A DNA stretch of 35,398 nt from a virus (lineage: Duplodnaviria; Heunggongvirae; Uroviricota; Caudoviricetes): IMG/VR virus record IMGVR_UViG_2541047928_000016. The stretch is one strand, 5' to 3'. Position numbers and translations under genes: made by a program. Shown one piece after another: positions 1-35,398 of this stretch (its first letter is position 1; each line of letters starts with the position of its first letter). The notes under the pieces are model-generated. The model did no database searches. It worked only from the letters and a program-made list of their open reading frames with translations, and was not told the DNA's origin.

Positions 1-123
1 CTCATTACAGAAAAAATAACGTTCTCCACCGACCTCTGTCAGGTCGATTTCCCAGAGCACCACGCTGGCCGACTGCTCCGCACGGGTGCATTCATTCAGT
101 GTTTCCTGCCGGATATCCTGCAT
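1..123 (-). CDS. L: Tail tip assembly protein L, N-terminal 41 codons only (gene continues beyond window start)
   Basis: Reverse complement of 1-123 translates to MQDIRQETLNECTRAEQSASVVLWEIDLTEVGGERYFFCNE, matching my recall of lambda gpL N-terminus; ATG at 121-123 overlaps M stop (ATGA). Confidence 0.85.
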   Translation of the reverse strand, partial: MQDIRQETLNECTRAEQSASVVLWEIDLTEVGGERYFFCNE

Positions 124-452
124 CAGTTCACCACCTGTTCAAACTCTGCGCTGAACTCAACACGCAGCATACTGACCCGCGACGACCATTTTGCGCAGGT
201 CACCTTTATCTGCCGCCACTCATAAGGCGGCGTCCACAGAAAGGATTTCCAGCCCCCGTGCTCTTCCAGAAACGACTCCAGTACCGTGGCCTCCTCACGG
301 GGGACAGAAAGCGTCACGCTGTACGTTTTCAGGTTGGCATTCAGCCCGGCAGGCGCTCGCTGAGAATAGCCATCACCAAAGCGCACCTTTCTTACAGAAG
401 GGACCGAAGCCACATCCATACCGGGTTTCACTTTCCAGCGGAAGGTCTTCAT
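123..452 (-). CDS. M: Tail assembly protein M (109 aa)
   Basis: ORF-track translation MKTFRWKVKPGMDVASV... matches recalled lambda gpM; size and position between H and L. Confidence 0.9.
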   Translation of the reverse strand: MKTFRWKVKPGMDVASVPSVRKVRFGDGYSQRAPAGLNANLKTYSVTLSVPREEATVLESFLEEHGGWKSFLWTPPYEWRQIKVTCAKWSSRVSMLRVEFSAEFEQVVN

Positions 453-3010
453 CGTCCACCTCCGGAGAACAGGCCACCATCACGCATCTGTGTCTGAATT
501 TCATCACGGGCACCCTTGCGGGCCATGTCATACACCGCCTTCAGAGCAGCCGGACCTATCTGCCCGTTCGTGCCGTCGTTGTTAATCACCACATGGTTAT
601 TCTGCTCAAACTTCCCGGACGCCTGCGACCGGCTGTCCGCCAGGCTGCCCGGTGTACCGACATAACCACCGGTGGCATAGCCGCGCATCAGCCGGTAGAG
701 ATTCCCCACGCCAATCCGGCTGGTTGCCTCCTTCGTGAAGACAAATTCACCACGGTGAACAATCCCCGCTGGCTCATATTTGCCGCCGGTTCCCGTAAAT
801 CCCCCGGTTGCAAAATGGAGTTTCGCCGCAGCGGCCTGAATGGCTGTACCGCCTGACGCGGATGCGCCGCCACCAACAGCCCCGCCAATAGCGCTGCCGA
901 TACTCCCGACAATCCCCACCATTGCCTGCTTAAGCAGAATTTCTGTCATCATGGACAGCACGGAACGGGTGAAGCTGCGCCAGTTCTGCTCACTGCCGGT
1001 CAGCATCGCCGCCATATTCTGTGCAATTCCATCAAAGGTCTGCGTGGCTGCACTTTTTACCTGCGACATACTGTCCGTGGCGCTCTCTTCCCACTCACTC
1101 CAGCCGGACTTCAGGCCTGCCATCCAGTTCCCGCGAAGCTGGTCTTCAGCCGCCCAGGTCTTTTTCTGCTCTGACATGACGTTATTCAGCGCCAGCGGAT
1201 TATCGCCATACTCCTCCTTCAGGCGCTGTTCCGTGGCTTCCTTCGCTGCCTGCCGGTCAGTCAGCCCCCGGCTTTTCGCATCAATGGCGGCCCGTTTTGC
1301 CCGTTGCTGCTGTGCGAATTTATCCGCCTGCTGCGCCAGCGCGTTCAGGCGCTCCTGATACGTAACCTTGTCGCCAAGTGCAGCCAGCTGGCGTTTGTAC
1401 TCCAGCGTCTCATCTTTATGCGCCAGCAGGGATTTCTCCTGTGCAGACAGCTGGCGACGTTGCGCCGCCTCCTCCAGTACCGCGAACTGACTCTCCGCCT
1501 TCCACAAATCCCGGCGCTGCTGGCTGATTTTCTCATTTGCTCCGGCATGCTTCTCCAGCGTCCGGAGTTCAGCCTGAAGCGTCAGCAGGGCAGCATGAGC
1601 ACTGTCTTCCTGACGATCGCCCGCAGACACCTTCACGCCGGACTGTTTCGGCTTTTTCAGCGTCGCTTCATAATCCTTTTTCGCCGCCGCCATCAGCGTG
1701 TTGTAATCTGCCTGCAGGATTTTCCCGTCTTTCAGTGCCTTGTTCAGTTCTTCCTGACGGGCGGTATATTTCTCCAGCGGCGTCTGCAGCCGTTCGTAAG
1801 CCTTCTGCGCCTCTTCGGTATATTTCAGCCGTGACGCTTCGGTATCGCTCTGCTGCTGCGCATTTTTGTCCTGTTGACTCTGCTGTTCAGCCTTCTTTCG
1901 GGCGGCTTCAAGCGCAAGACGGGCCTTTTCACGATCATCCCAGTAACGCGCCCGCGCTTCATCGTTAACAAAATAATCATCCTTGCGCAGATTCCAGATG
2001 TCGTCTGCTTTCTTAAACGCAGCCTCTGCCTTAATCAGCATCTCCTGCGCGGTATCAGGACGACCAATATCCAGCACCGCATCCCACATGGATTTGAATG
2101 CCCGTGCTGTCCTGTCTGCCCAGGTTTCCAGCGTGCCCATGTTCTCTTTCAGGCGTCGGGTCTGGTCATCAAACCCTTTCGTTGCGGCCTCGTTCGCCGC
2201 CTGCAATGCCCCGGCTTCATCGCCGGAACGCTGCAACTGAGCAACATACGCAATCTGCTCCGCCGTCACGTTATGGAACTGGCGCGCCATCGCCGTCAGC
2301 CCCGACGTCGGGTCAGTGGTCAGCTTCCCGAAGGCTTCAGCGACCTTGTCCACCTCCACGCCGGATGCAGAGGAGAAACGCGCCACACTCTGGCTGATGG
2401 ACGCAATCTGAGCCTCACCGCTTACCCCCGCCTTAACCAGTGCGCTGAGTGACTCGCTGGTCTGGTTAAACGTCAGCCCTGCCGCCTGCCCGGCTCTGGA
2501 CAGGACCAGCATACGATCTGCCGTCAGACCCGACTGATTACCGGAAAGGACCAGCGTTTTGTTGAAATCGGACAGGGTTGAGTTACCCTGATACCAGGCA
2601 TACGCCAGCGCACCGGTCGCCACCGCCAGCGAGGTGGCCCCGACCATCGGCAGGGTGATCGCACCGGCAAGCCCCCGGAACATGGGGATCATCCCGCCGA
2701 AGGAGTCCTTAACCTGACCACCCTGTTGCAGCAGGATCAGCCACGGACTTTGCCCGCCTGCAAGCTGCGTGGCCACGTCGGTGAACTGCGCAGGCAGCAT
2801 ACGCATGGCAGCTTTATACTGCCCGACGGAAATCCCCGCTTTCTGTGCAGCCAGCGCCTGCCGGTTCATCGACTGTTCAACGACTGCCGCTGTTTTTTTC
2901 GCATCAGTTTCCGTACCGGAAAAATGACGCCTGACTCTGGCCATCTGCTCGTCAAATCTGGCCGCATCCAGACTTAAATCAACGACCAGATCGCCTACCG
3001 GTTCAGCCAT
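449..3010 (-). CDS. H: Tail tape measure protein H (853 aa)
   Basis: 853-aa ORF, same length as lambda gpH; coiled-coil/Ala-Gln-rich middle and Gly-rich C-terminus; synteny. Confidence 0.95.
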   Translation of the reverse strand: MAEPVGDLVVDLSLDAARFDEQMARVRRHFSGTETDAKKTAAVVEQSMNRQALAAQKAGISVGQYKAAMRMLPAQFTDVATQLAGGQSPWLILLQQGGQVKDSFGGMIPMFRGLAGAITLPMVGATSLAVATGALAYAWYQGNSTLSDFNKTLVLSGNQSGLTADRMLVLSRAGQAAGLTFNQTSESLSALVKAGVSGEAQIASISQSVARFSSASGVEVDKVAEAFGKLTTDPTSGLTAMARQFHNVTAEQIAYVAQLQRSGDEAGALQAANEAATKGFDDQTRRLKENMGTLETWADRTARAFKSMWDAVLDIGRPDTAQEMLIKAEAAFKKADDIWNLRKDDYFVNDEARARYWDDREKARLALEAARKKAEQQSQQDKNAQQQSDTEASRLKYTEEAQKAYERLQTPLEKYTARQEELNKALKDGKILQADYNTLMAAAKKDYEATLKKPKQSGVKVSAGDRQEDSAHAALLTLQAELRTLEKHAGANEKISQQRRDLWKAESQFAVLEEAAQRRQLSAQEKSLLAHKDETLEYKRQLAALGDKVTYQERLNALAQQADKFAQQQRAKRAAIDAKSRGLTDRQAAKEATEQRLKEEYGDNPLALNNVMSEQKKTWAAEDQLRGNWMAGLKSGWSEWEESATDSMSQVKSAATQTFDGIAQNMAAMLTGSEQNWRSFTRSVLSMMTEILLKQAMVGIVGSIGSAIGGAVGGGASASGGTAIQAAAAKLHFATGGFTGTGGKYEPAGIVHRGEFVFTKEATSRIGVGNLYRLMRGYATGGYVGTPGSLADSRSQASGKFEQNNHVVINNDGTNGQIGPAALKAVYDMARKGARDEIQTQMRDGGLFSGGGR

Positions 3011-3443
3011 ACCGGACTCCTCCTGCGATCCCTTCTGATACTGTCATCAGCATTACGTCATCCTCCGTCATGTCCGCCACATCCGGGGAAGCGGGGATAA
3101 CTTTATTCCCGTCCGGACCAAAGCGGACGCCTCCGGCAAGCCCTGCCGCTTTCTGCATCAGCACATCATCTTCAGGCTCTTCGTCAGCCTCACACCGATT
3201 CAGCAGACTGAAATCCAGCGGATGCATCTCCGGATCGCTGAAAAACAGGCTGAGCACGGTGTACGTCAGCCCGGAAAAGTGCATATCCAGCAGAACATCA
3301 TGAAAATAATGGGTACTGTAAAAACGGTGCCAGTCGGCATACTCCGTGGATGACATCCCGGCAAGCATGGCGCGCCAGTCGGGTCGCCCCATCTCACGCG
3401 CCAGTTTCAGGGCAAAACTCAGCTCACCGTCGAACACTTTCCC
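3003..3443 (-). CDS. T: T segment of the G-T tail assembly chaperone, expressed by -1 frameshift from G
   Basis: Overlapping ORF in -1 frame relative to G, beginning at the GGGAAAG slip site and ending 8 nt inside H; no canonical start of its own (track start is GTG). Confidence 0.75.
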   Translation of the reverse strand, partial: GKVFDGELSFALKLAREMGRPDWRAMLAGMSSTEYADWHRFYSTHYFHDVLLDMHFSGLTYTVLSLFFSDPEMHPLDFSLLNRCEADEEPEDDVLMQKAAGLAGGVRFGPDGNKVIPASPDVADMTEDDVMLMTVSEGIAGGVRYG

Positions 3444-3841
3444 GCAGAAACAGGCTCTGCAGGCCCGGCGTCCTCTGCCTGTTCAGGGGCATTATTCACC
3501 ACAAACTCAGACATTCCGGACAGACGTAACACCACGTTTTCAGCCTGAGAAATTGCCTCCGCGGGCCAGGTGGTAAGCACTTCCTGCTCAATCTGCGTAA
3601 TGGCTTCATTCATGGACAGCAGCTTTGTCTTCTGCGGATGGTTATGCCACAGAGACATCGCCACCAGAAACGCCCCGCCTCTGATAAGATCCTCTACAGA
3701 CACCTGCAGGTTGCCACTGGATTCAGCCTTTTTTTCCTGCTCTTTCAACCAGGCAAGATGCTCAATACGCTGCAGGGCTGACAGTTCAGAAAGCGTGACG
3801 GTCACGCCGTTATGTTCAAATGATTCTGTTTTCAGGAACAT
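3419..3841 (-). CDS. G: Tail assembly chaperone G (140 aa)
   Basis: 140-aa ORF upstream of H; ends ...SAGKCSTVS; contains slippery heptamer G GGA AAG (minus strand, plus coords 3437-3443). Confidence 0.9.
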   Translation of the reverse strand: MFLKTESFEHNGVTVTLSELSALQRIEHLAWLKEQEKKAESSGNLQVSVEDLIRGGAFLVAMSLWHNHPQKTKLLSMNEAITQIEQEVLTTWPAEAISQAENVVLRLSGMSEFVVNNAPEQAEDAGPAEPVSAGKCSTVS

Positions 3842-3856
3842 CGCTGACTCTCCGGA

Positions 3857-4597
3857 TTAACTGGCGGTGACGGTGATTTCTGCAACCGCAGCAAACTCAC
3901 CATTACCGGATACAACCGGAATGTTGACCTTGCCTGCAGCAACGCCGTTCACGGTGATGGTCATACCACTGACCGACACGGTGGCTTTTGTTTTATCCGC
4001 TGACACCGCACGGAAGCTCTTGTCGGTTGCGCCTTCCGGCTGGAATGCCACGGTCAGCGTCGTGCTCTGCCCTTTCACTACGGAAGCACTGGCTGGCGTT
4101 ACCGTCATGCCGGTGGCCGCTGTTACCGTGCTGCGATCTTCTGCCATCGACGGGCGTCCCACATTGGTGACCTTCACCGTGCGGGTGATCACTTCCTTCG
4201 CCGTCACCGCTTTACCGATACTGCTGACCCAGCCACGGAACACATCGACCGTGCCGTTCGGGAAGCGGATTTTATAGGCACGGGTATCACCTTCATTAAA
4301 CCACGCCAGCAGCGCCTGCTGCCCCTGCTCTCCGGGCATCCACGCCAGCGTGAAGCTGGTATCTCCGGCTGATTTCTGCCCCTGCCCGGTCGCAGTCCAG
4401 TCCGCATCCTCATCATCGAGATAACTGTCGTCATAGGACTCAGCGGTCAGTTCGCCGGGCGTCAGGTCTTTAACTTTTGCCAGACGCGACCAGTCAACGT
4501 CTGAAAGCGGGTTCGCATAAGGGTCACCGTTCCCCTTATAAACCCACAGTGTGGTCCCGGCCCCTTTCACCGGCATTGTAGGATTTGGTACAGGCAT
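3857..4597 (-). CDS. V: Major tail tube protein V (246 aa)
   Basis: Translation from ATG at 4595-4597: [22 protein letters not shown]...; C-terminal Ig-like domain; track ORF extends 10 codons further upstream but the lambda-like start is the 11th codon. Confidence 0.9.
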
Positions 4598-4604
4598 ATC
4601 GTCC

Positions 4605-5000
4605 TCACATTTCATAGGTAATGACATACGTCAGATCGGCTGAACTCCACAGGCCCGCATCATCGTCGCGTCGGTAGTCATAGCCACTGGCCACCATACT
4701 GGTGATCAAATCTGACAGTGCCGGAATATCGCTCATCACCGGATAAATCCGGGACTCCATCCACGAATCCAGCTCTGAATCCGGCACCTGAGCAGGCAGG
4801 AAAACTTCAATATGCAGCTCCGCCTGCCAGGTATCGCTGTCCAGCTCTTCGCCCGTGTATTCAGCGCCGGTGAGATAAACGGCAATTGCCGGAAAATCCG
4901 CCTCATCAAAAACAGCGGGGCGACCATCAAAAAGCGTCGCCCCGGTGTCATGCTTCTCCAGTGCATCCAGTACGGCTGCACGGAGTTCAGTATGTTTCAT
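4605..5000 (-). CDS. U: Tail terminator protein U (131 aa)
   Basis: 131-aa [55 protein letters not shown]...; synteny. Confidence 0.9.
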
Positions 5001-5575
5001 CGCTTTATTACCATTCTCAGTTGATGCTGCAGCGCATAGCCCAGCTCTTTCGGAAGACGCTCACGCCGTATCCGTTCAATATTCTGTTTAAACGCCGTGG
5101 TCAGTGGCACCGCCATCGGGATTTTCACCACATCAATGGGGTAACGGTTTTTCCCGGCCACACGCTGCATAACATGCCAGCGGCCATTTTTCAGTTGCTG
5201 AATAAACGCGCCGGGAATACGACGGTTTCCCACCACAAGCACGCTGCCGCCACCTTTCAGGGCTGAACGCTGCCCCTTTTTACGACGCCTGCGTCGGGAC
5301 AGGACAATCCGCGCGTTACCCAGCTTTATTACGGGCAAATCCCCCCGGTTAACCTTGATTCTGGCCTGCGGATTTTTAACCGTGGCCCTTTTCAGCCTGG
5401 CCCTTTCCTTTACCAGTTTCCGGCGTACCTTTGTCTCACGGGCAACCTGTGACGCCGACTGCGATATCGCGGATGAAGCAACGCGGTTAATGGCCATTGC
5501 GGCGGCACCAGGCACCGCCGTTTTGCTGATACGGCTGAGGTTTTCAACGGCCTGCTCAAGACCTTTTATGGCCAT
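4997..5575 (-). CDS. Z: Tail completion protein Z (192 aa)
   Basis: 192-aa ORF; ATG at 5573-5575; start overlaps FII region as in lambda; synteny. Confidence 0.9.
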   Translation of the reverse strand: MAIKGLEQAVENLSRISKTAVPGAAAMAINRVASSAISQSASQVARETKVRRKLVKERARLKRATVKNPQARIKVNRGDLPVIKLGNARIVLSRRRRRKKGQRSALKGGGSVLVVGNRRIPGAFIQQLKNGRWHVMQRVAGKNRYPIDVVKIPMAVPLTTAFKQNIERIRRERLPKELGYALQHQLRMVIKR

Positions 5576-5586
5576 ACATCCCCCTT

Positions 5587-5940
5587 TCAGCGGCGACGGT
5601 TAACGGCAGGCGGTACGCCCCGTCCAAGCCAGAGATGACAGCTTCCGCCATCATCCGGCGAAACACGATCTATCCAGAAGTTTTCCTCACCGATGGTCAG
5701 CGTGTCTCCACGCCGCAGTTGCCGCACATCATCAGTCCGGACAAACAGGGACGGGCTGGAGCCTTCAACGCGCACGCCCTGTCCGGCATAGCTGATATTT
5801 TCAGGGTCATCAAAAACACCACGTATTACTGCGCCGGACTGCTCACCGGATGTCATGGTGGCTGACGTTCCCATGTACCCGCGTATCGTTTCATCGGCGC
5901 GGGCAATGGCAGCATCGAACAGGTTATCGAAATCAGCCAC
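5587..5940 (-). CDS. FII: Head-tail joining protein FII (117 aa)
   Basis: 117-aa ORF MADFDNLFDAAIARADETIRGYMGTSATMTSGEQSGAVIRGVFDDPENISYAGQGVRVEGSSPSLFVRTDDVRQLRRGDTLTIGEENFWIDRVSPDDGGSCHLWLGRGVPPAVNRRR; size and synteny. Confidence 0.9.
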   Translation of the reverse strand: MADFDNLFDAAIARADETIRGYMGTSATMTSGEQSGAVIRGVFDDPENISYAGQGVRVEGSSPSLFVRTDDVRQLRRGDTLTIGEENFWIDRVSPDDGGSCHLWLGRGVPPAVNRRR

Positions 5941-5951
5941 AGCGCCTCCCG

Positions 5952-6350
5952 TTATTGCATTCTGGCCAGGCCGCGCTCTGTCATTTCAGCTGCCACACCG
6001 GCAGAGACACGGAACGCCGTTCCCGGCAGCACAAATGCCACAGGTTCATCCCGCGTGGCGTGAAGTGCATCAGTATGCAGCGTCACCAGTGCCACGACCG
6101 TGACCAGTTCAGCCGTATCCTGAATCACGGTATCCGGCTGCGCTGATACCACCTCATGTTCATGCCCGGTCAGCACATTTTCCGGGCTGAGAGGGGTATC
6201 CTGACCGGCAGTGTCGCCCGTGTCATCAAGCTCCTCTTCCAGCTCTGCCACACGGAGCGCCAGTTCTTCTTTCGTCCCCGTCAGACTGACATCACGGTTC
6301 AGTTGTTCACCCAGCGAGCGGAGACGGGCAATCAGTTCATCTTTCGTCAT
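5952..6350 (-). CDS. FI: DNA packaging / head completion protein FI (132 aa)
   Basis: Start placed at ATG 6348-6350 (MTKDELIARLRSLGEQLNRD...), giving 132 aa as in lambda; track ORF extends 13 codons upstream. Confidence 0.85.
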   Translation of the reverse strand: MTKDELIARLRSLGEQLNRDVSLTGTKEELALRVAELEEELDDTGDTAGQDTPLSPENVLTGHEHEVVSAQPDTVIQDTAELVTVVALVTLHTDALHATRDEPVAFVLPGTAFRVSAGVAAEMTERGLARMQ

Positions 6351-6391
6351 GGACTCCTCCACAGAGAGAAAATGGCCCCGAAGGGCCACGA

Positions 6392-7417
6392 TTACGCCAG
6401 TTGTACGGACACGAACTCATCAGGGTCAGCCAGCAGCATCAGCGGTGCTGACTGAATCATGGTGAACTCACGCGCCGGATCGCCGGTGGTCACCCAGTTT
6501 TTCGGGTAACGGGCAGAGGCGTTAATGCCTTCGCGCTGTGCGTCCGCATCCTGAATACAGCCATAGGTACGCAGACCGCGTGCCTGAGTGTTCCCCAGCA
6601 CCATCGTGTTGTCCGGCAGGAAGTTCTTTTTGACGCCGTTTTCCACGTACTGTCCGGAATACACGACGATGGCAACATCGCCATACATCCCCTTATAGGA
6701 CACCGCTTTACCCAGGTCTTTCACCGCTGTCTCCAGCTCGGAATTAGAGCCACGACGGGTATCCAGCTTCTCCCTGACGGCTTTGAAGGAACGGAACAGC
6801 GCCCAGCCTTTCGGATCAAACACGATGATATTCACCACACCGCTGGCGTTCAGCGCGTAGGCTTCGATATCGTCGGTCGGGTCATACGTGGACTTGTCAC
6901 GCTTGCTCCACTCCGTGCCGCCGGACTGCGTGATGTTATTCGCCGCACTGCGGCCCATATCCACCTCAACCGGATCGAAGGCTTCACCGGTCATGGTGTA
7001 TTTGCCCTTAAGCACGGCAGAAACGGCCTGCATCTCTTCGACCTGAGCAATGGCCAGCTCTTCGTCACGCATGTTCTGCATGATGATGCGACGGCGGCGG
7101 TAAGCCGGGTCCGCCAGATTCTGCGGATCTTCATCCGGCAGGCGACGCAGGGTCATCTGCGGATTCACCTCATGCTTGGGTTTGACATATCCCGGCGTAA
7201 ATTCAGAGGTGGATCCGCCACGGGAACGGATAACCTCACCGGAAACAATCGGCGAAACGTACAGCGCCATGTTTACCAGTCCCGGAATTTGTGAGAGATA
7301 GACTTTCTCCGTGGTGAAGGGATAGCTCTCACGGAAAAAGAGACGCAGAAACAGCGGATCAAACTTAAATTTCTGCTCATTTGCCGCCAGCAGCTGGGCG
7401 GTTGTGTACATCGACAT
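6392..7417 (-). CDS. E: Major capsid protein E (341 aa)
   Basis: 341-aa ORF MSMYTTAQLLAANEQKFKFDPLFLRLFFRESYPFTTEKVYLSQIPGLVNMALYVSPIVSGEV...; matches recalled lambda gpE. Confidence 0.95.
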   Translation of the reverse strand: MSMYTTAQLLAANEQKFKFDPLFLRLFFRESYPFTTEKVYLSQIPGLVNMALYVSPIVSGEVIRSRGGSTSEFTPGYVKPKHEVNPQMTLRRLPDEDPQNLADPAYRRRRIIMQNMRDEELAIAQVEEMQAVSAVLKGKYTMTGEAFDPVEVDMGRSAANNITQSGGTEWSKRDKSTYDPTDDIEAYALNASGVVNIIVFDPKGWALFRSFKAVREKLDTRRGSNSELETAVKDLGKAVSYKGMYGDVAIVVYSGQYVENGVKKNFLPDNTMVLGNTQARGLRTYGCIQDADAQREGINASARYPKNWVTTGDPAREFTMIQSAPLMLLADPDEFVSVQLA

Positions 7418-7431
7418 AAAAAAAATCCCGT

Positions 7432-7456
7432 AAAAAAAGCCGCACAGGCGGCCTTT
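7432..7456 (-). promoter_or_regulatory. Stem-loop (GCCGC-N4-GCGGC) followed by T7 run on the minus strand in the D-E intergenic region; terminator-like attenuator or RNA processing signal
   Basis: Seen directly: plus strand aaagccgcacaggcggccttt preceded by a8; on the coding (minus) strand the hairpin is followed by TTTTTTT then E start. Confidence 0.4.
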
Positions 7457-7473
7457 AGTGATGAAGGGTAAAG

Positions 7474-7806
7474 TTAAACGATGCTGATTGCCGTTCCGGC
7501 AAACGCGGTCCGTTTTTTCGTCTCGTCGCTGGCAGCCTCCGGCCAGAGCACATCCTCATAACGGAACGTGCCGGACTTGTAGAACGTCAGCGTGGTGCTG
7601 GTCTGGTCAGCTGCAACAGCCAGAATGCCAACGGCAGCACCGTCGGTGGTGCCATCCCACGCAACCAGCTTACGGGTGGCGGTATCCGGCATCAGCGGAG
7701 TCATTGCAGGCGCTTTCGCACTCAATCCGCCGGGCGCGGTTGCGGTATGAGCCGGATCACTGTTGCCCAGCGGCTGGTAATGGGTAAAGGTTTCTTTGCT
7801 CGTCAT
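7474..7806 (-). CDS. D: Head decoration protein D (110 aa)
   Basis: Start at ATG 7804-7806 gives [39 protein letters not shown]..., 110 aa. Confidence 0.9.
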
Positions 7807-7815
7807 AAACATCCC

Positions 7816-8421
7816 TTACACTGGTGTGTTCAGCAAATCGTTAACGGCATCAGATGCCGGGTTACCTGCAGCCAGTGGTGCCGGTGCACCCTGCATCAGA
7901 CGATCCAGCGCAGTGTCACTGCGCGCCTGTGCACTCTGTGGTGCTGCGGCCAGAATGCGGCGGGCCGTTTCCACGGTCATTCCGGGGGTTTCTGCCAGAA
8001 CGCGCGCCTGTTCTTCGCGTCCGTGAGCCTCCTCACAGTTGAGGATCCCCATAATGCGGCTGTTTTCTGCCGCAACCGCTGCGGTGATCTGCGCGTTCAC
8101 GTCCGGCTGCGCCGCGCTGGCGTTTTCGCCCTCCGTCGCTTGCACCACGTCAGTAACGTCAGCCTGCGAAGCGGTGGCTGAAACAGTTGTTGATTGAGTC
8201 TCTTTGGTCATTCGCCCTCCTGAGAGACGGGATTTACGTGCATCCAGTGCATCACGCATGACGGTGATCGCATCGGTGCTGTTAACAAGTTCATCAGCCA
8301 GTCCGGCATCAATGGCCTCCTGACCGCTGTACACTGCAGCCTCGGTATCCAGCACAGCCTGCACGGACAGGCCGGTATATGCCGACACCTTCTGCGCAAA
8401 CATCTGGCGGGTTGCATCCAT
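7816..8421 (-). CDS. Nu3: Scaffolding protein Nu3, nested in-frame in the 3' third of C
   Basis: In-frame internal ATG at 8419-8421 (MDATRQMFAQKVSAYTG...) 606 nt before the C stop, same geometry as lambda Nu3; internal initiation not provable from sequence alone. Confidence 0.6.
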   Translation of the reverse strand: MDATRQMFAQKVSAYTGLSVQAVLDTEAAVYSGQEAIDAGLADELVNSTDAITVMRDALDARKSRLSGGRMTKETQSTTVSATASQADVTDVVQATEGENASAAQPDVNAQITAAVAAENSRIMGILNCEEAHGREEQARVLAETPGMTVETARRILAAAPQSAQARSDTALDRLMQGAPAPLAAGNPASDAVNDLLNTPV

Positions 8422-9115
8422 CCGGGACTGCAGTGTCTCCCGGACGTCATCCGGAAGATGGCTGTAGGGGTTGCCATCCACCTTATGGCTGCCGCTGTAA
8501 ATCAGCGTGATTTCCACGCCCTGTTTCTCCAGCGCAGCACCGTAATTACTGTGAGCCATCATGACGCCGATGGAGCCTGTCCGGGCGGTCTGCGTGACCA
8601 GACGCCGGGAGGCGGCGCTGGCAAGCAGCTGACCTGCACTGCAGTTCATGTCGTTGGCCAGCGCCCATACAGGTTTTATGTCACGCACACGGGCGATGAT
8701 GTCAGCGCAGTCAAATGCCCCTGCCACCATTCCACCGGGCGTGTCCATATCGAGCAGAATGCCGTCCACCATCGGGTCACTGGCAGCCTGTTGCAGACGG
8801 GCGATAATGCCGTTGTAACCGGTCATCCCCGAATAAGGCTGCAGCGCCCGCGTCCGGCTGACCAGCGTACCGGACACCGGCAGCACGGCGATGCCGTTCA
8901 TGACCTGATAACTGCGGGCCTGTCGTGGTCCGTCACCATCACCGGCTAACGCCAGCGTCGCGGGTGCCTCCTGGGCAGTCAGGCTGTCGCCGGACACCGC
9001 ATCCGTCAGGCGGCTGATCCCTAGCTGGCCTGCAAGCGCACAAAAGAAAACCCGCGCATAGGCGGGTTCAAGCATCAGCGGCTCATTAAAGGCCATGCTG
9101 GCAATATGCGGGAGA

Positions 9116-9135
<20 letters not shown>
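7816..9135 (-). CDS. C: Head maturation protease / scaffold fusion protein C (439 aa), probable GTG start
   Basis: ORF contains VTAELRNLPHIASMAFNEPLMLEPAYARVFF...; codon at 9133-9135 is GTG on minus strand; length 439 aa matches lambda gpC; start overlaps B by 20 nt. Confidence 0.85.
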
Positions 9136-12816
<3,681 letters not shown>

Positions 12817-12842
<26 letters not shown>

Positions 12843-13362
12843 TCAGCAACCCCGGTATCAGTTCATCCAGCGCGGCTGCTTTGTTCATGGCTTTGATGAT
12901 ATCCCGTTTCAGGAAATCAATATGCCGGTTATCCAGCTCAGGAAAACGTCGCTGCACCGACAGAGGAATACCGTCGAGAATACTGGATATTTCCCTTGCT
13001 ATACGCGACAGCACGAAAGTACAGAATGCGGTTTCCACCACTTCAGCCGATTCTTTGGCATTTTTCAGTTCCTGCGCCGTCGCCTGAGCACGAGTCAGGC
13101 GATGGCGCTCAAATTCAAGTGTTCCGGGGTGAAGATCTGCCTCGCTGGCCAGCCGCAGTTCTTCAACCTCCCGGCGCAGCTTTTCGCTCTCAATTTCAGC
13201 ATCCCTTTCGGCATACCATTTTATGACGGCGGCAGAGTCATAAAGCACCTCATTACCCTTGCCACCGCCTCGCAGAACGGGCATTCCCTGCTCCTGCCAG
13301 TTCTGAATGGTACGGATACTCGCACCGAAAATATCAGCCAGCTGCTTTTTGTTGACTTCCAT
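12817..13362 (-). CDS. Nu1: Terminase small subunit Nu1 (181 aa)
   Basis: 181-aa ORF MEVNKKQLADIFGASIRTIQNWQEQGMPVLRGGGKGNEVLYDSAAVIKWYAERDAEIE...; winged-HTH N-terminus; overlaps A start. Confidence 0.95.
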
Positions 13363-13575
13363 TGTTCATTCCCCGGACAAAAACAGAGAAAGGAAACGAC
13401 AGAGGCCAAAAAGCCCGTTTTCAGCACCTGTCGTTTCCTTTCTTTTCAGGGGGTGTTTTAAATAAAAACATTAAGTTACGGCGAAGAAGAACGGAAACGC
13501 CTTAAACCGGAAAATTTTCATAAATAGCGAAAACCCGCGAGGTCGCCGCCCCGTAACCTGTCGGATCACCGGAAA
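13363..13575 (-). other. cos region: cosB between Nu1 start and cosN; 12-nt cohesive-end sequence (cosN) at about 13540-13551; cosQ-side flank beyond
   Basis: Plus strand aaacccgcgaggtcgccgcccc is the reverse complement of the lambda left-end GGGCGGCGACCTCGCGGGTTT; flanking sequence ...cgtaacctgtcggatcaccggaaagg matches my recall of the lambda right end. Confidence 0.8.
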
Positions 13576-13750
13576 GGACCCGTAAAGTGATAATGATTAT
13601 CATCTACATATCACAACGTGCGTGGAGGCCATCAAACCACGTCAAATAATCAATTATGACGCAGGTATCGTATTAATTGATCTGCATCAACTTAACGTAA
13701 AAACAACTTCAGACAATACAAATCAGCGACACTGAATACGGGGCAACCTC

Positions 13751-13984
13751 ATGTCAACGAAGAACAGAACCCGCAGAACAACAACCCGCAACATCCGCTT
13801 TCCTAACCAAATGATTGAACAAATTAACATCGCTCTTGAGCAAAAAGGGTCCGGGAATTTCTCAGCCTGGGTCATTGAAGCCTGCCGCCGGAGACTGTGC
13901 TCAGAAAAAAGAGTTTCTTCTGAAGCAAACAAAGAAAAGAGTGACATTACTGAATTGCTCAGAAAACAGGTCAGACCAGATTGA
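13751..13984 (+). CDS. Small basic protein with predicted ribbon-helix-helix (Arc/MetJ-like) fold (77 aa); possibly YnfO-like
   Basis: ORF MSTKNRTRRTTTRNIRFPNQMIEQINIALEQKGSGNFSAWVIEACRRRL...; Arg/Thr-rich N-tail then beta-strand/helix pattern typical of RHH; weak RBS. Confidence 0.55.
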   Translation: MSTKNRTRRTTTRNIRFPNQMIEQINIALEQKGSGNFSAWVIEACRRRLCSEKRVSSEANKEKSDITELLRKQVRPD

Positions 13985-14041
13985 AGCAATTTAGATAATC
14001 GTGCAGACTACGCCCCCTCATATCACATGGAAGGTTTATCT

Positions 14042-14452
14042 ATGGATCAGGTAGTCATTTTTAAACAAATATTTGATAAAGTTCGAAACGATTTAAACTA
14101 TCAATGGTTTTATTCTGAGCTAAAACGTCACAATGTCTCACATTACATTTACTATTTAGCCACAGAGAATGTTCATATTGTATTAAAAAATGATAATACA
14201 GTGTTATTAAAGGGCCTAAAAAACATTGTGTCTGTCAAATTTTCAAAGGATAGGCATCTTATAGAAACGACCTCTAATAAGCTGAAATCCAGAGAGATCA
14301 CATTTCAGGAATACAGAAGAAACCTTGCTAAAGCAGGAGTTTTTCGGTGGGTTACAAATATCCACGAACAAAAAAGATATTACTATACCTTTGATAATTC
14401 ATTACTATTTACTGAAAGCATCCAGAAAACTACACAGATCTTACCACTCTAA
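14042..14452 (+). CDS. ydfO: YdfO-like protein (DUF1398 family), 136 aa
   Basis: Start placed at second ATG (14042) with AAGG 7 nt upstream; translation [52 protein letters not shown]... as I recall Qin YdfO. Confidence 0.7.
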
Positions 14453-14603
14453 ACCATAACGTCCGGCTTCTCTCACTCCTGAGCCGGACTGCATTGGTTT
14501 AATAAAAACCATCAACAATTGTGATTTAGATATTCGGAACCATTCAAATATAACAAAACCCCGTAAAAACGAGGTTTATGGATAAATTTTATTATTGAAT
14601 ACA

Positions 14604-14777
14604 TCAGATTAAATTAATCTTGACATCATAGCTTTCAAGACCCGTCATTTTTTCCCGTGCGGTAAACTGAATACTGGTAACTTCTTTCCCGGTCTTTTTC
14701 TTAAGTTCAATAATTTTTTTTGTTATATATTCAGAAATATCTGCTTCTGCTTTTGTTTTTAAGTTTTCAATATTCAT
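14604..14777 (-). CDS. gnsB: GnsA/GnsB-family small protein (57 aa); below the ORF-track size cutoff
   Basis: Manual translation of minus strand: MNIENLKTKAEADISEYITKKIIELKKKTGKEVTSIQFTAREKMTGLESYDVKINLI, stop TGA at 14604-14606; tandem ATG-ATG start. Confidence 0.75.
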   Translation of the reverse strand: MNIENLKTKAEADISEYITKKIIELKKKTGKEVTSIQFTAREKMTGLESYDVKINLI

Positions 14778-14948
14778 CATTTCCTCTTTTAGTCTGTTAT
14801 GACTTTCCAGTTACACAGTAAGTCGATTATATGGTGCAAACGTGTAAAAGATAAGATGAAACATCGCAATAATCAACATACGATAGTCTAAATTTTACAT
14901 AAACAGACAAAGAGAATTTTCCTGAATTATCAATGCAATAGCATCAAA

Positions 14949-15179
14949 TCAACTCAAGAGCCTTATTGCTGCTTCCAGAATTTCTTCTGAAGTAACATGT
15001 CGATCCGCGGCTACATAAATGACTTTATGATCTCCGGTCAGAGATGGAAACCCTGCGGCCATTACAGTAAGGTGTGTTTTTTCGCCATTTGGATATTCAC
15101 GCATGATGGTGTTAACTCCAGTCATCGCTGGCACTACCACTGCTGGTTCAGAGTTAAAAAAAACTATGATTTTTTTCAT
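14949..15179 (-). CDS. Small hypothetical protein (76 aa from internal ATG; MKKIIVFFNSEPAVVVPAMTGVNTIMREYPNGEKTHLTVMAAG...)
   Basis: ORF-track 90-aa frame; start moved to ATG at 15177-15179; no strong RBS; located between gnsB and cspI as ynfN is in Qin, but identity not verified. Confidence 0.45.
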   Translation of the reverse strand: MKKIIVFFNSEPAVVVPAMTGVNTIMREYPNGEKTHLTVMAAGFPSLTGDHKVIYVAADRHVTSEEILEAAIRLLS

Positions 15180-15450
15180 GATGTTACCGTAGTATGTGAG
15201 TATCCATCGAATAGACACCAAGCAAAAAAGCTCCCGAAGGAGCCTTCATTTTCACTTTTTTAAATCCAACGACAGACGGCTGGCATTTAAGTATTGTGAA
15301 ATATTATCAAATGTAATCATCATTGATTTACAAAAGATACATTTTGCCCCGAAAGGATTCATGTCAGAAACATCAAAAGATGATGTTCTATACTGGGAAC
15401 CATGACAACACGGGCATCTAAAGTGAATATGGTTTGTAATATTGTCTACC

Positions 15451-15663
15451 TCAAAGCGCCACTACATGAACAGCGGCAGGACCTTTAGGTCCGTTCTCAA
15501 TACCAAATTCAACTTCCTGATTCTCAGTTAATGTTTTGAAATCGTTGCTCTGAATTGCTGAGAAATGGACAAACACATCTTTGCTGCCATCTTTCGGCGT
15601 GATGAAACCAAAACCTTTTTCAGGGTTAAACCATTTCACTAAACCAGTCATTTTGTTAGACAT
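15451..15663 (-). CDS. cspI: Cold shock protein, CspA family (70 aa), CspI-like
   Basis: [70 protein letters not shown]; RNP1 motif KGFGFI and RNP2 VFVHF. Confidence 0.9.
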
Positions 15664-16024
15664 AATTATTACCTTTTGAAGAAATTAGCCCTTGGGCAGA
15701 ATGGTCCGAAAAAAATATCAGAGAGAAAAACCAACAAGGAAATCTCAAGAGGTACAAATAATAAAATTATAACAATGACTGCTTCAGATAAATTTGTAAC
15801 AAACCAGAACACCATTAACGCATGATTAACCACCCATAGCAAGGATTACTTTTGTAAAGAAAAACACAGCAATGAAAGAATAGCTTTATTTATTAATAAA
15901 ACGTGTCATTCTGATTAAGACCTTTTATCTTACCCTTAAGATTTCAGGAATTTTGGCTCATGGAAGAGTCCTTTTTATTTAAATTTTACATTCCGCGATG
16001 TAAATGTTCCGATTTAATATTACC

Positions 16025-17048
<1,024 letters not shown>

Positions 17049-17052
<4 letters not shown>

Positions 17053-17360
17053 AGATATTTATGATGAGGACGCTCGTGCTTATTGGCAGGATTTTCAATC
17101 TTAAAGGAGTACTGATGCTGCAGATAAGACTCAACTTTTTCTGACAATTTTTCTGCTACTTCCAGGAAGACTTGCCGGACGCTCCTTCTGGCTGCTGCCT
17201 CATAAAACTCCAGCGCAGCTCCTTCAACACGGTCCATGGCGACATCCAGGTCAAAAATTTCACCGTCAAAGCGTTCTTTGTCCTGTAAGGCTACAGTTAC
17301 CGTAACTTTATTCTCAAAATTACGGACTCCTTTCACAACCAGTTCATAGTCTTGAGTCAT
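17049..17360 (-). CDS. ydfR: YdfR-like protein (DUF1327-type), 103 aa, between holin and endolysin
   Basis: 103-aa ORF MTQDYELVVKGVRNFENKVTVTVALQDKERFDGEIFDLDVAMDRVEGAALEFYEAAARRSVRQ...; position equivalent to ydfR in Qin. Confidence 0.65.
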
Positions 17361-17364
17361 TGGA

Positions 17365-17580
17365 TTACTCTCCTCTCGCAGCCTTACGCCTGTCTTCTTT
17401 AATCTTGAAATAAAGATTTGTCAGATACGTCAGCAGGCCAAAAACCAGGCTACCCAGCACACCGATTGCAGCCCACTGTGACGGAGTTACTTTATCGAGT
17501 AACTGCAATGCCCAGAAACCAGCATTACCCGCCGATGTGCCATAGGCAACACCTGTTGTTAACTTATCCATTGATTTCAT
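17365..17580 (-). CDS. Class II pinholin (phage 21 S-type) with dual-start motif MKSM (71/68 aa)
   Basis: From ATG 17578-17580: [71 protein letters not shown]; two TM segments; track ORF begins 25 codons further upstream. Confidence 0.85.
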
Positions 17581-17799
17581 ATCCTCACCCCGATGTACAC
17601 GGATGGTGCAATATGTTTGAAAAGATCGGAGTCTACGGGGTAGTTTTGACAGCACACGTTGTTCTCAACGGCGCTAAAAAAACATACACATTAAAAATGT
17701 GGGTAATTATTTTGAAAGAAAGTCATATATAAAATAATAATACGAGAAATGTTTTCATATTTAGTGTACTGTATACGGCCATTTATACAGGAAAAGCCT

Positions 17800-17970
17800 A
17801 TGTCAGAACGTAAAAACTCAAAATCACGCCGTAATTATCTCGTTAAATGTTCCTGCCCAAACTGCACCCAAGAGTCAGAACACAGTTTTTCAAGAGTACA
17901 AAAAGGTGCCCTTTTGATCTGCCCTCATTGCAACAAAGTATTCCAGACAAATCTTAAAGCTGTAGCCTGA
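17800..17970 (+). CDS. Small Cys-rich (zinc-ribbon-like) protein, 56 aa, antisense to the late-operon leader
   Basis: MSERKNSKSRRNYLVKCSCPNCTQESEHSFSRVQKGALLICPHCNKVFQTNLKAVA; CxCx2C ... Cx2C; AGGA 9 nt upstream of ATG 17800. Confidence 0.45.
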   Translation: MSERKNSKSRRNYLVKCSCPNCTQESEHSFSRVQKGALLICPHCNKVFQTNLKAVA

Positions 17971-18030
17971 TTGATTTTATTAGTAACAAGTATTTTTTAT
18001 ATTTTAATAATATATTTAAAGCAGATAATA

Positions 18031-18056
18031 AAAAACCCGCCTGAGCGGGTTTGAGA
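18031..18056 (-). terminator. Rho-independent terminator downstream of cspB (hairpin CCCGC-N4-GCGGG then T5 on minus strand); weaker in the plus direction
   Basis: Plus strand aaaaacccgcctgagcgggtttg. Confidence 0.5.
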
Positions 18057-18333
18057 TTGTGGTGCTTTTTGTGGGAGTCATCCACTTACGCACTTTGTTT
18101 TGCCATGCCAGCAGTTAGCTTCTGCTGTAAAACTATTCATGCAGCAAACCTGCACTTCACCACAATGGTTAGCATACTTTTCCTGATTAAGATTTTGCCA
18201 AATATGCTAGCCATTGTTTCATGTATTGGACCTCCTTACTTTTTATTAAAGAGATCCAATATTCACTACTCTGTCCGTATCTCTACTCAGGCATCAGCCT
18301 TCTTCGTTATCGTATACAGACGAGCGATGAATT

Positions 18334-18549
18334 TTAATCAGTAATGATGACATTTGCTGCTGCAGGACCTTTAGCACCACTCTCTATAGAGAAGGTAACC
18401 TTTTGACCTTCAAATAAGGTTCGATAATTATCATTCTGAATCGCAGAAAAATGCACAAACACATCTTTACTACCATCAACAGGAGAAATAAAGCCGAAAC
18501 CTTTATCAGCGTTAAACCATTTTACTAAACCAGTCATTTTATTTGACAT
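18334..18549 (-). CDS. cspB: Cold shock protein, CspA family (71 aa), CspB-like
   Basis: [71 protein letters not shown]; long upstream untranslated region (18550-18700) typical of cold-shock mRNAs. Confidence 0.9.
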
Positions 18550-18849
18550 TCTACATTCCTTAACTTGAGCCTTTCGGCATAAATGGTTTGCATAACAGAA
18601 ACGACTTCGTACTTAATTGGAGAGACTCAAAGAAGGAATAAGTGAATAACACCTGAAATGAGAACTGCTTTAGTAAACTACTTCGTATATCGTCTGTTCT
18701 TCAAACCGACGCAATCATTAACGCATAGTTGAACATATGAAGCAATGTTTATTTTAGACATCCAGCCATCTTCAACCCCATCAAAAAACTATAGCTTTCT
18801 TCAGGAACGTGTGTATAGTGCGCCAAGTTATCAGTATTAAGGAATTTTT

Positions 18850-19062
18850 TTGTCCCGTAAAATGACAGGAATTGTCAAAACCTTTGACGGCAAAAGCGGC
18901 AAGGGTCTTATCACCCCATCCGATGGTCGTATCGATGTCCAGCTTCATGTTTCAGCGCTCAATCTCCGCGATGCAGAAGAAATTACCACCGGATTACGCG
19001 TGGAATTTTGCCGGATAAATGGTCTGCGTGGCCCTTCAGCTGCCAATGTTTACCTTTCATGA
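18850..19062 (+). CDS. cspF: Cold shock protein family member (70 aa), CspF-like; track start is TTG, alternative ATG at 18862
   Basis: [70 protein letters not shown]; divergent from cspB. Confidence 0.8.
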
Positions 19063-19356
19063 GCTATATTAAAGCTTTAATTTCAGGCCCCATCGGATCA
19101 CACATGGAGAGTTTTTATGAATAACCCCGTCTGTCTTGATGACTGGTTGATTGGCTTTAAAAGCTTATGCTGTACTTTGGCCGTAATAGCTCTGCTAATA
19201 ATATAATAAGCAGACTCATTGTGTTTAGGGACATTGTACTGGAAGAAAACATTTTAAACATCAGGCAAATAACCAAGTCACCAGCTAAATAATAAGTTAA
19301 CAGACATGAGTCCCGGGATGAGATTCAACATTACCATTGCCCCATTTAAAGCACAA

Positions 19357-19380
19357 AACCCGCTCATCAGCGGGTTTTCT
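19357..19380 (-). terminator. Bidirectional intrinsic terminator; on the minus strand a candidate tR' about 40-55 nt downstream of the putative late promoter; on the plus strand it terminates cspF
   Basis: Plus strand aaaacccgctcatcagcgggttttct: 5-bp GC stem, A-tract upstream and T-tract downstream on both strands. Confidence 0.6.
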
Positions 19381-19423
19381 ACTTTTTCTTAACGTCGGGT
19401 ATACAAAGCCCATCGTTGAAAAA

Positions 19424-19452
19424 ATTTTATCCATATTTTTTGAAAAATGCAA
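19424..19452 (-). promoter_or_regulatory. Candidate late promoter PR' immediately downstream of Q: -35 TTGCAT, 17-nt spacer, -10 TAAAAT (minus strand)
   Basis: Reverse complement of 19424-19452 is TTGCATTTTTCAAAAAATATGGATAAAAT; sits 32 nt after the Q stop codon. Confidence 0.5.
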
Positions 19453-19483
19453 ACATCATGTCGCCATCTTCAGCAAAAATCAT

Positions 19484-20236
19484 TTATCTCGTCACCTTCC
19501 TCAATTGCGCTTCCGCGTATGCTTCTTCCTGCCAGCACTTTGTTACCAGTTTACCAATGACGTCCGCATACCCCTTATACCACTGATAATCGGTCAGGTC
19601 TGGTACCAGCTTCTGGACATGACGTCGTGCCAGCGTGGTCGGTAAACGACTAAACCGGTTTCCATTACAACGCCCACAAATCTTATATACCGGTACGCCA
19701 TGAAACCGGGTTCTTTTTTCATCCAGAACAATCCCTTTACCCTTACACCCTCTGCACGCTGTGCTGGCTTCGCCCTTACCATGGCAATGCTGACATAGTT
19801 CCTTCACCCATTCTTCCTTGATTACAGATTCCCCGCGTCTGTAGTGTTTCACCACTTCGCGCAATACATTATAAAATCCCGTACCTGAACAATGCTCACA
19901 GCGAGCCTTACTTGCCGCAGACCTGGAGTAATCAGCAAAGGCAAAACTCACGAGGTAAGGAATAATCTGTAACCGGATTTCTTCACTCAATTTGTTCAAT
20001 GTCGGGTTATCCAGTGCCATCGCGTAATTTAGCAGGCCTTCAATCGCAAACTGAGGGTCCTGAACACCAACTTTTGCCAGAAATAAGGCCAACCCAAGTG
20101 GTGCTTTCGACTGCACCATCCCCTGCGCTGCCATTACATCCGTAATTGTTAAACAACCGGTGCCTGTCGCTGGAGCGTCATCGCTCAATTTTGGAGATTT
20201 TGGGGAGTAATATTTTGGTAAGGCTTCAAGGTTCAT
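19484..20236 (-). CDS. quuQ: Late-gene antiterminator Q (phage 82/21 Q family), 250 aa
   Basis: From ATG 20234-20236: MNLEALPKYYSPKSPKLSDDAPATG...; Cys/His zinc-binding cluster (CEHCSGTG, CQHCHGKGEASTACRGCKGKG, CGRCNGN). Confidence 0.85.
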   Translation of the reverse strand: MNLEALPKYYSPKSPKLSDDAPATGTGCLTITDVMAAQGMVQSKAPLGLALFLAKVGVQDPQFAIEGLLNYAMALDNPTLNKLSEEIRLQIIPYLVSFAFADYSRSAASKARCEHCSGTGFYNVLREVVKHYRRGESVIKEEWVKELCQHCHGKGEASTACRGCKGKGIVLDEKRTRFHGVPVYKICGRCNGNRFSRLPTTLARRHVQKLVPDLTDYQWYKGYADVIGKLVTKCWQEEAYAEAQLRKVTR

Positions 20237-20249
20237 GCTCGTTCTCCAC

Positions 20250-21299
20250 TTACGCCAGTACGCCAATTGCCAGCGCGCGATCGATAAAACGAAATATCAG
20301 CTCCAGTTGGGAGCCATACTTATCTTCAAATGCCACTGTATCCGTATGCAGCTCGTTGTGATGCTTTCTGCACAAAGGCAACACAAAGAGATCATGTGCT
20401 TTTGTTCCCATTCCGCCCTGCCCGTGACCAATCAGATGATGCGGATCGTCGGCTGGCATACCGCAGCAAGCACACGGCTGTGTCTTAACCCAACGTGTGT
20501 ATTTCTCCTTAACCCAGCGGCGACGTTTAGGCAGCTTCATGAAAGATTCCGGAGACTCTGGATCAACGGTGATGCTTACCACCGTCTTTTCCTGTGGTGA
20601 TTTTTGTTGCTGGTGGGCGTAAGGCAACGGTGCAAGATTTTTTGTGCGTTGTTTCAATATGCTGGTGGCGGTCTGCTCTCCCGGTACGATGTCGCTTTCG
20701 CGGTACACCGAGCAGATTTTTTCCGCTGGTAATCCCAGCGAACGACGCGATACAGCCTCAGGTAGTGCATCCACCACCTGATTGCAGACCGCCCACCAGG
20801 ATAATTCAGCCAAAGATAATTCCCGCTCCTGCGTACCGCTTATTGCGTGACGGATGACGTCAATCACCCATGCTGTCAGATTTTGTTGAGCAAGCAGCTC
20901 CAGTGATTCCGATGTCTGGTCACGCAGTTGGTTGTCGCAGTGCCAGCACAACACCATTGCGCCGGTACCATAACGGTGAATGACTGTTTCAGTGTGATGG
21001 TAATCGCCATTAGGCCACTGGCAGGATGTAACATGACGTAATAGCCAGTCGGACAATGCGCCAACGCCGCCAGCAGCACGAATCACCCGTTCGTTACTAA
21101 AAAACGGCAGCAATGTTTTGTCTTCCGCCAGCGGCTGGCGAACGGCAGGAACGACTCCGGATGGCAGATTACGCATGCTTTTTGGTTCCGGTTCCACCAG
21201 CACTCGAGGATTATGAAATATCTGTATGGATTCACGGCCCGGCTTAAGGACCACCAGCCCAAGCTCAGGCACCAGAACAGGTCTAAGTAATACCCGCAC
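20250..21299 (-). CDS. ydfU: YdfU-like protein (DUF968 family), about 349 aa if GTG start at 21297-21299; Cys/His-rich C-terminal region
   Basis: ORF-track frame of 362 aa (GTG at 21338); C-terminal CACCGMPADDPHHLIGHGQGGMGTKAHDLFVLPLCRKHHNELH suggests a metal-binding (HNH-like) motif; start choice uncertain. Confidence 0.7.
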   Translation of the reverse strand: MRVLLRPVLVPELGLVVLKPGRESIQIFHNPRVLVEPEPKSMRNLPSGVVPAVRQPLAEDKTLLPFFSNERVIRAAGGVGALSDWLLRHVTSCQWPNGDYHHTETVIHRYGTGAMVLCWHCDNQLRDQTSESLELLAQQNLTAWVIDVIRHAISGTQERELSLAELSWWAVCNQVVDALPEAVSRRSLGLPAEKICSVYRESDIVPGEQTATSILKQRTKNLAPLPYAHQQQKSPQEKTVVSITVDPESPESFMKLPKRRRWVKEKYTRWVKTQPCACCGMPADDPHHLIGHGQGGMGTKAHDLFVLPLCRKHHNELHTDTVAFEDKYGSQLELIFRFIDRALAIGVLA

Positions 21300-21300
21300 G

Positions 21301-21579
21301 TTACCTCCAGATCCGTTGCTGGAAAGTGCGGGACGCACGTGGTGGGCGTTCGGAATAAGGCAGCCTGACAGAGATTATCCAGTGCCGATAGTCGAGACTG
21401 AGAGCTTTCTTAACCTCGAACCCGCGCCTGCGGTAAGAATGAATCAGCCATTCGGCCTGTTCTGCAGTGCATGGAGGGTGCTGGAACCATTCAGACTTGA
21501 ATGCGTGAGAATACCGCCCGTGCGTGCAGGCAAGAACGGGCGAATTATCAGAATTGTAATATTTTGCGTTGCGTGCCAT
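21301..21579 (-). CDS. Hypothetical protein (92 aa), translationally coupled to ydfU
   Basis: ATG at 21577-21579 with GGAG 8 nt upstream; MARNAKYYNSDNSPVLACTHGRYSHAFKSEWFQHPPCTAEQAEWLIHSYRRRGFEVKKALSLDYRH...; no family recognised. Confidence 0.55.
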   Translation of the reverse strand: MARNAKYYNSDNSPVLACTHGRYSHAFKSEWFQHPPCTAEQAEWLIHSYRRRGFEVKKALSLDYRHWIISVRLPYSERPPRASRTFQQRIWR

Positions 21580-21645
21580 CGGTTTTCTCCGGTGGCACGG
21601 TGTTACTCAGCGGGAGTTCAGCCCCGCGCAAGATTGTAGATGAGT

Positions 21646-21897
21646 TTATTCTCCTGAAAAAGCAGAAAAGCCAGCTTTTATTCCGATCTCTTTCAATGCC
21701 TGTAATGAAGTGACAAACTCACCTTCGCGCAAGATAAATCCGTCCGTGACCCGAGCATCCACAAAATTAATTAACGCAGCCCCATTCTTTCGCAAACACA
21801 TAATGCGGTAATGACTAACAAGATTTCCATTTTCAACGCACACAGCATAGAGGCCATCTTCACAAAAAATTTTACGCAGTTCTTCGATGTTCATCAT
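21646..21897 (-). CDS. rem: Small hypothetical protein (83 aa), Rem-like by position and size
   Basis: MMNIEELRKIFCEDGLYAVCVENGNLVSHYRIMCLRKNGAALINFVDARVTDGFILREGEFVTSLQALKEIGIKAGFSAFSGE; assignment to rem is from memory of Qin gene order, not verified. Confidence 0.55.
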   Translation of the reverse strand: MMNIEELRKIFCEDGLYAVCVENGNLVSHYRIMCLRKNGAALINFVDARVTDGFILREGEFVTSLQALKEIGIKAGFSAFSGE

Positions 21898-22113
21898 CAG
21901 AATCCTTCCGGATAATTAGCTCTCCCCTTTAAGGGACCATCCCTCTTATCCCTGCGCGCTACTTAAGTATTTTTGATTCTATTCCGGCACCGTCCAGAAC
22001 TTCAAACGCGTTGAAAATAAAAACAAAAACCAGCCGAAGCGGGTTAAGTGCGGGTGCGTTGAGGATGCCTGCCACATCAGAGGTGGCGAGGGATTTCTCC
22101 CCCGCCGGGTCTC

Positions 22114-22269
22114 TTACTCCTCAGGTTCGTAAGCTGTGAAGACAGCGACCTCCGTCTGGCCGGTTCGGATTCGTACCTCGCAGAGGTCTTTCCTCGTTAC
22201 CAGTGCCGTCACTATGACGGTTAAACAGATGACGATCAGGGCGATTAACATCGCCTTTTGCTGCTTCAT
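22114..22269 (-). CDS. hokD: Hok-family type I toxin (51 aa), HokD/RelF-like; below ORF-track cutoff
   Basis: Manual translation MKQQKAMLIALIVICLTVIVTALVTRKDLCEVRIRTGQTEVAVFTAYEPEE; single TM helix then conserved Hok periplasmic tail; 71 nt downstream of relE. Confidence 0.85.
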   Translation of the reverse strand: MKQQKAMLIALIVICLTVIVTALVTRKDLCEVRIRTGQTEVAVFTAYEPEE

Positions 22270-22340
22270 AGCCTGCTTCTCCTGTCAACGCAAAGCAGAA
22301 GTGTCACCTTCGGTGCGAAACAGAGATGTCATGCTTTGGT

Positions 22341-22628
22341 TCAGAGAATGCGTTTGACCGCCTCGCTATATACTTCCGAGCGTTCTCTTTTCCCAACAGA
22401 AATCACGAAAACGACAACTTTCTCGTCTATAACCTGGTATACAAGGCGATAGCCTGAAGACCGGAGCTTAATCTTGTAACAATCAGGCATACCACGGAGC
22501 TTGTTTGCTTCAATCCGGGGTGACTCAAGTACTTCAACCAGCTTCTTTTTCAACTGTTCACGTACCGTCGAGCCCAGCTTTCGCCATTCCTTTAGTGCCC
22601 GCTCGTCAAAATCCAGAAAATACGCCAT
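22341..22628 (-). CDS. relE: RelE mRNA interferase toxin (95 aa)
   Basis: MAYFLDFDERALKEWRKLGSTVREQLKKKLVEVLESPRIEANKLRGMPDCYKIKLRSSGYRLVYQVIDEKVVVFVISVGKRERSEVYSEAVKRIL. Confidence 0.95.
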   Translation of the reverse strand: MAYFLDFDERALKEWRKLGSTVREQLKKKLVEVLESPRIEANKLRGMPDCYKIKLRSSGYRLVYQVIDEKVVVFVISVGKRERSEVYSEAVKRIL

Positions 22629-22867
22629 CAGAGTTCATCCAGCGTCACACGTACTGGCTTAGGATTACGAAGCCGTTCTTTCACTATCTCCACAAGTTCA
22701 GCATCTTCATCACTCAGGAGTGTCTGTTTGAACGGCAAGCGTTCATTGTCAGCGATATACTCGAGCATGAGACGAAGCGCTTCAGAAGGAGTTACACCCA
22801 TTTTTTCAAGCGCGGCGTAAGAACGCGCTTTAAGTTCATCGTCAATACGCAGGTTAATGCTACCCAT
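22628..22867 (-). CDS. relB: RelB antitoxin (79 aa), RHH DNA-binding
   Basis: MGSINLRIDDELKARSYAALEKMGVTPSEALRLMLEYIADNERLPFKQTLLSDEDAELVEIVKERLRNPKPVRVTLDEL; stop overlaps relE start. Confidence 0.95.
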   Translation of the reverse strand: MGSINLRIDDELKARSYAALEKMGVTPSEALRLMLEYIADNERLPFKQTLLSDEDAELVEIVKERLRNPKPVRVTLDEL

Positions 22868-22879
22868 GTCTTACACCTC

Positions 22880-22904
22880 TTGTAATTACAAATGTCATTA
22901 CAAG
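22880..22904 (-). promoter_or_regulatory. Candidate relO operator: palindromic hexad repeats TTGTAATTACAA and TGTCATTACAAG just upstream of relB
   Basis: Seen directly in sequence 13-37 nt upstream of the relB start codon. Confidence 0.45.
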
Positions 22905-23197
22905 TATCGCACTACAACATGCTTAGGGCAAGTCACGAAGGAAGTCAGAAAGTAGTCGTAAGAACGGTGATCACTGTCCGCTTTGTGCCAGGAGCAGCCA
23001 TTGCTAAGTCCATCCTGTATTGTGCAGGTCAGCTCGTTTTTAAAGAGTCCGGCCATCATCTTACTGGTACAGACACCATATACTTTGTGACGGTCAGGCT
23101 ACATATGCACAACTCAACTTATTCATCTATTTTTTGCTTTAGCATGTCAGTGTTGCTTTCTCGTCGGCGGGTGAGCGGTGACCTGACCTGTCGATAA
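22892..23197 (+). CDS. Hypothetical ORF (101 aa), YdfV-like by position; doubtful
   Basis: ATG-initiated ORF divergent from relB but its start lies inside the relO operator and the translation is low-complexity; retained only because an ORF of this size is annotated at this position in Qin as I recall. Confidence 0.3.
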   Translation: MSLQVSHYNMLRASHEGSQKVVVRTVITVRFVPGAAIAKSILYCAGQLVFKESGHHLTGTDTIYFVTVRLHMHNSTYSSIFCFSMSVLLSRRRVSGDLTCR

Positions 23198-23349
23198 AGG
23201 AACGTAGCACGTTTTATGCAACACCCGCATGCGGCAGAAAATTATTGCCGAACGTTTACCCCTGTCAACAAGCTTTACTTTCTGAGGCGCGCCAGCCCGC
23301 GAGGAAAACAATCTGAACATCAAACAATTAATGACACAAGAAATACGAT

Positions 23350-23376
23350 TAAAGATTTTTTTGTGCATGCCGATAG
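23350..23376 (+). promoter_or_regulatory. Sigma-28 (FliA) class 3 flagellar promoter: TAAAGATT, 11-nt spacer, GCCGATAG
   Basis: Plus strand taaagatttttttgtgcatgccgatag, 24 nt upstream of flxA ATG; matches consensus TAAAGTTT-N11-GCCGATAA at 13 of 16 positions. Confidence 0.55.
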
Positions 23377-23399
23377 TGCTTTTTTAAAAGGAGAAATCT

Positions 23400-23732
23400 A
23401 TGTCTGTCACAATTCAGGGAAATACCTCAACCGTTATTTCAAACAACTCCGCCCCGGAAGGAACATCAGAAATAGCCAAAATCACAAGACAAATTCAGGT
23501 GCTGACTGAAAAGCTTGGGAAAATCTCATCGGAAGAGGGGATGACGACACAGCAGAAAAAAGAAATGGCTGCATTGGTACAGAAGCAAATTGAAAGCCTC
23601 AGGGCTCAACTGGAGCAGTTGTTAAGGCAGCAGGCAGAGAAAAAGAATAAAGACGCGACAGTTCAGCCTGATAAAAAAGAAGAGAAAAAAGACGATACAA
23701 ATACCGCTGGCACCATTGATATTTACGTCTAA
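23400..23732 (+). CDS. flxA: FlxA (FliA-regulated protein), 110 aa
   Basis: MSVTIQGNTSTVISNNSAPEGTSEIAKITRQIQVLTEKLGKISSEEGMTTQQKKEMAALVQKQIESLRAQLEQLLRQQAEKKNKDATVQPDKKEEKKDDTNTAGTIDIYV; AAGGAG RBS. Confidence 0.85.
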   Translation: MSVTIQGNTSTVISNNSAPEGTSEIAKITRQIQVLTEKLGKISSEEGMTTQQKKEMAALVQKQIESLRAQLEQLLRQQAEKKNKDATVQPDKKEEKKDDTNTAGTIDIYV

Positions 23733-23746
23733 GTGACAGCCGTATT

Positions 23747-23769
23747 GTGGCCCTCATCGGGCCACTTTT
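23747..23769 (+). terminator. Intrinsic terminator after flxA (GTGGCCC-TCATC-GGGCCAC then TTTT)
   Basis: Perfect 7-bp stem seen 15 nt after the flxA stop. Confidence 0.55.
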
Positions 23770-24059
23770 CGCCATCAGCCTTTTCTTTAAAGACATATTA
23801 TCTTTGTATCATTTCTGATAGTTAACATTACAAGATATAAGTAATGGACGCACTCCCAATTAGTCTATTTAAATCGCCACGAGTTTAACTGACAACCCAT
23901 GATCAATTATGAATTGCAACTATTTCTGTAGTCACTTTTGTGGGGACAGTCCACAAAACTGCCAACTTCCGCTTCTTGCTCTTAGCGGACATTAGCATAG
24001 GCTATTTACCATAACGCCTCATTACGCGCACCGCCCAGACTGACTCAGCGCGTTTCTGG

Positions 24060-25570
24060 CATATCCCCGGTAAAACAAGTAACAAACCACCCGAAAATGA
24101 ACACCAGAAACGCGACTTAAGAATCTACCCTATGAATGGATATGCACTCAACCGAATCGATCTTGGTTTCAATCTATTTTATCGGGATCAGGCTTCTTTT
24201 TAGGTAACTTCGGGGGCTTAACTTGCTGATGACTTTGCGTTCGGCGCGTAAGCCAGGGATGGTCAGCTTTAGATTTAACATAGTATTTTGAGCGTAAATC
24301 AATACGGGCATTATCCACTCGTTCATGGACACTCTTTTCATCATCCAGTGGTATAGGCTCCGGGCCATCAACATACTTTTCCCAGCCCAGCGCTTTCCCG
24401 TCATACAGAACGTTAATTTCACCGTCAAAGTTCTCACATACAGTAACAACTGAATGCCTAAGTCGATATCCCCGGCCCTCACTGCGTACCTGAAACGCAC
24501 TGCTTTTGTACTGGAAAGTGAGATTTTTAGACAGAACGCGCTTCGCCTGTAGGCTGAAGATATAACCCAGTTCCTCTTCAGAATGGTGCACATCAAGATG
24601 AGCATTATCAGTAGTACGAGGCGACGTAGCGAACCGGTTGTTATAGGCTTCAATAAAGGTCGGCAACCATGCATTTGCTGTTTCAATATCACTGATATTC
24701 TGAAGCCGCATTTCTTTGACCAGCCTGTCCTGTAGTGTCTGATTGGCGCGCTCTACCCGCCCTTTTGCCTGCGGGCTGTTGGCATGGATTGGCTCGATGC
24801 CCAGTGTCTTTATCGCACGAGTGAACTGGGTCAGCTCACCTTCCCGCTCTGGGTTATTTACCCTGAATATACTGTGTCTATCAGAGTAGAGAGCGAGCGG
24901 TACGCCATGATCATTAAGGTAACCCCGGAGGGTTTCCATGTAAGCCCGGGTTGTTTCAGCAGGCACAAAACGCAACGCCATCAACGCACTGGTGGCATCA
25001 TCAATGAAAACGATCAGTGTACATCTGGGGCCTCGATTTTCAAACCAGTCATGAGGTGAGCCATCAATCTGGATCAGTTCACCGTAAGATGGTCGTCGCA
25101 TGCGGCGTTGATATATACGGGCAATTTTACGACGGCGTTCACGCCATAACCCCTCTTCTATCATCCACTTTCTGAGAGTTTCAACGGATAAAGATAAACC
25201 GTGTATCTCGCGCAATTTTTCGCACGCAAACGTAGGTCCAAAATCAGCGTAACGGCCTTTGAGGAGTGAAATTACTGTTGCTCTGAATTCAGTAGAAAAG
25301 GAATTATTAGGACGCTTTCCACGTCGGTGGGAAACCAGACCAGAAGGCCCTTCATTTCTATACCGTTGCACCAGACGTTTAACCTGCCGAATAGAAATGC
25401 CAATGCGTGCCGCAGCTTGTTCCTGAGTAATATGTCGATTAATTGACTCCTGAATAATCTGAAGTCGGTGGAGTTCCTTATGACTCATCGTAACAGTCTC
25501 TTTGATCATGAAAAATCCCCCAGAGAATTGTCTGGGGACATTTTAGAATGGTTCAAAGGGGACATTACAG
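24060..25570 (-). mobile_element. Probable insertion sequence carrying a single DDE transposase; ends not resolved (no clean terminal inverted repeats or target-site duplication found)
   Basis: Single transposase gene interrupting the phage early region between flxA and the replication genes; candidate right end TGTAATGTCCCC at 25558-25569; boundaries approximate. Confidence 0.3.
24169..25509 (-). CDS. DDE-type transposase with N-terminal HTH and integrase-core (rve) domain, 446 aa; IS481/ISNCY-like
   Basis: MIKETVTMSHKELHRLQIIQESINRHITQEQAAARIGISIRQVKRLVQRYR... then LIQIDGSPHDW ... YSDRHSIF ... conserved acidic residues and Lys/Pro-rich C-tail; family-level call is from memory. Confidence 0.8.
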   Translation of the reverse strand: MIKETVTMSHKELHRLQIIQESINRHITQEQAAARIGISIRQVKRLVQRYRNEGPSGLVSHRRGKRPNNSFSTEFRATVISLLKGRYADFGPTFACEKLREIHGLSLSVETLRKWMIEEGLWRERRRKIARIYQRRMRRPSYGELIQIDGSPHDWFENRGPRCTLIVFIDDATSALMALRFVPAETTRAYMETLRGYLNDHGVPLALYSDRHSIFRVNNPEREGELTQFTRAIKTLGIEPIHANSPQAKGRVERANQTLQDRLVKEMRLQNISDIETANAWLPTFIEAYNNRFATSPRTTDNAHLDVHHSEEELGYIFSLQAKRVLSKNLTFQYKSSAFQVRSEGRGYRLRHSVVTVCENFDGEINVLYDGKALGWEKYVDGPEPIPLDDEKSVHERVDNARIDLRSKYYVKSKADHPWLTRRTQSHQQVKPPKLPKKKPDPDKID

Positions 25571-25962
25571 CTTGGTGTTAACAATAGCCTGCTTCTCCTT
25601 GCCTTCCGGCACTCGCGACAGATTATGTTTAGACGACTGTCGTAGCGACGTATTTCTCCGTCAGGTAATGACCAGATAAGGTCCGGATCAACCACAGCAG
25701 GTTTCTTCACCTTTGCCCTCGAGAGTTTTTTGCGGGCGTTTTGCCAGTCCTTACGCGCCTGTTCAGACGGGAATAACCCGTAACCAGAGCTGTATACATC
25801 GCCACTGGCAACCAGCTCTCTGGCCAGAACGCTCATCAGATATCTTGTTGCCCCAGTTTTAGCTTCCAGTTGTCGTAACGTCTCGCGCCCACTCTGGCGT
25901 ACGAGTTCCACCACCTGCCCTTTAATTTTTTCCCGCTCTTCTTGTGTAAAAACTTTTGCCAC
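25543..25962 (-). CDS. Hypothetical protein (139 aa) downstream of the replication initiator, in the position of a helicase loader; C-terminus may be altered by the adjacent IS
   Basis: GTG start with strong AGGAGG 5 nt upstream; basic Arg/Lys-rich C-terminal half; last codons fall within the candidate IS end. Confidence 0.55.
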   Translation of the reverse strand: MAKVFTQEEREKIKGQVVELVRQSGRETLRQLEAKTGATRYLMSVLARELVASGDVYSSGYGLFPSEQARKDWQNARKKLSRAKVKKPAVVDPDLIWSLPDGEIRRYDSRLNIICRECRKARRSRLLLTPSCNVPFEPF

Positions 25963-26002
25963 AAGTCCTCCTGAACATTACTTTATACCCTAAAATCAAC
26001 AC

Positions 26003-26968
26003 TTATCCCCTGAAACCAGGCGGAATTTCTGTATCCGGTTCAGAAATATGATTCACACAACGCTGTACAGGTGAACGTCCCAGGCGGATGACCAGTTCGT
26101 CCCATTTTTCGCGGAGTTTTGACGGGCTCATGATGTTTTTTACCCAGAATTGATCTCGCTGTACCCGACCAAACATTTCGCAAATTTGTCTGTGGCTTCT
26201 GCCATCCAGCATCCGCATTGTGCGCACGTCATTGGCCCAGGCTGTCCAGTTAGGCTCTTTTGGTCGCATGATCTCTCCATCGTCGCTGGCAGCCTGTTCG
26301 TAAAGGTTCACGATCCGCCCCCAAATCCACTGCGCACACGCCAAATCCTCCCTGCTACCCCACTGGCGTTTTTTCGCACTAAACACAACCGCGTCGGGGT
26401 TCCGGGTTAAAAAATCCTGTTCAGCGGTCTGCGGGTCCGGTTGCGAAGCTTCCGGACGAAAAGTGTTTTTATTCTCTGTAGTAATCTCTGTTGTATTCTC
26501 TGTAAGATCATCAGGCCATTTTGACCCGATGACATTGGGTCGTTTTGAACCAATGGAGCGTTTCATTTTGACCTCTTCCATCGTGTCATTTTGACCTGAT
26601 GGAGCGGCGCATTTTAAACCGATGGATTCGCTCAATTTGCCACCATCTAAAAGCTCGCTCCCGTAGTTGATCGTGTAGAAATTGGTCATATCGCGCTTTG
26701 ATTTATTGAGCTTTTCACAACGCAAAAGCCCCAGCGTTTTCAGACTTGCAAACGCGCGCTTTAACGTTGACTCTGACCAGAATGGGAACTGTTCCAGCCA
26801 TTGTTCCGTTGTGTTGTAAATCCAGCGAACACCATCACATTCCATGCCGGAATTGGTATCTCTCAACCAGTAATGCAACTGCTGCAACACAATGGCTTCA
26901 TTTAAGCCAATCTTCATCGCAAGCTGTGTGTTTATAACCAGTGGGCGTTCAGCAAAAAGAAGGCTCAT
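26003..26968 (-). CDS. Phage replication initiator (O-like replisome organiser), 321 aa from ATG 26968 (track TTG start at 27022)
   Basis: N-terminal HTH-like region MSLLFAERPLVINTQLAMKIGLNEAIVLQQLHYWL...; iteron array embedded mid-gene as in lambda O; position after the Cro/CII-slot genes. Confidence 0.75.
   Translation of the reverse strand: MSLLFAERPLVINTQLAMKIGLNEAIVLQQLHYWLRDTNSGMECDGVRWIYNTTEQWLEQFPFWSESTLKRAFASLKTLGLLRCEKLNKSKRDMTNFYTINYGSELLDGGKLSESIGLKCAAPSGQNDTMEEVKMKRSIGSKRPNVIGSKWPDDLTENTTEITTENKNTFRPEASQPDPQTAEQDFLTRNPDAVVFSAKKRQWGSREDLACAQWIWGRIVNLYEQAASDDGEIMRPKEPNWTAWANDVRTMRMLDGRSHRQICEMFGRVQRDQFWVKNIMSPSKLREKWDELVIRLGRSPVQRCVNHISEPDTEIPPGFRG
26461..26650. repeat. Candidate origin of replication: about 6 degenerate direct repeats (iterons) of period about 22-23 bp (ATTTTGACC..GATGGAGCG) plus 3 copies of TCTCTGT, inside the O-like gene
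   Basis: Seen directly: cattttgacccgatgacattgggtcg / ttttgaaccaatggagcg / tttcattttgacctcttccatcg / tgtcattttgacctgatggagcg / gcgcattttaaaccgatggattcg. Confidence 0.6.
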
Positions 26969-27470
26969 AATTCCATCCAGCTTTTTGTTGGTATTGCTGT
27001 CGATACGCAAGTTTGAAAGCAATTGCTTTTTCTATAAGTTCGTCAGTTTCACGATCCACTACGGCAGGATCAGCAAAAAGCAGTCCGGACTCCACCACAT
27101 CGCCATATTCTTTGTTTAACCCGGCGATCATGTACGTGATGCTTTTTCCGTCATTAATTTCACGATACAACCTGAAATCATTAATCCGAATAGCCTCCAT
27201 AATTGCAGGCACTAGCGCCGTGAACTTTTCACGCTTATCCCTGGTGTCGATAGCCTTCCAGCGTTCGAATATCTTCACTCGATTAACGCCAAGTGCTCGC
27301 TGATCAACCGCGCCACCTTCATCTGTGACACGCTGAACATCGATGTTCGGGCGCTCTTTCAAAGCCCAGAATGCTTCAGTGATTAATATCGTCGCCTGCT
27401 CCTGTGTCATTCCTGGTCGACATATCCAGGCATCCAGAGCCTCACGAGCCTGTTCAGGAGTGATTTTCAT
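26949..27470 (-). CDS. Hypothetical protein (173 aa) in the cII position between the cro-like gene and the replication initiator
   Basis: ATG at 27468-27470; MKITPEQAREALDAWICRPGMTQEQATILITEAFWALKERPNIDVQRVTDEGGAVDQRALGVNRVKIFERWKAIDTRDKREKF...; no family recognised. Confidence 0.6.
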   Translation of the reverse strand: MKITPEQAREALDAWICRPGMTQEQATILITEAFWALKERPNIDVQRVTDEGGAVDQRALGVNRVKIFERWKAIDTRDKREKFTALVPAIMEAIRINDFRLYREINDGKSITYMIAGLNKEYGDVVESGLLFADPAVVDRETDELIEKAIAFKLAYRQQYQQKAGWNYEPSFC

Positions 27471-27681
27471 TGTTCAACCGCCCCGCCCGCTTCGTCTTAC
27501 GATATTCGTCATAAACCTTGGGATCATACAGAAGCTCGCCGCCAGATGCCTCCTGTAGACGCATCGCGCGACCTTCAGGAACCAGCTCTTGCCATTGAGA
27601 AACAGCAGATGGGTCAACGCCAGCAGCTTTCGCTACTTTGGCTTTCGTACCGTAAAAATTAATTACGTCTGATTTAAACAT
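27454..27681 (-). CDS. dicC: Cro-like repressor, DicC-like (75 aa from ATG 27681)
   Basis: C-terminal ...ELVPEGRAMRLQEASGGELLYDPKVYDEYRKTKRAGRLNNENHS closely resembles recalled K-12 DicC; divergent from dicA. Confidence 0.75.
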   Translation of the reverse strand: MFKSDVINFYGTKAKVAKAAGVDPSAVSQWQELVPEGRAMRLQEASGGELLYDPKVYDEYRKTKRAGRLNNENHS

Positions 27682-27758
27682 CGCACCTCCAATATTGAGT
27701 TTTCTCAATGCTAATCACTCAAGGAATCTCAAGTCAAGGGTTATTAAGATATCTAAAT

Positions 27759-28166
27759 ATGAACGAGAAAACTTTAGGTCAACGCATTAGAGAAAGACGT
27801 AAGCAGGTAGGCTTAAGTCAAAACGGTTTAAGCAAAGCTGCTGGCGTATCTGGCTCATCAATTTCATTATGGGAAAGTGACCATACAGCCCCGCGCGGGC
27901 AAAATTTGCATCGCCTCGCCGAGGTATTGCAATGTTCACCAACTTGGATACTGTTTGGCGACGAGGACAAAACACCAGCTCCCCCTGTTTCACTCGATAG
28001 TGCCTTAGACTTATCGGAAGATGAGTTAGAGATGCTGCGTTTGTATCGCGCACTTCCTAAATCAGAGCAACAAGCACAACTCAGCGAACTCCGCGCCCGC
28101 GTTGAGAATTTTAATCGCCTGTTCACCGAGCTATTAGAGGCTCGCAAACGCAACAAGCATCAATAA
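27759..28166 (+). CDS. dicA: CI-type repressor with XRE-family HTH, DicA-like (135 aa)
   Basis: From ATG 27759: MNEKTLGQRIRERRKQVGLSQNGLSKAAGVSGSSISLWESDHTAPRGQNLHRLAEVLQCSPTWILFGDEDK...; HTH motif; 135 aa. Confidence 0.85.
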   Translation: MNEKTLGQRIRERRKQVGLSQNGLSKAAGVSGSSISLWESDHTAPRGQNLHRLAEVLQCSPTWILFGDEDKTPAPPVSLDSALDLSEDELEMLRLYRALPKSEQQAQLSELRARVENFNRLFTELLEARKRNKHQ

Positions 28167-28358
28167 TCATCCCTTCACAAAATTTTAAAGCCTTACATTT
28201 CAATGTATTGGCTTTATCTTGCGCCAACACTTGAGTTTTCTCATCAAAAAAACTTGACGAAAAATAATGAGAAAACTAAATTACCTCCATCAAGACACCG
28301 CACGGTGTTCTCAGCAAACAGTTCCGCTACCCCGGCGTTAAGGGGAAATGAGGTCAGC

Positions 28359-28514
28359 ATGGATACTATCGATCTTGGCAACAGCGAATCTCTGGTATGT
28401 GGCGTGTTCCCCAACCAGGACGGCACGTTCACCGCGATGACGTATACCAAAAGCAAAACGTTTAAAACCGAAAATGGTGCCCGTCGCTGGCTGGAAAGAA
28501 ACTCAGGTGAGTGA
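28359..28514 (+). CDS. ydfA: Small protein YdfA-like (51 aa)
   Basis: MDTIDLGNSESLVCGVFPNQDGTFTAMTYTKSKTFKTENGARRWLERNSGE; GAGG RBS; first gene of the dicB operon. Confidence 0.7.
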   Translation: MDTIDLGNSESLVCGVFPNQDGTFTAMTYTKSKTFKTENGARRWLERNSGE

Positions 28515-28515
28515 T

Positions 28516-29091
28516 ATGGATTTCGACACAATCATGGAAAAGGCTTACGAAGAATACTTCGAAGGCCTTGCCGAAGGCGAAGAAGCTCTCAGCTTCAGTG
28601 AGTTTAAACAGGCACTCAGAATAAGAATGTGCTCTCACAATGACGCGGAGCACAAATATGAGAAGCAAAATCAGACCGCAGAAAATTTTGTTCTGGAACC
28701 CGGAGAAACGCTTTTCAAAATTCCCGTTACGTGCCCCATTTGCGGTTTTACATCAGAAGAACTTGACGACTCCTGTAACAATCAGGAAACAACCAAGTAT
28801 GTCGAAGATGATACCGAGTGCGCACGAAGAACGATTATATCCACGAGTCCAAACTCCAGGACCAATAAATCTCACTATGAGAGGGTGATTAATCCACTCC
28901 CCCAAACCAATAAAAAAGATGCCGGAGGACAAAAAACCCAATGGAACAACGGGATATCTGTCAAAAAAAGACGTTCCATTAAAGACAAACAACGCAGCGC
29001 CAACAACTGTAAGAGCTTTATACCAGTAATCAATTTTCATGTTCTTAAGCGGATTTATTGGTGGTTGCGACATTGCTTAATGAATCCTTAA
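28516..29091 (+). CDS. Hypothetical protein (191 aa), YdfB-like N-terminus; 3' extent uncertain
   Basis: ATG 28516 one nt after ydfA stop; MDFDTIMEKAYEEYFEGLAEGEEALSFSEFKQALRIRMCSHN...; a 106-aa antisense ORF (28753-29073) with three predicted TM helices overlaps it, so one of the two may be spurious. Confidence 0.4.
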   Translation: MDFDTIMEKAYEEYFEGLAEGEEALSFSEFKQALRIRMCSHNDAEHKYEKQNQTAENFVLEPGETLFKIPVTCPICGFTSEELDDSCNNQETTKYVEDDTECARRTIISTSPNSRTNKSHYERVINPLPQTNKKDAGGQKTQWNNGISVKKRRSIKDKQRSANNCKSFIPVINFHVLKRIYWWLRHCLMNP

Positions 29092-29350
29092 AACTGTGGT
29101 GATTTTAAGGATACCACCTCGCCTGACGTGGTTAAAAGCAGGCACACAACACGAAAGCGCACGGCGAAGTTCGTCTCACTGTACGGTGTCGTTAAATTTA
29201 ATTCGACCGTGCGCTTCCGGTTGTGGCAACCCGCAAAATGGCGCGGCGGTAAGTATGGCGGGGTTATTCCTTCCCCGTTGAGGACACCGGGTTGTCAGGT
29301 TGACCATACGCTTAAGTGACAACCCCGCTGCAACGCCCTCTGTTATCAAT

Positions 29351-29408
29351 TTTCTGGTGACGTTTGGCGGTATCAGTTTTACTCCGTGACTGCTCTGCCG
29401 CCCTTTTT
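29351..29408 (+). ncRNA. dicF: DicF small RNA (ftsZ/manX-targeting antisense sRNA) with terminator hairpin and U-tract
   Basis: tttctggtgacgtttggcggtatcagttttactccgtgactgctctgccgcccttttt matches my recall of K-12 DicF; 170 nt upstream of dicB. Confidence 0.8.
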
Positions 29409-29577
29409 AAAGTGAATTTTGTGATGCGGTGAATACGGCTAAGCGCACGCGGAACAGTTAAAACCAAAAACAGTGTTATGGGTGGATTCTCTGTATCCGA
29501 CGTTAATTGTTAACTGGTTAACGTCACCTGGAGGCACCAGGCACTGCATCACAAAATTCATTGTTGAGGACGCGATA

Positions 29578-29766
29578 ATGAAAACGTTATTACCAAACGT
29601 TAATACGTCTGAAGGTTGTTTTGAAATTGGTGTCACTATCAGTAACCCTGTATTTACTGAAGATGCCATTAACAAGAGAAAACAAGAACGGGAGCTATTA
29701 AATAAAATATGCATTGTTTCAATGCTGGCTCGTTTACGTCTGATGCCAAAAGGATGTGCACAATGA
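29578..29766 (+). CDS. dicB: Cell division inhibitor DicB (62 aa)
   Basis: MKTLLPNVNTSEGCFEIGVTISNPVFTEDAINKRKQERELLNKICIVSMLARLRLMPKGCAQ; GAGGA RBS. Confidence 0.85.
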   Translation: MKTLLPNVNTSEGCFEIGVTISNPVFTEDAINKRKQERELLNKICIVSMLARLRLMPKGCAQ

Positions 29767-29954
29767 ATTCAGCATTTGCGCTTGTTCTGACAGTTTTTCT
29801 TGTTTCCGGAGTGCCAGTTGATATTGCAGTCAGTGTTCACAGGACAATGCAGGAGTGTATGACTGCAGCAACCGAACAGAAAATTCCCGGTAACTGTTAC
29901 CCGGTCGATAAAGTTATTCACCAGGATAATATCGAAATCCCGGCAGGTCTTTAA
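29763..29954 (+). CDS. ydfD: Small membrane protein YdfD-like (63 aa), reported lysis protein
   Basis: MNSAFALVLTVFLVSGVPVDIAVSVHRTMQECMTAATEQKIPGNCYPVDKVIHQDNIEIPAGL; ATGA overlap with dicB stop; N-terminal TM helix. Confidence 0.8.
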   Translation: MNSAFALVLTVFLVSGVPVDIAVSVHRTMQECMTAATEQKIPGNCYPVDKVIHQDNIEIPAGL

Positions 29955-30047
29955 AACAGTTCCGTAATAAATACCCGGTTTCATTCTTATATGCCAGCAA
30001 TGGCAGGGATTTGTTCATCCTTAAATCTGTCATGAGGTTAAAACAAA

Positions 30048-32519
30048 ATGAGTAAAGTCTTTATTTGCGCCGCTATTCCTGACGAACTGGCAACAAGGGA
30101 AGAAGGCGCTGTGGCTGTAGCCACAGCCATTGAAGCTGGCGACGAACGCCGTGCTCGAGCAAAATTTCACTGGCAGTTCCTGGAACATTATCCGGCTGCT
30201 CAGGACTGCGCTTATAAATTTATTGTCTGCGAGGATAAACCTGGCATACCCCGCCCTGCCCTCGATTCATGGGATGCTGAATATATGCAGGAAAACCGCT
30301 GGGATGAGGAGTCTGCTTCTTTTGTCCCGGTTGAGACTGAATCCGATCCGATGAACGTCACTTTTGACAAGCTGGCCCCTGAAGTACAGAACGCTGTCAT
30401 GGTTAAGTTCGACACATGTGAAAACATCACCGTTGATATGGTTATTAGCGCACAGGAATTGTTGCAGGAAGACATGGCAACATTCGACGGACATATCGTT
30501 GAAGCGTTGATGAAAATGCCAGAAGTTAACGCCATGTATCCGGAGCTTAAGTTGCACGCCATTGGGTGGGTTAAGCATAAATGTATTCCTGGTGCTAAAT
30601 GGCCCGAAATTCAGGCAGAGATGCGCATCTGGAAAAAACGTCGCGAAGGTGAACGCAAGGAAACCGGAAAATACACGTCTGTTGTTGATCTCGCCCGCGC
30701 CAGAGCCAATCAACAGTACACTGAAAATTCAACAGGAAAAATCAGCCCGGTCATTGCTGCCATTCATCGCGAATACAAGCAGACATGGAAAACACTGGAT
30801 GACGAACTGGCCTACGCTCTCTGGCCTGGTGATGTGGATGCCGGAAACATTGACGGCAGCATCCATCGCTGGGCAAAAAAAGAAGTTATCGACAACGACC
30901 GCGAAGACTGGAAGCGTATCTCGGCATCAATGCGCAAACAGCCTGATGCCCTTCGCTACGACCGCCAAACTATTTTTGGCCTTGTCCGTGAGCGTCCGAT
31001 CGACATTCACAAAGATCCCGTAGCACTGAACAAATATATCTGCGAATACCTGACGACAAAGGGCGTGTTTGAGAATGAAGAAACAGACCTGGGCACTGTT
31101 GATGTTCTCCAGTCATCAGAAACACAAACTGATGCAGTGGAAACTGAGGTATCTGATATCCCAAAAAATGAAACCGCGCCGGAAGCTGAACCATCTGTAG
31201 AGCGTGAGGGGCCGTTCTATTTCCTCTTCGCAGATAAGGACGGAGAAAAATACGGTCGCGCAAACAAACTTTCTGGTCTGGATAAGGCACTGGCTGCTGG
31301 CGCCACTGAAATCACAAAAGAAGAATATTTTGCCCGAAAAAATGGCACATACACGGGCTTACCGCAAAATGTAGATACCGCTGAAGATTCAGAACAACCA
31401 GAGCCGATAAAAGTTACCGCTGACGAAGTAAACAAAATTATGCAGGCAGCCAATATCAGCCAGCCTGACGCCGATAAGTTGCTTGCTGCATCACGTGGTG
31501 AATTTGTTGAAGGGATTAGTGACCCGAATGATCCGAAATGGGTTAAGGGGATCCAGACCCGCGATTCTGTGAACCAGAACCAGCATGAATCGGAACGGAA
31601 CTACCAAAAAGCGGAACAAAACAGTCCAAATGCGTTACAAAACGAGCCAGAAACGAAACAGCCTGAACCAGTGGCGCAACAGGAAGTGGAAAAAGCCTGC
31701 ACCGCCTGCGGTCAGACCGGCGGCGGCAACTGCCCTGATTGTGGCGCGGTGATGGGCGACGCAACATACCAAGAAACATTCGATGAAGAGTATCAGGTTG
31801 AAGTTCAGGAAGATGATCCGGAGGAAATGGAAGGCGCTGAACATCCACACAAGGAGAACACTGGCGGCAATCAGCATCACAATAGCGATAATGAAACTGG
31901 CGAGACGGCAGATCACCCAATTAAGGTGAACGGTCATCACGAAATCACATCCACCAGCAGGACGTGTGACCATCTAATGATCGACCTTGAAACCATGGGA
32001 AAAAATCCTGATGCCCCGATCATCTCAATAGGTGCAATATTTTTCGATCCGCAAACCGGAGATATGGGACCGGAATTTAGTAAGACTATCGATCTGGAAA
32101 CTGCTGGCGGAGTCATTGATCGGGACACCATTAAATGGTGGCTTAAGCAATCACGCGAAGCGCAATCTGCCATTATGACCGATGAAATCCCGTTAGATGA
32201 TGCACTGTTACAATTGCGGGAATTTATCGACGAAAACTCCGGTGAATTTTTTGTTCAGGTTTGGGGAAATGGAGCCAACTTCGACAACACGATTTTGCGC
32301 CGTTCATACGAACGGCAGGGGATCCCCTGCCCGTGGCGTTACTACAACGATCGCGATGTACGCACAATCGTTGAGCTGGGGAAAGCCATAGACTTCGATG
32401 CCAGAACGGCTATTCCATTCGAAGGTGAGCGCCATAATGCACTTGATGACGCCCGTTACCAGGCAAAATACGTTTCAGTTATCTGGCAAAAACTGATCCC
32501 GAGTCAGGCTGATTCTTAA
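30048..32519 (+). CDS. Large multidomain protein (823 aa) with C-terminal DnaQ-like DEDDh 3'-5' exonuclease domain, internal zinc ribbon and acidic linker; YdfE-family
   Basis: Exo motifs HLMIDLETMG (Exo I), GNGANFDNTIL (Exo II), HNALDDARY (Exo III); zinc ribbon CTACGQTGGGNCPDCG; Glu/Asp/Gln-rich low-complexity segment aa 570-640. Confidence 0.85.
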   Translation: MSKVFICAAIPDELATREEGAVAVATAIEAGDERRARAKFHWQFLEHYPAAQDCAYKFIVCEDKPGIPRPALDSWDAEYMQENRWDEESASFVPVETESDPMNVTFDKLAPEVQNAVMVKFDTCENITVDMVISAQELLQEDMATFDGHIVEALMKMPEVNAMYPELKLHAIGWVKHKCIPGAKWPEIQAEMRIWKKRREGERKETGKYTSVVDLARARANQQYTENSTGKISPVIAAIHREYKQTWKTLDDELAYALWPGDVDAGNIDGSIHRWAKKEVIDNDREDWKRISASMRKQPDALRYDRQTIFGLVRERPIDIHKDPVALNKYICEYLTTKGVFENEETDLGTVDVLQSSETQTDAVETEVSDIPKNETAPEAEPSVEREGPFYFLFADKDGEKYGRANKLSGLDKALAAGATEITKEEYFARKNGTYTGLPQNVDTAEDSEQPEPIKVTADEVNKIMQAANISQPDADKLLAASRGEFVEGISDPNDPKWVKGIQTRDSVNQNQHESERNYQKAEQNSPNALQNEPETKQPEPVAQQEVEKACTACGQTGGGNCPDCGAVMGDATYQETFDEEYQVEVQEDDPEEMEGAEHPHKENTGGNQHHNSDNETGETADHPIKVNGHHEITSTSRTCDHLMIDLETMGKNPDAPIISIGAIFFDPQTGDMGPEFSKTIDLETAGGVIDRDTIKWWLKQSREAQSAIMTDEIPLDDALLQLREFIDENSGEFFVQVWGNGANFDNTILRRSYERQGIPCPWRYYNDRDVRTIVELGKAIDFDARTAIPFEGERHNALDDARYQAKYVSVIWQKLIPSQADS

Positions 32520-32591
32520 TGTTCAACTGTCGCCGGTTGTGACTGGTATTCTGCAACCGGCGCTCGTCTGATGTAAGAGATAAAGAAATCG

Positions 32592-32843
32592 ATGAGCGAA
32601 GTAATCATGATTGTCTCTCCCGGCAAATGGGTATCCGAAGAGCAGTTAATTGCGCTGAAAGGAATAAAAAAAGGTACGTTAAAAAAGGCCCGGGAAAAAT
32701 CGTTTATGGAAGGAAGGGAATATAAGCATGTCGCTCATGACGGTATGCCATGGGATAACAGTCCATGCTTTTACAACCTGGAAGAAATTGATCGCTGGAT
32801 TGAGCGCCAGGCATCAGCGAGACCAAGACGTCATCTTACTTGA
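32592..32843 (+). CDS. Excisionase-like small DNA-binding protein (83 aa)
   Basis: Small basic ORF immediately upstream of the integrase and ending 20 nt before it; the excisionase call rests on position and size only. Confidence 0.55.
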   Translation: MSEVIMIVSPGKWVSEEQLIALKGIKKGTLKKAREKSFMEGREYKHVAHDGMPWDNSPCFYNLEEIDRWIERQASARPRRHLT

Positions 32844-32862
32844 CTAAAAGCCACACTAACTA

Positions 32863-34158
32863 ATGAGAGAAGTTGAAATGAAATATCCGACAGGCGTGGA
32901 AAACCATGGAGGGAAATTACGTATCTGGTTTGTTTATAAAGGCGTAAGAGTCAGGGAAAATCTGGGGGTTCCTGACACAGCAAAAAACAGGCGCGTTGCA
33001 GGTGAACTACGCTCCTCTGTTTGTTACGCAATAAAAACTGGTGTTTTCGACTATGCAAAACAGTTTCCCTCCTCACGCAATCTGGAAAAATTTGGTGAGG
33101 CCCGACAAGATTTAACCATAAAAGAACTGGCTGAAAAATTTCTGGCACTGAAAGAAACTGAAGTCGCCAAAACATCACTCAACACATACCGTGCCGTCAT
33201 CAAAAATATCCTGAGCATAATCGGTGAAAAAAATCTTGCCTCATCGATTAATAAAGAAAAATTACTGGAGGTTCGTAAAGAGCTACTGACTGGATACCAG
33301 ATCCCCAAAAGTAACTATATTGTTACACAACCAGGGAGATCGGCTGTAACTGTAAATAATTACATGACAAATCTTAACGCCGTGTTCCAGTTTGGTGTTG
33401 ATAACGGTTACCTGGCAGATAATCCGTTTAAGGGGATCTCGCCATTAAAGGAATCAAGAACCATTCCGGATCCTCTTGCGCGGGAGGAATTTATCCGTCT
33501 TATCGATGCATGCAGAAATCAGCAAGCAAAAAATTTATGGTGTGTTTCTGTTTATACTGGCGTTCGCCCTGGTGAGCTGTGTGCACTTGGATGGGAGGAC
33601 ATAGATCTGAAAAATGGAACAATGATGATCAGGAGAAATTTAGCAAAAGACCGTTTCACGGTACCAAAAACACAGGCGGGAACCAATCGGGTCATTCATC
33701 TTATTAAGCCAGCAATCGACGCTCTCCGGAGTCAGATGACATTAACGAGACTGAGCAAAGAGCATATCATTGATGTTCACCTCAGAGAGTATGGCAGAAC
33801 AGAAAAACAAAAATGCACCTTTGTTTTTCAACCTGAAGTGTCAGCGAGAGTAAAAAATTATGGTGACCATTTTACCGTTGACTCAATAAGGCAGATGTGG
33901 GACGCAGCGATAAAACGTGCCGGACTCCGCCATCGAAAATCATATCAGTCGAGACATACTTATGCCTGCTGGTCGCTGACAGCTGGTGCTAACCCGGCAT
34001 TTATAGCAAACCAGATGGGCCATGCAGATGCGCAAATGGTATTTCAGGTATACGGAAAATGGATGTCTGAAAACAATAATGCACAGGTAGCTTTGTTAAA
34101 TACACAGTTAAGCGAGTTTGCCCCAACCATGCCCCATAACGAAGCAATGAAAAATTAA
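32863..34158 (+). CDS. Tyrosine site-specific integrase (lambda Int family), about 426-431 aa
   Basis: C-terminal catalytic region with conserved R (VYTGVRPGE), H-x-x-R (HRKSYQSRHTYA) and GH...VYGKW tyrosine; alternative ATG at 32878. Confidence 0.9.
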   Translation: MREVEMKYPTGVENHGGKLRIWFVYKGVRVRENLGVPDTAKNRRVAGELRSSVCYAIKTGVFDYAKQFPSSRNLEKFGEARQDLTIKELAEKFLALKETEVAKTSLNTYRAVIKNILSIIGEKNLASSINKEKLLEVRKELLTGYQIPKSNYIVTQPGRSAVTVNNYMTNLNAVFQFGVDNGYLADNPFKGISPLKESRTIPDPLAREEFIRLIDACRNQQAKNLWCVSVYTGVRPGELCALGWEDIDLKNGTMMIRRNLAKDRFTVPKTQAGTNRVIHLIKPAIDALRSQMTLTRLSKEHIIDVHLREYGRTEKQKCTFVFQPEVSARVKNYGDHFTVDSIRQMWDAAIKRAGLRHRKSYQSRHTYACWSLTAGANPAFIANQMGHADAQMVFQVYGKWMSENNNAQVALLNTQLSEFAPTMPHNEAMKN

Positions 34159-34186
34159 TTTAATATTTATCAAATAGTTAACACGC

Positions 34187-35398
34187 ATGACTCTTGAAAT
34201 CCATAACATCCAGAGCATTCTTGGGATCCAGTCGATCGACACCGGGATCCTCGGTGCGGTGATCGCCGGTATTATCGTCTGGATGCTGCATGAGCGATTC
34301 CATAATATCCGCCTGCCGGATGCGCTGGCATTCTTCGGCGGTACGCGCTTCGTACCAATCATCTCCTCGCTAGTGATGGGTCTTGTCGGCCTGGTGATTC
34401 CATTAGTCTGGCCGATTTTCGCCATGGGTATTAGCGGCTTAGGCCATATGATCAACAGCGCGGGAGATTTCGGACCGATGCTGTTTGGTACCGGTGAACG
34501 TCTGCTGTTGCCGTTTGGTCTGCATCACATTCTGGTGGCATTAATTCGCTTTACCGACGCAGGCGGCACGCAGGAAGTCTGCGGTCAAACCGTCAGCGGT
34601 GCACTGACCATCTTCCAGGCGCAATTGAGTTGCCCAACCACTCACGGTTTTTCTGAAAGCGCCACGCGTTTCCTTTCGCAAGGTAAAATGCCTGCGTTTC
34701 TCGGCGGTCTGCCAGGTGCAGCGTTAGCTATGTATCACTGTGCGCGCCCGGAAAATCGCCATAAAATTAAAGGTCTGCTGATTTCTGGCCTGATCGCCTG
34801 TGTCGTTGGCGGCACGACCGAACCGCTGGAATTCCTGTTCCTGTTCGTAGCGCCAGTTCTGTATGTCATCCACGCGCTGTTAACCGGCCTCGGCTTCACT
34901 GTCATGTCTGTGCTCGGCGTCACCATCGGTAATACCGACGGCAATATCATCGACTTTGTGGTGTTCGGTATTTTGCATGGTCTGTCAACCAAGTGGTACA
35001 TGGTGCCAGTAGTGGCGGCAATCTGGTTTGTCGTTTACTACATCATCTTCCGTTTCGCTATCACCCGCTTCAATCTCAAAACCCCGGGGCGCGATAGTGA
35101 AGTTGCCAGTTCAATCGAAAAAGCCGTTGCCGGTGCGCCGGGTAAATCAGGTTACAACGTTCCGGCAATCCTCGAAGCCTTAGGCGGTGCCGACAATATT
35201 GTCAGCCTCGATAACTGCATTACGCGTCTGCGTTTGTCTGTAAAAGATATGTCGCTTGTTAATGTGCAGGCACTGAAGGACAATCGGGCAATTGGCGTAG
35301 TACAACTTAATCAACATAACCTGCAGGTTGTTATCGGGCCACAAGTTCAGTCAGTAAAAGATGAAATGGCCGGTCTGATGCATACTGTCCAGGCATAA
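34187..35398 (+). CDS. PTS glucose-family EIICB component, 3' portion (403 aa); appears 5'-truncated at the prophage junction (possibly MalX/PtsG-like)
   Basis: Multiple TM helices then C-terminal EIIB domain with phosphorylation-site motif NCITRLRLSV; shorter than typical EIICB by roughly 70-120 N-terminal residues; integrase gene lies 29 nt upstream. Confidence 0.75.
   Translation: MTLEIHNIQSILGIQSIDTGILGAVIAGIIVWMLHERFHNIRLPDALAFFGGTRFVPIISSLVMGLVGLVIPLVWPIFAMGISGLGHMINSAGDFGPMLFGTGERLLLPFGLHHILVALIRFTDAGGTQEVCGQTVSGALTIFQAQLSCPTTHGFSESATRFLSQGKMPAFLGGLPGAALAMYHCARPENRHKIKGLLISGLIACVVGGTTEPLEFLFLFVAPVLYVIHALLTGLGFTVMSVLGVTIGNTDGNIIDFVVFGILHGLSTKWYMVPVVAAIWFVVYYIIFRFAITRFNLKTPGRDSEVASSIEKAVAGAPGKSGYNVPAILEALGGADNIVSLDNCITRLRLSVKDMSLVNVQALKDNRAIGVVQLNQHNLQVVIGPQVQSVKDEMAGLMHTVQA

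Follow-up and report, generated by a model that had tools for sequence, protein, structure and literature searches.

The window analysed here is a 35,398-nt stretch of DNA from E. coli UMEA 3203-1 (scaffold KE702020.1 of GCA_000460775.1, positions 320629-356026), in which phage genes run up to an integrase gene and are followed by part of a sugar-transporter gene. The prophage genes in the window include those for tail, head, terminase, lysis, cold-shock, and immunity/replication functions, then dicF-dicB, exo, xis, and int, with the gene for an 823-aa exonuclease standing first in the exo-xis-int module. The remaining ~13.8 kb of the prophage, with L, K, I, J, lom, the tail fibres, and an invertase, lies upstream of the window. 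The features on which the analysis draws are as follows, with the evidence for each in brackets.

1-34206: right-hand 34.2 kb of a 48,023-bp lambda-like prophage (identity to phage PhiR42_1; Pfam on identical loci)
30048-32519, + strand: exonuclease, 823 aa, YdfE-like (Pfam YdfE_N, YdfE_C, and Rv2179c-like; annotated as exonuclease in matching records)
32592-32843, + strand: excisionase, 83 aa (Pfam PF06806; so annotated in phage and genome records)
32878-34158, + strand: tyrosine integrase of the Qin (IntQ)/mEp460 type, 426 aa (Pfam Arm-DNA-bind_2, PF12167, and Phage_integrase, PF00589)
34159-34206, + strand: last part of the phage att arm on the integrase side (in lambda terms, the P' arm), which supplies the first six codons of the chimeric ORF, beginning with the ATG at 34187
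34187-35398, + strand: chimeric 403-aa ORF, MTLEIH (six phage-encoded residues) followed by MalX 134-530 (most of EIIC, and EIIB)
34196-34206, + strand: phage copy of the 11-bp core GAAATCCATAA, common to attP and the primary attB in ydfJ
34203-34206, + strand: ATAA, malX codons 133/134 (alignments of both junctions, attP, and attB)
34207-35398, + strand: host DNA, from the third base of malX codon 134 to the stop codon (99.8% identity to malX of strain E02)

An alternative ATG at 32863 would lengthen the integrase to 431 aa. Two ORFs that span the junction on the minus strand (34108-34455 and 34178-34303) were rejected as antisense to malX/int and unsupported, and a tRNA-type att site was rejected because the window contains no tRNA or tmRNA.

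The integrase ORF stops at 34158, and after 28 nt the next ORF opens on the same strand and reaches the final base of the window. The initial annotation had described an integrase abutting a 5'-truncated PTS EIICB gene, and this description was borne out: the ORF has Pfam PTS_EIIC and PTS_EIIB domains with the CITRLR motif, and the alignment to E. coli malX that it had proposed identifies 34187-35398 as the 3' part of that gene, with 398 of 401 residues identical to residues 130-530 of intact MalX. MalX is the PTS maltose/glucose EIICB, and the malX-malY operon is under MalI repression. At the DNA level, malX matched the window from 34195 or 34203 to 35398 at 97.7-99.8% identity in 5,410 of the 5,426 complete E. 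coli genomes, which is far beyond chance. The intact malX of strain E02 matched at 99.8%, and the gene is annotated in matching genomes as "PTS maltose transporter subunit IICB". Orthology is further supported by malY downstream, and by malI and the 5' fragment of the gene at the other prophage end; directly past the 3' end of the window come malY, add, and ydgJ.

Intact malX has 1,593 nt (530 aa), and its start lies 133 codons further 5' in 5,406 of 5,416 genomes, which contradicts the idea that the family could begin at the ATG at 34187; an intact copy with the same 5' end and no prophage was not found either. The missing part had been put at 70-120 residues, yet it comprises 133, and alignments with the solved structures of the homologues PtsG and MalT begin at about MalX residue 9-15. 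The EIIC domain is therefore incomplete, residues 1-133 being absent, and the EIIB domain is present. Homology to malX begins abruptly at 34203, with phage attP sequence 5' of that position. Thus, the ORF resembles E. coli MalX in its 99% identity to residues 134-530, its EIIC and EIIB domains, and its neighbour malY, but lacks residues 1-133, the native promoter, and the native start, which marks it as a fragment of a pseudogene and not as a family member whose N-terminus is short. In sister genomes PGAP annotates this fragment as a malX pseudogene, and the exact 403-aa product stands in GenBank as EQY00428.1 (UMEA 3203-1).

On the phage side, positions 1-25000 of the window matched phage PhiR42_1 (48.7 kb) at 98.3% identity and 100% coverage, and the xis-int-att DNA was 99.2-99.8% identical to that of phages HannyBb, PhiR42_1, Tritos, and mEp460. 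Given the match to PhiR42_1 over 25 kb and the intact int and xis genes, the prophage looks complete. At 48 kb it is apparently an intact lambdoid element, almost a twin of PhiR42_1, a viable phage, and related to mEp460 and HannyBb. The genomes of these four phages differ from the window in being unintegrated, free-phage sequences, and their attP is what results when the phage arm of the window is put together with that of the other junction. The records consulted for these phages give no integration site, and none was found for mEp460 in the literature searched. The exact sequence of the prophage gpM tail protein was present in 41,649 blocks of the collection.

It had also been predicted that the missing 5' part of the gene should sit at the other prophage end. 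It was indeed located there, on the same scaffold KE702020.1, 48,023 bp upstream when measured from ATAA copy to ATAA copy. In the sister genome of strain 2020CK-00188, a Qin-like prophage likewise has the malX 5' fragment at its far end, with the junction ...GCCAATAA/TTCACAGGTG... (here and below, a slash marks the point of exchange). Translation across this far junction gives a 153-aa fusion of MalX 1-134 and SQVFFPILWFPWRFLGFFR. The far-junction sequence of UMEA 3203-1 is the same, and the identical 153-aa fusion is recorded there as EQY01093.1 (306411-306872 of the same scaffold). Upstream of this ORF are malI, hdhA, uidR, and uidABC; downstream are ynfT-like and ydfK-like genes, the invertase, the tail fibres, lom, and J. 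The fusion was matched by an exact-sequence search; a protein homology search with its predicted sequence gave nothing but partial or frameshifted pieces of MalX.

With both ends available, the sites before integration could be rebuilt. The attP of the free phages HannyBb, mEp460, and PhiR42_1 reads ...CATGACTCTTGAAATCCATAA/TTCACAGGTGTTTTTTCCC..., and the uninterrupted malX site of the prophage-free allele reads ...GCGGTTCTGAAAGCCAATAA/CATCCAGAGCATTC.... The window junction is the left half of the phage attP joined to the right half of malX, and the other junction is the left half of malX joined to the right half of the phage attP. The two malX junction sequences are GAAAGCCAATAATTCACAGGTG and GAAATCCATAACATCCAGAGC, the attP stretch is ...TCCATAATTCACAGG..., and the restored malX stretch is ...GCCAATAACATCC.... 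The two junctions of the same scaffold, GCCAATAA/TTCACAGG and TCCATAA/CATCCAGAG, recombine exactly into E02 malX and attP with no base lost or gained. Because both parents are rebuilt exactly, the pair carries the signature of conservative site-specific recombination. The initial proposal that the prophage had integrated within the transporter gene is thus supported, as the junctions restore both the free-phage attP and the malX of prophage-free strains, the comparison with an uninterrupted allele that had been suggested.

The phage arm at 34159-34206 is identical to the attP of HannyBb, mEp460, and PhiR42_1, and to the integrase-side junction of the K-12 prophage Qin, up to ...GAAATCCATAA. 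The crossover lies 48 nt from the end of the integrase ORF, and integrase and excisionase genes both stand beside it, as expected of an att junction. An att core at 34160-34200 had been suggested; it lies slightly further on, at 34196-34206, and the exact overlap, ATAA at 34203-34206, falls outside the suggested interval. This ATAA is the only stretch identical in register across attP, the malX attB, and both junctions, so strand exchange must have been resolved there. The malX site matches a putative 7-bp overlap, TCCATAA, at five of seven positions in register, and with a 1-nt gap it matches 12 of the 13 positions of TGAAATCCATAA. The identical overlap used by tyrosine integrases is usually 6-8 bp; only 4 bp are identical in register here, and the exchange would therefore have had to tolerate heterology. 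So poor an overlap fits a secondary site and not a primary one. In lambda terms, the junction nearest the integrase is named attL (BOP'). The part of the window from 34159 to 35398 is almost certainly the attL of a prophage inserted in malX, to judge from the sequences on both sides of the exchange.

Qin itself is located in the 5' end of ydfJ (PMC6379469). The K-12 Qin junctions read ...CTGGAAATCCATAA/TTCACAGG and ...CTTGAAATCCATAA/ATTCAAGC; in the K-12 strain C600, the integrase-side junction, ...CTTGAAATCCATAA/ATTCAAGCGCAG..., adjoins rspB, and the far junction, ...ATAACTGGAAATCCATAA/TTCACAGG..., adjoins the 3' part of ydfJ. Intact ydfJ reads ...CTGGAAGTCCATAAATTCAAGC, and the intact allele of a B2 strain reads ...AACTGGAAGTCCATAAATTCAAGC.... 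The phage attP and the ydfJ site have in common the 11 bp of GAAATCCATAA, or GAAGTCCATAA, reduced to TCCATAA in the B2 allele. K-12 Qin, along with hundreds of further genomes, matched the 3' part of int and the phage arm at ~99.4%. The window integrase is identical at 425 of 426 residues to the integrase of a ydfJ-resident prophage, the sole difference being A201 in the window and S201 in the ydfJ prophage. The malX prophage of strain OkiPb01713 also has S201, so residue 201 does not follow location.

The likeness to K-12 Qin extends from the integrase type and the integrase-side arm to the dicF-dicB-ydfD-exonuclease-xis-int module and to the tail-side arm genes ynfT, ydfK, and pin, and the prophage in malX of 2020CK-00188 is itself a Qin-like defective one. 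The two differ in size and state, the window prophage being full-length at 48 kb with head and tail genes, whereas K-12 Qin is a 20-kb remnant with int truncated by IS2. They also differ in host site. The integrase and arm are of the IntQ type, but instead of an insertion in ydfJ next to rspB we observed a junction with malX, followed by malY-add-ydgJ. On the sequence of its enzyme and arm, the window prophage is assigned to the Qin/mEp460 type, at a non-canonical site.

We next consider how often each site is occupied. The int-malX junction was present in two of the 5,426 complete E. coli genomes. The ydfJ attB was intact in 2,009 of them. In most of the others ydfJ was interrupted exactly at the core; the share of all genomes so split, estimated from 35 of 60 evenly spaced rows, is ~58%. 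The malX site is thus the poorer match, with 4 bp in register compared to 11 bp at ydfJ, and also the more rarely occupied of the two. That malX would be the usual target of the phage, as the initial annotation had implicitly assumed, is not supported by these counts, which fit a rare, degenerate site beside a primary one in ydfJ. Even so rare, the malX junction is recurrent and not a one-off. It was observed in identical form in host flanks of four or more haplotypes, 0.7-2.4% apart (8-kb flanks, nine loci), and the exact 153-aa fusion protein was found on 77 contigs and in 115 blocks of the collection, gut metagenome scaffolds among them. OkiPb01713 has the same malX junction with an integrase variant that is only 96% identical and a visibly different arm; the tail-side end of its prophage has been rearranged by IS66/IS3 and an inversion, and only its integrase-side junction is informative. 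No reports of malX as a prophage site were found in the literature searched, where malX appeared as a pathogenicity-island marker or in lists of virulence genes.

The state of ydfJ was then compared across the backgrounds of the malX lysogens. The 8-kb flank of UMEA 3203-1 (haplotype A) is 100% identical to that of ST95-complex genomes such as S88, ATCC 11775, and MS7163, and the ydfJ state of UMEA 3203-1 was read from genomes with this identical flank, which lies ~39 kb away. In S88, ydfJ has a 1,013-bp deletion that removes the left half of attB; its right end, GCGGTT/AGTCCATAAATTC, is 2 bp from the core. The junction of this deletion, GCGGTTAGTCCATAAATTC, was present in 124 of the 5,426 genomes, and the deletion was found in 25 of 25 flank-identical genomes among the matches listed. 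For haplotype B, also read by flank proxy, the proxy genome FDAARGOS_144 has an unrelated MFS gene in place of ydfJ and rspB and no core sequence. In 2020CK-00188 (haplotype C), a TRAP-transporter operon lies between ydfI and rspB and ydfJ is absent, and in OkiPb01713 ydfJ is truncated by IS3. The flank of haplotype D is common to very many genomes, at least one of these proxies having an occupied ydfJ. As genomes without a usable ydfJ left half make up only ~5% of the collection, the loss of ydfJ across the assessable malX-lysogen backgrounds, which is in part proxy evidence, is unlikely to be due to chance. The S88-type remnant still has TCCATAA and the right half-site, so there the primary site is damaged and not absent. 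The malX prophage was found in none of the 124 complete genomes carrying the ydfJ deletion, which means that ydfJ loss is at most permissive.

These observations bear on whether malX might instead be a dedicated primary attachment site, with the phage specifically targeting the transporter gene. Such a preference would account for a precise junction that recurs, to the nucleotide, with two integrase variants and in four or more host haplotypes, and for a fusion protein found on 77 contigs. It would be difficult to reconcile with an integrase that shares 425 of its 426 residues with one resident in ydfJ, and with an attP that has an 11-bp core in common with ydfJ and only ATAA in register with malX. 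Nor does any integrase substitution follow the malX location, A201 and S201 both occurring there, and it is ydfJ that is occupied at the core in most genomes, against two malX insertions in 5,426. We therefore consider a dedicated malX phage improbable.

Other origins for the junction were judged less probable still. A secondary rearrangement, either homologous recombination between lambdoid prophages or an IS-mediated inversion or translocation of one end of a ydfJ-resident prophage, has a concrete model in OkiPb01713, where IS66/IS3 cuts short the tail-side end of the malX prophage, which continues into an inverted segment ending in the IS3-truncated ydfJ. UMEA 3203-1 and 2020CK-00188, however, have both junctions, reciprocal and with no malX base lost, and the gene order is normal on both sides (malI-malX-malY-add). 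The breaks fall exactly at the attP crossover that is used in ydfJ and is present in free phages, whereas homologous or IS events would not place an attP breakpoint at both ends, and neither IS elements nor prophage homology were seen at the UMEA 3203-1 breakpoints. A rearrangement is accordingly very unlikely. It is hardly credible that the 403-aa ORF is a genuine shorter EIICB or a paralogue that lies beside the integrase by coincidence, or that assembly produced a chimeric junction. In favour of a real gene, the frame is open from its ATG and GenBank has it as a protein (EQY00428.1), but its malX homology ends abruptly at 34203 with phage attP upstream, and at the N-terminus both the solved homologues and the malX genes of 5,406 E. 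coli genomes extend ~130 residues further. As for a chimera, the same junction recurs in independent complete genomes, draft genomes, and metagenomes.

The best explanation of the locus as a whole is very probably that a Qin-type integrase inserted a 48-kb lambdoid prophage in malX at codons 133/134, splitting the transporter gene at what is probably a secondary site. The tyrosine integrase acted by conservative site-specific recombination; the sequences show that attP (...CTCTTGAAATCCATAA/TTCACAGGTG...) and malX (...GTTCTGAAAGCCAATAA/CATCCAGAGC...) recombined at ATAA. The same enzyme would normally direct integration into ydfJ, with its 11-bp core, and would land in the imperfect malX look-alike, GAAAGCCAATAA compared with GAAATCC-ATAA, as a fallback in hosts without the ydfJ site, for example the ST95-type lineage to which the flanks of UMEA 3203-1 belong. 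On this comparison of genomes, malX is probably a secondary attachment site, used where the host has had its ydfJ site deleted or replaced. A stricter claim would make malX codon 133/134 a back-up attB that integrases of the Qin/mEp460 type use reproducibly, and only in lineages from which the ydfJ site has already gone; here we see the balance as tilting slightly in favour. If it is true, erosion of a primary att site redirects a common phage family into the malX-malY operon of extra-intestinal pathogenic lineages, and loss of the ydfJ attB, as in ST95, is predicted to redirect these phages. The 1-kb ydfJ deletion of the ST95 complex, which ends 2 bp from the att core, is possibly the scar of a faulty prophage excision.

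There are precedents for such behaviour. When the primary attB is missing or occupied, lambda and Stx phages insert at low frequency at partly matching cores, often disrupting genes. Secondary sites of lambda were reportedly described by Shimada, Weisberg and Gottesman in 1972, and Serra-Moreno et al. are said to have found in 2007 that the choice of site by Stx phages depends on which loci are available. The malX case would be analogous in its degenerate core, its rarity, and its hosts without the primary site, and it differs in being known from comparative genomics alone. The event is otherwise a standard prophage-host junction made by a known type of integrase, and what is new is limited to the malX site. 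It offers a natural example of site choice in a very common E. coli prophage family, with ydfJ as the primary site and malX as the fallback.

The insertion left malX in two pieces. The 5' piece, adjoining malI, comprises codons 1-133 with a 19-codon phage tail, and the 3' piece, adjoining malY, comprises codons 134-530 behind a fortuitous in-frame phage ATG. A complete EIIC domain is encoded by neither. Neither piece is expected to form a working EIICB transporter, since the 3' piece is without the N-terminal quarter of the EIIC domain; the inactivation proposed in the initial annotation is thus a sound expectation. No Shine-Dalgarno-like sequence was found before the ATG at 34187, and on the + strand there was neither a promoter-like site just upstream of this ATG nor a terminator-like site between int and the malX 3' piece. 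With no promoter-like site, transcription of the malX 3' piece and malY would have to come by read-through from the int operon, and malY, separated from the MalI-controlled malX promoter, would be reachable only in this way. The physiological effect of the split is probably small. MalX is dispensable, and MalY acts as a repressor of the maltose regulon mainly when it is over-produced. The gain is chiefly for annotation: the two GenBank proteins recorded as "EIICB", EQY00428.1 (403 aa) and EQY01093.1 (153 aa), can be recognised as the two halves of one malX gene split by a prophage, whose borders are now defined with single-nucleotide precision.

The ydfI-rspA interval of E. coli, which holds the primary Qin attB in ydfJ, was found to be polymorphic, and we distinguished three versions of it (L numbers here and below denote loci with their own coordinates):

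L024 12599-15043, version 1, ydfJ-rspB
L022 23653-26461 (2020CK-00188, another malX lysogen), version 2, a TRAP-transporter operon plus rspB
L035 16220-17554 (FDAARGOS_144), version 3, a single unrelated MFS transporter, without ydfJ and without rspB

The Qin attB is absent from the TRAP-transporter and MFS versions. ST95-complex genomes carry a 1,013-bp deletion internal to ydfJ, which was observed in 124 of 5,426 complete genomes:

L034 (E. coli S88, NC_011742.1) 15420-15832, ydfJ deletion, compared with L024 12862-13878

The right end of this deletion, GCGGTT|AGTCCATAAATTC, is 2 bp away from TCCATAA, the Qin-type att core. Of the primary attB, only the core and the right half-site remain. 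The deletion could be the scar of faulty excision or of an Int-mediated deletion.

In the malX lysogen OkiPb01713, the tail-side end of the prophage is interrupted at a tail-assembly gene by IS66/IS3 (L023 26362-29950; L033 20711-23169). The cut end adjoins an inverted chromosomal segment, the far end of which is an IS3-truncated ydfJ. This arrangement suggests that IS3 mediated an inversion in which prophage DNA took part at malX as well as at ydfJ.

Directly past the crossover, attP contains an inverted repeat, CACAGG-N14-CCTGTGG, followed by TTT, which in lysogens falls in the tail-side att arm, outside the window:

L025 10402-10440, also L006 4208-4240, inverted repeat

The repeat sits just 3' of int in the free phage and apart from int in the prophage. 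It recalls lambda sib/tI retroregulation, though the stem here is short. Related integrases are borne by Shiga-toxin phages, as in ~ 15 Stx2a-converting phage records (within LC727844-LC727872) the last stretch is an integrase 3' end plus arm, 90-93% identical to those of the window.

Other elements were located within the window itself:

15424-15808, minus strand, cspA-type thermoregulator 5' UTR (Rfam RF01766)
18318-18710, minus strand, cspA-type thermoregulator 5' UTR (RF01766; the two copies score 114 and 159 bits)
24169-25509, minus strand, 446-aa ORF with HTH_23/HTH_28/rve_3 transposase-like domains
29352-29403, plus strand, DicF antisense sRNA (Rfam RF00039, 76.7 bits)

DicF lies 5' of dicB-ydfD-exonuclease, the same arrangement as in K-12 Qin, so the window's phage, which is apparently intact and probably active, carries the dicBF cell-division-inhibition module. 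The two UTRs indicate a pair of cold-shock protein genes in the phage late region, resembling cspB/cspI/cspF of Qin. The transposase-like ORF adjoins the replication/immunity genes, and at the equivalent position the annotation of 2020CK-00188 gives a truncated ISNCY-family transposase. This ORF travels with the phage, since the match to the free phage PhiR42_1 reaches window position 25000 and thus spans most of it.
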